Source of the DNA: Desulfatiglandales bacterium
GTDB taxonomy: Bacteria > Desulfobacterota > DSM-4660 > Desulfatiglandales > Desulfatiglandaceae
Assembly: GCA_963662465.1 (NCBI GenBank)
Contig: OY759599.1
Location: 7,872,001-7,936,000 of the forward strand
Reading direction: 5' to 3'
DNA length: 64,000 nt
Every line of letters starts with the position of its first letter. The first letter of the stretch is position 1. Made by a program: the position numbers and the translations under genes. The notes below the pieces were generated by a model that made no database searches, was not told the origin of the DNA, and worked only from the letters and a program-made list of their open reading frames with translations. This document shows, piece by piece, positions 1-64,000 of this stretch.

Positions 1-1670
1 TGATAGAGGGTTGAGGTCAGTGTGTTGCACTCCCGGAAATAGAGATCCGTGTTTTGGGGTTCATTTTGTGTCATACGCGCCAGCATCCGTTTCCTGAACC
101 CGGGCAATACCTCGACCTTTTCGATACGGAATCGATTTTTCACAAGGTCAAACAGGTGGAAAGGGATGAAACTGAAATCTTTTCCCGGCGCAATGTTTCC
201 CCCCAGGGCGCCTGTGATTCGGGTTTCCGATTGAAATGAAGCATTGAGATTTCGCATGAGTTCAGTGGCACAGTTATGGGTGATCAGGTGATATGGGTAA
301 CAGTGCTTCAGCTTGTTATCATAGATATCTCGATTTAAACGGGCGCCGTTCAGGGACGTGTTGAGGGTCTGTTGGGAAACAGTGGGGGCGGCCAGGGGCG
401 CCATCCCTGAACGGGACGGTATCAGTCGACCGTAGGCTACCCGAATGGCGTTGCCGGTTTTGCATCCCTTTTCCAATTCGGCAAAACGACCGGCACTTTC
501 CTCCAATCCGTTATAGGTCCTTTCCTCCACAACTTTCCCGGCAAAGGTGTTCCGGCGGATGTTCCAGTAGGTGCGCCATGCACGATCGGCCAGTCGGGCC
601 GTTACCGTGGGGTCTCCCTGTACTGTTTTCGCGGATACGGATTTAGCGGCTTCGGGAAAGGGGTCCAGCAGAAGCAGCCGGTTGCGTTTAAGGGACCCCA
701 TGACCGCCTGATAACGGGCAGCAGCCAATAGCAGGGGGTATCCCCAGTCGGGCCTGTTGGAGGAGACCAGGTGGATGACGGATGCCTTCAGCGTTTCGGC
801 ATAGGCGGAAAGCTTGTTCCGTTCATTTTGGGTCAATCCTTTCGGGTCCCCGGGGCGGCGGAAATGGTCCATGTCCATCAATTCAACTTTCCGGATGGGG
901 ATGCCCCGGTTTAATACGGAAAGGGCTGCTCTTTTGAGTCGGTTTTCAACATATTTTTTGGAGAGGGACGATACCGGTGTGGGATAGGCGTCATTGGTGA
1001 TTTTGAGATTGTCTATGTTGGGGGCGGTGATCGGTATGTTTGCCAGGTCCCGGTCCAGGGTTTTGATGGCGGATATCAGATAGTCCTCTCCATAGGCGTC
1101 GATAACCCGGTTTCGAAGCTGAATACTGATTTCATCGGGTGGTTCTTGAAAGGCAAATAGACCTGCGCCGATAATGGGCATTTGCCGGCGGCCATGGCTC
1201 AGATCATCTAAAAGCCGGGTGTCGGCGGTTAGTTTTGCCAGGCGGGCCATGTGGGCCTCCTGAATCAGATAGTGTCGGTCCAGGTGTTCTCGAATGGTCA
1301 GGATGTCGTGGGCCTTTACCTGAAGATGCGCCAGGTAAAGGGTTCGGTTTTCCAGATCATTATAGATGTACCTGAAATGGGGCCATCGCTCTCGAACCAG
1401 TTTGAAAAGCCCGTCGGGGAAATATTGAAAATGATAAATGGTATTGTTGATGCGCAGAGCGCTGTGCCCGCCACTGGAGCCGCCTACGTTGGCGTCGATA
1501 TAGATAAATTGAAAGGGTGGGGGCGTAGATGATGCCGGGCCCGCTTCGGCCGGAATGAGCCGAAGGAGCCACATCTGTTCCACGAGGATGATCCCGATAA
1601 AAAACGCAACAAAAGCGAATTTACGGGAATCCGGGCATCTTGCTGGTTTGTGATCCCTGTTGTATCTCAA
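1..1670 (-). CDS. Conserved hypothetical exported/membrane-anchored protein, 3'-partial (runs off the window start)
   Basis: Absent from the ORF track, consistent with no stop in the window. Manual translation from TTG at 1670 gives an N-terminal hydrophobic stretch, FQFIYIDANVGGSSGGHSALRI and later YHLITHNCATEL; frame agrees at both ends. Confidence 0.7.
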   Translation of the reverse strand, partial: MRYNRDHKPARCPDSRKFAFVAFFIGIILVEQMWLLRLIPAEAGPASSTPPPFQFIYIDANVGGSSGGHSALRINNTIYHFQYFPDGLFKLVRERWPHFRYIYNDLENRTLYLAHLQVKAHDILTIREHLDRHYLIQEAHMARLAKLTADTRLLDDLSHGRRQMPIIGAGLFAFQEPPDEISIQLRNRVIDAYGEDYLISAIKTLDRDLANIPITAPNIDNLKITNDAYPTPVSSLSKKYVENRLKRAALSVLNRGIPIRKVELMDMDHFRRPGDPKGLTQNERNKLSAYAETLKASVIHLVSSNRPDWGYPLLLAAARYQAVMGSLKRNRLLLLDPFPEAAKSVSAKTVQGDPTVTARLADRAWRTYWNIRRNTFAGKVVEERTYNGLEESAGRFAELEKGCKTGNAIRVAYGRLIPSRSGMAPLAAPTVSQQTLNTSLNGARLNRDIYDNKLKHCYPYHLITHNCATELMRNLNASFQSETRITGALGGNIAPGKDFSFIPFHLFDLVKNRFRIEKVEVLPGFRKRMLARMTQNEPQNTDLYFRECNTLTSTLY

Positions 1671-1683
1671 AAGCCTGTGTGAA

Positions 1684-2118
1684 TCAGGGTTGGTAGCTCT
1701 CAAGAATCAGGACAAGGGCATTTTTCTCTTTTGCGGCCAGTTCCGGGATGAAATAAACGTTCTTGACCCCTTCCCGTGTGATGCCGGCCCGTCTGAGACC
1801 CGTGCCGATGGCATTATAGGTGTCGGTGTTCCGCTCCCAATCGGTGATGCCATGTCGCTTCGCGATGCTGCCCAGCTCACTCATATAATCGTCGGCATTG
1901 CCGCCCTTTGCTGCGCTGGTGGTATAGGTACTCACATCGCTCATATAGGTGGTTCTTGCATCTTTCTGATCCGTGTCCGATGCGCTGGATGAGGTGGAAG
2001 AGTTGGAACTGGATTTACTCGAATCGCTGGATGTGCCGCTGGAGTAGGAAAATGAACACCCGGCCAGCAGGGCCAGAATTCCCATAAAGACGATTGCATT
2101 TTTTAACATCTGGACCAT
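1684..2118 (-). CDS. Putative lipoprotein with Ser-rich linker
   Basis: Lipobox LLAGC after a hydrophobic signal; AGGAG RBS upstream of ATG 2118; poly-Ser tract. Confidence 0.8.
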   Translation of the reverse strand: MVQMLKNAIVFMGILALLAGCSFSYSSGTSSDSSKSSSNSSTSSSASDTDQKDARTTYMSDVSTYTTSAAKGGNADDYMSELGSIAKRHGITDWERNTDTYNAIGTGLRRAGITREGVKNVYFIPELAAKEKNALVLILESYQP

Positions 2119-2222
2119 ACCAAAACTCCTTTCCGAAAACGGGTTGACAGCCATTTTTCATGGCTCAAATTCTTACAGAAAAAGGGGGTGGATGTCAACT
2201 GATGATGCGCCGGTTATCAAAA

Positions 2223-3827
2223 TTACGCCCAGGGGAAAAGGAAGGCAAACGCCGCTATGATTTCAGCTTCGGAAAGGTTCTTCTCCGCCGCCTGTTTTGA
2301 AAGGCGGTGACGGGTAAGAAACAATTGTTTTCGGTCGGCTGAGGAAAGGTCATCATGGAGCATTTTGAGGTTATCGTTTCGATACATGGGGCAGGAGTGG
2401 TCGAGGGCCGAAGAAACGGTTCTGATGTGTCCCATGACCTCCGTTGATTTCATGGTAGGGTGTTCCCACCTGTCCATATAGCCGATCAACTTAAACTTCC
2501 GCCGCATTTCAGGTTCGTAAATGGGACTCAAGGGCGCGAGACTAAAAGGGAAAAGCGCCCATGAGAGGGTTCCCGGAAGATCCGGAAATTCAATGCGTCT
2601 CATGAAATCCAGGGTTTTTTGAACCGTTTCAGCTGTTTCTCCCGGGAAACCGAACAGAAAATAACACGATGTATCAATCCCTGCGGCAAGGAGTTTTTCC
2701 ACCACCCCGGCGTACAGGGTGGGATCGGCTTTCTTGTTCATGTTCTTTAATATTTGCGGGTCGGCCGATTCCAGGCCCAGCAGTACTTCAATGCAGCCGG
2801 ATTGCTTCAGCAGTTCAAAATCAACGCCTTCCAGTGCGTTTGCCCGAACCATGGTCATCCATTTGACGGGAATGTTTTCGGCAATGATGCGACGGGAAAG
2901 GGTGTTGAGATTTCCCCTGCCATGTCTGAAATTGTCATCCGTGAAACGAACGAATCGGACCCCGTGCGTTGAAACCGCTTTCAGTTCATCTACCAGCCGG
3001 TCCAGGCTTTTGATGAACATAAGCCTGCGGTCTTTGGTAAAGTTGCAGAAAGCGCATTTGAAGGGACATCCCTTGCTGGTTTGCAAGGGGATCACCCCCG
3101 TGTTGAAGATTTTTTCGGGGAGTGATTCCCAGTCAATGGAAGTGTTCAGGTTATCGAAAATGTAATCTTTCTGTTCTGAAAAGGAATACCTTTTTCCGTC
3201 GAAACGGACGGTGTTGGGCAGGTCGTCCAGGGGACGCCGGCGCTGAATCCGTTGTAACGCCGCCAGCAAAATATCTTCGCCCTGAAGGCCGGTAATGTAA
3301 AAATCAACCCGGGGTTGTTCGTTTTCAAAAAAAAGGAAATCATCTTTGGCAAGATCCGTTTCATAATCCGCTTCCCGGGATCGTTCCAGCATCCGGTAGG
3401 ACAAATTTACATAGGGACCGCCCGCGATAATGAAGATATCCGGCGCTAGATTGCGGATATCCTCTACAACCTTTTTCAGAGTCTGTTTGTTGCGAATAAA
3501 GGTGGTGGAAATGACAATGGCTCGAGGGTTTTCCGAGAGCATTTCCTTGAACTTGTCCCTGTCTTTGAAATAGCGGTCGATCAGGTTAACCTTAAGGCCG
3601 CCCTTTTGCAGGTAGCTGAGCAGGTAGATGCCGTTCAGCCGGTATCCCGCGCCCCAGTTCATGACGCCGCTTCCTTCCACGGGGGGGAGAACACGCCCCT
3701 TGTGTTTCAGGTAGTTGGAGATTACCTGTATGGTGGCGACCTTGCCGTTCAGCCGCAACCGCTGATGGAGAATATCGGCGGAACCCGCATCGCCTGATTC
3801 CGCAATAATGATGGCATCGAGAGACAA
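2223..3827 (-). CDS. B12-binding-domain radical SAM protein
   Basis: CPFKCAFC (CxxxCxxC), IIAGGP, FTDDNF, GLESAD..ILKNMNK, FGFPGET motifs. Confidence 0.88.
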   Translation of the reverse strand: MSLDAIIIAESGDAGSADILHQRLRLNGKVATIQVISNYLKHKGRVLPPVEGSGVMNWGAGYRLNGIYLLSYLQKGGLKVNLIDRYFKDRDKFKEMLSENPRAIVISTTFIRNKQTLKKVVEDIRNLAPDIFIIAGGPYVNLSYRMLERSREADYETDLAKDDFLFFENEQPRVDFYITGLQGEDILLAALQRIQRRRPLDDLPNTVRFDGKRYSFSEQKDYIFDNLNTSIDWESLPEKIFNTGVIPLQTSKGCPFKCAFCNFTKDRRLMFIKSLDRLVDELKAVSTHGVRFVRFTDDNFRHGRGNLNTLSRRIIAENIPVKWMTMVRANALEGVDFELLKQSGCIEVLLGLESADPQILKNMNKKADPTLYAGVVEKLLAAGIDTSCYFLFGFPGETAETVQKTLDFMRRIEFPDLPGTLSWALFPFSLAPLSPIYEPEMRRKFKLIGYMDRWEHPTMKSTEVMGHIRTVSSALDHSCPMYRNDNLKMLHDDLSSADRKQLFLTRHRLSKQAAEKNLSEAEIIAAFAFLFPWA

Positions 3828-3919
3828 TTGGGGTCATTTCTCCTGTAAGTTTTGAGGTGTGCCTTTCAAGGTGTAAGCCTCTTTTCGGGTGGGTGCTTTT
3901 CGGCTCATGGCATCATCTC

Positions 3920-4537
3920 CTACAAGACCTTCTTTCCATCGGGAAAGGCTTTTTCCCTGCGTTTTTTGGGGTTGTCAAAGATCACGTCTTTCGCTCGGAA
4001 GGACTCGGAATCAAAGTTTCTCCCGCACCATTGCATCATGGCGTCGTACTCTTCATGTGCCGGATCATTGATGATTTCCATGAAATCATGATAACCATAA
4101 GCGCCGCCGCAATCTTCGGGGGGGCAGGCACGGGACCCTGACAGGCAGAGTGGATACGACACGTCTTTTTCTTTTAATAAAATCCCCTCAAAAAGTATTT
4201 CGTGTTCCCATTCGTCTCCGAAATCATACACATAATTGGCGGTTTTCCCGGGTTCCACAAAATAGTCGGCAATATCTTCCCCCCATCCCGGAAGCACTTT
4301 CGGTTCGCCTTCAAAATGATCATCCGAAGGTATCCCGATTTCAGTGGTTTTTTTGGCCATCGGTTTTTTGATTTGAAAAAGGTGCAGATGGCAGTCGAGC
4401 CAGCCCATGGCGTCCTGTATTGCCACATGCAGATCCCAGAAGGTATAGGTTGAAGGGACTTGAATTCTTCTCCAGATGGGAGGTTCGATTTCCTTGAGGT
4501 TCATTTTAAATTGAAAGACGAGATTTTTTTTCTTCAT
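3920..4537 (-). CDS. Plasmid pRiA4b ORF-3 family protein
   Basis: PPIWRRIQVP, LHVAIQDAMGWLDCHLHLF, YVYDFGDEWEH, RACPPEDCGG. Confidence 0.9.
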   Translation of the reverse strand: MKKKNLVFQFKMNLKEIEPPIWRRIQVPSTYTFWDLHVAIQDAMGWLDCHLHLFQIKKPMAKKTTEIGIPSDDHFEGEPKVLPGWGEDIADYFVEPGKTANYVYDFGDEWEHEILFEGILLKEKDVSYPLCLSGSRACPPEDCGGAYGYHDFMEIINDPAHEEYDAMMQWCGRNFDSESFRAKDVIFDNPKKRREKAFPDGKKVL

Positions 4538-4882
4538 GGTTCGTGTTCCTTTATTATTTATTGTCGGATTGGTTGAAAATATGGTTTACGTTCTTCTCCT
4601 GAGCATCCTGATACCTCAAAATTGTGTCACAGAACCCGATTAAAGTCCATAAGCAAAACGGCGAAAGATTTTCATTGATTGAAAATGCCGAGCGCCTTTG
4701 ATATACTAACGCTCATGTTTTACGGGCACTGTTGTTTATTCGAACTATCCCGATTATGTGGAAGGAGTTTGGGCCCGCTTTTTGGACAAGGATAACCGTC
4801 CAAACCAGCGTCCATCGCATTTTGAAGCGGTTGGGCCTTTGGACCTGGATCTGTAATTCCCGAACACTCGAGATAGGCTGAC

Positions 4883-5347
4883 ATGAAAAAAATAAGAAAT
4901 ACCATTACGATTCTGTTCCTGATTGCCGCGATCCTTTTCTGTTTTGCCGGGAATATCCATGGGGCCGATGAGGATGCTCAGGCGAAGGTGCAACCGCAAC
5001 CCGCGACCCCCGAAAATCCCCCGGTTCTAACCCTGCAAAAAGCGGTCATGTGCGAGGCCATGAAAGACTTGGAACCCAGGAATGAAGCGATCATATTCAG
5101 TGTGGCAATCGGCAAAGCAACCTGTTTTACCGCCTTCGACCCGGTGCCTGAAAAAACCGTTGTCCAGCATAACTGGTTCAAACGGGATCAGCCCGATGCC
5201 ATGGTGAAGTTGACCCTCAAACCGCCCAAGTGGTCCAGTTTCAGCGAAATGACGATACACAATGGGGATGTGGGTCCTTGGCGGGTGGAAATTACGGATG
5301 TTGACGGTAAAATTTTTAAAACCCTGCGGTTCAGCGTAACGGAGTAA
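4883..5347 (+). CDS. DUF2914-like exported protein
   Basis: Signal peptide; CFT..F, HNW, W.SFS, GPWRVEITDVDG pattern. Confidence 0.7.
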   Translation: MKKIRNTITILFLIAAILFCFAGNIHGADEDAQAKVQPQPATPENPPVLTLQKAVMCEAMKDLEPRNEAIIFSVAIGKATCFTAFDPVPEKTVVQHNWFKRDQPDAMVKLTLKPPKWSSFSEMTIHNGDVGPWRVEITDVDGKIFKTLRFSVTE

Positions 5348-5349
5348 CT

Positions 5350-6789
5350 TTGGTGTTACAGAAAATTCTGATTTTTGTATCCAGCATTCGATGGCAGGAT
5401 ATTATCGATATTGGGCTTAACAGTTATATCCTGTTTCGCCTTTATGCGCTTTTTCGGGGAACGGATGCTTTCAGGGTGCTGATCGGCATTGCGTGCCTCT
5501 GGATACTGCAACGAATGGCCATATCCCTGGGGCTCATCCTGACCAGCTGGATGATGGAGGGGATTATCGCCGTTGCCGCGCTGATTGTTATTGTTGTTTT
5601 CAGGAACGAAATCAGATCCGTTTTCCGGGCAAGAAATATCTGGACGATCCTCTGGGGCCTGCACCAAAAGCCCATGAAAACCCCCGTGGAGATCATCACG
5701 GAAAGTGTTTTCAACCTGGCGAAAAAGCGTATCGGCGCCCTCATGGTGTTGCCCGGAAAGGAGGACCTGGAGGAGGTTGTTCAGCGGGGAATTCCATGGG
5801 ACGGCAAAGTTTCGGCGGAGATGATCGGCAGCATTTTTTGGCCCAATAACCCGGTCCATGATGGGGCAGCCATCATTTCGGGAAACCGCGTTGTGGAGGT
5901 CGGGGTGATTCTTCCCCTTTCCAATCGAAAAGACTTTCCCAGCGCTTACGGAACACGTCACAGGGCCGCGGCGGGATTGTCGGAAATAACGGACGCCATG
6001 GTGATTGTGGTATCCGAGGAAAGAGGCGCCGTTACCATCACCCGAGGCAATGATTTGATCAATATTAACGGCAGGGCGCAACTTGTGGCGGCCCTCAGGG
6101 AGCATCTGGGAATCCGGGAAAACCAGAGTCGGTTTTTGAAGAGACGGAAAATTGAGCTGAGGATCGCAGCCATTGTCTCCCTTTTTATTGTTTCCACCGT
6201 TTGGTTCAGTATCAGCAGGGGGCTCGATGCCATTAAGACCTTTGACATTCCCGTGGAGTATGCCAATCGGAACCCTGATATGGAACTGTTGAACACGTCG
6301 GCCACTTCCGTTCGTCTTTTTCTCCGAGGATCAAGGGCGCTTTTGAAATCCATCCGACCCGAGCAGATCCGGGTGAAGATGGATCTGGGCAAGGCCGTGG
6401 CCGGCACCAACACCTTTTCTATTACCAACGACAATTTGTCGATTCCCCCCGGCCTTTCCTTAAAGGAGGTTAGACCCATGGTGGTGGATGTAAACCTGGA
6501 TACGCGCACCCAAAAAACGTTCCCCATACAGGCGGATTGGGTGGGGAAACTCCCCTCGGACCTGAATCTTGTCGGCGCCAAACTCACCCCTCCGGAAATC
6601 CAACTCAGCGGACCCAAGACAATCCTCGATGGCATGTCGACCCTGTATACCGAAAATATTCCGTTGAATGACATTAAGGGTTCAGGGAAAACGAGCGTTA
6701 AAGTGATTATTCCGTCCGCCTTCCTGAAAACGGGGTCCGGTTCCAAAGACAAGGTTGACGTGGAATATGAGGCAAAGAAACGTGATTAG
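5350..6789 (+). CDS. cdaA: Diadenylate cyclase (CdaA/DacA) fused to YbbR (CdaR-like) domains
   Basis: Three N-terminal TM helices, HDGA and GTRHRAA DAC motifs, VVSEERG, then a TM helix and YbbR-like beta repeats. Confidence 0.88.
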   Translation: MVLQKILIFVSSIRWQDIIDIGLNSYILFRLYALFRGTDAFRVLIGIACLWILQRMAISLGLILTSWMMEGIIAVAALIVIVVFRNEIRSVFRARNIWTILWGLHQKPMKTPVEIITESVFNLAKKRIGALMVLPGKEDLEEVVQRGIPWDGKVSAEMIGSIFWPNNPVHDGAAIISGNRVVEVGVILPLSNRKDFPSAYGTRHRAAAGLSEITDAMVIVVSEERGAVTITRGNDLININGRAQLVAALREHLGIRENQSRFLKRRKIELRIAAIVSLFIVSTVWFSISRGLDAIKTFDIPVEYANRNPDMELLNTSATSVRLFLRGSRALLKSIRPEQIRVKMDLGKAVAGTNTFSITNDNLSIPPGLSLKEVRPMVVDVNLDTRTQKTFPIQADWVGKLPSDLNLVGAKLTPPEIQLSGPKTILDGMSTLYTENIPLNDIKGSGKTSVKVIIPSAFLKTGSGSKDKVDVEYEAKKRD

Positions 6790-6820
6790 GGGACCCTTAC
6801 GCATGGACCTGTTAAAGAAC

Positions 6821-7403
6821 TCATCTCCCTCCCTTTGATTCGGGGGGCATTTTGACAACCGCATACCCCTCTTTTTCAAGGCTTCTCGCCAAGGCCTGAA
6901 CCAGCAACGGTTCAAGGAAACGGATCCATTCCTCAGCCACGACCATACTCTCTTTTGCAACCTGAGGTCTGAGTGCCGCCGCTTTTTGTCCCAGGGGACT
7001 TTCATAAAATTGGATCAGAGACTGGATTTCGGCATGGGTATAGTGCTTGTCGTAAAGGGGAACAACCCTGTCCATAAGTCCCCTCCGCCGAGATTTGTCG
7101 CTTTACCAGGGAGAGGGTACTGCCCTTCAGGATGGCAAAGACCGTTTCGGAAATGACTTCGCTGTTTTGCGCTGTCGCTTTCTTGAGAATTGGAAAAAGA
7201 CGTTCGAGCGTGCTGTCGGCCGCCAGCAGCACCACTTCCTCCAGTTTGATCAAATCAATCAATTTTTTGATATCACCTATTTTTGATGGATTGATGGGTT
7301 TGATTTCCGCGGGTTTGACTTCCGCATTTGCCGGAGTTGCAGCCAAAAAGAGGCAGATTATTATGCAGCAGATGGCACAAACAGTAAGGCGATTTTTCTT
7401 CAT
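6821..7403 (-). pseudogene. DUF2059-like exported protein split by a frameshift near 7080
   Basis: ORF 7002-7415 has the signal peptide; ORF 6821-7075 has YDKHYTHAEIQSLIQFYESPLGQK; the junction lies in a G run (could be a sequencing error). Confidence 0.7.
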
Positions 7404-7498
7404 GGCAATATACACCTTTCATGAAATATGTTACAATTATCTAATGGTCAAGAATGTTTATCGCATTTGAAGCGATTAATCAATTTTAAAACAAGTAA

Positions 7499-8644
7499 AT
7501 GCTTAAACGACGGTTCCCCATCCAATTTTTCGGCGCTGCTTTATTGGTATGCCTCATGCTGTTGGGTTCAGGATGCCGGCTTTCCTACCTGTTTCACGTC
7601 GCCAAGGGACAAATACAATTGTTGAACGGGGCCATGCCCATATCCGAGGCGCTAAATTCGCAATCCTTTACGCCGGCGCAACGGAAGAACCTCGTGCTTG
7701 TGGCGCAAATCAAGGCATTCGGGGAACAGGCACTGGGGTTAAGGAAAACCACCAATTATGAGACCGTTTACCCCCATTCGGACCAAAATCCCATTTACAT
7801 CGTTTCCGCTTCCGCCAAGGATCATTTTTCGCAAAAAACATGGTGGTTTCCCATTGTGGGGAACATGCCCTATCTGGGGTTTTTTGATTTGGAAAAGGCC
7901 AAAAACGAACGAAAGCTTCTTTTGGGTGAAGATCTGGATGTGTTTGTGGGGAAAGCCGGCGCTTACAGTACACTGGGGTGGTTCCAGGACCCCGTCCCCA
8001 TGAATCTCATCGAGGGGAGTACGCTCCAACTGGTGGAGACCCTGTTTCATGAGATGACCCATGCGACCCTTTACGTCAATGGTCAGGGCGCCTTTAACGA
8101 AGGGCTGGCGGTCCTGGTGGGCAAGGTGGGGGCTTTTCAATTTTTCGAAAAGTTTTTTGGGCTTGACCATCCTTTTACACTTCAGGCTCGGAATGCGTTG
8201 GCCGATGAGCGTCTCTTTTCCCGATTTTTGAACGCTCTGATGCTTGAACTGGAAAGGCTCTACGAACTTGATATGGACTATGGGGAAAAACTGGTGCAAA
8301 GGGAACAGGTTTTTACGGGTTACCGCAATAGATTCCAGGTACTGAAAGCGGAGCTCAAGACTCCCCAATTTGTTCATTTCGGGGAGGCGCCGTTAAACAA
8401 TGCCTACCTGCTGACCGTGGCGTTATACCACCGGCATTTTGAACTCTTTGAGGCGGCCTTGAAGAAAGAGAACGGCTCCATCAGAGAGATGATGCTCTTT
8501 TTTGAGAAATTTTCTCAAAAGGATGGCGATTTTATTGAACGGTTGCGGAACGTGGTTCATGCAGGGCAAATTTGTTCTATTTGTAAACCTTTGATATCAA
8601 AACCTTATGAAGGACACATCAATTCAAACAAATCAATGGATTAG
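7499..8644 (+). CDS. Putative zinc aminopeptidase lipoprotein (DUF2265-like)
   Basis: Lipobox LGSGC, WWFPIVG.MPY.GFF, AYSTLGWF.DP, HEMTH..LY, FNE. Confidence 0.85.
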   Translation: MLKRRFPIQFFGAALLVCLMLLGSGCRLSYLFHVAKGQIQLLNGAMPISEALNSQSFTPAQRKNLVLVAQIKAFGEQALGLRKTTNYETVYPHSDQNPIYIVSASAKDHFSQKTWWFPIVGNMPYLGFFDLEKAKNERKLLLGEDLDVFVGKAGAYSTLGWFQDPVPMNLIEGSTLQLVETLFHEMTHATLYVNGQGAFNEGLAVLVGKVGAFQFFEKFFGLDHPFTLQARNALADERLFSRFLNALMLELERLYELDMDYGEKLVQREQVFTGYRNRFQVLKAELKTPQFVHFGEAPLNNAYLLTVALYHRHFELFEAALKKENGSIREMMLFFEKFSQKDGDFIERLRNVVHAGQICSICKPLISKPYEGHINSNKSMD

Positions 8645-8736
8645 CGTTAGAACAAATTCACCGTGGTGGTTCATGGTGCACCGCTTGACAATCCGGCATC
8701 AATATGTACAATAATCTGTACAGGAGGATGAAAAAT

Positions 8737-8845
8737 ATGGAAGCCATTACCTATACGGCGGCAAGGCAAAATCTTGCGAAAACAATGGAAAAAGTTTGCA
8801 AGGACCGTGCGCCGATGATTGTAACGCGAAAATCATCGAATTCCG
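8737..8845 (+). pseudogene. YefM/Phd antitoxin N-terminal fragment
   Basis: MEAITYTAARQNLAKTMEKVCKDRAPMIVTR, then the sequence switches abruptly; TTGACA..TACAAT promoter upstream. Confidence 0.75.
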
Positions 8846-8955
8846 TGTCGGTTTTGCCATCGGCCATGCAGCCGGGAAGTTCAGGGACTTCCTCTAAATA
8901 TACATTGTCCTCAGAACTCCAGAAAATGATTATTTCATACCTCTTATCCATCATT
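8845..8955 (-). pseudogene. HicB-family antitoxin fragment
   Basis: MDKRYEIIIFWSSEDNVYLEEVPELPGCMADGKT, fused tail-to-tail with the yefM fragment. Confidence 0.75.
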
Positions 8956-9007
8956 CCAAGAGCCCTCCAATGATTCCTGTTCCATCCGCGCGTTCGTCTG
9001 CCGGCGC

Positions 9008-9301
9008 CTATTCTGTATGTAGAGCATCGAGAACAGCGTTGGGATTCCTTGATGCAATGCGCAACAGCGCTTTGGCTGGACCTTCCGGTTTTCTTCTGCC
9101 TTGCTCCCAATTCTGCAAGGTGCGAACACTGACGCCTATCATAAGCGCAAATTCATTTTGTGACACATTGAGCCTCTCTCGTACGGACTTGATTTCAGGA
9201 GGCTTGATTTCATACATTCGGCTTGGCGCCCTGCGCCCCGCCTTGATCTCGCCGGCTTCTTGAATGCTGGCGACCAACTTTTCAAAATGCTCTTTTTTCA
9301 T
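9008..9301 (-). CDS. HigA-like HTH (Xre) antitoxin
   Basis: MKKEHFEKLVASIQEAG...SQNEFALMIGVSVRTLQNWEQGRRKPEGPAKALL; start overlaps the toxin stop. Confidence 0.88.
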   Translation of the reverse strand: MKKEHFEKLVASIQEAGEIKAGRRAPSRMYEIKPPEIKSVRERLNVSQNEFALMIGVSVRTLQNWEQGRRKPEGPAKALLRIASRNPNAVLDALHTE

Positions 9302-9612
9302 GATAACAATTCCTTGACCATTCCACGGAGCAGTTTGATCTGATCCATCGTAAGTTCTTCTTGCTCGTTCTTTCGATATGGAAAAAGCATGTATATGATG
9401 TCCGGAGCGTCCCAATAGTAGATTATCCTCAAAGACCCTCGCTTTCCAGAACCTGGAAGATTCCAACGTACCTTCCGCAAACCTGCTCCACCACGTATCA
9501 AGTTTCCGGCATCCGGACGCAGCATCAATGCTGATTGAAGCATTCGATAGCTGTCATCCGGAACCAGCCGTTGGATTTCTTTTATAAAGGTGGAGGTTTC
9601 AATGAAGATCAT
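9298..9612 (-). CDS. RelE/HigB-family toxin
   Basis: FIETSTF...PDAGNLIRGGAGLRKVRW...GKRGSLRIIYY; upstream of the HTH antitoxin. Confidence 0.88.
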   Translation of the reverse strand: MIFIETSTFIKEIQRLVPDDSYRMLQSALMLRPDAGNLIRGGAGLRKVRWNLPGSGKRGSLRIIYYWDAPDIIYMLFPYRKNEQEELTMDQIKLLRGMVKELLS

Positions 9613-9694
9613 AACTTATGTTATACGTCAACGGCGGACAATATTTCAAGCAGCGCTTTTTAGCAGCGAACGACAAGGGTAATTTGCGCCCGTT

Positions 9695-10027
9695 TTAGAA
9701 GACCATTGGGACAAACCCATCCTTGATAAAATCGGAGATGATGGTTCCCACAAAGTCAACCTTCACCCCCAAGGCTTCGGTTTTTTCGGTGGCGCCGTCG
9801 CGGTCGGAGATGAACTTGCAGGCGATGGGTTGCTCTTTGGCGCCGATTTCCCCGGCCAGTTTCCCGACTTGCTCGTCTTCCACCAGCAAACGTTGGGCCG
9901 GACCGAAAAAAATGACTTTCACCTGGTCCATCCACCCCTGTTCGAGGGTTTTGTGGGCGTACATCAACCCGGTTAACGCCTTTTCCTTATCCGAAGTGGC
10001 AATCACGACCAACAGCTTTGAACTCAT
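9695..10027 (-). CDS. DsrE/DsrF-like protein
   Basis: GWMDQVKVIFFGP, PIAC motif, 110 aa, good RBS. Confidence 0.7.
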   Translation of the reverse strand: MSSKLLVVIATSDKEKALTGLMYAHKTLEQGWMDQVKVIFFGPAQRLLVEDEQVGKLAGEIGAKEQPIACKFISDRDGATEKTEALGVKVDFVGTIISDFIKDGFVPMVF

Positions 10028-10049
10028 GGTAATCCTCCCTGTCTTTGAC

Positions 10050-10104
10050 TTAAAACTTAAAACCTAAAACTTAAAACCATCCCTGAACGAGGTTTTCGTT
10101 CAGG
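10050..10104. repeat. Heptamer tandem repeat (TTAAAAC)x4 next to a 9-bp stem hairpin
   Basis: ttaaaac ttaaaac ctaaaac ttaaaac at 10050-10077; CCTGAACGA/TCGTTCAGG at 10082-10104. Confidence 0.8.
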
Positions 10105-10106
10105 CC

Positions 10107-11036
10107 CTAAATAGCCCCCATTTTCTTCAACTGACTGACAATATCCGCCTCCGCCATGAAGCCCATGTGGTGATGAACTTTTTTGCCTGCCTTGTCGAAA
10201 AAGACCTGCACCGGTACGGCGCGGACGTTGAACCGTTGCGCCAGCATCTGGTTGTCCCTGACCGGGATAGAAACCACATTGATGCTGCCGGCATATTTCT
10301 TTTTGAGTTTTTTAACAATGGGTTTCATCATCTCGCAGGGGCCACACCCCGCTGCGCTGAACTGGACCATGGTGGCTTTCCCCGACAATCGTGCACGGTC
10401 CAGGGGGTTGTCCCTGGCCATTGCCACCTGTTTTTTGACCCAGTCCCCGTTGATTTTCATGTGACTCTTTTGGGCCAGCTCTTGAATATGGGTTTCCAGT
10501 GCCGCCTGTTTTTTTTGCTCCATTAAGAGTTGTTCAATGCTGCCTTTCACCTGATCAAAGGGCATTGTGCCGACCATATCCCGGTTTTCATCGTAAAAGG
10601 TTCTGGCGGCCTTTTCCGTTACCGTTACATCCTTGGTGATGCGATCGATATAGGCTTGAAACATTTTCTCATCGGCGGATTCCGTTGCGATACCCATGGA
10701 CGCTGCATCTTCCTTGATCAGTCTTTGGATAACCTCCTGATCCAACAGAAACAGCATGTTTTTCTCCAGTTGTTTCCGAACTTCAGGGGCCATTTGCGCC
10801 AATATTCCTTTCACAAAGGACTCCTGGATTTTGAAACGGTCGGTCTGAAGGAGCAGACCCTTATCCATCTTGACCAGCCTGGCGGATTTTAGTATCCCAT
10901 CGGCATAGTCGGGATAGGTTTCCGCCAGGGTGGGGGACTCGGCTGTCAGCGCCATGGAAATGGGCGTTGTCGTCCAGAAAATGGCGCCAATTATGAGGAT
11001 GGTAATAATCCATTGCAACCGTTGTTGTTTTTTCAT
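10107..11036 (-). CDS. Exported protein with SurA-like helical region and C-terminal thioredoxin domain
   Basis: Signal peptide; VTVTEKAARTFYDEN..PFDQVK; CGPC active site and cis-Pro motif AVPVQVFFD. Confidence 0.8.
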   Translation of the reverse strand: MKKQQRLQWIITILIIGAIFWTTTPISMALTAESPTLAETYPDYADGILKSARLVKMDKGLLLQTDRFKIQESFVKGILAQMAPEVRKQLEKNMLFLLDQEVIQRLIKEDAASMGIATESADEKMFQAYIDRITKDVTVTEKAARTFYDENRDMVGTMPFDQVKGSIEQLLMEQKKQAALETHIQELAQKSHMKINGDWVKKQVAMARDNPLDRARLSGKATMVQFSAAGCGPCEMMKPIVKKLKKKYAGSINVVSIPVRDNQMLAQRFNVRAVPVQVFFDKAGKKVHHHMGFMAEADIVSQLKKMGAI

Positions 11037-11262
11037 CGTTTTTTTGCTCCTCTTAAAATTATATATTCATATCTGGTAATATAGTTTTTATGCCCGGATT
11101 GTCAACCTGTTTTTGCCGAATCGAGAACCCGATACCATTTGACAGTATAAGGCAATAAGGGTACAAGTCAATCTTCTTGTCGGTTGAAAAAGGCTGGGGA
11201 ATCATCAGCACCTGTTCAAGGGTGTTTTCTTTAAAGTTCAATGAGATATATGGGGTTTTGAT

Positions 11263-14121
11263 GTGAAGATAAAAATATGGATCGGTTGCGCGCTTCTGTT
11301 CGTTCTGTTGGCTTTTTCCCTGGTGTCTATCTATCCGGATTGGCTTTGGTTTGAAAATTTAGGCTTTTCATCGGTTTTTCGGACCATGATGATTGCCCGA
11401 TTCGGGTTTGGCGCGGCCGTCTGGATTTTTCTGATCCTGATTATTACCGTTAATCTCCATGTGGCCAGGCGTCTGAGTCCGGCTCCCGGTTCCGGAAGCC
11501 CTTTTAAAGAGGGCGCCGGTTATGCGGCCCAGATGGGCGTTTCCATTAAAACCTTGAATGTCCTCTTTCTGGCCCTGATCCTCATTGCCAGCTTTGTGCT
11601 GGCCTCCAAGGGTTCCCTGAAATGGGATCTGGTTCTGCGCTATCTCTACCAGGAGCCCTTTGGGGGAAATGACCCCATCTTTGGGCGGGATATGGGGTTT
11701 TATGTTTTTGTCCTGCCATTCTATGCGTTTATCCGGAACGGATTGCTGGTGCTTTTTCTGTTTGCCGCCGGGTTGACCCTGATCTGGTATTTGAAAAACG
11801 GGGCGCTGCAACTGGTGGGTGAAATTACCCAGGAGGAAGGAAAACCCCCATCGCTTCCCAAAATCTCAGTGGCGCCCGGGGTGGGCAGACACCTGGCGTT
11901 TCTGGCCGGCATTATGGTGTTGTTGCTGAGCTGGGGTTACCGGCTGAAGATTTATGGTCTGTTGTATTCAACCCAGGGACCCGCATTCGGCGCCAGTTAC
12001 ACGGATGTGCATGTGAAGGTGTTGGCGTATAAAGCTTTGATTGTCATATCCATCGCCTTTGCCGCCCTTCTTTTTTTCAATGCCTTCAAACCCGGAATGA
12101 AACGGCTTTTGATTGGGGGAGGGGTTTGGGTGGCTTCCATACTGGTGTTGACCGGCATTCTGCCCATGACCATTCAGAAGGTGGTGGTGAAACCCAATGA
12201 GTTCTCAAAGGAATCTCAATATATTTCCCACAATATCGCTTTCACCCGAGAGGCCTACAACCTGAACAAGATCAAGGAGGTCAGCTTCGAGGTCAATGAC
12301 AATTTGAGCCTGGAAGAGGTGAAGCAACAGCGGGTCACCATGCAGAATATCCGAATCTGGGATGAACGGCCGTTGCTCAAGACCTACCAGCAGATTCAAT
12401 CCATAAGACTTTACTATGACTTCAACAATGTGGATGTGGATCGCTACATGATCGAGGGACAGTACCGCCAGCTCATGCTGGCGGCAAGGGAACTGGTGGT
12501 GAAAAAGCTTCCGGCCCAGGCCAATACCTGGGTCAACCGTCATCTGACCTACACCCACGGTTACGGTTTGGCCGCAAGTCCGGTCAATGAAGTCACCCGT
12601 GAAGGGCTGCCAAGGCTTTTTATCAAGGACCTGCCCCCCGTCAGTGAGGCGGGACTGCAAAAAATAGACCGGCCCGAGATCTATTACGGCGAGATGACGG
12701 ACCAGTATGTGCTGGTTAAGACCACCAGCAAGGAGTTCGATTTTCCAAAAGGCGATAAAAACGTTTATTCCGTGTATCAGGGCAAGGGGGGGGTGCCCGT
12801 CAACTCGTTCATCCGGCGGTTCCTCTACGCCGTCAGTTTCCGGGATCCCCAGATATTCTTCACCAACTATCTGACGCCTGAAAGTCGCATCATGTACAAC
12901 CGCCGCATCAAGCGTCGGGTCAAAGCCATTGCGCCGTTTCTCTCCTATGACAGGGATCCCTATATGGTGCTTTCCGAAGGGAAACTCTACTGGATACTCG
13001 ATGCATACACCACGTCGGACATGTACCCCTACTCTACCCGAAGCTACAGCCCCTTTGACCGGAACATCCTTAACTATGTCCGGAATTCCGTTAAGGTGGT
13101 CATTGACGCCTATAATGGGGATGTCGGTTTTTATCGTCTGGACGAACAGGATCCCATTGCCCGGGCCTACAGCCGAATTTTCCCCGACCTTTTCAAACTC
13201 TTTGGCGACATGCCGGGAGATTTGAAACGCCATATTCGTTACCCCAAGGATTTGTTTCATATCCAGGCGGCCACTTATACGCGGTATCATATGGAAGATG
13301 TTCAGGTTTTTTACAATCAGGAAGATTTATGGCAGCTTCCCGATGAAATGTACGGCGACAGCCGACAGAAACTGGAGCCCTATTATATTATCATTAAATT
13401 GCCCGAAGGGGAGAAAGAGGAATTTCTCCTGATGCTCCCCTTTACCCCTTCCAAAAAGGACAACATGATCGGATGGTTGGCGGCCAGAAGCGATCTGCCC
13501 GAATACGGACGTCTGATTGTTTACAAGCTGCCCAAGGAAAAGCTGGTCTACGGACCCATGCAGATTGAGGCCAGGGTGGACCAGCAGACCGATATCTCCA
13601 GTGAGTTGAGCCTGTGGGATCAAAAGGGGTCGCGTGTTATTCGCGGGAACCTTCTGGCCATCCCCGTGTGCGATGCTTTTGTGTACGTGGAACCCATCTA
13701 CCTGGAGGCCAAGCAGGAAGATGTGCCCAGACCCTCTTCAGGTGAGCAACCCTCGGGGGGACTTCAGAAACTCAGGTCAAAACTGGGGTCGGCGTCATCG
13801 GGAGATGATCCTTCCCGGGCCGCCTCCCTGCCCGAGTTGAAACGGGTGATTGTGGCTGTCGGCAACCGGGTAGCTATGGAACGGACCCTTGACCTGGCTT
13901 TGAGCCGTGTGCTTGGAAAAGGGATTTCGTCCGGGAAGACCGATGTGCCGGCCGCTACAAAGATTCTTGAAAGTTCGAATCTCGGAGCCCTGGCCCTTGA
14001 CTATTATAACCAGGCAAAGGCCAGTTTGCGTGAAGGCGATTGGGCCGGTTATGGGGAAAAACTTGAAAAACTTGAGGAAGTTCTGGAAAAAATTGCCGGG
14101 AAGAGAGATGGGGAAAAATAA
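11263..14121 (+). CDS. UPF0182 family membrane protein
   Basis: DWLWF..LGF, DPIFGRD.GFY.F.LP, NIRIWD, DVDRY, YTHGYG, NYVRNSVK.VIDAY.G. Confidence 0.93.
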   Translation: MKIKIWIGCALLFVLLAFSLVSIYPDWLWFENLGFSSVFRTMMIARFGFGAAVWIFLILIITVNLHVARRLSPAPGSGSPFKEGAGYAAQMGVSIKTLNVLFLALILIASFVLASKGSLKWDLVLRYLYQEPFGGNDPIFGRDMGFYVFVLPFYAFIRNGLLVLFLFAAGLTLIWYLKNGALQLVGEITQEEGKPPSLPKISVAPGVGRHLAFLAGIMVLLLSWGYRLKIYGLLYSTQGPAFGASYTDVHVKVLAYKALIVISIAFAALLFFNAFKPGMKRLLIGGGVWVASILVLTGILPMTIQKVVVKPNEFSKESQYISHNIAFTREAYNLNKIKEVSFEVNDNLSLEEVKQQRVTMQNIRIWDERPLLKTYQQIQSIRLYYDFNNVDVDRYMIEGQYRQLMLAARELVVKKLPAQANTWVNRHLTYTHGYGLAASPVNEVTREGLPRLFIKDLPPVSEAGLQKIDRPEIYYGEMTDQYVLVKTTSKEFDFPKGDKNVYSVYQGKGGVPVNSFIRRFLYAVSFRDPQIFFTNYLTPESRIMYNRRIKRRVKAIAPFLSYDRDPYMVLSEGKLYWILDAYTTSDMYPYSTRSYSPFDRNILNYVRNSVKVVIDAYNGDVGFYRLDEQDPIARAYSRIFPDLFKLFGDMPGDLKRHIRYPKDLFHIQAATYTRYHMEDVQVFYNQEDLWQLPDEMYGDSRQKLEPYYIIIKLPEGEKEEFLLMLPFTPSKKDNMIGWLAARSDLPEYGRLIVYKLPKEKLVYGPMQIEARVDQQTDISSELSLWDQKGSRVIRGNLLAIPVCDAFVYVEPIYLEAKQEDVPRPSSGEQPSGGLQKLRSKLGSASSGDDPSRAASLPELKRVIVAVGNRVAMERTLDLALSRVLGKGISSGKTDVPAATKILESSNLGALALDYYNQAKASLREGDWAGYGEKLEKLEEVLEKIAGKRDGEK

Positions 14122-14378
14122 TGGCGCCCGATGAATTTGGGAGAGATCCGGCCGTTCAAATGATGCGGCGGGTGTTTAAACGGATGGAAGCGGTGCAGGA
14201 GCGATTGATTGCGCAGGCCGGGCTTTCCCGCTTCGATGAAAGGCTCAGAAACGTGCGCACCTCGGCATTAACGGCTTTTGAGCAGGCCTGGGGCGAGAGG
14301 GCCGGGCGGGGTGAAGCTTTGACTGAAGCGGATTATGCAAAGGTTTACGAGGCTTGCTTTCTTAACATGCTGGGATAG
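14121..14378 (+). CDS. Hypothetical protein
   Basis: Start overlaps the upstream stop; plausible helical protein. Confidence 0.6.
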   Translation: MAPDEFGRDPAVQMMRRVFKRMEAVQERLIAQAGLSRFDERLRNVRTSALTAFEQAWGERAGRGEALTEADYAKVYEACFLNMLG

Positions 14379-14392
14379 GAGGAGCGTTTCAC

Positions 14393-14728
14393 ATGGTCAC
14401 CCTTCGTCTTTTCGGACGTTGCAGAATTTATCATGATCCCGTGAGTCCGGTGTTGAAAGCGCCGGCCCAAATCGGTTGGGATGCCTGGTTCAGGAATATC
14501 GATCTGGTGACCCCCCGTCGTCTGAAGGGCAGGGAACTGCTTATGCGGACCCGCGGCTGGTGGACCCGAGAACCTGCTGAAATTGCTGATATTGTGGGGC
14601 AGTATGGAAAGTTGGTGGTGGGTCCTAAGGGGGAGTTGATGGTGGAGATGACTGATGAGGCGACCGCAAAGGCCCTTTCGGAAGCATTGCAGGTTGCCTT
14701 TGGCGACCAGGTTTTCTTGAGTCCCTAG
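14393..14728 (+). CDS. Hypothetical protein
   Basis: Strong AGGAGG RBS; co-oriented with the upstream genes. Confidence 0.65.
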   Translation: MVTLRLFGRCRIYHDPVSPVLKAPAQIGWDAWFRNIDLVTPRRLKGRELLMRTRGWWTREPAEIADIVGQYGKLVVGPKGELMVEMTDEATAKALSEALQVAFGDQVFLSP

Positions 14729-14756
14729 CGCCTTTTGTATTGATGGATATGCGAAT

Positions 14757-14803
14757 GAACGTCCAACATTGAACATCGAAGGGATGTTAAAGGTTGGACG
14801 TTC
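14757..14803. terminator. Inverted repeat between convergent genes (possible bidirectional terminator)
   Basis: GAACGTCCAAC ... GTTGGACGTTC perfect 11-bp arms with a further imperfect inner stem. Confidence 0.6.
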
Positions 14804-14811
14804 GCAGTCTT

Positions 14812-15309
14812 CTATTCGTCCGCCACACTCGCCTTGATGATGGTGATGGTTTCAAGGGGAACATCCGCATGGGGGCCTTTGTTGCCGGTGGCAACGCCTT
14901 TCATTTTATTGATGACCCCATGTCCCTTGGCGACCTTTCCGAACACAGCGTATCCCCACCCCTGGGCGGTTTTGGCCGTATGATTCAGAAAATCGTTCTT
15001 TTTGACATTGATAAAGAACTGGTTTGTGGCGCTGTTGGGATCCGGTGTACGGGCCATGGCAACGGTATAGGCGTCGTTTTTCAGCATGTTGTCCGCTTCA
15101 TTGACAATGGGGCTTTTCGTGGGTTTCTGTTCCATGTCTTCCGTGAAGCCGCCTCCCTGGATCATAAAACCGTCGATGACCCGGTGAAAGATGGTGCCGT
15201 CATAATGACCGTCATTGACATAGGCCAGAAAGTTTTCCGTTGACTTTGGGGCTTTTTCTTCGTCAAGCTCCAGAAAAATGTCGCCCATACTGGTCTCTAA
15301 TTTTACCAT
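14812..15309 (-). CDS. ppiB: Cyclophilin-type peptidyl-prolyl cis-trans isomerase
   Basis: FHRVIDGFMIQGGG, VAMART.DPNSATNQFFIN, GYAVFGKV. Confidence 0.93.
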   Translation of the reverse strand: MVKLETSMGDIFLELDEEKAPKSTENFLAYVNDGHYDGTIFHRVIDGFMIQGGGFTEDMEQKPTKSPIVNEADNMLKNDAYTVAMARTPDPNSATNQFFINVKKNDFLNHTAKTAQGWGYAVFGKVAKGHGVINKMKGVATGNKGPHADVPLETITIIKASVADE

Positions 15310-15491
15310 GTTGTTTGAATCCTTTCCCGGCGGGCGGTTGCCCGCGCTTTGAAATGGGCTGGAATATTAGGGGAAACAGCCCGAAAAAATGGTTTTGATG
15401 CGTGAAAACGCATCGCCGTTAAATTCAAAAAAAGTAATCATGATCTTTTAAAATGCAAATTCACCCGTCAGGTTTTTACAGGAGATCCAAA

Positions 15492-15681
15492 ATGCATGAG
15501 TTGACCGGAGGACAGAAAGCCCGTTGCGGTCAGGGAATTCAAGGCCATCACCGACGCCCTTTCCATCAAAGGGGAGTACCGTCTCAATGGAAAAACGGGG
15601 ATGGCCCTTGAACGCTGCCTGCTCAATCTGAGTCCGGAAATATATGGTTCCATGAATGATCCCAGGGTTGTGGAACTCAAC
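15492..15681 (+). pseudogene. N-terminal fragment of a conserved hypothetical protein (DUF6909-like), frameshifted and truncated
   Basis: RBS plus ATG at 15492; the shifted frame reads ALERCLLNLSPEIYGSMNDPRVVELN and then breaks. Confidence 0.45.
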
Positions 15682-15808
15682 CAAAGATCCTGGGTCCCGG
15701 ATCCTGATCATTTATTTTTTTCAATGAATTGATCAAATTTTTTGAGTATTGACAAGATATAATAATCGGATTATTAGCCGACTTATTCTCTGATATTGGA
15801 GGACCCAT

Positions 15809-16081
15809 GTGATGCGAGCCACAGGTTACCTATCGGCAACGGCGCTCTCAAAAAAAACGTCCGCCACATTGGCGGCATTGGAGAAAGGGGAAGCTGAAAG
15901 GCTGATTATTCTGAAGAACAATACGCCTAAAGCCGTCTTACTTTCCATTGAGCATTATGAAGACATGCAGGAAGAGATGGAAGATCTCCGCTTATCGGCG
16001 CTGGCGTTTGCCCGGCTGGAAACCCTGGAGGAAAAGAAAGTCCTGTCCCATGCATATATTCAGGGAAAGTTCGGCAAATGA
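15809..16081 (+). CDS. Phd/YefM-family antitoxin
   Basis: LIILKNNTPKAVLLSIEHYEDM..EMEDL; TTGACA..TATAAT-like promoter upstream. Confidence 0.85.
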   Translation: MMRATGYLSATALSKKTSATLAALEKGEAERLIILKNNTPKAVLLSIEHYEDMQEEMEDLRLSALAFARLETLEEKKVLSHAYIQGKFGK

Positions 16082-16150
16082 CGTGGCGAATCCTATACCA
16101 TCATTTGGTTGAGGAGGATTTGGAAAGCATCGGACCATCCGCCGCGCCGT
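16078..16150 (+). pseudogene. RelE-type toxin, 5' stub only
   Basis: ATGA overlap with the antitoxin stop; MTWRILYHHLVEEDLESIGPSAA, then unrelated sequence. Confidence 0.6.
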
Positions 16151-16245
16151 TTACCCTGGATCACGGGAAATCGGGGGACGTTATTATTCTTGACGGGTCG
16201 GAATTGAATGTTTAAACGTCAAGGGGTCGTCGAGAGGAGGTTGCC

Positions 16246-16497
16246 ATGGCTGAAGCCATCTTGGATATCAAGCAGTGGGGAAACAATTTGGGTGTTCGCC
16301 TGCCTGCCGCAGTGGTGCGTGCAGCGTATTTATATGTCGACCAACGTGTTCGCATATCAGTTGAAGATGGGGACATTGTGATTCGGCCTGTAGAGGATGC
16401 TGAACCGAGACTGGAACAACGCCTGGCTCGGTTTGACCCGGCCCGGCATGGCGGCGAGGTTATGCAGGGTCAGGTTGCTGGGGCTGAGGTGTGGTAA
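16246..16497 (+). CDS. MazE/AbrB-family antitoxin (cognate toxin missing)
   Basis: IKQWGNNLGVRLPAAV...RVRISVEDGDIVIRP...FDPARHGGE. Confidence 0.85.
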   Translation: MAEAILDIKQWGNNLGVRLPAAVVRAAYLYVDQRVRISVEDGDIVIRPVEDAEPRLEQRLARFDPARHGGEVMQGQVAGAEVW

Positions 16498-16558
16498 CGA
16501 CAGGCAAAAAAGCCAAAGGCAGTCGCCCGTGGGTGCTGGCTCGCCTACTATGTTGATT

Positions 16559-16753
16559 ATGCCAAGAAAGATTAAACAACTGATAAAAGAGCTTGAAAAA
16601 GCGGGTTTTGTTAACCGGGGCGGTAAGGGGAACCATCCCAATTTTATTCATCCCAAAGGGGTTGCAATGACAATTTCTGGAAATCTTGGGGATGATGCGA
16701 AACGTTATCAAGTAAAAGAAGTTGGAATTAAAATAAAGAGGTCCAAAAGATGA
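16559..16753 (+). CDS. hicA: HicA-family toxin
   Basis: MPRKIKQLIKELEKAGFVNRGGKGNH.NF.HP. Confidence 0.85.
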   Translation: MPRKIKQLIKELEKAGFVNRGGKGNHPNFIHPKGVAMTISGNLGDDAKRYQVKEVGIKIKRSKR

Positions 16754-17148
16754 AAAAGAAAGACCATTATCTAAAAATTGTTGAATGGTCGGATGAAGAT
16801 CAATGCTATATTGGTTCAATCCCCGGATGGATCGGTAAATGCTGTCATGGCGATAACGAAGAGGATGTTTATCGCCAATTATGTCAAATCCTTGAAGAAT
16901 GGATTGAAATTTACGGAGAGGATGAGATGCCATTGCCACGGAGTATTTCAGGGAAAAAATATTCTGGTAAATTCCAATTGCGAGTTGATAGCGATTTACA
17001 TAAGGCGCTTGCTATTAGAGCGATGCAAGAAAATGTAAGCTTAAATAGTTTTTGTGAAAAATTACTAAAGAATATGATTTTGAATTCGGATATATTCAGA
17101 ACTAACCATACTAATTCAGCCGACGCGAAAAGCCGCGCGGCTGATTAG
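16750..17148 (+). CDS. hicB: HicB-family antitoxin
   Basis: VEWSDEDQCYIG..P, CHGDN, KYSGKFQLRV..DLHK.LA..A. Confidence 0.88.
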   Translation: MKKKDHYLKIVEWSDEDQCYIGSIPGWIGKCCHGDNEEDVYRQLCQILEEWIEIYGEDEMPLPRSISGKKYSGKFQLRVDSDLHKALAIRAMQENVSLNSFCEKLLKNMILNSDIFRTNHTNSADAKSRAAD

Positions 17149-17159
17149 CGTCGTTGGAC
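17100..17159 (+). mobile_element. Integron attC recombination site (60 bp)
   Basis: R'' AACTAAC, 5-nt spacer, L'' TAATTCAG, central GC stem, L' CTGATTA, 5-nt spacer, R' GTTGGAC (GTTRRRY); two unpaired extra bases in the left arm. Confidence 0.8.
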
Positions 17160-17380
17160 GGAACAGAATCAAAGCTTGTGGCTTTATGGTTGGCATATTC
17201 CAGGTTTTTGACAATTAAGAAAGTTTCAGATATTCTCAACCTATTGCAGGTTTTTCAATGAAAAGGTCACCACAAGATATTGGTTATTGTCCAAACGGTT
17301 TTGTTTCCAGATGCTGTAATTGCCATCAGTAATTTGCTCAAACAAACCATTAACACCAAACCAGGAAAGGAGAACCGTAC

Positions 17381-17722
17381 ATGTCCATTGAAGGCGCAAA
17401 AGCATTTTTGGAAAGAATCAAAACCGACGAGGATTTCAGGAAGAGCGTCGGGGAAATTGCTACAGAGGAAGAACGCATGGAATACGTCAAAGGGGCAGGA
17501 TTTGATTTTACGAAAGATGAGATGGCAAATATTAAAGACGAACTTACGGAAGATGAGTTGTTACGGGTCTCAGGGGGCCGGTGGTCATTTGATTGCCAGG
17601 ATACAATTAATTTATGTGATAATGTGAATCATTCGTCAGCCTCAAATATTGGGAAGGTTTGCGAAAGAGGCAGGGATGGCCCTCGGTCTAGACCGGGAAG
17701 CCTCACGCCTTGCGCAGATTAA
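17381..17722 (+). CDS. Nif11-like leader peptide RiPP precursor
   Basis: MSIEGAKAFLERIKTDEDFRK...AGFDFT.DE...ELTEDELLRVSGG leader, then a Cys-containing core. Confidence 0.9.
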   Translation: MSIEGAKAFLERIKTDEDFRKSVGEIATEEERMEYVKGAGFDFTKDEMANIKDELTEDELLRVSGGRWSFDCQDTINLCDNVNHSSASNIGKVCERGRDGPRSRPGSLTPCAD

Positions 17723-18235
17723 TGCCGCGTATTCGCAATTTTATGAGGACATAGGCCAAGTGACGTTTAACGCCACCTCTTCGGGAAACCAGCAATAATT
17801 CCAACGTATTTGGAGGATAGAATCCACGTTAATATTCTCAATATATGTCAGATACGAGCGGCCCTGAGAGATGGAATCGATCTCAACGTTCGTTCAAGTC
17901 CCCGGATTTGATGATATCACAGATTTTTTTGATTTTTACGATATTTTGGTTTTTGAAAGTAGTTCAGTCCATGCCTACACACCTTTTGATTATTGTCCCT
18001 GAGCCATTGAGCAAACCCCTACTTGGCAAGTTGCTGAAAAAAAGTGATTCTTGGGTGACAATCGGATATGCATGCTTCCGTCCACCTTTTTGTTTTGAGA
18101 GCCGTGTGGTTGAATGACGGATCGGCTGGGAGTGATACACAAACATCAGGTGCAAGTCAAGCGGATCAGGCGGATCGTGTCGGTGATTTGGATGGAATTT
18201 GGCTTTCCCAAATAAATAGAAAGGAGTGAAAAAAG

Positions 18236-19540
18236 ATGAAAAAAAGAATCATATTCAACTTGGTACTGGTCGCGCTGTTAGTATTTGGGCAAAATCTATT
18301 TGCCGTTGAGGTGGCTTCGGAGGCCGACACATTTGAACCGGATGATGAGGGAATCGTATCGCCGCAAGGAGAGGAATCCTCGACGAACACCTTTTATGGA
18401 TTAAGTGCCGGAGAAAATACCGAGGGGTTGGTTCGCTACGACTCCTTTTTCGGAGCCCGTGCCGGGGCTTCTAATTCCTCTGGGTTTTGCAACTCATTTT
18501 TCGGACATGAATCCGGAGAGGAAAACACAGAAGGGTACAATAATTCCTTTTTCGGAAATGAATCCGGAAAGAAAAACACAGAAGGGTACAATAATTCCTT
18601 TTTCGGATATGGTACCGGGTTTTCTAACATCACCGGGAAGTACAACTCATTTTTCGGGATGTTTGCAGGCTTTAGTAACCTCACCGGCTTCCAAAACGCC
18701 TTTTTCGGATATAAGGCCGGCTATACTAACGAGACCGGGATGTACAACTCCTTTTTCGGAAACGAGGCCGGGTTTTCTAACACCGGGCACTTCAACTCCT
18801 TTTTCGGATGGCGTGCCGGATATAAAAATGATCAGGGATTTGGAAACGTTTTTTCCGGAATGGATGCCGGGTTTAATAACACCACTGGGGACGAAAACTC
18901 TTGTTTCGGGTATCTTGCCGGGGTTTCTAACGAGACCGGGAACCAAAACGCCTTTTTCGGAGGGCATGCAGGACGTAGTAATAAGGAGGGCTCGGGAAAC
19001 GTCTTCTTGGGTTACAAAGCAGGATATAACGAGACCGGATCAGAAAGGCTTTACATTGCTAATTCAAGCACCGATACGCCCCTCATTTACGGGGAATTCG
19101 ATAACAGATTTGTGAAGATCAATGCCAATTTTACGGCAACCGCCACATCCATTTCCTCTGATATACGCTGGAAGAAGAACGTGCAGCTGCTTAAATCCTC
19201 CCTGGCCAGCGTATCCGCGCTTCAGGGAGTGAGCTATGAATGGAAAATGAACGAATACCGGAACCAGGCTTTTAAGGAAGGCCGACAGATCGGTTTGGTG
19301 GCCCAGGATGTGGAAAAGGTGCTACCGGAGCTGGTATCTGAAGATACAGAGGGCTACAAGGCTGTATCTTACGCCAAGCTGACTGCCGTGCTGGTAGAGG
19401 CAGTTAAGGAATTAAAGGCTCAGAATGAAATACAAAAAGCTGAGGATGCTGAAATCCGAAGCGAGAACAAATCACTTATAGCCGAGAATGCCATCCTTAA
19501 AAAGGATATTGATAAGATTAAAAAGATCCTTGGCATTTAA
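18236..19540 (+). CDS. Secreted beta-helix repeat protein with C-terminal Peptidase_S74 (intramolecular chaperone) domain
   Basis: Signal peptide; many 14-aa NSFFGxxAGxxNxx repeats; SSDIRWKKNV...GVSYEWK...IGLVAQDVEKVLPELV...VSYAKLTAVLVEAVKEL and a coiled coil. Confidence 0.88.
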   Translation: MKKRIIFNLVLVALLVFGQNLFAVEVASEADTFEPDDEGIVSPQGEESSTNTFYGLSAGENTEGLVRYDSFFGARAGASNSSGFCNSFFGHESGEENTEGYNNSFFGNESGKKNTEGYNNSFFGYGTGFSNITGKYNSFFGMFAGFSNLTGFQNAFFGYKAGYTNETGMYNSFFGNEAGFSNTGHFNSFFGWRAGYKNDQGFGNVFSGMDAGFNNTTGDENSCFGYLAGVSNETGNQNAFFGGHAGRSNKEGSGNVFLGYKAGYNETGSERLYIANSSTDTPLIYGEFDNRFVKINANFTATATSISSDIRWKKNVQLLKSSLASVSALQGVSYEWKMNEYRNQAFKEGRQIGLVAQDVEKVLPELVSEDTEGYKAVSYAKLTAVLVEAVKELKAQNEIQKAEDAEIRSENKSLIAENAILKKDIDKIKKILGI

Positions 19541-19705
19541 GCGCCTACAGTCAAACTGAGTTAAGCATCTCAGAATTATGGCTCAAACTGCTTTTGGGAT
19601 CTCATAAGGCCCACTCAACGATCCCGAACGTAATGGATATCTCAACCAATTTCTACCAGTCTAATGGTTGAGATACCATCATTGGTAGGGAGGCAGATTT
19701 AGGGT

Positions 19706-19958
19706 TAATACCCGTGAATGAATGACGTTCATCTTCATTGATTGATCTGTATTTTACCATGAAGGGCATAAAGACCATGAAGAAGTCCACTTTGAGGACT
19801 TGAAAAGGGATAGCTAGAATCGGATTAAATGATATTAATTGACATATCTTTATGATTTTGGGAAATCCGTTTCATCTTTTCACCGACCCTCTTCACGTCC
19901 TTCATGGTCTTCATGGTAGATTAAATAAAACATGAATCAAATTCATTCACGGGTATTG
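19706..19958. mobile_element. MITE (IS4-family-like ends) with 10-bp target-site duplication
   Basis: TIRs (T/C)AATACCCGTGAATGAAT with 17 bp perfectly matched; GATTTAGGGT duplicated at 19696-19705 and 19959-19968; no ORF. Confidence 0.85.
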
Positions 19959-20237
19959 GATTTAGGGTAGAGAGATGCGTGAACCGCCCGCTCTTTTTAT
20001 GTCTTCAGGCTTGACATATCTCCAACATATCTCAGGCGGCTACCATGTTGACATAAGAGCCACACATCAAAGAGGTAAGGCTCAATTTTAGAGTAGTAAG
20101 AACGGCGTTTCTTGACTGATATTGAAAAGTTCGTTGCAACAAAGGAAGACGGAGTTGGCGAACCAAATGCTGCTCGCGCCGAGGTAAGCCCGAAACCTTG
20201 GGAACCCGCGTAAATCGGGATGAAATTGGTTATTGTT

Positions 20238-20590
20238 ATCCAGTGGGTGATTGCGGAAAGCGAAAGTCCCACCCGAGTAAAGGTTAGCTACCAGCTCGGT
20301 AGTGAGGCCCACGTGCAAACCGGGTAACCGGCGTACGAAGCTGGACGGAACGAGAATCCAGGACGTGTATTGAGCCCCGAAAAATGTATAGTTGTGGTCA
20401 TTGGATAATCCTGCAAGTGTGGGAGAAAGCCGACGCTTTGGAACACGCGGAAGGCCGCAGACCTGAATGCGTTCGGGCGAGTGTTGAGGTCACCACCGGG
20501 GTCTGAGACCAGGGCATGGATTCAAATGGATAGCTCGGGAACTCGGAGTCTTCGCTTATCTGGGAGAGCCAAAAGTTTCCTTGTTTAGAC
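20238..20590 (+). ncRNA. Group II intron 5' relic (domain I to about domain II; no RT ORF, no DV/DVI seen)
   Basis: Ordered motifs GTGGGTG..GAAAGTCCCACCCG, GGTAACC..CGAAGC, TATTGAGCCCCGAAA, GCCGACGC..GCGGAAGGC, CACCGGGGTC..AGGGCATG, GGGAAC..TGGGAGAGCC resemble group II intron domain I. Confidence 0.7.
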
Positions 20591-20664
20591 ACCTGGAAGA
20601 TGAGGGGCGTCGGGAGATCAAGAGCTCCGCCGTTAGCGGGAGGCTTTTACCCGCAGGGGTTGTT

Positions 20665-20910
20665 ATGGCTGAAGCCGTCTTGTATATCAAGCAGTGGGGA
20701 AACAATTTGGGTAGTCGCTTGCCTGCCGCAGTGGCTCGTGCAGCGTATTTATATGTCGATTAATGTGTTCGCATATCAGTGGAAGATGGGGGTATCGTGA
20801 TTCGGTCTGTAGAGGATGCTGAACTGACATTGGAACAACGCCTGTCTCGGTTTGACCCGGCCCGGCATGGAGGCGAAGTACTGCAGAATCAGGCTGTTGG
20901 GGCTGAGGTA
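20665..20910 (+). pseudogene. Second MazE/AbrB antitoxin copy with a nonsense mutation
   Basis: Near-identical to 16246-16490; CAA>TAA at 20761. Confidence 0.85.
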
Positions 20911-21077
20911 AGGTCAAAGCAAGGTCGGAAAAACCAGTTATGGACTTTGCCACCAGTCAAAATCATTCGACTGGCGCGTGCGCGGTGCAAGGCCGCATCA
21001 GCTCAAGCGGTTGCCGGATGTGACCTTTGCTGACGTATGCCGCCGTCTGAATCAGATAATCCAACTGGGGTGAGTTC

Positions 21078-22283
21078 ATGAAAGAAGAAGGAAATTTCCG
21101 AATGGGAAACGGAATAGTATACGAAGGATTGATAGAATGGTTCAGGAAATGCGGTGCATATGTTCCGGAATCCACGGCGTTGTATCCTCTGATGCAAGAG
21201 ACCTATACCGTGGAAGAAGCAGAACTCCTGATGGGCATGCCGCTGACCCTGTGTGAAATTGATGAGTTGGCAAAAAACAAGCGCATGGATCCCTTAGAAC
21301 TGTGTGAGAAATTGGATGCACTGGCCGGTAGAGGGCTTGTTTACCGTATCCATTCGCGGGGAAAAATAAAATATCGCCTGAATCCGCCGCGATTCGTATT
21401 TTTGCGCAGTTTCTTCTGGTCTGGAAGCGACGATGAGCGCATAAAATCAGTGGCCCCCCATGTCACCCGCTATTATCTTGACGGTCTGGGGGACCACTGG
21501 AAAGATGTGAAAACCAAGGGCCTCCGGGCCATACCCATCGAAAAAACAATCGATGATCCGCGTTGTATTCTTCCCTACGAAGCCGTGTTGAAGGTATTGC
21601 AGGCTCAGGATCGTTTTGCGGTGGCCACATGCGCCTGCAGGCATCGAAAAAACAGCGACCCTGATCTTCCGGATTGTAAACACGAAACGGAAAATTGTCT
21701 TCATTTCGGAAAATTTGCCGATTACATCATTGAAAATGGCCTCGGCCGAGAGATTGATCTTGAGGAATGCCAAAAGATCCTGGCCAGGGCCGCCGATGCG
21801 GGTCTGGTTCATGCCGCCTCCAACTGGCAAGAAAACGTGGACACCATCTGCAATTGCTGCCAATGCTGTTGTGTGTATTTTCAGGCATTTCATGTACTCA
21901 AGCACGACACAGGTATGAACCATTCCAATTTTGAGGTACACATCAATCCCGACACATGCCTGGGTTGCGGCCTTTGCATCAAACGTTGTCCCATGGATGC
22001 GCTGACGCTTGTGGAAAGTCCTTCGGCAAAAAACAAAACAGGTAAGGTATCAGTTGTTCAGCGGGAGATTTGTATCGGCTGCGGCATATGCGCGTACAAA
22101 TGTCCGACAACATCCCTCATTTTGAAACGGCGCGAACACACCGTGGACCCACCCGTCAATGCCGTTGAACTCAAAAAACGGTATGCCGTGGAAAAAGCGG
22201 AAACCTACGCCAAAGTGGGAGGCCGGATGGGATCGGAAGATATCTATTGGGGTGATATCAGCTCCGGTGAGGCGATTGGGTGA
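21078..22283 (+). CDS. 4Fe-4S binding protein (N-terminal HTH-like region, C-terminal 2x[4Fe-4S])
   Basis: CACRH, ICNCCQCCC, CLGCGLCIKRCP, CIGCGICAYKCP. Confidence 0.88.
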   Translation: MKEEGNFRMGNGIVYEGLIEWFRKCGAYVPESTALYPLMQETYTVEEAELLMGMPLTLCEIDELAKNKRMDPLELCEKLDALAGRGLVYRIHSRGKIKYRLNPPRFVFLRSFFWSGSDDERIKSVAPHVTRYYLDGLGDHWKDVKTKGLRAIPIEKTIDDPRCILPYEAVLKVLQAQDRFAVATCACRHRKNSDPDLPDCKHETENCLHFGKFADYIIENGLGREIDLEECQKILARAADAGLVHAASNWQENVDTICNCCQCCCVYFQAFHVLKHDTGMNHSNFEVHINPDTCLGCGLCIKRCPMDALTLVESPSAKNKTGKVSVVQREICIGCGICAYKCPTTSLILKRREHTVDPPVNAVELKKRYAVEKAETYAKVGGRMGSEDIYWGDISSGEAIG

Positions 22284-22394
22284 AAAAACTTTGAGATGAA
22301 AATCCCTGGCGCCGTCCCGGATTTGTGCATAAACGAGATGAAGCATCTGTACAGGATTTTCCCAAACCTGCACAACCAAATCTTTTCAATTCAT

Positions 22395-22600
22395 GTGATG
22401 CGCCTGATGATGGCGGAATGAACCTTTTTGGGAAAATCATAAATGGGGTACAGCGGACGCCGTCCGCCCGTATTCTTACCAGGCTTTCTTTCCGTTTGGG
22501 CTCAATGTGGATATCGCAGGCACGCTGGTCGAAGGCATAACTGAGGATGTGGTTCACGGCGTTTACGATATGTTGGTCGTTGGAAGGGAGTTCTTCCGCG
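22395..22600 (-). pseudogene. Internal fragment of a GspE/PilB secretion ATPase
   Basis: IVNAVNHILSYAFDQRACDIHIEP..SLVRIRADGV, then a frameshift. Confidence 0.75.
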
Positions 22601-22655
22601 TATGATTATTTTTTTAATGGGTTATAGTATGTGAAAAGGTATGCCAGCCATTGTT

Positions 22656-23438
22656 TTATCCGGTTCTGTTTTTGCCGCCCCGGGTCAAGAACGCATGCAC
22701 TTTTGGATCTTTGCATTCCGTTAGCAAGCGCTTGGGGTCGCCCGCGGCGATCATGGTTTTCGTTTCCGCATCCAGGTATACACAGTTGTCCGCCACCGAA
22801 AAAATGCTGGGCAGTTCGTGGGTGACCATGACCATGGTGGTTCCCAGACTGTCCCGAAGTTCCAGAATGAGGTCGTCCAGCAGGGAAGAGGTCACGGGGT
22901 CCAGACCGGCCGAGGGTTCATCAAAGAAAAGAAATTCCGGGTCCAGCGCCAGGGCTCTGGCGACCCCCGCCCGTTTTCGCATGCCGCCGCTGATTTCCGA
23001 AGGGTAATAATCCTCAAAGCCCGAAAGGCCCACCAGGGCAAGCTTGAGTGAAGCCACCTCTTCTATTTCCCGTGGATTGAGGCTGGTAAATTCCCCCAGG
23101 GGCAGCCCTATATTTTCAGTCAGGGTCATGGAACTCCACAGTGCACCGCTCTGATAAACAATGCCGATGTTTCGGGCCAGTTGATCCCGTATGCTTTGGT
23201 CTGCTTCCCAGAAATTGACATCCCCCAGGAAAACCTGGCCTTTTGAGGGTTCTTTGAGTCCGGTCAGACACCGCATCACCGTGGTTTTCCCGCATCCGCT
23301 GCCCCCCATGAGGACGAAAATTTCGCCTTTTTTAACGGAAAAATTGAGGTTACTCTGGATCACGAAATCGCCGTAGGCGATTTCAAGGTTTTGGGTGGTG
23401 ATGGCGGGCGTTTTTTCCGGCATGGTTACGATTCCCAA
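22656..23438 (-). CDS. MlaF/Ttg2A-type ABC ATP-binding protein
   Basis: GGSGCGKT, ISGGMRKRAGVARAL, FFDEPSAGLDP, VTHE. Confidence 0.92.
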   Translation of the reverse strand: MGIVTMPEKTPAITTQNLEIAYGDFVIQSNLNFSVKKGEIFVLMGGSGCGKTTVMRCLTGLKEPSKGQVFLGDVNFWEADQSIRDQLARNIGIVYQSGALWSSMTLTENIGLPLGEFTSLNPREIEEVASLKLALVGLSGFEDYYPSEISGGMRKRAGVARALALDPEFLFFDEPSAGLDPVTSSLLDDLILELRDSLGTTMVMVTHELPSIFSVADNCVYLDAETKTMIAAGDPKRLLTECKDPKVHAFLTRGGKNRTG

Positions 23439-23453
23439 AAGAATGACATATCA

Positions 23454-24062
23454 TTAGCGGCGCCCCTGAATGCCCTCGGCGATTTCATGGCTTAAAGCCT
23501 CAACCAGACGACTCTGGGCCGACACCAGTGCCCCGTAGCCGGGCATTACGTTGGATTTATTGAACCGTGATTTTCGGGTTGCCACAATTTGGCTGTCTTT
23601 TCCCTTCAGAATTGACCACTGGGCCATCAAATGAACTTCTCCACCCGGATTGCCGTCCATTTGAACAATTTCCACGCTCACCTGATAATCTACCGTGGTG
23701 GGGCATTTGAACGGGAAAACGGCAAAACGGTCCGCCGGGAGCAGGCGGGAGAGGTTCAGTGCCAGTACGCAGGTGAGGTTGTCCCTCAGGGATTCTCCCC
23801 ACTGGTTTAGATCCGCCAGGTGGATTTCATTTTCACTGACCCGGGTGACAATTTCCGGTCGGTCCAGATACCCTGAAATTGTCACCGCGTCGACCCGGAT
23901 GGTAATCGGCTCTTGGCTATAAGTCATGCCGGCTTCAGACTCAGGGGGGGGCAATGGGCTCAACAGATAGAATTTGGTGGGGGGGCTGGTGGCGCACCCC
24001 AGGGGATAGAGGCACAACAGGATTAAAAAAAGTGTTTTGAAAAGGGGAAATAAAAGATGCAT
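23454..24062 (-). CDS. PqiC-like ABC auxiliary lipoprotein
   Basis: Lipobox LGC, FYLLS, YLDRPEIVTR, QWGESL. Confidence 0.85.
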   Translation of the reverse strand: MHLLFPLFKTLFLILLCLYPLGCATSPPTKFYLLSPLPPPESEAGMTYSQEPITIRVDAVTISGYLDRPEIVTRVSENEIHLADLNQWGESLRDNLTCVLALNLSRLLPADRFAVFPFKCPTTVDYQVSVEIVQMDGNPGGEVHLMAQWSILKGKDSQIVATRKSRFNKSNVMPGYGALVSAQSRLVEALSHEIAEGIQGRR

Positions 24063-24065
24063 GTT

Positions 24066-25121
24066 CTACCTCCGGTTAGGGTCACTTTTTCCCCGGAGCA
24101 GGGCTTCGGGATGTCGCGACAGGTAATTGGCCAGGGAGCGGATGGATCGTGCCATTTCCGAGAACTCCCGCAGGGTGTTATCCAGCTGATTCAGGAGTGG
24201 GGAATCCTTTCCCAACCGGCTCTGAAGGACTTCCAGGGTTTCTCTGGCCTGATTCATGGCTTCGTGGGATGCCTCAAGCCCCTTGGCGATTTTGGCGGCC
24301 AGGGTTTCCAGCTTTTTATCCATGCTTTTGACCAGTTCACGGGCATCTGTAACGGTATGATTGGCATTGGCCATCAGGGGGTCTACTTGGGCGTTTACAG
24401 TGGTGGCGATTTTTTTGTATTCCGCCAGGGTATCATCAATGCCGTCTCCCAGGGGACCCACTCGGCTGTCCACATCATTGATCAATCGGCGGGCATCTGC
24501 CAGTGCCAGGTTCGTGGAATGGATAATCTCCGGTATTTCCGGTGATTTAAGAATTTTTTCGAGGGCCTTGACAGTGGACATGAGCCCTTCCAGGGTTTCC
24601 TCCAGGGGCAGCCCCTTGAGGGTATCAAAAATGGCTTGAAATGTGGATGGAATGGTCGGTATTTCAGGATATTCTTTGCTAAGCCCAACGAGTTTCACGG
24701 GAGTATTCGGGTAATAATCCAGTTCGATGATGAGCTGGCCCGTGATCAGGCTGCCCATGGTTAGTTGGGCCCGCAAACCCCGTTTAATGAGCAGCGGCAG
24801 GACCTTGTCCATGGAAATACGTTTTCCTTTGATCAACCTGATTTTGTCAGGCTCGGTTTCAATGATGACGGGCACATAAAACACCAGGGTTTTGGGGTTG
24901 TACTCAACATTGATGTTTTTTACCGAGCCGACTTTTACCCCACCCACCAGCACCGGCGCTCCCACGCTCAATCCTTTGACGGAGCCCTCGAAAAAAAGGA
25001 CAAACTCGGTTGTTTTTTTCATGAACTTCCCACCGCCGAATACCATGAGGCCGGCCGCAATGAGAATTGCCGCACCCACCACAAAAGCGCCGATAAGGGT
25101 CTTACTTGCCTTTCCGTTCAT
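24066..25121 (-). CDS. MlaD/MCE-domain protein (PqiB-like)
   Basis: SVKGLSVGAPV..GVKVGSV, GLRAQL..SLITGQL, LSRHPEALLRGK. Confidence 0.9.
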   Translation of the reverse strand: MNGKASKTLIGAFVVGAAILIAAGLMVFGGGKFMKKTTEFVLFFEGSVKGLSVGAPVLVGGVKVGSVKNINVEYNPKTLVFYVPVIIETEPDKIRLIKGKRISMDKVLPLLIKRGLRAQLTMGSLITGQLIIELDYYPNTPVKLVGLSKEYPEIPTIPSTFQAIFDTLKGLPLEETLEGLMSTVKALEKILKSPEIPEIIHSTNLALADARRLINDVDSRVGPLGDGIDDTLAEYKKIATTVNAQVDPLMANANHTVTDARELVKSMDKKLETLAAKIAKGLEASHEAMNQARETLEVLQSRLGKDSPLLNQLDNTLREFSEMARSIRSLANYLSRHPEALLRGKSDPNRR

Positions 25122-25179
25122 CGTTTCTCAATCTCCTCAACCGTGGGTTGCTATTTCATGGGGGTTCCCCGTGGAGAAT

Positions 25180-26340
25180 TTAAATGCCCAGTACATTCGT
25201 GATGACCGTGATGATGGCCGTGGCCACAATAATCAGTACAATGCCTGTTACCACCGCGGAGGTGGCTGCATCGCCCACGGCGGATGCACTGCGACCGCAT
25301 TGCATTCCTCTCAGACATCCGGACACGGCGATCAAAATGCCGAAGACGGCGCTCTGGAAAAGGCCGATCCAGAGGTCGTTCAGCCCAACCGAGGCCTTGG
25401 TCTGGTTGAAATATTCCATCATGTTCAGGTCCAGCATTCCCACGCCTACGATGAACCCTCCCAGGATTCCCATGAGGTCCGCATAAAGGCACAACAGGGG
25501 CATCATGAGGGTGAGCCCCAGTATTCGCGGCAATACCAGAAATTCCATGGGGGAGATGCCCATGGTTTTAAAGGCATCGATCTCTTCGTTTACCTGCATG
25601 GTGCCCAGTTGGGCGGCAAAGGCGGCGCCTGTTCGTCCGGCCATGATGATGCCGGCCATGACGGCCCCCATGACCCGAACCATGGCGATGCCCACCAGGT
25701 TGGCCACGTATATCTGCGCGCCGAACATCATCAACTGAATAGCCCCTATAAATGCGAGGATCAGCCCCACCAGCAGGCTGATCAGGGAAACGATGGGGAG
25801 CGCTTCAATGCCGCAGTCCTGAAGTATTCGGACCAGATCTGAGCGGCGAAAGCGGGCCTTGCCCGCCAGAAATCTGGTAAATGCGGTAGAGGTTTCCCCC
25901 ACAAAGGCCAGCGCTTCTCCGGAGGCACGAAAAAATGCCATGGATTCGGCGCCGACGCGGAAAAGGAAGGATTCGGTTTGCGTTTTTTTTCGTGCCCCTT
26001 TTTTTTCGGGTACGGCCGCTGCAAGATCCAGGAGTTTTTTGGCGCCTTCCGGCAGGCCGCTCTGGTCCACGCTGATGCCCTGTTTGGAAGCGAGGTCGAT
26101 CACCTGTCCCAGAAATATGAGCAAACCGCTGTCCCAGTTCGTAACATCCGTTGTGTTGAAGGCAATTTCCACGGCGCCGGCGGCCATTTCATTTTTTACA
26201 AGGTCTACCGGGGGGCGTTTGGTTTTGAGGGTCCAGCTTCCGGAGAGGGTTATCAGAAGTGTTTTGTCATGAGAACGGTCGAAAGAAAGTTCGCAGGCTT
26301 GTGATTGTGTTGTACCGGTTTTAGGGCCGTGTGGTTTCAT
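25180..26340 (-). CDS. MlaE permease with N-terminal STAS-like domain
   Basis: AGRTGAAFAAQLGTMQVNEEIDA, FLVLPR, VGDAATSAVV. Confidence 0.92.
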   Translation of the reverse strand: MKPHGPKTGTTQSQACELSFDRSHDKTLLITLSGSWTLKTKRPPVDLVKNEMAAGAVEIAFNTTDVTNWDSGLLIFLGQVIDLASKQGISVDQSGLPEGAKKLLDLAAAVPEKKGARKKTQTESFLFRVGAESMAFFRASGEALAFVGETSTAFTRFLAGKARFRRSDLVRILQDCGIEALPIVSLISLLVGLILAFIGAIQLMMFGAQIYVANLVGIAMVRVMGAVMAGIIMAGRTGAAFAAQLGTMQVNEEIDAFKTMGISPMEFLVLPRILGLTLMMPLLCLYADLMGILGGFIVGVGMLDLNMMEYFNQTKASVGLNDLWIGLFQSAVFGILIAVSGCLRGMQCGRSASAVGDAATSAVVTGIVLIIVATAIITVITNVLGI

Positions 26341-26341
26341 A

Positions 26342-26458
26342 GTAAACCCTCATGGCAAGGGGATTTGCCACCCCCAAACATGAAAATAACATCTACCGCT
26401 TTTAAGCTAACGGCTAACAGCTAACAGCTAACAGCTAACAGCTGCATTTTCATGGTAA
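26342..26458. repeat. Dispersed palindromic element containing (GCTAACR)x5, copy 1
   Basis: Shares GTAAAC.CTCATG.CAAGGGGATTTGCCA..ATGAAAATAACATCTACCGCTTTTAAGCTAAC..ATTTTCATGGTAA with 63289-63384. Confidence 0.85.
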
Positions 26459-26661
26459 GGTACGATTCGGCATGGGCGCTGTTTTTGCTGCATGGAAAAA
26501 AAGGTTTTACATAGTGCTATCATTACCAAATCATCATGGCTTTTTGCAACTCTAATTTGAGTGGGTTTTCAACCTTACTGTTTGAGGATCGGATTCATTG
26601 CGCTTGATGCTGGATTGTGTTCTAATACCCAGAATCTGAAACTCTAACCCATAAGGCTTAT

Positions 26662-27516
26662 ATGATGAACACCAACTGGTTTCCCAAACACATGAGATCC
26701 TCGGAAGCGCTTCTGCGGAAAAGCTTGAAATTGGCGGATGTCATTTTTGAAATCCTGGATGCCAGAATTCCCTTTTGCAGCCGGGATGAACGGATTGATT
26801 TGATTACCAGGGAAAAACCGAAAATTGTGGTTTTAAACAAGTGCGATCTGAGTGATGATGCAAGCGATGGAAAATGGGTCGCCCATTTTGAAGAAAAAGG
26901 CATTGAAGCTGTGACGGTTAGTGCGGTTCAAGGAAATGGCATCAAAAAACTCATCAAATCCGCCCACGACGTCTTGGGGGCGAAATCGTCTAAGTTGCAC
27001 GATATCAGAGACCGGCAAAAGGCCATTACGGCCCTGGTTGTGGGTATTCCCAATGTGGGAAAATCCACCATTATCAATGCCATTGCCGGAAAGAAAAAGG
27101 CCAAAATTGCCAACAAGCCGGGGGTTACAAAGGTCAAACAAAGGGTAACGACCCACAGGCATTTGGAACTGTTGGATACGCCGGGGATCCTGTGGCCCAG
27201 GGAGGATGATGAAACCTTTGAAAATCTGGCCCTTATCGGCGCTATAAAGGATGAGATTCTGGATCTGGAAACCCTTTCGATTTCATTATTGAACAAGTTG
27301 ATTGATCTTGTGCCGTCGAGCTTGGAAGTGAAGTATCAAATCCAAATCCAGGACCAAAGCCCCCGTGAGGTTCTTGAGCGTATTGCCCTAAAAAGGGGTT
27401 GTATCATGAAAAATAAAAATGTTGACTATCTGCGCGTATCGCGCATTGTTCTGGGGGACTTCAGAAAAGGCAGGTTCGGGAAAATCACCCTGGAGATGCC
27501 GGAAGGTAGCGAGTAA
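26662..27516 (+). CDS. rbgA: Ribosome biogenesis GTPase RbgA/YlqF
   Basis: WFP.HM, DARIP, NKCDL, GIPNVGKST, KPGVTK, LLDTPGILWP (circularly permuted GTPase). Confidence 0.92.
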   Translation: MMNTNWFPKHMRSSEALLRKSLKLADVIFEILDARIPFCSRDERIDLITREKPKIVVLNKCDLSDDASDGKWVAHFEEKGIEAVTVSAVQGNGIKKLIKSAHDVLGAKSSKLHDIRDRQKAITALVVGIPNVGKSTIINAIAGKKKAKIANKPGVTKVKQRVTTHRHLELLDTPGILWPREDDETFENLALIGAIKDEILDLETLSISLLNKLIDLVPSSLEVKYQIQIQDQSPREVLERIALKRGCIMKNKNVDYLRVSRIVLGDFRKGRFGKITLEMPEGSE

Positions 27517-28165
27517 CCGTTTACGGTTGTTGGTTCACAAATGGGCCGATAAACTTTTCATTCTCAGCCTCCAGCCAAAGGCCATGACATCAGAAACCGA
27601 AGCGGAATCGGCCTGGCTTAACCGTGACTGCACCAACTTTGCTTCATGGTATCGATATCTCTCACAGGAACACCAGGACAAGATCTTTCAGTTGACGCAA
27701 CAATTACGCGTTACCATCCCCGGTTTCCATGCTTTTAAGCTGGAGCAGGCTGGAAAGCACAGGCTTCTCAAGGTCGGATTCGCCGACGGAGATGAAAATG
27801 CGTTCCCTATCTATTTCGATTTTGAGCAACTTTCTGATGGCCGGCGTGTCATGATTGTTCTTTACTCGCTTTTGCTCGGTTCGCGGGACTTGGGGTTCAC
27901 CGTTTTTATCGATGAGCCGGAAAACTATGTCTCATTGCCTGAAATCCAACCCTGGCTTATGGCGCTAAACGACGCTTGCGGAGAAGGTTTCTCCCAGGCA
28001 GTTCTCATTAGTCATCATCCAGAACTGATCGATTATTTGGGCCCGGAATGCGGCAAGTGGATTGAGCGAGATCCCCTTGGACCAACACGCGTGAAAAAGC
28101 TTCCGGAACAGATTGATAAGGGTTTGAAGCTTTCCGAGCAAGTCGCCAGGGGGTGGACGGAATGA
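27515..28165 (+). pseudogene. AAA_21-type ABC ATPase, C-terminal half only
   Basis: LSDGRR signature, VFIDEPEN Walker B and ISHHPEL H-loop present; Walker A and start absent. Confidence 0.75.
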
Positions 28166-28350
28166 GTATACGACGTGTGAAAATCGTACTTCTTTGTGAG
28201 GATTCACAACACGAAGCCTTCGCCAGAAGATTTCTCAAAGGAATGGGTTGGAATACAAGGGAGTTGCGGGTGGAAAAGAGCCCTTCAGCCAGTGGCTCGG
28301 CAGAACAATGGGTGAGGGAAGAATTCCCGAATGAACTCAGGATCTACTAA
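28162..28350 (+). pseudogene. Truncated partner of the ATPase (TOPRIM-like N-terminus)
   Basis: ATGA overlap; VKIVLLCEDSQHEAFARRFL; ends after about 62 aa. Confidence 0.5.
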
Positions 28351-28499
28351 AAAAATGATAATTTTCCCCTATTCGTTTCATCAAACTCCCCTTTTTCCGC
28401 TTGCCCCGGAATGCGTTACTGTACTACCCATAGTACCTGACCATTTCCTCTCTTTTGTTGGGGACATGGGAGGGCAAAGTTCCAATCATTCGATCCGCA

Positions 28500-29133
28500 C
28501 GTAATTTACCCCGGAAACACGCAGGGATTGAGCATACGTGAGCAGGGTCCGCGGGGCTGTTATGTGGTTGACGTCGACGAGGCCCGGGAAGTGAGTCTCG
28601 AGTTTTGTCCCCTGGATGCGATTCGCTGGAAGACGCTGGAGATGGATATCGAGAACTTCCAGACATTGGATGCGCTCGATACATTCATCACGGATACCCT
28701 GGAAACCCTCTGTGAGCAGGAAGGCGACAGACCTGTCATCTGCCGAATCAGACTGACCGGAAGCGGACCTCTCTACCCTGGTCTTGGCCGCGTGGGTGCA
28801 GAGAAAGATCTGCTTTCCCGTGTCCGTGATACCGTTTTGAAGCTGGAGCCCTTTGTTTACGTTGAGAAGGTCGAAAACCTTTGCCGGCCGGAACTTGATC
28901 TTGCCAGGAGAAAACAGGAAGGGGACCTGCTCGGAGAGTTGCTGAAAATTTCAGATGATATCAGGGAAGCATCATCTGTTCGCTCGGAATTGGAGGGATG
29001 CCTGTCGGAGCTCTTTGAAAACCCGGGAATGCGAAAGAGACTCGACCTGGACGAAATTGATGACGCAGAACTGCATCAGAGTCTCGATAGCGCCGAGCGC
29101 CTGTGTATTGATCTGCTGGAGAGTTCGGGATGA
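28500..29133 (+). pseudogene. YhaO/SbcD-like DNA repair exonuclease, C-terminal part only
   Basis: YPGNTQG(L)SIREQGPRGCYVV..F.PLDAIRW; the metallophosphoesterase N-terminus is missing. Confidence 0.75.
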
Positions 29134-32100
29134 TCATTCGTGCCATTTTCATAGACGGATTCGGGACCTACTTTTGCACGGAAGCACGGTGTTCGAGGTG
29201 GACCCGTTGTTCTGACCATGGAGGACGGGCAGGCGCATGACCTGACTGAACTGGAAACCATTCTTGGCGGCATCTCGGGGCCGGTATTCCATAACGTGTA
29301 CGCCTTCAGCCTGGATGAATTGCAAACCTTTCAGTCCCTCCGGGATGAGGCGGTAAACACCTCGCTGTACGGGATCTCGACGGGGACCACGGCACAGGCC
29401 CTGCCCACGGCACTTTCCAGAATCGAGAAGGAGTGTGGTGTGTATTTCAAGCGCCGTGGGTCCACACCACAGATCAACCGGAAGCTTTCAGAGCTGAAAG
29501 AAATCGATCAAAAGCTGCGAATCGCCAGAAATGAAGCCGCCGGGTATGACAAGAAGGCGCTGGAAATGAGTCAGCGCGAAGAGGAAATGAGACAGCTGGC
29601 AGGTTGGCTTTCAGAGACTGAAAGGGACCTCTTTCGTTTTGAACTTTACAGAAAAATCTGGCCTGACTGGACGGAACTCAACATCGTGAAAGGAGCGTTG
29701 AACGAGCTTCCGGAAAAGGTTGAAACATTCCCTAAAGACGGTCTGCTTCGCGCTCGAACCGAAATAAAATCCCTGGAAGAATCCCGGAAAAGAGTTCGTG
29801 ATTTTGAAGCAGACATAAAAAACGCCGAAGATGCGTTGAGAGGAATAGAGATTGATTCTGATGTTCTGGAACAGGAAGATCCGATTTCAAAGCTGTCACA
29901 GGAACAAGTGCGATACGCGGATTCTGTCGCCGCCTTGAAGGAGGAGCAGGTTCGTCTTTCAGATTCCCAGAAGCAGATCGACGAGGAACTGGCAAAACTG
30001 GGCAGTGACTGGGCTGAGCAGAAAGTGATGGAAACAGACTTGTCACTTTTCAACCGCCAGACAATTCTCTCCTGGAAAGACGTGGTTCCACGGAGCCGGG
30101 TTCCCGTGCCTGGATGACAGTTTTCCTTGTTGTTTCCATTCTCTTCGGTGCGGGCGCCGTCGGCATGATGGGCTGGCTGGCTTTTCTTGCCGACCGGCTG
30201 CCGTTTCTCTCGCAAGAGGCGCGGATCCCGTCCTGGTGGACGTCCGGACTGATGGCGACCGGTGCATCCTTTTTTCTGTTTCTGGTGCTGCTCTTCGTAT
30301 TTTTATCCGCTCGAAAACAGAGAAAAAAGGCGGAACAGCTGTTTCTTTCCCTCGATGGAGAAATCCAATCACTAAAAAAGAACCTGAATGAACTCGAGGC
30401 TGCCCGGGAAGAGAAGAAGCAAGAAGCTGCAAATCTGGCCGGAGAGCTTGAGGTTGAAGTGCCGGAAAGGGAAGAGGACGTTCAGCCGCTTGAAGACCTG
30501 TTGCAGGAAGATATCCTGGTTTTGAGAGAAAGAGAAAGGATACACGCCTTCCTGGAAAAGCTCGATGAAGAGGTTGTGAAGCGCCGGAAAGATCTAGATC
30601 AACTGCGAGAGCAGTCCGGAGAAAACGAGCGGAACTTTCTCGAATCCAGGGAATCATGGGACCGCTTTGTAAAAGATCTGGGGTTCAGTTCAAAAATTGA
30701 ACCAGGGATGGTCAGGGTCATATTTGAAAAAATAGATAAAGCCAGGGGGGAACTTGCCCAGGTTCAGGACCTTCGACGTCGAAAAGACCTGATGGCCAAA
30801 GAACGAGTTCGATACATGTCTCTTGGAAAGAGCATTCCCGCCATGGCAGACCATGTAGCTGGCGACCCTGCCGTGTTCCTTGATGCGGCGGATCGATTTT
30901 TCGAAAGAGAAAGGGAACAGGAACAACTGCGCCGCAGGATTAGGACAGACAGTCAGCGTCTGGAAGAAGAGGAGGCAGCGCTTGCCCTTCTGCAGACCGA
31001 AATTGACAACAAAAGGGAGGAACTGCGTCTGTTTCATGGCGAGATGGATCAGTTCAGAAAAAAAGAATGGGGCATGTGGCTCCTCAAACAGGGACTGCCT
31101 GAGTCTCTGTCCCCGGAAATCGCTGTCGAGGCCCTATTTTCGATCGATCGTTGTAAACAGGCCATTCTGGAAAAACAAAACCACAGGACCAGGATCCCCT
31201 CACTCGAAACCTTTATCCGGGACTACACTGGAAGCGTATCCGACCTGGCTCTAAAGACAGGTAGACCGGCACCCGCTCCGGAACAGATTGAGATGTTTGT
31301 TCAAATACTAAGCAGACATCTGAGGGAAAACCTGAAGAAACAGTCAGACCGCGAGGTGCTGGGGAAGCAGATTTCCGGAATTCAGGGTTCTGCCGGGAAG
31401 GAAAAAAGAAACCTTGACGAAATTGTCAACAGGATGACCCGCCTGTATGAACAGGGGGGAGCAACAACACATGATGATTTTCTACACCGGGGCACGATGT
31501 TCGAGAGACAGGAATCGTTACGGAAAGCACGGCGCCAACATGAAGACAGCACCAGGAAGATTGCGGGTGACCCGGATTTGGAAACTTTGAAGACAAAATT
31601 GAAGGAGCTGACAAAAGAGCGTGTGGAAGAGCAAGTTCGCGCGCTCCGTTCTGAAAAAGAAGAGATGGAGCCGGGACTGGAAAAGCTTCGACAGGAAAAA
31701 GCCGACCTGAACGCTGAGCTGAAGGCTTTGCAATCCTCGGATGACATTGTCTTCTTGAGGACTGTGGAAGAAGGTAAGCTTGCGGAGCTTCGGGACATGG
31801 CAAGGGAGTGGAGTCGATGGAAGGTGGCCGGGCTCCTTCTCCAGAAGGCCCGGGAGAAGTTTGAAAGAGACCAGCAACCTCAAATCATACAATCTTCGTC
31901 CGACTATTTCAAAAGAATAACGAAGGGAAAGTATTCAAGGATTGTTCTGCCCGTGGGGAGCAAAACGCTGGAGGTTATCGGATCCAATGGAACCAGGAAA
32001 GAGCCAAAAAAACTCAGCCGTGGGACACGGGAGCAGTTGTATCTGGCCATTCGTTTCGGATACATCACACAGCATGGCCACGGGAAAGATCTGTTGCCCC

Positions 32101-32297
32101 TTGTGATGGACGATATCCTGGTGAATTTCGATCCCACCAGGGCCAGAGAGGCCGCAAAGGGCATTGCCTCTTTTGCCGAGAGTCATCAGGTCCTCTACTT
32201 CACCTGTCACCCGGAGATTGCAGCGCTTCTACAAGAGGAGAGCGGCAGAGCTGTTCTGTACCACCTGGAAAACAGCAGATTTGTGCAAAACCCATAA
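29130..32297 (+). pseudogene. YhaN-like (AAA_27) SMC-type ATPase with internal deletions/frameshifts
   Basis: Start MIIRAIFIDGFGTY with Walker A lost; VFHNVYAFSLDELQ; C-terminal LSRGTREQLYLAIR, LPLVMDDILVNFD, YFTCH; split into ORFs 29218-30117 and 30114-32297. Confidence 0.82.
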
Positions 32298-32727
32298 ACT
32301 GCCGGTTTGCTCGGTCAGTATCGTTTAAATGACTGTCTAAGAACATTGCAAGAAACCCATAATTTGCCTGACCCCTTTTCCGTCTTTTTTCCCTCCTTCT
32401 CATCTGGTCGCAGGGTATCGGCCCATACCGATGATGGGGACGGTGTTCAAGACGCATATGTCCCGAATTCTCGACGAGTCGTACAGGGCGTGCTTTGAAC
32501 CAGTGAACAGCTATAAAAAGTCTTGTTTAACCAAAAAGAATGCGATATTATTGAATCCTGGCAGGGATGCTCGGTTAAGTCTGATTTTGTACTTGAAAAC
32601 AGATGCCATGTTTAGCATACTTTCAGATTAAGTACTCGCAGTTATGGAGAGACAGCTTGATCCGTGTCCAATCTGGGATATCTCGTTCGATCGGAATGGC
32701 TTCAATACGATACGGAGAATAAAATAA

Positions 32728-32979
32728 GTGCCCGATTGGCATCGCTTTGAACCATCGAATTTTGAATATGACTTTGAGAAAGACAAATTATCTGTCCACC
32801 ATATCTCGTTCAACGAGGCGGTAGAATGTTTCTTTTCTGACTATGAAGTCCGGAAGAACAAACAATATCGAGACCGTTATCAATTGATCGGGAAGACAAT
32901 TGGTGGGCGCAAGCTAAAGATAATTTTCCAACTCAAACCCAAGAGCATTGTCCGCATTATTACCGGGTGGCCCATATGA
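32728..32979 (+). CDS. BrnT-family toxin
   Basis: FEYD..K..L..HHISFNEAVECF...DRYQLIGKT..GR.L.IIF..VRIITGW. Confidence 0.78.
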   Translation: MPDWHRFEPSNFEYDFEKDKLSVHHISFNEAVECFFSDYEVRKNKQYRDRYQLIGKTIGGRKLKIIFQLKPKSIVRIITGWPI

Positions 32980-33275
32980 CCGCAAGGAACGACAAGATAA
33001 GGCAAAATATTTCGGCTCAGGAAATCGACCGCATCGTAGTGGAGCAGGCCGATAACGATTCCAAATGGGAAGGCCCCATTTATGTGAGTAAGTCGAAAAC
33101 TGCTTCCTTGACCATCCCCGCGACCCTTGCAGCACGAGCGGCTTTCCTGGCTAGAGTGCACAGGGCAGAGGGGCTCGATGAGTGGCTGACTCGCATTATC
33201 CGAGAGCGAATTGAGCTGGAAGAAACCGCTTTCAGTGAAGCAAAACATGAAATGTATTCCAGGAGTGGCACCTAA
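32976..33275 (+). CDS. Putative antitoxin (ribbon-helix-helix-like)
   Basis: ATGA overlap with the toxin; SLTIPATLAARAAFLAR..LDEWL.RIIRERI. Confidence 0.7.
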   Translation: MTARNDKIRQNISAQEIDRIVVEQADNDSKWEGPIYVSKSKTASLTIPATLAARAAFLARVHRAEGLDEWLTRIIRERIELEETAFSEAKHEMYSRSGT

Positions 33276-33623
33276 TAGCTGTCTGGATGATCCGTACTTT
33301 CCGTTTCCGGGGTTTTTTTCTCGTTCCCAAGTTCTCCACTTTAAGTGCTTTCCTGAACACGGTCACGGTTCCTTCGATAGTCCGTTTGGCTCAATACGAC
33401 AATCTTGAAGCTTTTCTGGATCGGCTTCAAAAGGAAGATGGGCTACTCAAAAAGTGGTGTGATGTTGAACAGAAAGGTTTGGTCAGAAAGCGGAAGGAAT
33501 CTAAAGAGTTGATTAAACTGCAAGATTTCTCTGAAGGCTGTTGCCAGAAGCAATTGGCAAAGGCTGCTTAAAGCAAATATCGCGCCAAAAGATCAAATTA
33601 TCAAAGAACTATTTTTCGAAAAC

Positions 33624-34022
33624 TCAAGTATTTAAGTACCTGAATACATATTTTATGATATGTACCGTTCGTATACGCCACTCATCGTCGTAAGGGCTTT
33701 CTACTAACACACGACCAATCATATCAGTATAATTGTGATCATTTGGATCGATTACAAAATTCTCAGATATCTTTCCAAGGTTGTTGCCAAATTCATCGAA
33801 AAGACCTTTCTGCTTTGCTTGGAGCATCATATCAAGTGCCAATGAAATTGGGATTCGCCAATATGCCCCTTTCTCAAAGTAAAACCGCCGGTTTGTTCTG
33901 GAACTTGGCCGGGTTTCTCGCCAACTAATACAACTGAAATTTGGGATTAAATCGATTCGATTTTGTCGGACAAGTTTAATATTGCCGGACTGTACAAGGT
34001 CTTCCTGATGATACTTTGCCAT
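33624..34022 (-). CDS. Hypothetical protein (AT-rich)
   Basis: AAGGAG RBS before ATG 34022; about 132 aa. Confidence 0.5.
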   Translation of the reverse strand: MAKYHQEDLVQSGNIKLVRQNRIDLIPNFSCISWRETRPSSRTNRRFYFEKGAYWRIPISLALDMMLQAKQKGLFDEFGNNLGKISENFVIDPNDHNYTDMIGRVLVESPYDDEWRIRTVHIIKYVFRYLNT

Positions 34023-34246
34023 ACGGTCTCCTTTCACCCTGGCGGTGTTGATTGCTAACAGTTAGGATAGGTGAAAAAGTTTCCATGTATTGTGCTTATA
34101 TATCACAGAAAAAATCTCCCCTGTTATGATATTGCTATGTAAGATATAGAAAAAAAGATACTGGTTTTTCCATATATTGCATACTAGCGATAATAGCATT
34201 GAATATGCGCAAACCTAGCCAAAGTCAGTTTTTAAATATGAACTAT

Positions 34247-34351
34247 TATAGTGCCGGTCAAATGACTCGATACCAGATTTAAGCCCCAAATACCTTAAAA
34301 ATGGGGCTTTCAAGTCTCAAAACAGTATCAGGTCATGTGACCGGCACTATA
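34247..34351. mobile_element. Short MITE-like element (105 bp)
   Basis: 27-bp terminal inverted repeats, 24/27 match (TATAGTGCCGGTCAAATGACTCGATAC); internal AAGCCCCA/TGGGGCTT hairpin. Confidence 0.75.
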
Positions 34352-34556
34352 GTCCCCGCATCTTTCCAGTTTTCCTCTTGTATTCCATGCGCATAAAATC
34401 CCCCAGTACCCCATGAAATCCGGCGAAGGCTGGCGTAGTTCTTAGAACTTCATCCTGCGGCCAAAAATCCTTATGCCAGTACTCAAAGCGGGACTGGAAA
34501 CGAAATCCATTTCACAGGTGCCCTCTTTTAAATAATCAAAAAGTCAAATGACCAAA

Positions 34557-35400
34557 TCATCCATCGTTTTGGGAACGCACCGCAAAGGCCCGAAAGTTGT
34601 AGACGTCGTTGCGGGTGCCCCACCCGCCGCCGTAGCCGAAGTATAAGTACCTGGTGATAGAGGAATCTTCAGTTCCACTTGACCACACATACCGACCAGT
34701 GGTCTTCAAAAGAGGCGCCATGTTCTGATCCTCAAGCCCTTTCTCATGGATGTCTTCCAGTTCATTCAATGTAGGCATACGCCAACCGCCGCCTCCTGTG
34801 TTTCTTAATTTGTTCACCCAGGACTTTGCCTGCTTCCACGTCGTGTCCTTGTCCGGTCCAGCTATCCACTCAAGACCTGTTTTCGTATCCTTCACTATGT
34901 TGTTCCCGGCAGAAATATCATGCCCTTGTGTCTGCCCTGAATCGACTGGCGACGCGGTGGGCGATTTCCCATTCTCAAGCCTAAACTCGACTTCCTGAAA
35001 TTTGTCAGGGGTCAGTTCAACTTCCTTTCGGGAACGCACCGCAAACGCTCGGCGGTAGCTGGAGGCGTTGCGGTAGCCCGAGATGTAGTGCCATTCCCTG
35101 CTGCCGAGGGGGAAGTAGAAGGCCCTGGCCGTATAGGAGCCATCAGTTTCACCCGACCATACATGCCAACCAGTGGTCTTCAAGAGAGGCGTCATGTTCT
35201 GATCCTCAAGCCCCTTCTCATAGATACCTTCCAGTTCATCCATGGTAGGCATTCGCCAGCCGCCGCCTGTTTTCAGGTCGGCCACCCATGATTTCGCCTT
35301 ATCCCAGGTCGTATCCTTGTCCGGCCCCGCTATCCACTCAAGACCGGTTTTCGTATCCTTTACGATGTTATTCCCTATAGCTGCATAACGTTCGTCGATG
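34557..35400 (-). CDS. Two tandem DUF1566 (Lcl C-terminal, CLec-fold) domains; out-of-frame 3' part of the kinase gene; probable DGR target
   Basis: Twice: IVKDTKTGLEW..PDKDTTW..AKSWV..L..GGGWRMPT..EL..I...VWS...RAFAVRS; the frame is open upstream of 35285 to IDERYAAIG (about 35400). Confidence 0.85.
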
Positions 35401-37792
35401 CCTCTTCCGGAATGCTGACGACATTGATCCTGCCCTGGTTTTTTATCAGTTGGAACCCTTCATTTAGAATGCTTCCCGGCAAAATCTGAATCTCTTTTTC
35501 GACATCGATATACGAATCGAGTTTAAGTGTAATAGTTTGTTTTCCAGGTCCAATCTTTAGTTTGACGTTCGTCTTAAAGTTTGACATCTTGCCATTAACC
35601 CAGATAGTGGCACACTGTGGAAGGCTATTCAGATTGAGGTGGCAAGGAATGGGTTTGAGCGATTCATCGAGTTTTACCTCTTGATCCAAATTTACGGCCA
35701 CGTCCCCTGAAACCTCTTGATGATTATCCGCCTCAAACCTGTATTTATGGGTTCCTGCCGTTACATCCGCCACGGTCAGCGGCGGTTTGCCCATCAGTTT
35801 CCCATCAAGATAGAAACGGGCAGGATAGGCATCAGAGAAAGTCTTGGCGCTTACATTGATGCTGCCGGTCTGATGCTCCAGAATAACATGGATACGGTTC
35901 TCTTCATCAGGGATGATTCTTTCAATCCGACTCACGGGGAAAAAGCCGTTCATCTTCAGACGAATAGTCTTTTTACCAGCGCCCACACGATCTATTGTTA
36001 GCGGAGTTGCGCCTCGTTCAATCCCATCCACAAGAACGGTTGCCATCTCCGGTTCCGATGTGATAACCAGGGTTCCGACACCTTTCTCTTCTCCGGTTTT
36101 CAAGGCAGTCCCCGAAGTGGCCGAAATAACGCGATCACCTTTATCTTTACTCAGACCAAGACGAGAACGAAAATCCTTCTCCAGGAATTCGCTTTCACTC
36201 GAATCAAGCCCGAGTTCTTGTGACTTTGCGGTGAGGGTTGTGCGCACATTTTCCGGTAATTTACCATCCGGGGCAAAGGCGTACGCAAACTCAAGGGCTG
36301 TCAGAAATTGATCACCGGGCATAGGCCCGGACGGAGCGGCTTGGAGTATCTCAACTGCCGCTTGCTCGGGCGAAAAGAGATCTAACAAGGTGGAGATATC
36401 GGCTAATCTCTGGTCTACCTCAATTCTTGTGGCCTTATTCAAGAGATCATCGATCTTGCTTGCCGTGTCTTTTCCGAGCCCCTGAACGTACCGCTCAATA
36501 GGCTCCAGGTCGTGAAAACCGATCAGTCGCCCTGTCAAAATTCGATAAATCATCACACCGAGGGAAAAGACATCAGCCCGCCGGTCCGTCTCTTTGAATC
36601 CCCCGCGCTGTTCAGGAGCGCCGTAGTATTGGGTGGCTAAATTTGTACCGGTTACAGTTTCAAATGCCTTTGATAGCAAATTCGCCCTGCCGGTCTCTCG
36701 GGCCAGACCAAAATCTCCAATATATGGGCGGTCGTCTTTGTCTAAAAGAATGTTGGCGGGCTTGAGATCCCGATGGATGATGGACTCCGATCGATTATGA
36801 AGCCAATGGATCGATGTCAGAATTCCGCTAATGATCGGGAAGGCCCTGTCATAGCTGAGATATCCGCCTCTCCCAGTTTGCAATAGTTCGTCATCAGATC
36901 CGATCAGACTGGAGAGGTTTTTGGGGTAATAATCCATGGTAAGGTAGGGCTTTCCCCGCCATGTCTTGGTATGGCGTGCGTTGACAATTCCGGGAACGCC
37001 TTCCGTGGAGAGCCGGAGCATAATGCCTGCTTCGCGCCGGAATCTTTCCTTGAGTTCGGAAAGAGAAAGGCCCGATTCACGGACTAAATTAGGCTGCGGG
37101 GAAAAGATTTTTATGGCCGCCTGAAACGAAACCCCTTTTGGCGATGCTAAAAAGACCGAAGCAAATCCACCACTGCCAAGCCTGCGTTCAATAACGTAAT
37201 TGTCGAATTCCTGGAGGTTGTCCGGTAGGACATAAGACCGTTCCTGGGCCGCCTGGTAGTCTGAATGCATCGTTTGAGGAAGTCGACCGCCAGAACGACG
37301 CAACTCCTCCACCAACATAACAAACTCATCGGCGTTGTCCTCCAGGTCCATCTCCTTGAGCCGCCCAATGATCCCCTCATGCTTTTCCTTTTGAGCATTT
37401 TCCCTCAACTTCTGAAAACGTCCCTGATATTCTTTATAGAGCCCTTCTGCCTCCGGTCTTGTCTTTCCGGAATAGACTCCTTCCTTCAACCCCTCGTCAA
37501 TGGAATCCAGTATCCCTTCGATAAGGCTGTAGTTTGGCCCGTCAAAAGGCGTACTCATGAGTGTGGTCCGATGTTCGGTCAGGCGCTTTTGGTGGAATTC
37601 TTCCATATATGCATCATGACGATCCTTGATCACAGCCAAGGCCTTACCGGTCTCTTGGCGGTTATCAAGGGCATCTTTTAGGCAATTGACAGCCCCTTCA
37701 AGATCATGAGACTCGTAAAGCTGCCGGGCCTTGTCAACAGCCGAGGCCTGCCCGGTTGAGAACACCCCCTTCATACGATTAAGAAAGCCCAT
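35375..37792 (-). CDS. Ser/Thr protein kinase with N-terminal helical (TPR-like) region and PEGA repeats
   Basis: LGSGGFASVF, AIKIF, HRDLKPANILL, DFGLA, YGAPEQ, DVFSLG; PEGA units GTLVITSEPEMATVLVDG..GATPL. Confidence 0.92.
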   Translation of the reverse strand: MGFLNRMKGVFSTGQASAVDKARQLYESHDLEGAVNCLKDALDNRQETGKALAVIKDRHDAYMEEFHQKRLTEHRTTLMSTPFDGPNYSLIEGILDSIDEGLKEGVYSGKTRPEAEGLYKEYQGRFQKLRENAQKEKHEGIIGRLKEMDLEDNADEFVMLVEELRRSGGRLPQTMHSDYQAAQERSYVLPDNLQEFDNYVIERRLGSGGFASVFLASPKGVSFQAAIKIFSPQPNLVRESGLSLSELKERFRREAGIMLRLSTEGVPGIVNARHTKTWRGKPYLTMDYYPKNLSSLIGSDDELLQTGRGGYLSYDRAFPIISGILTSIHWLHNRSESIIHRDLKPANILLDKDDRPYIGDFGLARETGRANLLSKAFETVTGTNLATQYYGAPEQRGGFKETDRRADVFSLGVMIYRILTGRLIGFHDLEPIERYVQGLGKDTASKIDDLLNKATRIEVDQRLADISTLLDLFSPEQAAVEILQAAPSGPMPGDQFLTALEFAYAFAPDGKLPENVRTTLTAKSQELGLDSSESEFLEKDFRSRLGLSKDKGDRVISATSGTALKTGEEKGVGTLVITSEPEMATVLVDGIERGATPLTIDRVGAGKKTIRLKMNGFFPVSRIERIIPDEENRIHVILEHQTGSINVSAKTFSDAYPARFYLDGKLMGKPPLTVADVTAGTHKYRFEADNHQEVSGDVAVNLDQEVKLDESLKPIPCHLNLNSLPQCATIWVNGKMSNFKTNVKLKIGPGKQTITLKLDSYIDVEKEIQILPGSILNEGFQLIKNQGRINVVSIPEEASTNVMQL

Positions 37793-37834
37793 GGCTAAAT
37801 CCTCAGGATTTGCATTTAAACATCGGAAATCGGG

Positions 37835-38620
37835 TTACACCGGAAAGGCCCACCATTCAACAAAAAGATATCCAACAGATAAGAAAGCGAGCCCGAATCC
37901 GAGCTGGATCAGAATATATACGGTCTTGTTCTCCCTTGAACGAAGGTTATAGAAAACGCTACGGTTGAGAAACCGGATGACACCCAGCATGACCAGCAAA
38001 GAAAGGAAACCAATCCCTCCTTTCCACCAACCTGAAACAAGCCTTTCCCTAACCAGCGGCCATTCCCATCCATTAATGCTGTTCTGGGCGTGAATCGCGG
38101 TGGCCGTTTCGGCATCCCAAAGCGCTGCCTGAATCACGGTTTCATTTCCGTTCAGCCAGTATGTCCCGGTGAGGAAATACCTCGCCCCCAGGACCCTTCC
38201 CACCGCAGCCGCAGTCTCTTCATTAATCATGAAATCGGTTTCACGTTTTTTCATGTCATAGAATTTGTCCATGTCGCGCATCACATACATGAACTTGTTC
38301 GACCTGTCCATTGCCATGCCCAATTGTTTCTGAAGGCGTATGCCGAAAGGAAGGACTTCTTTGGTCCCCTCTTCCCTGAAAAGGTACACTGCAACCGTTT
38401 GCCGGTCGCCGAGCGCCCAGGGGATTTTCCGGTACTCCTTCCCCCCGGGTTCCTTGAACACAAACCGCCATACCGCCTTGCTATCCAATTCCGTGACCAC
38501 TTGTTCCGCCAGCTGCTGGAGAACATCTGTGGCCTCCGGATAGACGTCCGCAAAGGCGGTGCTTGAAGCCAGAAGCGCTATATACACCAGAAAAATAAAA
38601 AAGGTTTGTTTTGTAATCAC
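37835..38620 (-). CDS. Exported FlgO/CsgG-like domain protein with two C-terminal TM helices
   Basis: Signal peptide; INEETAAAVGRVLGARYFLTG..IQAALWDAETA; hydrophobic C-terminus. Confidence 0.65.
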   Translation of the reverse strand: MITKQTFFIFLVYIALLASSTAFADVYPEATDVLQQLAEQVVTELDSKAVWRFVFKEPGGKEYRKIPWALGDRQTVAVYLFREEGTKEVLPFGIRLQKQLGMAMDRSNKFMYVMRDMDKFYDMKKRETDFMINEETAAAVGRVLGARYFLTGTYWLNGNETVIQAALWDAETATAIHAQNSINGWEWPLVRERLVSGWWKGGIGFLSLLVMLGVIRFLNRSVFYNLRSRENKTVYILIQLGFGLAFLSVGYLFVEWWAFPV

Positions 38621-39824
38621 GACGACTCCACCTCAAAAGAGAAACCTAATATTTATTGGGTGGAATAGAAAAGATGAAAAGCTACACAGTCTTTATCAGA
38701 GATCCCCTTTGCAGCTAGGATAATAGTGCGATTGGGGTAAGTATTTCAAGTGCTTTCTTAAACATTCCAGAACGTGATAAGGAGAGGAAAGATTCTGGAT
38801 TACTTTTTATTTATCGGTAATAAGCCGGGTCAGACCAGTTCGCTTGAGTTTCCAGAACTAATACATTCTGCTTGGGGAAATAAACAGCATAAAATGGCAA
38901 TGTATCCAATTACATTTATGAAAACAACGGGATTCAAGATTACATCTGCCAGCCTTGAAGTCACAGATTTCGCTTTCGTAGACCAATTCCCCTGGGATCT
39001 CACCAGTAAATGAAGAAAATTTTCCATAGAGACGGGAAATTGGAAGACGCCACACAGACACAAGATAGTAGGTGCAAAAATTCGCTTCGAGGCTCCAACC
39101 ATTTGACATAACATGACAATCTAAACAGCTGGCGGCTTGAAAAACCTTGTGATACCTTTTTTGCATTGGCGTATCAGAAAAAGGTCTCCATCTTGGAAAA
39201 ACAATAGCGGGTATATCATACCGATATCACACGTGATTACTGTTTTCGAACGGCTGTGAGAAATAGCAGTAATTACAGGTCCACCTTGAACGCACTATTA
39301 GCAGGTATTCCAATGCAGCTATTGCAGCAAAATCTTGTCAAACAACCTGTTCAAATTTCTAATGCGAGGTCACAAAACTTCCACAGACGTTTTGGCGCTT
39401 GCGAAACCACAAAGTAGAAAAAGGCATCTACCTTGCGCCAACGACCCGGGTTTGTTGGGAGGAAAGAGGCCGGCAAAAAACATCCCAGATTCTGCTAAGA
39501 ACAAAGGCAAATCATTTAATGGGGGTGGTTCAGGAGGGGTGTGTTTGAAATAATGGTCGGTGAAAGCTGGAAGATGTAGCCTTTACTCTTTTAGTAAATT
39601 TTAAGTATGAAAATTTCTATTTTTAATCTTTAATATCAAATAGTTGTTGCAGTTATGGTGTTAAATGTGGTAACCGTTCACAGGGGGCAGTAATCAGGGT
39701 GTAGAAAAAGCAGTTTCGATTCGCAAATCTGAGCCGGATAAACCGGAACAGAAAAAAATATCACGCAAAGGTCCTGAATTCACTGTTCAGACAAGAAGAC
39801 ACTGGATAAACAGGGAGGAGAACG

Positions 39825-40580
39825 ATGAAAGTTTCACTTGGACGATTGCTTTTGTGGGTTTTGTGCATCTCTTTACCGATGAGAATTTGTGCTGTTGCCG
39901 CCGAATCTGAATTCTCAGAAAACCTTTCCATTGCGGAGAATTCTGAAAAAGGCTTGAGAGATCGCATTGTGGCGATACTTTATTTGGGGACATCCGGAGA
40001 GGAGCAGGCATTGAAACCGATGCTTGCAATCCTGATGAACCAGAAAGAAAAAGAGGGAATCCGGTGCGGGGCCGTCAGGGGCCTGGCGGATCTGGAACAG
40101 GGAAGGCCTCAGGTCATTTCCGGTTTTGAACAGGTGTATCGCGAACCGGGCGCGGGAGAGAATCTCAGATATACGATCCTTTTTTCCCTGGGTCGGATGC
40201 GGGCTGGGGAATCACTCCCGCTCCTTTCCGATGCCCTTTCCGATCCAAGCGAAATGATCAGGTTCAAGGCTTCGCAGGCAATAGGGAATATTGGGACGGT
40301 GGCGTCAGGAGCACTGCTCATCACCCATCTGAACAAAGAGCAGGACAAGATGGTTCGGGCCGAAATAGTTCGGGTCATGGGAGGTGCAAAGGGCCCTGAG
40401 ATCCAGAAGGTGCTCATAAAGACACTCCTGTCTGACCCATCGCCCCTGGTGCGCTGGAATGCAGCCCTTACCCTGGAAAAGTTTGAACCTTTGAGTCCGG
40501 ACGTACGTTCTGCCATTGCGCCCGCAATCAATGATGATTCCCCCATGGTTCGAAAAACGGTGAAAGGAATACTGCAATGA
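39825..40580 (+). CDS. Exported HEAT-repeat protein
   Basis: Signal peptide; repeated L.D.S..VR..A..ALG units; GGGAGG RBS. Confidence 0.85.
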   Translation: MKVSLGRLLLWVLCISLPMRICAVAAESEFSENLSIAENSEKGLRDRIVAILYLGTSGEEQALKPMLAILMNQKEKEGIRCGAVRGLADLEQGRPQVISGFEQVYREPGAGENLRYTILFSLGRMRAGESLPLLSDALSDPSEMIRFKASQAIGNIGTVASGALLITHLNKEQDKMVRAEIVRVMGGAKGPEIQKVLIKTLLSDPSPLVRWNAALTLEKFEPLSPDVRSAIAPAINDDSPMVRKTVKGILQ

Positions 40581-41542
40581 AAAAAAAATCTTTTAGAGCC
40601 AATTTCAAAACGCCCCCTTTTGCCCGATCTTTGTGTCAGGCTCAAATTTTAATCCTCGAAATATCAAATATATTCCTGTGGGTAAAATTTTTGACTTCCT
40701 TGATCTCGAATAAAATTGAGCATTTTAAAACCGGCTCTTTTATTATCTTGTTCTTCTGGTTGTTCTTCTGGGGTGGGGAATGTGTGGCCCTGGAAAAAGG
40801 GGCACTGCTGTATCACACCAGTGCCAACGGCATTATTTACGGTAAAACGGACCAACTGGAATTGCCCTGTTCCGTGCTGCAAGCCGTGCTGGGTCAATTG
40901 AAATCGGGCCACGTGGGCTTGTATATAGGGGGTCTTCGCATTATTCACGCCGTGTTAGAGGGAGTTGTGGAAACGGATTCGAAGAATTTTATCCCTGTTG
41001 ATGAAAAGGAAGAAAGCGTTGTTTACTTAGGGGCCAAATTGCCGGTGAACTATGATGATCCCTCGGAATGGAGTGAGGAAAGAAAGGAGCAGATTGTTCT
41101 GATAGCCAAAGAACAGGTTGGCAAAGGATACGATCTCCTCTTTAAGAAGCAGACTGGTCCTGATTCAGGAGATTTTACCTGCGTGGGCTTTGTGGAATAC
41201 GTGTTTGAGCAGGTAGGCTATATTGTTACCCCGATGGGTTATTACAGTGGGGGGCCGGGCGGCAAAAGCTATACCCAGGTGTACAACTGCGAGTCGACCT
41301 TGTGGCAGGACTGGGATGGTGTCAATACGTTTGCCGAGGAGGTCCGGTTCTCCATGTTCACCCATCCCCTTGACTTCTGCTGCGGCAAGGAATTTGAAGA
41401 CCGGAAGTATATGTTTTTTCCCTACACCCAGTTCTTGCAGGGCAGTACTGTTGCAGTGGAGACCGATATCCCCGTGACGGACGGAGAAGATTCTGGTGGT
41501 GGAGGCGGAGGGAGTTGCTTTATTGGAACTGTTGGGCATTGA
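40577..41542 (+). CDS. Permuted papain-like (YiiX/YebB, NlpC/P60) protein with CFI-box-type C-terminus; MITE inserted in frame in the signal peptide
   Basis: GHVGLYIG..IIHA, QVGKGYD..FTCVGFVEYVF, terminal GGGGGSCFIGT. Confidence 0.78.
   Translation: MKKKSFRANFKTPPFARSLCQAQILILEISNIFLWVKFLTSLISNKIEHFKTGSFIILFFWLFFWGGECVALEKGALLYHTSANGIIYGKTDQLELPCSVLQAVLGQLKSGHVGLYIGGLRIIHAVLEGVVETDSKNFIPVDEKEESVVYLGAKLPVNYDDPSEWSEERKEQIVLIAKEQVGKGYDLLFKKQTGPDSGDFTCVGFVEYVFEQVGYIVTPMGYYSGGPGGKSYTQVYNCESTLWQDWDGVNTFAEEVRFSMFTHPLDFCCGKEFEDRKYMFFPYTQFLQGSTVAVETDIPVTDGEDSGGGGGGSCFIGTVGH
40596..40737. mobile_element. 142-bp MITE with TTTTA direct repeat, inserted in frame
   Basis: TIRs GAGCCAATTTCAAAACG / GAGCCGGTTTTAAAATG (13/17); TTTTA at 40591-40595 and 40738-40742. 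Confidence 0.82.
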
Positions 41543-41948
41543 ACTTTTTTAGCCTCTCAATTCCATGATTCCGGAAGAATGGTGAAATTGCTGAATACTG
41601 TTTCCACAGGCCAAGATGCTGTGGTATCTTTTTTATGATTTCGGGGAAAAGCTGAACATAAACCCAAAACCTTATCGGATTTCAGATAGAAATAAGATAG
41701 TGGCAGTCCCTTGTCGGACCACAAAAACAAAGCCACACTTTTCCCAAACAACCATTTATAGAGCATCTCAGTAGCAAAATGGCCGTATATCAAGAATTTC
41801 AATGCCAAAATCTGTGGCCCCTTTCACCTTTTTGGGCTTCAAGGAATTCAACGCGTTTAAAAAAAACGAGCATTTTTTGCCCCCTTACTCTCTTTTTGAT
41901 GAAATCGGGCCCCGCTTCTACAATATTTCGGAAAAAGGCGCCGGGCAA

Positions 41949-43445
41949 TTAAACCCATCTCCGAAGATACTCATTCATGCGAAGTTTTCGTTTCGTACTC
42001 GCCGAAGTCATGTAACGGACCTTCCCAAAGACCGGTCTTTCAGGGCCCCACGCCCGGTCGTGCCGACCCAGAATCCAAAAGATGCCCGTATAGGAATTGG
42101 GATCCCTTCCATCCAGGGCGTAACGGTTGTTAAGCTTTTCCATGATCCGAAGGGCATCCGTCGGCGTGGCGGACCAGTGCAATATCTTTTTTCCCCAGAG
42201 CATTCGAAGGTAATTGTGAATCCTGCCCTCTTCTAAGAGTTGATTCTGGGCGGCGTTCCATATGGGATCATGGGTGCGGGCTTCTTCAAATTCCTGCATC
42301 GTATAAAGAAACGGCCTGGGATCTTTGTGGTGTTGTTCAAGCGTCTGAATGGCCCAGTTGGGGAGAGAGCCATATTCGGGGTAATCGGGCCGGTTGTGGC
42401 AGAACTGAAACCCCAGTTCCCGCCAGGTGATGATTTGATCCAGAAAGGCCTCGGCATTTTCGTCCATTCCCCACCACCCTTCTCTCTGCCCTTTTGCCTG
42501 TTCGGCACACTTTTTCGGCGACCACTGTTGTTGTTTCAAAATCTCTTGAACAACCTCATGTGAAGAGATGTGTCCGAAATGAAGGTATGGCGAAAGACCG
42601 CTTTCAGCTGCCGAATCCGGATGGTTCCGATTTTTTTTATAGGATGAAAACCGTTCTTCCATAAACATTTTGAAAATAGGTCGCGCTTCACCCGTCCCGC
42701 CCCGTTCTTTCACTGGCTGTACCTGGTGATCAATGGGCAAGGTCTTTACGAAATTCCTGATGGGATTGTTTGTGTCAAAAGACATGACGGGCCATCTTTT
42801 AGCGACGGTCGGGGGGATGACGTCAAGGATCTCCCGTTTGAGTCCGGAAAAAGGCCGGGCTTTCGGTTGCTGGTTAAGAAGCATCAGCAGGTGTTTCTGG
42901 GAAAAACGCCTGAAATGGTAGGCGGCCTGGAAAACCTTATCGGATAGGCGAAGCGGGATCAGACCGTTGCTGTCCACCTTTTCCATGAGTACCCCCACCT
43001 TTCCGGCAGCGGCCTTTGTCATGGCGGGAATGAAAAAGCACGGAAAGTGGTCCGTAACGATAACGCAGGCATTCCGGGAGAGGCTTTCAAGGAGCCCTTT
43101 CCCTTCACCCCGGACTCCCTCCACATAGGGATAGTAGGAAACCGGCCCTTTGGCCAGTTCACGGGCGTTATGGGCCATGCCTTCCAGAACAAAGGCATGG
43201 AGTCTGTCGCCGGCCCAGGGGTAGTCGCACCGAAGGGCCTCCAATACCAAGAGGGGTTTTTGCAACGCTTTGGCCCAGTCCACGGCCCGGTCCAGCGCAA
43301 AATTCCAGCTAACCCGTCTGAAAGCCGTCATCCAGTAGAGAACAAAGTCGCCATGGGGATTCACCGAATCTTTGTTACAGGACATTACACGCAAGCTTGG
43401 GACAGATCCGTTCAATTTCAAGGCATCTCCATAAAACAATCTCAA
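41949..43445 (-). CDS. phrB: Class II CPD DNA photolyase
   Basis: VLYWM...R...NFAL, SGLSPYLHFGHIS, THDPIWNAAQ, HNYLRMLWGKKIL.W, DGRDPNSY.G..W..G.HDRAW.ERPVFGKVRYM. Confidence 0.92.
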   Translation of the reverse strand: MRLFYGDALKLNGSVPSLRVMSCNKDSVNPHGDFVLYWMTAFRRVSWNFALDRAVDWAKALQKPLLVLEALRCDYPWAGDRLHAFVLEGMAHNARELAKGPVSYYPYVEGVRGEGKGLLESLSRNACVIVTDHFPCFFIPAMTKAAAGKVGVLMEKVDSNGLIPLRLSDKVFQAAYHFRRFSQKHLLMLLNQQPKARPFSGLKREILDVIPPTVAKRWPVMSFDTNNPIRNFVKTLPIDHQVQPVKERGGTGEARPIFKMFMEERFSSYKKNRNHPDSAAESGLSPYLHFGHISSHEVVQEILKQQQWSPKKCAEQAKGQREGWWGMDENAEAFLDQIITWRELGFQFCHNRPDYPEYGSLPNWAIQTLEQHHKDPRPFLYTMQEFEEARTHDPIWNAAQNQLLEEGRIHNYLRMLWGKKILHWSATPTDALRIMEKLNNRYALDGRDPNSYTGIFWILGRHDRAWGPERPVFGKVRYMTSASTKRKLRMNEYLRRWV

Positions 43446-43466
43446 GGGTTCTCTGTTGGATCAATT

Positions 43467-43928
43467 TTAAGGTTGCAGATCCGAAACCACCCCATAGTGG
43501 GACCGTGTGGGACCTTCCAGGAATAAATAGGACTCAACACTGATTTTAACAGGCTCCCCCTGGGGATTTTTAAAAAAATTCTTAAGTTCAGGATGTCTAA
43601 TGGACAATATGTTGCGAATCCGTTTCCGTTCCAGTTCCTTCAGAACCCTGTTGAACCGTCCGGAAACCGTAAGGGCAAGTGTTTCCGCTGGGTCGAAATC
43701 CAATGAACCCTGCCGGGTGTCAATCAAGAGGCTGACGGCCGGATTCTCACACATATTTTGATATTTTCGGCCCTCATTCAATGTCATGAGGTAGATTTCA
43801 TCACATGTTGTATTGCTCGCATAGGCCATCAACGAACAGTATGGCTGATTATTCGATGCCGTGGCCAGAACGCAGGTGTTCTGTTTCCGTATTAGATTCC
43901 TGATTTTTTCACGAATATTTTCATTCAT
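43467..43928 (-). CDS. Pyridoxamine 5'-phosphate oxidase-family protein
   Basis: CVLAT..NQPYCSLMAY, RKYQNM.ENPAVSLLIDTR. Confidence 0.85.
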   Translation of the reverse strand: MNENIREKIRNLIRKQNTCVLATASNNQPYCSLMAYASNTTCDEIYLMTLNEGRKYQNMCENPAVSLLIDTRQGSLDFDPAETLALTVSGRFNRVLKELERKRIRNILSIRHPELKNFFKNPQGEPVKISVESYLFLEGPTRSHYGVVSDLQP

Positions 43929-44165
43929 CGATTTCCCTCATGGGATAATGTCATAGGTGTCATAGTCTGTACCCGATAATACCAAAATTCTGATTTTAGG
44001 GTCAATCAAATAGATGGTTTCAAAGCTTGACACCACGCAATGGATGATTAATTTAAAATCTCTTATTGATAAAATCGAATATTGTAAACCCGCCCTGAAT
44101 AAGGGGCCACGAGCCGGGTTTCACCATACAGGTGATTCACGGCTTTTTTTATGGAGGTAATTTTT

Positions 44166-45227
44166 ATGGCGTCATCAAATTCTTTTCCCAGGGGTCATGA
44201 CGTGGAATTGAACCCCCTTCACCGTCCGGACGCTTTTTCCAGACTGGACGATTCCAATGACAAACATTTTTATGAAACCGACCGGTTTGTCAGCCATCTT
44301 GATTCGGTGGCGCTTTCAACGGTCGAGCATATCATTTCAAGCCTCATCTTGGAAAAAGATCCCGTGATTCTGGATCTGATGGCGGGATGGGACAGCCATC
44401 TTCCGAGCGATTTAAGGGCTTCTGAAATTGTCGGACTGGGCCTCAATGAAAACGAATTGAAAAAAAATGAACAGCTGACTTATTATGTTGTTCACGATCT
44501 CAATCACAACCCCCGTCTCCCTTTTCCCAATGATACCTTTGATGCGATCGTTAACACGGTGTCAGTGGATTACATGACGCAACCGGTTGCTGTATTTGAG
44601 GAGGTGGGGCGAATCCTGAAACCGGGTGGACTCTTTCTGGTTATTTTTTCAAACCGCATGTTCCCCCAAAAAGCCGTCAAGGTCTGGCGGGATTCAGATG
44701 AAAATGAACGGGTGATTCTTGTGAATGAGTTATTTGAGCTTTCGGGTGCATTTGAGGAAACATCCCGTTTTGCATCCAAAGGGAAACCGAGACCAGAGAA
44801 TGACAAATATGCCGGACAGACCACGGTAAGCGACCCCGTTTATGCGGTCTATGCTGAAAAAAAAGGCGGCGGCGCCGGCCGGAAAAGGCTGGTTATCAAA
44901 AGCGTTTTTGGCGAAAAGATGCCGGAGGAACTTCTTGAGAAAAGAAAGGCCGCGGTCAAAGAGACCCTTCGGTGCCCCCATTGTGACGAAAAGCTGCAAA
45001 AATGGGAGGTGCCGGACAACCCTTTCTGTCAGACCTGGGATAACGATTTCATGTACATTTGTTTCAACGATGCGTGTCCCTATTTTGTCAGGGGGTGGGA
45101 CAGAATGTACAGTGAAACCAACCAGGGCATGAGCTACCGTCTCATGTACAACCCGGAAAAGGACCGCTGTATGCCAATTCCGGTGCCGACCCATATGGCA
45201 CTGAAAGACGGCATCATGGAGGACTAG
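44166..45227 (+). CDS. Class I SAM-dependent methyltransferase with C-terminal zinc-ribbon-like domain
   Basis: ILDLMAGWDSH, GLGLN..EL, TVSVDYM..P, RILKPGG, FSNRMFP; C-terminal CPHC...ICFNDACPY. Confidence 0.85.
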   Translation: MASSNSFPRGHDVELNPLHRPDAFSRLDDSNDKHFYETDRFVSHLDSVALSTVEHIISSLILEKDPVILDLMAGWDSHLPSDLRASEIVGLGLNENELKKNEQLTYYVVHDLNHNPRLPFPNDTFDAIVNTVSVDYMTQPVAVFEEVGRILKPGGLFLVIFSNRMFPQKAVKVWRDSDENERVILVNELFELSGAFEETSRFASKGKPRPENDKYAGQTTVSDPVYAVYAEKKGGGAGRKRLVIKSVFGEKMPEELLEKRKAAVKETLRCPHCDEKLQKWEVPDNPFCQTWDNDFMYICFNDACPYFVRGWDRMYSETNQGMSYRLMYNPEKDRCMPIPVPTHMALKDGIMED

Positions 45228-45347
45228 GGACATCGTCAGATTATAAGTTACTCAAAGGCTTTCGGTTTTTTTCCTACAATTTGGGCAGCCTTCTATGCAA
45301 TTCCATACGAGTTTTGCGTGGCATATAAACTTATAACCTGAAGTCCC
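45227..45347. repeat. Imperfect inverted-repeat element (possible degenerate MITE)
   Basis: TCAGATTATAAGTT vs reverse complement TCAGGTTATAAGTT (13/14) with GGGAC/GTCCC outer ends. Confidence 0.45.
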
Positions 45348-45411
45348 CCATTATTCTAAGGGCTCATCGCGGATTAACGTGAAAATCGCTACTGACTTCG
45401 CTTTCGCACTC

Positions 45412-45554
45412 GTTCCCATGCTCTGCGTGGGAACTGTTTTCGGACGCTCTGCGTCCCGGTTTGGACCCCTAAGAAATGGGTCTGTAGCGGTTCAAAAGAC
45501 GAATTGTCGGACGCGGGAGCGTCCAAGGTAGGTTCCCACGCAGAGCATGGGAAC
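45412..45554. repeat. REP doublet (REPIN-like nested palindrome)
   Basis: Perfect 23-bp inverted pair GTTCCCATGCTCTGCGTGGGAAC, each itself a hairpin; inner pair GGACGC..GCGTCC. Confidence 0.85.
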
Positions 45555-45620
45555 CAGCCCGAGAGAACAACAAAATTCTCTTCTTCACGTTAATCCGCGA
45601 AGACCCATTCTAAGAAACCA

Positions 45621-46772
45621 TCATTTCGCTGCCGTTTCCCGAACCTTCTTTTTTCTTAATCTCCTGGCGCCCTCAAGCAGGATCAGGCCTGCCAGAAAGA
45701 TCATCCCCCATTGGTTGAGGGTGGGAATGGGGGTTGGCGGTTGGGGGTCGTCGCCCGGGACATACTTCCAGGTTTCGCCCGATAACCGTCCGTTGTTTTC
45801 GCCGCCGAACAGGAACATGTCGACTTTCCGGTCGGCATCGATTACCGGCACGGCGGCGCCATAGGATTGGACCGGGCCATCCGGTTGTTGGGTCCAGATA
45901 TTCTGCGCGACGTCATATTTCCAGGTTGCGCCGATATCCGTGCCTTGCCCATCACGTCCGCCGGCAATCCACAGGTTTTCGCCGTCGCTGATGCCACTCA
46001 GGTTAAAAACCGGGACCGGGGCGGACCGGCCGGCATCAATATCAATCAAGCCGTTGGTTGCCGGGGCGGACCCGCTGACATTGATATCGAGCCAGCCGTT
46101 GGTTGCCGGGTCGTAGACCAGGATATTGCCATAAAGCTGTTGGCCGTTCGATCCGCCGATGACGTACATCTTGCCGCCAACGACCCCGGCGTAATGGCCG
46201 TAGCGCTGCGGAGTGGTGTCGGAGGCGGTCTTGCGATACCATCTGTTGGTTTCCAGGTTATAGCTCCACAACTGATTGTCGATCATTGAACCCGAAATGC
46301 CGCCGTAGACATAAATTTTGTTGCCGATGGCCACCATGCTGTAATCAATGCGCGGGCTGGGCCAGTCATTGTCGGGCACGATCGGGGTCCAGCTATTGGC
46401 CTGAGGATCATAACACCAGCCATCGGTGATGTTGTAGCCACCGCTGACCATTCCCGAAAAGATGTACATTTTGTTATTGGCAACGACCGCCTTGTGGCCG
46501 TAGCGGCCTACGGGCTTTTCGTCCAGTGGAAAAAGCCTTTTCCATTCATTACTATCTCTGCTGAATTGCCATAAATCGTTGAGGATGGACGAATCATCAC
46601 GTGTTTCGCCCACTCCCCCGAACATATAGACTTTCCCGTTGATTTCGGCCATGCTATGGCCTTTGCGCGGGTTGGGGCCATCACCGGGGACTTGTTGCCA
46701 GCCCTCGTCGGCGCAGAGCCAGCTCGGCATGGTTAGCAGCAATATCGCCAGAATCCACCATTTTTTTATCAT
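45621..46772 (-). CDS. Secreted Kelch-repeat protein with IPTL-CTERM sorting signal
   Basis: Signal peptide; repeated R.GH...KxYxFGG..W.YD units; C-terminal IPTLNQWGMIFLAGLILL..RRLRKKK. Confidence 0.9.
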   Translation of the reverse strand: MIKKWWILAILLLTMPSWLCADEGWQQVPGDGPNPRKGHSMAEINGKVYMFGGVGETRDDSSILNDLWQFSRDSNEWKRLFPLDEKPVGRYGHKAVVANNKMYIFSGMVSGGYNITDGWCYDPQANSWTPIVPDNDWPSPRIDYSMVAIGNKIYVYGGISGSMIDNQLWSYNLETNRWYRKTASDTTPQRYGHYAGVVGGKMYVIGGSNGQQLYGNILVYDPATNGWLDINVSGSAPATNGLIDIDAGRSAPVPVFNLSGISDGENLWIAGGRDGQGTDIGATWKYDVAQNIWTQQPDGPVQSYGAAVPVIDADRKVDMFLFGGENNGRLSGETWKYVPGDDPQPPTPIPTLNQWGMIFLAGLILLEGARRLRKKKVRETAAK

Positions 46773-47036
46773 CACCAACCTCCTTTTTGTCAAAAATCAA
46801 AATTAGATGATAAAATAGGAAGTTATTTTTTGTCAACGAAAAGTGAGCTCATCTGGTGACGAGTGGACTTTCCCAAGAAACCATCATTTCGCCGCTGTTT
46901 CCCGAAATACAACACGGGACAATATTCTGGTGGTTACCTACGATCTGACGCTGAATCCTGCCTTGACTCGAGATGAGCTGTGAACCGACAACCGTGAATA
47001 TGTCAAAGCTTCCACTGATCAGGAGGCAGTGTGAAC

Positions 47037-47288
47037 TCAGGCCTTGACCCTGGCCATTACGCCGGCGATATCCTCTTGATTAAACTGATAGGGCGTTGCG
47101 CAATGCCGGCATTTGATCTCCATGGGAAAAGGGCCGTTTTCAGCCAGATCCTTCAGGTCTGACATGGGAAGCATGGCCAGCATCTGTAGAACCCGGTTAT
47201 GATTGCAGTGGCACATGAACTCAATCCGGTGATCCCCCAGAAATTGGGGATTCAGACCCTTGAAAACATTTGAAACCAAGGTTTCAGG
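47037..47288 (-). pseudogene. Duplicated 3' end of hslO
   Basis: Near-identical to 48987-49238 (offset 1950 bp). Confidence 0.9.
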
Positions 47289-47424
47289 CTTTTCTCCGCT
47301 GTTAAAAGAGAACCGCGGAGCTGAACTGAATCTGGATCACATCCAGGCCATGCTCCCCGGCGACACGAATGTTGCTGCTGAGGATTATGAAATTGAACTG
47401 AAATCGAACCAGGCAAACTTTCCG

Positions 47425-47755
47425 ACCGCCGATGTACACGGGCCGGCCGGCCTGGGCGGGGTGTGCGGGGAATATATCTTCGATAACACGCTTACGCTTG
47501 TCAGGGAAGATGCTCTGAAGCTGTTTTCAGAAACGATTGAATCCCATCCTGCAGGCACAGTCACCCTCATCACCACCGGCCCTCTCACCAATCTGGCCCG
47601 CTTCATCGAGCAGTGCCCGGAAACGGTCAAAAAACTGCGGCGGGTCATCGCCATGGGCGAGGTTTTCTTTAAAGTCCGGCAACCGAAGCCAGGCCGCTGA
47701 ATTCAATATCCATTTCGATCCCACGTCCGCCAAAAAGGTGGTTGAATTCCGCCGC
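47425..47755 (+). pseudogene. Nucleoside hydrolase internal fragment
   Basis: VHG.AGLG, TTGPLTNLA, IAMG, then frameshifted AEFNIHFDP.SA. Confidence 0.8.
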
Positions 47756-47836
47756 GCCCCCAAGTCTTCCGGTCTTGGCCGATGGCATGAGACCCACTAG
47801 ATACAGCCCCTTCTGCGTGAGGGGGGAAGAAGCCCC

Positions 47837-48319
47837 CTATTGGGGATAAAGGATGTTAAGACCTTGAAAATAGGCACGATAAAAACCACGGTCCCTGGTA
47901 ATGAATCGGTCTGCCTGCACCTCGGCATGCGCACCGATCAAAAAATCCGCGATGATGTGCTGCCGTGAAGTAATGGTTTTTCCGCAAAAACCGCAGATTA
48001 CCTGATTATGCCTGCCGCAGGCCGGACAGCCAAATCCTCGTTTTCTTCGGCCCAAATAGGTCTTCCACGCCAGGCTGGCTCGGAAAAGAGATGCCTTATT
48101 TGAAGAAACCATCCTGATGCCCGTATCGCGAATGAATGTATCAAGGTTTTCGGCAGACAGAAATTGAGAACTCAACTCAGCGTAAACCATCTCGCAAACG
48201 ATGAGTTCATCATTGCCGGGCTCGGTCGTCAAACAGCGTAATGAAGAATGGAGATGTTCCGCATTGGGAATCAGAATATCGAGCAGTATATTCGTGTCAA
48301 TCGCCGTAATCACTGACAT
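47837..48319 (-). CDS. VapC/PIN toxin with CxxC-CxxC insertion
   Basis: AIDTNILLD, VYAEL, ADFLIGAHA, ITRD; CPACG..CGFCG insert. Confidence 0.85.
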   Translation of the reverse strand: MSVITAIDTNILLDILIPNAEHLHSSLRCLTTEPGNDELIVCEMVYAELSSQFLSAENLDTFIRDTGIRMVSSNKASLFRASLAWKTYLGRRKRGFGCPACGRHNQVICGFCGKTITSRQHIIADFLIGAHAEVQADRFITRDRGFYRAYFQGLNILYPQ

Positions 48320-48539
48320 CTCCTCGCAATTCGTTAACGACGTCATCGGGTCTTTTTCCGTGTAGATGGCTTAGAAAACCCACATATTTTGACAGGTTAT
48401 TGATGTGTGGTTTCTTTTTGCTGAGGACGACTTTGGTTTCTTCCACTTCAAAAATAATTTCATCACCGGCCTTTATGTGCATCAATAACCGGATTTGTTG
48501 GGGAATCGTTACCTGACCTTTTTTGGTTACTCTGGGCAT
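48297..48539 (-). CDS. AbrB/MazE-family (VapB) antitoxin
   Basis: RVTKKGQVTIP..IR....GD.I.F. Confidence 0.88.
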   Translation of the reverse strand: MPRVTKKGQVTIPQQIRLLMHIKAGDEIIFEVEETKVVLSKKKPHINNLSKYVGFLSHLHGKRPDDVVNELRGDVSDYGD

Positions 48540-48986
48540 GTCATCACCTTTTGAGAAGTCTTACTGTAAGTATTACCTTCTAAAGAATATACGTCAAGTG
48601 AAAATACTCTGGACGGCGATTCCCACTATGAAGATTGATTGGGCCCAAAATCAGCGGAAGACGCATCTTGCCAACCTTTGCAGATCGTTTGCTGCTAATG
48701 AATCGCTGATGCTCGGCGACGGATATGATCGTCGCGGCGCTGGCGCAAACGCCGTCCATGTACTTGTAAATGGGGATCGGACTTCTAATGGCTGCCGGAA
48801 CGATTGTTGTCGTTGCTGCCCCTGTAGCTGCAGCTGCGGCCATTGGCGGACTGGTTTACCGGCTCTTCAGCGACTGATGGCACTTTTTAATTTCCGATGG
48901 AAAAATTCTTGAACATATAGGGGTCGGTCAATTTGTTACTCATTGCGCCGCATGGGAATCTTGCTGTCACACAGTGTGAACGAAAC

Positions 48987-49922
48987 TCAGGCCTTGACCC
49001 CGGCCATTATTCCGGCGATATCCTCTTGATTAAATTGGTAGGGCGTTGCGCAATGCCGGCATTTGATCTCCAGGGGAAAAGGGCCGTTTTCAGCCAGATC
49101 CTTCAGGTCGGACATGGGAAGCATGGCCAGCATCTGTAGAACCCGGTTATGATTGCAGTGGCACATGAACTCAATCCGGTGATCCCCCAGAAATTGGGGA
49201 TTCAGACCCTTGAAAACATTTGAGACCAAAGCTTCAGGCGCTTCTCTATCCGCAAATGCCGTACCGATTGACGGCAGGTCCGCCGCCATGGCTTCAAGAT
49301 TGTCGATGGCGGCTCCATCGGCGCCGGGCATGACCTGTAAAAACAGGCCTCCGGCCCCGGTCGTATTTCCCCCGGGATCAAATTTGATGCTCAGGTTGAA
49401 GACCGTGGGGGTTTGTTCGGATTTGAGGTAATAGTATGCCAGGTCCTTGGCAATGCTGCCGTACATGAGTTCCACCTGGCCTGTAAAGGGTTGTTTCGCG
49501 TCCCTGAAGGTTTTGGCGACCGACAGGAAGCCGGCCCCAAAAAAGGGGGAAAGGTCGAAGTCTTGAAGGGGTTTGGTGATGGGGATGGGAACGTTTTTCA
49601 AATATCCCCGGACTTCGCCAAAGGCGTTCGCTTCCACCACAAGGCCTTTGATGGGACCCGAACAGTCTATTTTCAGACAGATCCGTTCATCTCCCTTGAG
49701 CCCGGCGCACATCAAAGCGGCTCCCATGTAGGCATGCCCCAGCACCAGGGTTTCCAGGATGCCCAGTTCATGGTTGGCCCGCATTTCATTGACCATGCGC
49801 GTTCCGTGCAGAATGGCTCCTCTGATCATGCCGCCTGAAAGGATGAAATGATAGAGTTTGTCCCTGGCATTGGCTTTAAGCTGGTCTTTCAAGGTGTTGC
49901 CGTAAGGTTGTTTCTTGATCAT
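48987..49922 (-). CDS. hslO: Hsp33 redox-regulated chaperone
   Basis: GPIKGLVVEAN..GEVRGY, YYLKSEQTP, AGGLFLQVMPG, C-terminal CHC...CRHC zinc motif. Confidence 0.9.
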   Translation of the reverse strand: MIKKQPYGNTLKDQLKANARDKLYHFILSGGMIRGAILHGTRMVNEMRANHELGILETLVLGHAYMGAALMCAGLKGDERICLKIDCSGPIKGLVVEANAFGEVRGYLKNVPIPITKPLQDFDLSPFFGAGFLSVAKTFRDAKQPFTGQVELMYGSIAKDLAYYYLKSEQTPTVFNLSIKFDPGGNTTGAGGLFLQVMPGADGAAIDNLEAMAADLPSIGTAFADREAPEALVSNVFKGLNPQFLGDHRIEFMCHCNHNRVLQMLAMLPMSDLKDLAENGPFPLEIKCRHCATPYQFNQEDIAGIMAGVKA

Positions 49923-49941
49923 GGGTTACCCGCCCTTGTGT

Positions 49942-50193
49942 TTAAAATTTTCTGATTTTTTTGAACAGATATTCCAGCCCGTTCACTTTAATTTCGTAAA
50001 CCGAGCGCAACATGACGCCCAGTTCCCCCGACGGAAAGCCTTTTTGTGAAAACCATACCACGTAGGGTTCGGGAAGATCCACGAGATAACGGCCGGCATA
50101 TTTGCCGAAGGGCATGCGCGTCTTTGCAATTTTCAACAGGAGGTCATAATTGGGAGCCACTGGCGTCCCTTCATCCAAGTGTTTTTGGCTCAT
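49942..50193 (-). CDS. DUF3820 family protein
   Basis: MPFGKYAGR.LVDLPEPYVVWF..KGFP.GELG..L...EIK.NGLE. Confidence 0.9.
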   Translation of the reverse strand: MSQKHLDEGTPVAPNYDLLLKIAKTRMPFGKYAGRYLVDLPEPYVVWFSQKGFPSGELGVMLRSVYEIKVNGLEYLFKKIRKF

Positions 50194-50228
50194 TTACATT
50201 TTTTCTCAAATGGTCAAGTGGAAGGGGT

Positions 50229-51356
50229 TCAGATTAAACCTTTCTCTTTTAATTTTTTGAAAAGGGAACCTCCCTGGTTCATGCTGTTGATGACAACAGA
50301 CGAAGTGATGGTTGCGGATGTAACAGCATCGACCTCGGAATCAAATGGCAAAGGATTGAAAACGTACTTTCCAACAACCTGTTGTCGCATTTTTTGGATG
50401 TCTTTTTCATCCCAGGGCTCGTTGCCGTACTTGGTCAATTCCAAAGGGATAAAATCCAGCACCTTTCCGGTATGATCGAAAATATAGATAAAGTGCGTAT
50501 CATGACAGAGATCGCAAGGGATTTTTCGGCTCACGACCCGTGCAAAAAGCCTAATTTCCGAAGTGCCCTTATGCTCTTTGCTGGTGTATAAGATCTCATC
50601 CTTGTCAAGGTCCACCTGTTTGATGCTCGTAAACCCATCGGCATGTTTGAAAAACGCCTGCACAATCTCCGCAAGCAGTTTCGTTTCCGGAAACGGTGTG
50701 TCCGGATGATCCGATTTGATCGCGGTTGCTTCAGCCCTTATTTGAACGGTCGGAACGTCTTCCTTTAAAAGGGATTGAATGTTATCATAAATTTGCTGGT
50801 AATCCTCATTGAATCCTAAATGGGCGCCGGCGATGATACCTCTGTTATTTTCGTGATCAATCTTCACGTACATCGCCAGGGGCGTCGGTGTTCTTCCAAT
50901 AGCGTCATATAACTTATATTCCGGATCTTCAATCACCGGGTAGGGAACCTTGAAGTGCTTCCTGTACAATTGGATATACTTGTCCTGATTGCCTGAGGCA
51001 ATGGATATTATTTTGATTTTTCCCTGAATATGGGGGTTTGCCTCTATCAATTCGTACAGTTTGTTGTATGCGGGGACCTGTTTTCGACAGCTGCCGCAAT
51101 TGATATTCATGATTTCGACCAGAACCAGGTCCGCTTTGAGGTTTTTCAGATGAAAAGTGGGGTTCCCCTTTGTTTCCAGGTATTCGGAATCTTTGGGGTC
51201 TCTGGACATTTTCAGGGGTAAGTCTGGAAAAAGATTCCCTTTCCGAAGGACAGCGTTCCGGCTGGAAAAAGCGTCGGCGAAATAACCTGAAAGGCCCGGG
51301 AGAATAATTATTCCGAAGAAAAAGACTGGCAGTATATGACGAATCCATTTTTGCAT
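50229..51356 (-). CDS. Exported TlpA/thioredoxin-like protein with C-terminal CxxCH and FMN-binding (flavinylation) motif
   Basis: Signal peptide; CGSC in a Trx fold (GRTPTP); CDLCH; DAVTSATITS. Confidence 0.75.
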   Translation of the reverse strand: MQKWIRHILPVFFFGIIILPGLSGYFADAFSSRNAVLRKGNLFPDLPLKMSRDPKDSEYLETKGNPTFHLKNLKADLVLVEIMNINCGSCRKQVPAYNKLYELIEANPHIQGKIKIISIASGNQDKYIQLYRKHFKVPYPVIEDPEYKLYDAIGRTPTPLAMYVKIDHENNRGIIAGAHLGFNEDYQQIYDNIQSLLKEDVPTVQIRAEATAIKSDHPDTPFPETKLLAEIVQAFFKHADGFTSIKQVDLDKDEILYTSKEHKGTSEIRLFARVVSRKIPCDLCHDTHFIYIFDHTGKVLDFIPLELTKYGNEPWDEKDIQKMRQQVVGKYVFNPLPFDSEVDAVTSATITSSVVINSMNQGGSLFKKLKEKGLI

Positions 51357-51527
51357 GGGCGAATGCCTTGCCGGTTTATGGGATCGTGATGTTTACAGGT
51401 GAAAAACTTGGGAAAAACAGCGACTGCAATCCATGGGGAGGACAAATCCTGCTTTTCCATGGATTACGGCCGCTGCGGGTAGAATGCCGAATCAAAACCG
51501 GCGGGTTGTCGACCTCCGATTTTTCAA

Positions 51528-51959
51528 CTATTGTACCTGGATTTCCCCTTTACCCTTGATGCCGCCAGGGGTTTCGACGGTGTATTTATAGGTGCCTTTT
51601 TCGTTAAATCGCAGACTGGTTGTTCCACCCAGTTTAATCCAGGTGGTGACGTAACAGTTTTTTGAGTCCATTTTGAAGCCGGTTTCCGCATCCGAGACGT
51701 CATCGCAGACCTTACCTTCTTCGAATATTATCTTTACCTCATAAGCGCGCGCCCAGTTGTTCCAAATTACCACGCTGCCGGGTGAGATGGCCAGGATTTC
51801 AGGTTCCAGACGTATGCCTTTGACATTATAGCTTTCGCCTCCCATGATTCGGACGATTCGCGCTTCCGATGCGTTGACTGTCTCTTGGTTCACCAGAATG
51901 GCGCTCAGGCAGAATACGAAAAGTACTCCCATAAAAGTTGTTATTGCTTTTTTGCTCAT
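51528..51959 (-). CDS. Exported cupredoxin-fold-like protein
   Basis: Signal peptide; LEPEILAISPGSVVIWNN, F.EKGTYKY, KGEIQV; canonical type-1 copper ligands not seen. Confidence 0.6.
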   Translation of the reverse strand: MSKKAITTFMGVLFVFCLSAILVNQETVNASEARIVRIMGGESYNVKGIRLEPEILAISPGSVVIWNNWARAYEVKIIFEEGKVCDDVSDAETGFKMDSKNCYVTTWIKLGGTTSLRFNEKGTYKYTVETPGGIKGKGEIQVQ

Positions 51960-52235
51960 AAAGGCCTCCTTAAATTGAGATTCAATAAACTTTCCTTAAA
52001 TTGGAAATATAGGTGATTTCTATTTATTCGTCAACGAAAACATGGGAAAATCCGGTAAGCATACCCTTCCATTAGCGTCTGTTAATTGGATCAACCTAAT
52101 CCGGTAGATTGGGTGACAGGTGAAGTTTTCTATGGTAAGAACTGTATCAGGGTTTGATTTTGATTAATTTATGAGAATCAAAAGGGGGGTTTTAAACTCT
52201 TTTTAAGCGGGTATTTGAAAGGAACCAACTGAGCC

Positions 52236-53147
52236 ATGTCAAAACCCCTTTCACAAAACAGCGGGAAAATTTCCGTTTTTCTGCCCTATGCCCTGTTGCT
52301 GGTCCCGCCCCTGTGCTGGGCCGGCAACGCCGTGCTGGCACGCGGCGTCGTGGATGTGGTGCCCCCCATCAGCCTCGCCTTCTGGCGGTGGTTCATGGCT
52401 TTTGCCATCCTGTTCCCTTTCGCTCGCCGTCAGGTGAAGCAGGATTGGAAAATGGCCATGCAGTCCTGGAAATGGTTGCTGCTGCTCTCTTTTCTGGGGA
52501 TTTCCTGCTTTAATTCGCTCCTTTATACGGCGGCTCACACTACCACCGCCATCAATGTGGCGCTGATGCAGACCGCCATGCCGGCCATGATCATTTTGAT
52601 ATCATGGGTGGCTTTCAGGGAAAAAATTACGCCTGTCCAGGTGGTGGGGGTCATGGTCTCCATGGTGGGGGCCGGCCTTATTGTAATTCATGGGCAATGG
52701 CAAATCCTGTTGTCCATGTCCCTGGTTGAAGGCGATGTGTTGATGCTCATTGCCGTGTTTCTTTATGCCCTTTATTCGGCCCTTTTGAGAAAGCGCCCGC
52801 CCATTCATCCCCTGAGCCTCCTGGCATTGACCTTCGGGTGGGGGACCTTGATGCTGTTGCCTTTCTACCTCTGGGAACTCATGGTGGTGGGGTCTTTTGC
52901 CGTCAGTTTTGCCGCCATTATGAGCATTCTCTATGTGGCCCTGTTTCCTTCGATTATTGCTTACTTCTGCTGGAATCGGGGCATTGAACTGATCGGGGCC
53001 AACCGGGCCGGATTATTTACTTATCTGATTCCTTTTTTTGCCTCGGTAATGGCCATTCTTTTCCTGGGAGAAACGCTGCGCGGATATCATGTGATTGGGA
53101 TGGCCCTGATTTTTGGTGGGATGGTGATATTCAACCGCAGGGGTTAA
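52236..53147 (+). CDS. EamA/DMT family transporter
   Basis: About 10 TM helices; WAGN.V..R, PPISLAFWRW, WNRGIELIGANRAG.F.YL.P. Confidence 0.92.
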   Translation: MSKPLSQNSGKISVFLPYALLLVPPLCWAGNAVLARGVVDVVPPISLAFWRWFMAFAILFPFARRQVKQDWKMAMQSWKWLLLLSFLGISCFNSLLYTAAHTTTAINVALMQTAMPAMIILISWVAFREKITPVQVVGVMVSMVGAGLIVIHGQWQILLSMSLVEGDVLMLIAVFLYALYSALLRKRPPIHPLSLLALTFGWGTLMLLPFYLWELMVVGSFAVSFAAIMSILYVALFPSIIAYFCWNRGIELIGANRAGLFTYLIPFFASVMAILFLGETLRGYHVIGMALIFGGMVIFNRRG

Positions 53148-55369
53148 CCCCCTTTTGTGATATCCAGGCGCAGGCTGCAACGCAAACACCGACTGGCCTC
53201 TTTGAGGGCCATCTCTTCTGAAAATCCCAGTTCCACCTGCTCAAAATTATTCACTCGCTTCTCAATGGGGAGGATGGGCATGGGCATCCTTTTAATCAGA
53301 AATTGATCTCCCTGTTCCAATTGCGGCGATAGTTTTGAAGAATTGAAGGCGCCCAAATCGATGATGTCGCAGCCGCCGAGATAGCAATTTATGGCATTGG
53401 CGGCTTTGGCGCCCATGGCAATGGCGTCCGTTACGGTTTTCGGGCCGCTGACGGCATCCCCGGCGGCGAAGACCCCTTCCCGTTGGGTCATAAAGGTTTC
53501 TTCCGAGACCTTGAACCGGCCTTTGGCGTTGGTGTTCGAGCTGAGGGTTGCGGGGATTTCGGGGTATTGGCCGATGGCGATCAGCACGGAATCCGTCTCA
53601 AAGGAAAATTCAGAACCTTTGATGGCTTTGGGACGGGGTCTGCCGCTGGCATCGGGCCTTTTGAGTTTGTATCGAAGGCATTGGATTCGAATGCCGGCAT
53701 CCGTTTTTTCAAAAAGGGTCGGTGATGCCAGATACTTGAATTGAATGCCTTCTTCCGCCGCCAGCTGAATTTCTTCGGGATGGGCGGGCATTTCGTTTAT
53801 GGATCGGCGGTAAACCACGGTGACCTCTTTTAAACCCAGACGTTTTGCTGTCCGTGCGGCATCCAGGGCCACATTGCCGCCCCCGATGATGACAACCCTT
53901 TCACCCAAAAAGACCTCTTTGCCCAAATTGATATGGCGAAGAAATTGAACGGCCCCCTGGACCCCGGGAAGGGTTTCGCCTTCGACGCCGAGGGATGTTT
54001 CCCCATGAGCGCCGATGGCCATTAAAACGGCGTCGAAGCCCTGGTCGAGGAGGTGATCAACGGATGTTACCAGGTGATCGGGGACGAACTCAACGCCCGT
54101 TTGGCGGAGTTTCAAAATTTCAGCGTCCAAAATCTTTTCCGGAAGGCGGAACCGGGGAATCCCGGAAAGGGGCATGCCGCCAGGTCTGTTTAAGGAGTCA
54201 AAAACAGTGACGTCGTGCCCACCGTGTTTTCGAAGGTAATAGGCGGCGGAAAGTCCCGCGGGCCCTGATCCCACTACGGCGACTTTCTTGTTTGAAACCA
54301 GACTGGGGGGTGTTTCCGCTTTATTTTCGGCATGTTCCACAACGAATCGTTTCAGCGCTTTTATGGCAACGGGTTCGTCCATATCCCCGCGTCTGCATGC
54401 TGTTTCGCAGGGATGGGTGCAGATGGTTCCGCACAGGGATGCAAAGGGGAGTTTTCTTTGAATAACGGTAAGAGCCTCATCGTACTTCCGCTGCGTAATG
54501 GCGTGAATGTAGCCCGGTATATCAATTTGTAAAGGGCATGCGGCCATGCAGGGGACGATGGCTTTCTTTCGCTCATCTTCCTTTAAGGTCGGTTTCCATT
54601 TTTCCGTTTTATCCACCAGTGCGCCGGTGGGACATACCGCTACGCACCCGAAACAGAAATGACAACCGGAGGCTTGAAAGGTTTCGGCTTTGGCGCCGGC
54701 AACGGCTCTGCCGCCCTGCATTACATATCCAAGGGCATTGATGCCGCGGACCTCTTTGCAGAACCGAACGCAGCGGGTACATCCCACACAGAGATTCGGG
54801 TCAAATTCAAAAAAAGGGTTGTCGCCAATGGGTGAAAATTCAATGGGGTCCCTGGGAATTGTGATGCCGATCATGCCCACATGGTCGGCGATGCGGATCA
54901 GCTCGCAATCGCCATACCCGGGACAGGCCACGCATCGGTCCGGAACATTGGCGCTTCTCACGCAGACGCCGAAGGGTGGACATCGTGGATCGCGATCGCA
55001 GGTGATGCAGATGTTGGGATGGCGCCCCAGGATCTCCTTGAGCCTGTCCTTTCTTTTTTGTTTTATTTCATCGGTTTGGGTAAAGACCGTCATGCCGCTT
55101 TCTACAAGGGTTTGACAGGCTCTCACCGGTGAATCCTGTCCCTGAATCTGAATCAGGCACAGGTTGCATGCCCAATTCGGATCCAGGGTATTATCGTTAT
55201 AAACTTTTTTTTGTCCATGATACACGAATGCATCGGGGGCCACATCCGTTGCGGGCACATCGGGATGAGAACAGAGAGACGGAATGGCGATACCGGCCTT
55301 TCGGGCCGCCTCAAGAAGGGTCGTTCCTTTTTCTGATTGGACTTTCCGTCCATTGATGGTTAGTTCCAT
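53144..55369 (-). CDS. GltD/PreT-like FAD/NAD(P) oxidoreductase with N-terminal NuoG-type Fe-S domains
   Basis: IPSLC.H, CNLC, RAC, HP.IC..C, two CxxCxxC..CP, PC.AACP, VVGSGPAGL, IIGGGNVA.D, FAAGD. Confidence 0.88.
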   Translation of the reverse strand: MELTINGRKVQSEKGTTLLEAARKAGIAIPSLCSHPDVPATDVAPDAFVYHGQKKVYNDNTLDPNWACNLCLIQIQGQDSPVRACQTLVESGMTVFTQTDEIKQKRKDRLKEILGRHPNICITCDRDPRCPPFGVCVRSANVPDRCVACPGYGDCELIRIADHVGMIGITIPRDPIEFSPIGDNPFFEFDPNLCVGCTRCVRFCKEVRGINALGYVMQGGRAVAGAKAETFQASGCHFCFGCVAVCPTGALVDKTEKWKPTLKEDERKKAIVPCMAACPLQIDIPGYIHAITQRKYDEALTVIQRKLPFASLCGTICTHPCETACRRGDMDEPVAIKALKRFVVEHAENKAETPPSLVSNKKVAVVGSGPAGLSAAYYLRKHGGHDVTVFDSLNRPGGMPLSGIPRFRLPEKILDAEILKLRQTGVEFVPDHLVTSVDHLLDQGFDAVLMAIGAHGETSLGVEGETLPGVQGAVQFLRHINLGKEVFLGERVVIIGGGNVALDAARTAKRLGLKEVTVVYRRSINEMPAHPEEIQLAAEEGIQFKYLASPTLFEKTDAGIRIQCLRYKLKRPDASGRPRPKAIKGSEFSFETDSVLIAIGQYPEIPATLSSNTNAKGRFKVSEETFMTQREGVFAAGDAVSGPKTVTDAIAMGAKAANAINCYLGGCDIIDLGAFNSSKLSPQLEQGDQFLIKRMPMPILPIEKRVNNFEQVELGFSEEMALKEASRCLRCSLRLDITKGG

Positions 55370-55424
55370 GGTTGTCGCCTCTGTTGCTCCCGATCTAAAT
55401 GGTTTGCACTTGAACCCCTGGTTT

Positions 55425-56738
55425 TTATCCCTCCAGACTGACGCCGATAACCGGATGTTTCTGCTCGACCATGCTCACCGCGTTTTCAGGGCAAATGGCC
55501 TGGCATAAGCCGCAACCGATGCAATAGCGCGAATCGATAACGAGTCTCAGCGGGTCGGTTTGAATGCTTCTGGCGGAACAGATGCCGTTGGCGCATCGAC
55601 CGCATCGCGTACACAGCCTGTCGTCCACGGTGGCAATAAAATCTTCGTTTCGCCAATCCAGTTCTTCAACGGGTTGAATGTACTTAACGCCCAAGCCGAT
55701 GAAATCCTCCACGCTGCTATATCCCATTTGGTCCATATAATCGGAGAGGAACTTCAGGGCTTCGTTAATGATGCCGGTTCCTTTCCAGAGAAGTCCGGAG
55801 GAGTATTCGCAGATTCTGGCGCCCAGCATCATTGCTTCAACAATGTGTTCAGGCTCCATCAGTCCGCCCACGCCGGCTTGTTCAATGCCCGGTACAAATG
55901 CGGAAATGACACCCAGATTTCGATACAGCAGGAACCGATCCCAGGGTCCCAGGGCCGCGCAAATGGGATTGGCGCTCATTCCCACCCATTTGCCTTTGCC
56001 GCCTTTATAAATATCCGGAGGCCCGCAGGTAATGGGGGCATTGATCCCTGTGATGAATTTCGCGCCTGCTTTCTGAATTTCTTCGGCGAGTCCAATGAGT
56101 CTGGGAAATCCCGTTTCAGGGGTCAGTTTGACGCCCACGGGGATGTTGACGCGATCTACAACCGCCTTGACCACGGGCGCCAGGAGTGCCGGCGAGTCCC
56201 CCAGCAGGCACCCGGCGGCTTCACACATTTCCCCACATTGATAGGCATGAACGGACTTGGCTTCAGTGGCGGGAATGGGGCAGGAGACGTTCATCTCAAT
56301 GATGTCGGCGCCGGCGTCTTCCGCCTCTTCACAGTGGTCAGCCCACCCTTCCGGGTCAGCGCCTGGACCGATCATATTGGCGATGACCGCCACATCATCG
56401 GGCAGATTCTCCCGAAGACGTTCGATCATGTTAAGGCCGGGGTTCAGCCGACACATGATTCTGGCCGCTTCCGTGGCCACCAGGAGTCCTTCCATGGCAA
56501 AGGGCGCTCTCGACCGGACGTTCTGGAACTTCCATGCGGGCGGCTTGTTCCGGGGATGTTCTTCTTCGGGGCAGATAAAAGGTGTATGCACGTATCCCAC
56601 GGCAAGATCCGCATAGCGTCGCAGGTGATCCGTCTCTGCTTTCGAGTCCCCGATGCCTGGGTTCAGAACCGCGTGGGATGCTACGCCAAGGGGGCTTCTC
56701 AGTTTTTTCCCAACAAAAGTAACACTTAAATCCGCCAT
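55425..56738 (-). CDS. PreA-like dihydropyrimidine dehydrogenase / dihydroorotate dehydrogenase-family subunit with ferredoxin tail
   Basis: EMNVSCP, PVGVKLTP, GVGG..E.MMLGA, C-terminal CTRCGRC and CIGCGLCQAICP. Confidence 0.8.
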   Translation of the reverse strand: MADLSVTFVGKKLRSPLGVASHAVLNPGIGDSKAETDHLRRYADLAVGYVHTPFICPEEEHPRNKPPAWKFQNVRSRAPFAMEGLLVATEAARIMCRLNPGLNMIERLRENLPDDVAVIANMIGPGADPEGWADHCEEAEDAGADIIEMNVSCPIPATEAKSVHAYQCGEMCEAAGCLLGDSPALLAPVVKAVVDRVNIPVGVKLTPETGFPRLIGLAEEIQKAGAKFITGINAPITCGPPDIYKGGKGKWVGMSANPICAALGPWDRFLLYRNLGVISAFVPGIEQAGVGGLMEPEHIVEAMMLGARICEYSSGLLWKGTGIINEALKFLSDYMDQMGYSSVEDFIGLGVKYIQPVEELDWRNEDFIATVDDRLCTRCGRCANGICSARSIQTDPLRLVIDSRYCIGCGLCQAICPENAVSMVEQKHPVIGVSLEG

Positions 56739-57138
56739 GCGTCTTCCTCCATAATTTTAAGGTGGGTCTTCTATGATGACTTTTTTTGAATGCTTTCAGC
56801 ACCATGACGAAATGGATAAAGCATAAAACATACCAAACTGCAGGGTCTCTTTGAGATCGCGTTAACTGTTTGATTTTAAATGATTTAAAATAACGGAATG
56901 TCAAAATGAAATGAAAGGTTTGAAAATTTATTTCAATTTGATGTGGAAAGCTTCTTTCAATGTTCCCCACGTTATGATAGTTGCCCTATGCGTCGGATCA
57001 TGACAAGTTTTCAAAATAGGGTATGGGGTCACCTCTTGATTTGTGATTTGGGAGGCGTTATGGTGTCTTTTATCGGTTGCACACAATATATTTCCCTGCT
57101 ATATGTATATGCCTATATAAATTCAGCAGGGTTGTTTT

Positions 57139-58452
57139 ATGGACATCACGACATTTACCCTTTCGAATCCGTGGCGAACAGGCCGGGACTGGGATGTCCC
57201 GGCTATTGAGAGATCGGTCACCGGCGAACTATTAAAATGGTTGGATGAGCCCGAGATCTTGATTCTTTCCGGGGCCCGCCAAGTTGGAAAAACCAGTGTT
57301 GTTTATCAGCTAATCGACTGGCTCATACGCACCGAAACCGCTAAACCGGAAGATATCTATTACTTCAATCTTGATTTCTCTGGTATTTCCGAATTCCTGG
57401 AAGATCAGGGGCGCTTCCTTCGCTTTCTGGATGTGGAAATGAAGCGAAAGATTTTTGTATTTATTGACGAAGTGCAGCGGCTTCCCCATCCGGGTGTTTT
57501 CATCAAAGCGCTTCAAGACCTGCATCTCCCGATAAAATATATTTTGACCGGATCTTCGTCACTCGATATTCGCACCAAAACACATGAAGCATTAACAGGG
57601 CGGAAACAGGTTTTCCATGTAGAAACGCTCTCGTTTGATGAATATGTGAAGACCATTCCGGCGTTGTCTTCGTTGCCCCTTCTGGATCGCGGGAATTATC
57701 AAGCCTATCTTGGCGCTTTGAATGATGCTCTGCGCGCATACGGTGTCTACGGTGGATACCCCGCCGTGGTGTTAACCTCCGATCCTGAAAAAAAGGCAAT
57801 GCGCCTTCATGAGATTTTTTCCAGCTATCTTGAAAAAGATATCGCTGGATTTTTGAAGGTGGAAAATGTTCCGGCTTTCCGAAAACTAGCTACTTTATTG
57901 TCGGCACAACAGGGGAATCTGGTCAATATAGAAGAACTCAGTTCTACTCTCGGGCTTCACCGTGAAACCGTCACAAGGTATATATACTTCTTGGAGGAGA
58001 CCTTTGTGATAAAACGCCTAACGCCTCTTTTTTCAAACCCTAGAACAGAGTTGAGCAAAATGCCCAAGATTTATTTTGCCGACCCGGGTCTGCGAAATCT
58101 TGCCATCGGCAGCTTCAACGATTTTTACGTACGGCCTGACACCGGTGAGATCGTAGAAGGTATTGTCGCTGCTCATCTTTTCAGGGGTCGTATCTTATCA
58201 AACCGGGTCAATTTTTGGCGGACTAAATCCGGTGCTGAAGTGGATTTCGTCATATCGAGCGCAAAACCGGTTCAAAGTATCGAAGTAAAAGCCGGGATTT
58301 TGAAAAAAGTCTCCATCAGTAGAGGTTATCGTTCATTCCTTTCCAAGTATGGCCCGGAAAAAGCTGTTATTTTGAACAGTACCCTGTGGTCCGAGGCGGA
58401 AATAGCCGGATGCACAGTAGAGGCAATTCCTACAGTTGCGTTTCTGTTGTAG
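57139..58452 (+). CDS. AAA_14 ATPase with DUF4143 domain
   Basis: NPW, GARQVGKT, FIDEVQ, TGSSS, LTGR, YGGYP, PKIYFADPG, FWRTKSGAEVDFV, IEVK. Confidence 0.9.
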   Translation: MDITTFTLSNPWRTGRDWDVPAIERSVTGELLKWLDEPEILILSGARQVGKTSVVYQLIDWLIRTETAKPEDIYYFNLDFSGISEFLEDQGRFLRFLDVEMKRKIFVFIDEVQRLPHPGVFIKALQDLHLPIKYILTGSSSLDIRTKTHEALTGRKQVFHVETLSFDEYVKTIPALSSLPLLDRGNYQAYLGALNDALRAYGVYGGYPAVVLTSDPEKKAMRLHEIFSSYLEKDIAGFLKVENVPAFRKLATLLSAQQGNLVNIEELSSTLGLHRETVTRYIYFLEETFVIKRLTPLFSNPRTELSKMPKIYFADPGLRNLAIGSFNDFYVRPDTGEIVEGIVAAHLFRGRILSNRVNFWRTKSGAEVDFVISSAKPVQSIEVKAGILKKVSISRGYRSFLSKYGPEKAVILNSTLWSEAEIAGCTVEAIPTVAFLL

Positions 58453-58469
58453 TCGCCGGACCGCCAACC

Positions 58470-58574
58470 GGGCAGACACACAGGTCTGCCCCTACGGGGA
58501 CATCGCGGTCAATGTCACGCCTGATTTTCCTGGTTATCGCGGTCTTCCGTAGGGGCAACCCCCTGTGGTTGCCC
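58470..58574. repeat. Two GTAG-family REP palindromes
   Basis: GGGCAGACACACAGGTCTGCCCCTAC (58470-58495) and GTAGGGGCAACCCCCTGTGGTTGCCC (58549-58574). Confidence 0.8.
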
Positions 58575-58702
58575 TGTTCGCTTGTTGTTTCCTCAATTTT
58601 GATAACGCAAATCTTCTATAACCCACCGTAAAGATACCGCCGTTCCGGGGATGGAAAATTGTTAAATTTGACATCGCCCATCATTGTTACTACAACAACT
58701 AC

Positions 58703-58981
58703 ATGAAATGGGATGAGGCGAAGCGCATCAAAAACCTGATGAAACACGGCCTGAATTTCAAGGATGCGAACAAGTACTTGAGAGCCCGTTTCGCCTTGAT
58801 GTGGAAACGGTGCGGAATAATGAGCGATGTACACAGTCGTTTGTTTATGTATTTGACCGTCTGGCTGTGTTAACCGTTGTCCATGCCGAAGACGGTGAGC
58901 GTGTTATCAGTTTTCGCACGGCCGGCTGGCCGGGAAGAAAGGGAAGTTTATCATGAGTGGCTTGAAAATGAATTTGAGTAA
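58703..58981 (+). pseudogene. BrnT toxin with two frameshifts
   Basis: MKWDEAKRIKNLMKHGLNFKDA, shifted ..VLTVVH..ERVISFR.A, shifted ..EREVYHEWLENE. Confidence 0.8.
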
Positions 58982-59258
58982 ACAGAAAGATACGATTCTC
59001 GCCACAACCGCCGTTCCGCCCAAGGAAGGGGATTTTGTATGGAACGGTAAAGACGAAGACGACCGCCCTTTAAGTAAACAAGAAATGCGGGCAGGTATCA
59101 AAAGAGCCGGTGGACGTCCAAGGCTGAACAAACCAAAAAAGTCAACCACCATCAGGCTAAATGCTGAGGTATTGGATTTCTTCAAGGCCCATGGCAAGGG
59201 GTGGCAAACCAAGATCAACGACGTCCTTCAGGACTATGTGGAATCGACGCGTGGATAA
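58968..59258 (+). CDS. BrnA antitoxin
   Basis: GRPR..PKKSTTIRLNAEVLDFFKA.GKGWQTKINDVL. Confidence 0.9.
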   Translation: MNLSKQKDTILATTAVPPKEGDFVWNGKDEDDRPLSKQEMRAGIKRAGGRPRLNKPKKSTTIRLNAEVLDFFKAHGKGWQTKINDVLQDYVESTRG

Positions 59259-59519
59259 AAGGGGGCACAATTTTCTCGTGTTCGGATTTGATTCGGCCGA
59301 TTTTTTCCCATGCGCTGATAATTGAAATGGGGGCTTGATCATCTTTTCGGCCGGAATTGTTGGAATGATGAACCTGTGTGAGAGGGTTCCAACCGGGAAA
59401 AGTCGTGGCGGGACGCCGCTCGCACAGGTTCCGTGCAAAATCAGCAGCCTGATGAAATTTGCGTACGATATTGTTGTTGGTTCAGGGTAGCCGAAGCGAT
59501 GATCAGTGCCCCTTTCCCC

Positions 59520-60908
59520 TCACATTTTCGGCGGGACCCAGCCTCCCAGTTCTTTTTCCAGAAATCCGGCTACTTGCAGGGCTACATCCTCCCGCCAGGG
59601 ACGGGCCACTACCTGCACGCCCAGAGGCAGACCTTCGGGCGTTTGTCCCACCCGGACCACCGCCGCGGGCCAGCCGGTGAGGTTCCATGCGCAGGTGTAT
59701 GAAAAGCCGGGGAGTGCTTCGGCGCTCCCGCCATGGGGAAGCGCGGGATAGGGGTTGGGCGGGCAGATAATCACATCACAGGTCTCCATGAATGCCAGCA
59801 TGCGGCTGCGAAACATATCCAGCTGAAACAACAGACCGCAGTAGTCAGGGGTTGTCATGGGATTTGCCTGGGCCTGGGCCAGCAGTTCCTGAATGAAGGG
59901 ATGGGGTTCCTTCGTGCCATACATTTGAAGCAGCATCTGAATTCCAGCCCCCCCATCACCCATCATTAATCCCATAAACAATTGAAATGTCGCCTCGATG
60001 CCCTCCGGTCGGACCTCGGAAACGTGTGCGCCTGCCCCTTCCAGCGCTTTGGCCGCGGACGACACAGCATTTTGAACCACGGTGTCGGGGGTTAGAATGC
60101 CGTTATCCAGATGGAAAGTCACACGCAGTTTATCCAATTCAACGGCATCGGGATTTCCCAACGGCATGGGCACAATCGCCGGATCCCGCCAGTCCACGCC
60201 TGCGATCACGGGCAGAATCAGTTTTAAATCTTCCACATATCGCGCCATGGGCCCGATCTGGGTCAGCGCATCCATGGGACCGCCCGGGGGCAGAATATGC
60301 CCGGTTCTGGGTACTCGGCCCGATGTGGGCCGAAGGCCGGCAATGCCGCACCAGTGGGAAGGCAGGCGAATGCTGCCACCCGTATCGCTGCCGATTTCAA
60401 AGGGAACGCCTCCTGCAGCCACGATGGCGGCTGCCCCTCCGCTGCTGCCCCCGCTGGTTCGGGACAGATCGTAGGGATTGTTGGTGCGGCCATAAACCAG
60501 ATTGTCCGTTTCAAAGGCCAGGGTCAATTCCGGCGTGTTGGTTTTCCCCACCAGAATCGCCCCAGCATCCCGCAGTCGCGAGATCACCGTAGCATCCTGC
60601 GCCGGAACAAAATCTTTTCGGCCCAGCGTACCGCCCGTAGTAATAAAATCCGCGGTATCCAGGTTGTCCTTGATGGTCATGGGAACCCCATGCAGGCATC
60701 CCCGTATCTCTCCTTTGGCAAGTGCCTCATCCAGTTCTTTGGCCAAGGCCAGCGCCCGGTCTCCATCCATCTGTACCACGGCATTCAATTTGGGATTCAC
60801 CGCTTCGATCCGCTCCAGGCAGGCCCTGACCAGTTCAAAGGATGAAATGTCCCGGTTTCGCACGGCAGCAGCCAGCGATGTGGCGGACTGAAATATTTGT
60901 TTCGTCAT
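59520..60908 (-). CDS. Amidase-signature family amidase
   Basis: LHGVP.TIKD, GKTNTPE, GGSSGG.AA, GSDTGGSIRLP. Confidence 0.93.
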   Translation of the reverse strand: MTKQIFQSATSLAAAVRNRDISSFELVRACLERIEAVNPKLNAVVQMDGDRALALAKELDEALAKGEIRGCLHGVPMTIKDNLDTADFITTGGTLGRKDFVPAQDATVISRLRDAGAILVGKTNTPELTLAFETDNLVYGRTNNPYDLSRTSGGSSGGAAAIVAAGGVPFEIGSDTGGSIRLPSHWCGIAGLRPTSGRVPRTGHILPPGGPMDALTQIGPMARYVEDLKLILPVIAGVDWRDPAIVPMPLGNPDAVELDKLRVTFHLDNGILTPDTVVQNAVSSAAKALEGAGAHVSEVRPEGIEATFQLFMGLMMGDGGAGIQMLLQMYGTKEPHPFIQELLAQAQANPMTTPDYCGLLFQLDMFRSRMLAFMETCDVIICPPNPYPALPHGGSAEALPGFSYTCAWNLTGWPAAVVRVGQTPEGLPLGVQVVARPWREDVALQVAGFLEKELGGWVPPKM

Positions 60909-60945
60909 GGGGTTCTCCTTTCTGTTTTTCCTTTTTCATTTTATC

Positions 60946-62850
60946 TCACTTCAACCCCGCTTGGTGAAGCGCGTTCAGAAAGCGGTCGTTATCCTCTTTT
61001 TTCTTATAGGACATGGCCTTTACATAATACTCCGCGGAGAATCCGGGATGGATTCGAAGGACTTCTTTGGCGGTTTTTCGTGCTTCTTCAATACGACCGG
61101 ACAAGCTGTATCCTTCGGTCAGGCCGATGAGGGCCAAGAGTTCGTTGGGGTTTACCTGAAGGATTTTTTTGTATATTTCTATGGCCTTATCATACTGCCC
61201 CAGAATATTGTAGGTCATGGCAAGGGTGATAAAGAATACCCCATCCGGTTTAGGATTCATTCGGAATGCCTTATTGATCCATTGAAGGCCCTCTTCCGGT
61301 TCACCCGCAAAGCTGTAAATACAGCCTAGCCATATATGGGCAGGATATGAATTGGGATCAACCGCCACTGCTTTTTTCCCCTCTGCGATGGCCTCGTCAA
61401 AACGTCGTTCCGTCATATAGACTTTGGCAAGTAACGAACGGCCATAGCCGGAAGACGCATTCAAAGAGATCGCCTTTTGCGCCAATTGGCTTGCCTGCGC
61501 CAAGGCCTTCTCCGGGGACGGCGTGAGGCCCAGCCATACGCCAAACATATTGATCCAACCCAGCATGGTGTACGGCGTTGAGTAATTTGGGTCCAAGGCA
61601 ATGGCTTCTTGAAATAAGGGTGCTGCCCGACGAACATCTCCTTTAGCGAAATATTCCATTCCCTCCGTGTATTTCTCAAACGCACTCAGGTTGTTGGTGT
61701 TGCCATGCCAGATAACCGCGCTTCCTCCACCCGTCAGCTCTACATTAAGCGTTTTCATAAGCTTCAGGGTGATTTCATCCTGGATGGCGAACATGTCCTT
61801 TATGTCCCGGTCGTACTTTTCGGCCCACAGATGTTTTCCGGTTGCAGCGTCAATCAATTGGGCCGTGATGCGCACCTTGTCGCCGGCTTTCTGAACGCTT
61901 CCCTCCAGTACATATTGAACGCCCAGTTCTTTGGCCACCTGCTGAATTTTTACCGGCTTTCCCTTGTAGGTGAACGAGGAGTTTCTGGCGATCACGAACA
62001 ACCCGGGATTCTTAGAGATGCCCGTAATGATGTTTTCGGTAAGCCCGTCGGCGAAAAACCCTAACTGTTTGTTTTCGCTCATATTGTCAAAGGGGAGTAC
62101 GGCTACGGAGGGTTTTTCGGACAACGCTGGGGGTGTTGCTTTGGATGGCGCCGTGGTGGTGGCTTTTTTGGATGCGGTTTCAACGGGAGTTGCGGCAGGG
62201 CGTAGATAGAAGTACCAAAAGGTTCCAGCCGCGAGTATCAGGGCAAGGATGATCGCTAAGGCTGTCCATGGCGGCTTCTTTTGGGTCACTACCGCTTTTT
62301 CTTTCACCTCTTCTCTATCCCCCGGTATCATGGGCACTTTGTAAACCCGAACCGGTTTGGCAATGTTTTTTACGGAATGCTCCCCAATAAAATTGTAGCC
62401 TAAGGCCAGCTTGTTCTCGATTTGATCATAGGCCGTTCCGGAAATACAGATGCCTCCGCCGTCTGCCAATCCCTCGATTCGGGCAGCAATGTTGACCCCG
62501 TCTCCATAGATCCGGTCTCCTTCCTGGATAATGTCTCCGAGGTTTACCCCGATACGGAAAATCATCCTGCGATTTTCCGGGAGGTCTTCGTTTTTGACTT
62601 TCAGGACATTCTGGATCTCCACGGCACACTGGACCGCATCGACGACGCTGGCGAACTCCGCCAGAACATTGTCCCCGGGGGCATCCACAACGCGTCCTTT
62701 GTATTGTTTTACGAGAGAAATTACAGTCTTTCGGTATTCGGTTATGGTTTTTACAGTCTCAATCTCGTTATCACCCATGAGTCGACTGTAACCTTGAACA
62801 TCGGCGCTGAGGATGGCTGAAAGTTTTCTTGTAACCTCATTGTTATTCAT
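60946..62850 (-). CDS. Class III adenylate/guanylate cyclase with TM helix, TolB-like domain and TPR repeats
   Basis: AILSADVQGYS, GDN, FRIGVNLGD, IYGDGVNIAARIE; PSVAVLPFDNMS; TPRs; GGAGA RBS before ATG 62850. Confidence 0.92.
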   Translation of the reverse strand: MNNNEVTRKLSAILSADVQGYSRLMGDNEIETVKTITEYRKTVISLVKQYKGRVVDAPGDNVLAEFASVVDAVQCAVEIQNVLKVKNEDLPENRRMIFRIGVNLGDIIQEGDRIYGDGVNIAARIEGLADGGGICISGTAYDQIENKLALGYNFIGEHSVKNIAKPVRVYKVPMIPGDREEVKEKAVVTQKKPPWTALAIILALILAAGTFWYFYLRPAATPVETASKKATTTAPSKATPPALSEKPSVAVLPFDNMSENKQLGFFADGLTENIITGISKNPGLFVIARNSSFTYKGKPVKIQQVAKELGVQYVLEGSVQKAGDKVRITAQLIDAATGKHLWAEKYDRDIKDMFAIQDEITLKLMKTLNVELTGGGSAVIWHGNTNNLSAFEKYTEGMEYFAKGDVRRAAPLFQEAIALDPNYSTPYTMLGWINMFGVWLGLTPSPEKALAQASQLAQKAISLNASSGYGRSLLAKVYMTERRFDEAIAEGKKAVAVDPNSYPAHIWLGCIYSFAGEPEEGLQWINKAFRMNPKPDGVFFITLAMTYNILGQYDKAIEIYKKILQVNPNELLALIGLTEGYSLSGRIEEARKTAKEVLRIHPGFSAEYYVKAMSYKKKEDNDRFLNALHQAGLK

Positions 62851-63288
62851 CGAATCATCTCCTTGAAAGCCTGGCATCAAATCATGCTTGAATTTTTGCG
62901 ACAACGTTTTCCAAAATACAAAATTAAGTTTTGTTGAATTGAAATGTAGCACAGAAAACACAAATCGAAGACATGAAATGAATATCACTAATCCTGTTTA
63001 AGTCAAGCAAATTATCAGGTTTTCGGTCTGGTAGGGTTTTTCCGCCCAAAATCGGAAAAGCCGGATCAAGTGGCATCAACAGTTTGGCACTGGCAAGGTT
63101 CTCCGATAAATTGATTGCCAGTTTGTCGGCCAGGTTGTCGGCCAGGTTGGCATTATGTGCCAACAGAGCATTAACTTCAACGAGCAGAATCGTTTTGAAA
63201 GTGTTTGAACGTTTCTCCGGTTGAGGCGGAAGATCAGTTTTTTGTTTCTATTGATTTAAAAATGGTATCTGCCCGCCACCATTTCAGG

Positions 63289-63384
63289 GTAAACGCTCAT
63301 GACAAGGGGATTTGCCAGCCCTGCGGATGAAAATAACATCTACCGCTTTTAAGCTAACGGCTAACGGCTGTATTTTCATGGTAA
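63289..63384. repeat. Dispersed palindromic element, copy 2 with (GCTAACG)x2
   Basis: Homologous to 26342-26458; inner ATGAAAATA/TATTTTCAT inverted repeat. Confidence 0.85.
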
Positions 63385-63998
63385 AAGGGGTTCCGGGCAC
63401 CCGGGCAATCGTAAACGGCCCTTTTTTCATGGACAGATTCGAAGTGAGCAACCGGGAATACAAGGAGTTTGTAGATCTGGGGGGATACGGCGATCCCAGA
63501 TACTGGAAAGAAGAATTCAGGAAAGACGGTAAAGTGATACCGTGGGAGGAGGCTGTCAAGACCTTCGTGGACCGAACGGGCCGACCCGGACCCGCCGCGT
63601 GGGAAGGGGACGGGTATCCGAAAGGGCGGGATGATTACCCCGGCTCCGGTATGAGCTGGTATGAAGCTGCGGCCTATGCACGGTTTCGCAATAAGACCCT
63701 TCCCACACTGTACCATTGGGCTCGTGCCGCTTTCACCAGAGATGATTACACGACGCCCTTGACGCCGAGCCTCATTACTCAAAGCAATATCGAAAAAACG
63801 GCGGACCTGCGATTCTTCGATCCTTATACAATCCTTCCCAGATCCGAAGAATCCCTGGAAACCTTCAAGAAAATGTTTTCTTATGAAAAAGGGCCGCTCC
63901 ATCCCGTGGTGGAATCTCGAAAACCCGGGGGAAAAGAATGGGTTTGGGAGAAAGTGACCATCACCGCCGCCTATCCGGGCTTTCGCACTTTTAGATAA
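63385..63998 (+). pseudogene. FGE-sulfatase (SUMF1-like) domain fragment with internal deletion
   Basis: FFMDRFEVSNREY.EF, YP.G..DYP..GMSWYEAAAYARF..K.LPT..W; the ORF's N-terminus is read from the repeat element and the domain's second half is missing. Confidence 0.7.
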
Positions 63999-64000
63999 AA

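Follow-up and report, generated by a model that had tools for sequence, protein, structure and literature searches.

The two DUF1566 domains at positions 34,557 to 37,792 of the window (the whole stretch of 64,000 nucleotides analysed here) end in tips, VR1 and VR2, of the type written by a diversity-generating retroelement (DGR), and they sit in a rearranged, frame-broken kinase-PEGA-DUF1566 gene whose templates (TRs) have likely since been lost, so that diversification is probably over; we regard this as the likely account of the locus. A DGR origin of the tips is well supported, given the avd stubs behind paralogous copies, the intact cassettes found elsewhere and the concentration of differences at template adenines. 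As a template to match them is missing from the complete genome, we take the tips to be probable frozen relics of a decayed member of a known system. The window locus is most likely a decaying paralog of an intact gene located at 483943-487305 of the same genome. Its features, in the order in which they are read, are as follows.

37835..38620 (-): membrane protein of 261 aa, upstream of the kinase ORF and without a Pfam match
35375..37792 (-): kinase-PEGA ORF of 805 aa, with Pkinase at about 36518-37198, then PEGA repeats, and the stop codon TAG at 35375-35377
35438..35444 (-): heptamer A_AAA_AAC, in frame with the kinase, at which a -1 slip would continue into the DUF1566 frame
35380..35391 (-): rearrangement junction, out of frame, where ..SIPEEAS of the last PEGA abuts (E)RYAAIGNN
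35025..35375 (-): DUF1566/Lcl_C domain 1, its frame shifted by -1 against that of the kinase
35052..35123 (-): VR1, putative relic variable region, four codons longer than the family template
35030..35045 (-): conserved 16-mer TTTGCGGTGCGTTCCC ending VR1, leading straight into a coding linker
34968..35024 (-): displaced C-terminal half of the PEGA domain that was split (EVELTPDKFQEVEFRLENG), lying between both DUF1566 domains
34560..34907 (-): DUF1566/Lcl_C domain 2, then the stop codon TGA at 34557-34559
34596..34649 (-): VR2, putative relic variable region, one codon shorter than the family template
34571..34586 (-): conserved 16-mer ending VR2
34518..34565 (-): conserved 3' element that crosses the stop codon and contains direct repeats of the form TTTGRTYATTT

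The preliminary description treated 34557-37792 as a single kinase-PEGA-DUF1566 protein, a reading that fails at the stop codon at 35375-35377 and at the -1 frame change at 35380-35391. Pfam searches find Pkinase, PEGA and two Lcl_C (DUF1566) stretches at the locus. The PF00069 match scores 105.6 bits over residues 199-425 of the kinase ORF, its translation shows HRDLKPAN and DFG motifs, and by its Pkinase domain, catalytic loop and DFG motif the ORF is a predicted Hanks-type Ser/Thr protein kinase. The earlier remark that the protein has no obvious transmembrane segment holds, the maximal hydropathy over 19 residues being 1.46, inside the kinase domain and below a transmembrane-like level. 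At the junction the last PEGA breaks off after its N-terminal half and the linker of DUF1566 domain 1 follows, about 57 codons of the paralog are absent and the frame changes by -1. The frame of the DUF1566 pair is open across 34557-35459, and its earliest ATG, GTG or TTG is a GTG at 35285, within domain 1. An assembly error behind the frameshift was considered and rejected as far as contigs can show, one contig each from X1 and X2 covering 34400-35600 with 0 differences and 0 gaps, both possibly being the source of the assembly; the run of six A in the heptamer region is also covered without a gap by a metatranscriptome contig (X4). The Lcl_C domains of the window belong to a divergent subfamily, scoring about 50 bits against Lcl_C where the targets of this genome's own DGR at 404 kb reach about 130 bits. 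They end in RAFAVRS rather than VRxVRGG. Their frameworks, previously called highly similar, share only 81% DNA identity and use different codons at 19 of 57 identical residues.

The paralog at 483943-487305 encodes 1117 aa and retains the ancestral arrangement in a single ORF, with one frame running through the kinase, four PEGA stretches and two Lcl_C domains. When the window gene was examined for such a single ORF it was found to be interrupted, with the last PEGA partly missing and its C-terminal half displaced. The kinase ORF is 61% identical to the paralog in amino acids over 798 aligned positions; at the DNA level, DUF1566 domain 1 is 83% identical, as against 66% for the kinase part. 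The first 140 residues of the 261-aa protein upstream of the kinase ORF have a 71%-identical copy directly upstream of the intact paralog, so the two genes form a conserved module.

An alternative is that the window copy still works as a full-length sensor, in which a -1 slip on A_AAA_AAC (35438-35444) fuses the kinase-PEGA part to the DUF1566 pair and the tips now serve as fixed receptors. The heptamer is in frame with the kinase, 8 codons past the point where the DUF1566 frame opens and with about 20 codons left to the kinase stop; slipping by -1 at this site would yield an uninterrupted fusion, and the DUF1566 frame stays open for 300 codons. Contigs from RNA libraries cover parts of the locus on both sides of the junction, and the locus may thus be transcribed. 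However, a chance heptamer in an A-rich overlap of 84 nt is not rare (5-10% by a rough estimate), and the fusion would translate the N-terminal PEGA half out of frame. The paralog can do without a slip, and its corresponding site lacks the heptamer. We therefore consider the heptamer probably a coincidence and a functional fusion unlikely.

The preliminary description rested on codons ending in C, and its counts are reproduced, with 20 of 24 codons in VR1 (35052-35123) and 15 of 18 in VR2 (34596-34649) being of the NNC form. Conditioned on the encoded amino acids and on genome-wide codon use, the expectation is 8.7 of 24 for VR1 and 6.7 of 19 for VR2 (the VR2 test used 19 codons, 15 of them ending in C), with simulated p values of <5e-6 and ~8e-5, respectively. 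The adjacent frameworks were correctly described as unlike the tips, with C-ending codons at 18/84 and 16/86, below expectation. Both tips would thus be C-terminal variable regions with NNC variable codons within Lcl_C domains. Among the nine copies in the genome the share of codons ending in C is highest in the window stretches (20/24 and 18/24, versus 9-18/24 elsewhere) and is on a level with that of an active VR (16/21 in the intact cassette L147). The scar is thus very fresh, yet one in three synonymous codons differs between the frameworks, which suggests that the last rewriting was recent; the age of the scar may leave room for a template that still exists.

Such codons could in principle arise with no DGR history at all, whether from the amino-acid make-up, from biased codon use nearby or from selection acting on a binding loop that evolves fast; indeed Tyr, Gly, Ser and Asn are abundant in the stretches, and among paralogs the binding loops are often the first to diverge. 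The excess of C persists, however, once the amino acids are conditioned on, the loop is templated by AAC codons in intact cassettes, departures from this template cluster at adenines, and avd stubs and DGR 3' elements lie behind paralogous copies. An origin of the tips outside any DGR is hardly tenable and close to refuted.

Intact cassettes of the window's type, in the order target-avd-TR-RT, are present in other taxa (L072, L067, L075 and L147). The template forecast for the window (AAC TTC AAC .. GGC AAC .. CGG GCN TTT GCG GTG CGT TCC) does belong to a family that exists in cassettes of other organisms (L072, L147), and the TR of L147 reads ..AWNFNFNNGNRNWNNRDNSNNKRAFAVRS. Using neutral alignment scoring, and bearing in mind that the TRs compared come from other organisms, VR1 differs from the L147 TR at 20/31 adenine sites versus 12/74 others (Fisher p 3e-6) and VR2 at 17/29 versus 13/74 (p 8e-5). 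Relative to the family template there are also indels (a 12-nt insertion and a 3-nt deletion) and about 16-18% non-adenine changes, which could reflect a diverged cognate TR instead of decay. The expectation of adenine-specific mismatches is therefore borne out in that they concentrate at the adenines of the L147 TR, and falls short in respect of the indels and the roughly 17% of changes at other bases. The NNC scar, the adenine-biased differences from a family TR and the homology to cassettes together uphold the description of VR1 and VR2 as DGR-type variable regions. A single TR writing both stretches was rejected, VR1 being four codons longer and VR2 one codon shorter than the family template.

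The same 16-mer, TTTGCGGTGCGTTCCC, follows both VRs, as noted before; it has exactly five copies in the genome, every one ending a DUF1566 domain, and its position in intact cassettes is the 3' end of TR/VR homology. In those cassettes a GC-rich hairpin comes next after the 3' element, with avd behind it. VR2 retains the 16-mer and the direct repeats, while the homology behind it ends at ..AAAAGAGGGCAC, where the homologous hairpin and avd stub are absent; behind VR1 there is no 3' recognition element. The DNA hairpins behind VRs are strong at L072 (z -3.25), L067 (-6.4) and L052 (-3.3), those behind copies elsewhere in this genome are not strong (z -1.2 and +0.3), and the window hairpin has a z of -1.4 with no homologous stem. 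In Bordetella phage BPP-1, target recognition in Mtd reportedly depends on the IMH and a downstream hairpin or cruciform (Guo et al. 2011). The intact cassettes resemble that system in ending their VR/TR homology GC-rich with a strong hairpin after it, and unlike it they add two to four TTTGRTYATTT direct repeats between the stop codon and the hairpin; of these parts the window retains the direct repeats but not the hairpin.

Remnants of the machinery are also found behind related copies. Directly 3' of paralogs in this genome lie avd stubs of 44 aa (487396-487527) and about 30 aa (1171360-1171446), and further stubs stand directly behind the copies of two relatives, G003 (L052) and G073 (L055), the latter additionally retaining a remnant of the RT C-terminus. 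Behind the window copy no avd, TR or RT remnant was found, the homology stopping 40 nt past the stop codon.

The preliminary description proposed that the target is diversified in trans. A BLASTN-short search for a TR across the complete genome (8,161,625 bases, one contig, completeness 100) returned only the VRs themselves and their paralogs, which speaks against this and is, for this genome, the outcome that the description itself had named as refuting. No A-rich copy of the 16-mer exists in the genome at up to 3 mismatches, and a degenerate search, in which any VR base was allowed to be A in the template, gave self-matches only for 16/16 VR1 and 14/14 VR2 windows (45 nt each, with at most 3 substitutions). 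A genome scan for AAC/AAT-rich sequence found four TR-like stretches, none of the window's type. As a positive control, the inverse search recovered all local and remote VRs of these four other TRs:

TR at 404243: VRs at 403337 and 407842, a remote VR at 591989 and a partial VR at 7189313
TR at 1134296: remote VR at 7469359
TR at 3605002(-): VRs at 3601459 and 3605763
TR at 2625081(-): VR at 2626232

The TR at 404243 was considered as the template and rejected, being of the YWSSTT..VRAVRGG type and pairing with its own VRs. A 3'-only fragment at 1052963 was likewise set aside as a remnant, its upstream sequence being unrelated. The genome encodes DGR-type RTs at 404243-406006, where IGNLTSQ is present, and at 1133259-1134290; the RT at 3601754-3603223 is broken, and that at 2625096-2625410 is reduced to a fragment. 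Each adjoins a TR of another type, and the best is only 52% identical to the RT of the window's cassette type.

Searches beyond this genome gave a similar picture. Neither the 10 genomes searched from the same genus nor the 104 from the same family, many of them incomplete, yielded the TR core; the two matches are of the other TR type. Matches to the C-terminus only, in three relatives (G016:C160, G003:C61 and G005:C304), were rejected as TRs, as they are truncated or frameshifted genes and not A-rich. Searches of 72,556 plasmid and 50,697 phage records with the L147 TR returned no match. A metagenome scan for TR-like copies yielded two loci, L146 and L147, which share the cassette type but are not cognate to the window VRs.

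Across samples, VR1 is identical in contigs of X1, X2 and a second sample, X3, these being assembled contigs in which rare variants are hidden, and it differs from the metatranscriptome contig X4 at 1 position in 246 nt. VR2 is covered by contigs of X1 and X2 only, both of which may be the assembly's own source. Variation was judged from assembled (Logan) contigs, where rare or TR-bearing structural variants are invisible.

These results bear on the possibility that the locus is an active remote target whose TR and RT reside on a strain-variable island, plasmid or phage outside the assembly. Trans targeting operates in this genome, the TRs at 404243 and 1134296 having matching remote VRs at 591989 and 7469359; the NNC scar reaches the strength seen in an active VR, and the direct repeats 3' of VR2 are intact. 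In Thiohalocapsa, loci that seemed incomplete had structural variants with intact RT and TR (PMC10907252). Against these stand the missing cognate TR in a complete one-contig genome, the distance of the closest RT, the failure to find the TR core among the 114 relatives or its match among the plasmid and phage records, the hairpin lost behind VR2 and the want of any 3' element behind VR1, the unequal VR lengths, which would require two templates, and the constancy of VR1 across contigs of three samples. We judge an active remote target improbable. The fuller proposal, that a TR/RT of the AWNFNFNNG..RAFAVRS type on a strain-variable or extrachromosomal element still rewrites the tips and serves at least eight orphan VRs in trans, with the window copy made full-length by -1 slippage on A_AAA_AAC, is very improbable.

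Returning to tips that were written by a DGR and then orphaned, we suggest that an ancestral cassette comprising the target, 3' repeats and hairpin, avd, TR and RT would have rewritten them by adenine-mutagenic retrohoming. The domain modules would next have been duplicated and recombined among sensor genes of kinase, caspase and secreted forms; orphan tips are found on kinase, caspase and secreted DUF1566 proteins. Deletion of the avd-TR-RT part would have left fixed tip sequences behind, and a rearrangement inside the last PEGA domain would then have uncoupled the lectin domains from the kinase in the window copy.

Legionella LdtA is an example of the DUF1566/CLec class of DGRs with Avd. The cassettes L072 and L147 share with that class, surveyed by Wu et al. 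2018 (NAR, PMC5758913), the target-avd-TR-RT order, an AAC-rich TR, the IGNLTSQ motif of the RT and a C-terminal VR in DUF1566, whereas the window domains are divergent, have RAFAVRS ends and stand without a cassette. Similarly, the cyanobacterial kinase-linked targets reported by Vallota-Eastman et al. 2020 (BMC Genomics, PMC7517822) resemble the window gene, in which no membrane span was found, in joining a Ser/Thr-kinase-type regulator to a DGR-written ligand-binding end. The window gene differs from them in its lineage, in its use of DUF1566/Lcl_C and PEGA domains, in the loss of its template and in its split ORF. According to Dore et al. 2024 (PNAS, PMC10907252), Thiohalocapsa sp. PB-PSB1 has several DGR loci, some complete and others with missing or pseudogenised machinery, and all but one of the incomplete loci are still diverse in nature. 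The genome studied here is likewise about 8 Mb in size with multiple DGR loci and remote targets matched to a TR elsewhere, its C-terminal CLec-type targets are carried by conflict and signalling proteins including Pkinase and caspase-like domains, and its target modules seem to have been duplicated and their domains shuffled. Unlike the PB-PSB1 loci so described, the window VRs have no TR match in the genome, show no variation in the contigs examined and belong to a broken target gene.

The window locus would thus belong to the known degenerate DGR loci, and we propose that it be annotated as a split kinase/DUF1566 pseudogene-like paralog with orphan DGR variable regions. An NNC codon scar is by itself insufficient to call a live DGR target, as a complete genome can retain many freshly written VRs after a template class has been lost while other DGR classes in it still have local and remote targets of their own. 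The orphan tips, carried as they are by DUF1566 proteins of kinase, caspase and secreted forms, fit the published idea of DGR-written conflict and signalling sensors, and together they make up a natural age series of 'frozen' receptors.

The codons of the two stretches that close the DUF1566 domains, VR1 (35052-35123) and VR2 (34596-34649), both on the minus strand, end in C in 20 of 24 and 15 of 18 cases, and our recount agrees with the preliminary description. Given the encoded amino acids and the codon use of the genome's long ORFs (overall C3 of 0.30), 8.7 and 6.7 such codons are expected (simulated p <5e-6 and ~8e-5, the VR2 test being on 19 codons), and the adjoining frameworks contain fewer C-ending codons than expected (18/84 and 16/86). 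The 16-mer TTTGCGGTGCGTTCCC is indeed found directly after both stretches and is shared with other DUF1566 genes, its five exact copies in the genome each ending a DUF1566 domain of this subfamily, and homologues with one to three mismatches occur at 1603964, 1172020, 1171564 and 2363352 of the source genome (G000). We also observe a lone 3' VR-end fragment at G000:C1:1052963, comprising the 16-mer with two mismatches and a ..GAAACGATGGATAATTCG tail, which is a deletion remnant of a DUF1566 variable-region end because the sequence upstream of it is unrelated. The frameworks of domains 1 and 2, earlier called highly similar, were overstated as such, with 81% DNA identity and differing codons at 19 of 57 identical residues. 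Among nine copies, the share of C-ending codons is highest in the window (20/24 and 18/24, versus 9-18/24 in the others and 16/21 in an active VR). Since this scar is the freshest, yet the frameworks differ at a third of synonymous codons, the last rewriting of the window stretches was recent on the scale of framework divergence.

The reading frames at the locus and directly upstream are as follows:
34557-35459, minus strand: two DUF1566/Lcl_C domains in the -1 frame, open for 300 codons
35375-37792, minus strand: Hanks-type kinase with PEGA repeats, 805-aa ORF (Pkinase at residues 199-425, PEGA repeats C-terminal)
37835-38620, minus strand: membrane protein of 261 aa without Pfam hits, directly upstream of the kinase gene

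The kinase-PEGA ORF stops at a TAG (35375-35377, minus strand), and the first ATG/GTG/TTG of the DUF1566 frame is a GTG at 35285, within domain 1. Thus, given the different frame of the two DUF1566 domains, the span 34557-37792 does not encode one protein as had been proposed. A slippery-type heptamer, A_AAA_AAC, lies in the kinase frame (35438-35444, minus strand), where a -1 shift would join kinase-PEGA to the DUF1566 frame; it is missing from the intact paralog. This paralog (G000 483943-487305) encodes 1117 aa with a Pkinase domain, four PEGA stretches and two Lcl_C domains, and its layout is the ancestral one. Compared with it, the window copy is missing ~57 codons from the final PEGA domain, whose N-terminal half (..SIPEEAS) abuts the domain 1 linker ((E)RYAAIGNN) out of frame at 35380-35391 and whose C-terminal half (EVELTPDKFQEVEFRL) is now placed between both DUF1566 domains. 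The junction and a nearby six-A run show no differences or gaps in one contig each of the sequencing runs X1 and X2, which are possibly the source data of the assembly, and the six-A run is also matched in a contig of the metatranscriptome X4. The kinase parts of window copy and paralog share 61% protein and 66% DNA identity. For domain 1, DNA identity with its counterpart in the paralog reaches 83%, as against 66% in the kinase part, and this sequence comparison points to an exchange of the lectin module. The membrane protein has a counterpart beside the paralog (G000:C1:483467-483886; 71% identity across the first 140 residues), and its position directly upstream in both cases suggests that membrane protein and kinase form a conserved two-gene module. 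As the kinase has no membrane span and the upstream membrane protein is conserved, we conjecture that the ancestral protein was probably a cytoplasmic kinase sensor with a membrane partner.

The source genome carries the following reverse transcriptases (RTs) of the type found in diversity-generating retroelements (DGRs):
404243-406006: DGR-type RT
1133259-1134290: DGR-type RT
2625096-2625410: DGR-type RT, fragment
3601754-3603223: DGR-type RT, broken, with stops

PF00078 has 47 matches in G000; those outside the DGR type belong mainly to other kinds of RT that are present in several copies. Sets of identical score account for most of the matches (12 share 145.0 bits and 4 share 152.5 bits, for instance), suggesting an expansion of mobile retroelements, for which group II introns are one candidate. 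In the 404-kb DGR, the accessory gene (avd) is interrupted by an in-frame TAG at 403800-403805 (..IQSFKAF*HAS..), where the avd of a relative (G072, locus L058) reads on (..IQSFKAFQHAS..), and because of this stop even the best-preserved DGR of G000 may be decaying.

The locus had been taken for a remote target diversified in trans, with a search for a template repeat (TR) in this genome named beforehand as the refuting test. Four search modes on the assembly (a single contig of 8,161,625 bases, completeness score 100%) yielded no TR for either stretch: blastn-short of VR1 and VR2 matched nothing beyond the two stretches and domains of paralogs; the whole genome held no A-rich copy of the 16-mer at ≤3 mismatches; a degenerate search, in which each non-A VR base could be itself or A (45-nt windows, 5-nt step, ≤3 substitutions), gave only self-hits; and an in-frame scan for AAC/AAT-rich windows identified four TR-like stretches (404218, 1134275, 3605002(-) and 2625081(-)), none of the window-stretch type. 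Diversification in trans is thus not demonstrated, the complete genome being without a cognate TR. In a positive control the search was run in the inverse direction, starting from the four TRs, and every one of their VRs was recovered, with mismatches almost purely at adenines within homology:
TR 404243: VRs 403337 and 407842 (adjacent), 591989 (remote, full) and 7189313 (partial, truncated remnant)
TR 1134296: VR 7469359 (remote, 6.3 Mb distant)
TR 2625081(-): VR 2626232
TR 3605002(-): VRs 3601459 and 3605763

Therefore, the genome has remote-target DGRs and the method detects them. The FGE-sulfatase-type TR (1134296-1134420) directly follows a 344-aa RT, and TR adenines make up 23 of its 29 differences from VR 7469359, a genuine remote DGR target outside the window.

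DNA is conserved across the stop codon behind several subfamily copies, in G000 and in other genera, as a 3' element of TTTGRTYATTT-form direct repeats followed by a GC-rich inverted repeat. Directly behind this element lie avd stubs of 44 codons (487396-487527) at the intact paralog and of ~30 codons at the 1171564 copy. Truncated avd is also seen in relatives, followed by an RT C-terminus remnant in G073 (L055) and, after 60 codons, by an inserted gene pair on the opposite strand in G003 (L052). In this same-genus relative (L052:2152-2864; G003:C61), avd lies behind a caspase-DUF1566 gene and is cut by two small overlapping ORFs that by eye resemble a HEPN/nucleotidyltransferase toxin-antitoxin pair; the caspase-DUF1566 target gene itself has a frameshift within a G-run. 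Searching one genome per species with the avd stub gave 231 pattern matches and 101 confirmed relatives, of which the best 80 were kept. Among these best 80 of 101, the matching type is represented by the intact cassettes L072 (TR ..SSSAWNFNFNNGNENWNNRNNSNNKRAFAVRS), L067, L069 and L075 (..RVFGVRS), L074 (..RVFVVRS) and L070 (..RALPVRS), and many of the remaining loci have the YWSSTT..VRxVRGG type. Two loci emerged when metagenomes were scanned with a TR-like pattern. One of them, the full cassette L147, has a caspase-like/DUF1566 target, 3' repeats with a hairpin, an entire avd that begins like the avd stubs, the TR GSSDAWNFNFNNGNRNWNNRDNSNNKRAFAVRS and an IGNLTSQ-containing RT, its TR differing from its own VR at 15-16 adenines and one other base within homology. 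Under neutral alignment scoring against this TR, 20 of the 31 adenine sites and 12 of the 74 remaining sites differ in VR1 (Fisher p 3e-6), which also has a 12-nt insertion; in VR2 the counts are 17 of 29 and 13 of 74 (p 8e-5), with a 3-nt deletion. The pattern in VR1 and VR2 is genuine and derives from a DGR. The template predicted in the preliminary description is essentially the one that the family really uses, but it is missing from G000, and VR1 and VR2 differ from the versions found at other sites besides adenines.

A 24-nt TR core (≤2 mismatches) was not found in 10 same-genus and 104 same-family genomes, many of them incomplete, the search giving just two matches, both TRs of the other type; by contrast, nine of the ten same-genus genomes contain DUF1566 domains of this subfamily. 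The L147 TR has no match in plasmid and phage records. A hairpin behind the VR has a role in phage BPP-1. In the present family, the hairpin at this place is strong in the intact cassettes L072 (-15.1 kcal/mol, z -3.25) and L067 (-11.3, z -6.4) and in L052 of G003 (-12.6, z -3.3) and not strong behind the G000 copies at 487 kb (z -1.2) and 1171 kb (z +0.3); a homologous stem is absent behind the window VR (z -1.4), and VR1 is followed by no 3' element. VR1 is identical in contigs of X3, another sample of this organism, where rare variants would stay hidden, and has 1 difference in 246 nt in an X4 contig from environmental RNA; VR2 is covered solely by runs that are possibly the assembly's source, and these comparisons by contigs do not detect rare variants or TR-bearing structural variants. 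An older copy, 3628744, and its orthologue in the relative G010 (L023) share 92.5% DNA identity without gaps and the same variable-loop protein until just before the conserved terminal block, which shows that tips of this kind can stay the same from one species to another. This copy, in which the NNC scar is largely lost (11/24), exemplifies a tip that has been frozen for a long time.

In the most likely mechanism, an ancestral cassette of target, repeats with hairpin, avd, TR and RT would have diversified the final 20-30 codons of a DUF1566 domain, the TR being reverse-transcribed with mutagenesis at adenines and the VR replaced. The lectin module and 3' element would then have reached several proteins of sensor type through duplication and recombination, and G000 contains the architectures Pkinase-PEGA-Lcl_C x2, Peptidase_C14-Lcl_C, short secreted forms, and Pkinase-FGE-sulfatase-PEGA-Lcl_C followed by a secreted Lcl_C x2 protein. 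Later deletion of the avd-TR-RT parts at differing points would have left fixed tips, and an additional rearrangement likely split the gene in the window copy. Kinase-linked DGR targets are described from cyanobacteria (PMC7517822), and DGRs have been surveyed in general (PMC5758913). The account of Thiohalocapsa PB-PSB1 includes degenerate DGR loci and trans targets in a large multi-DGR genome, targets with Pkinase or caspase-like domains, and structural variants with a TR for incomplete loci (PMC10907252). The window locus belongs to this known class of degenerate DGR loci and is an orphaned, probably frozen target in a broken paralog.
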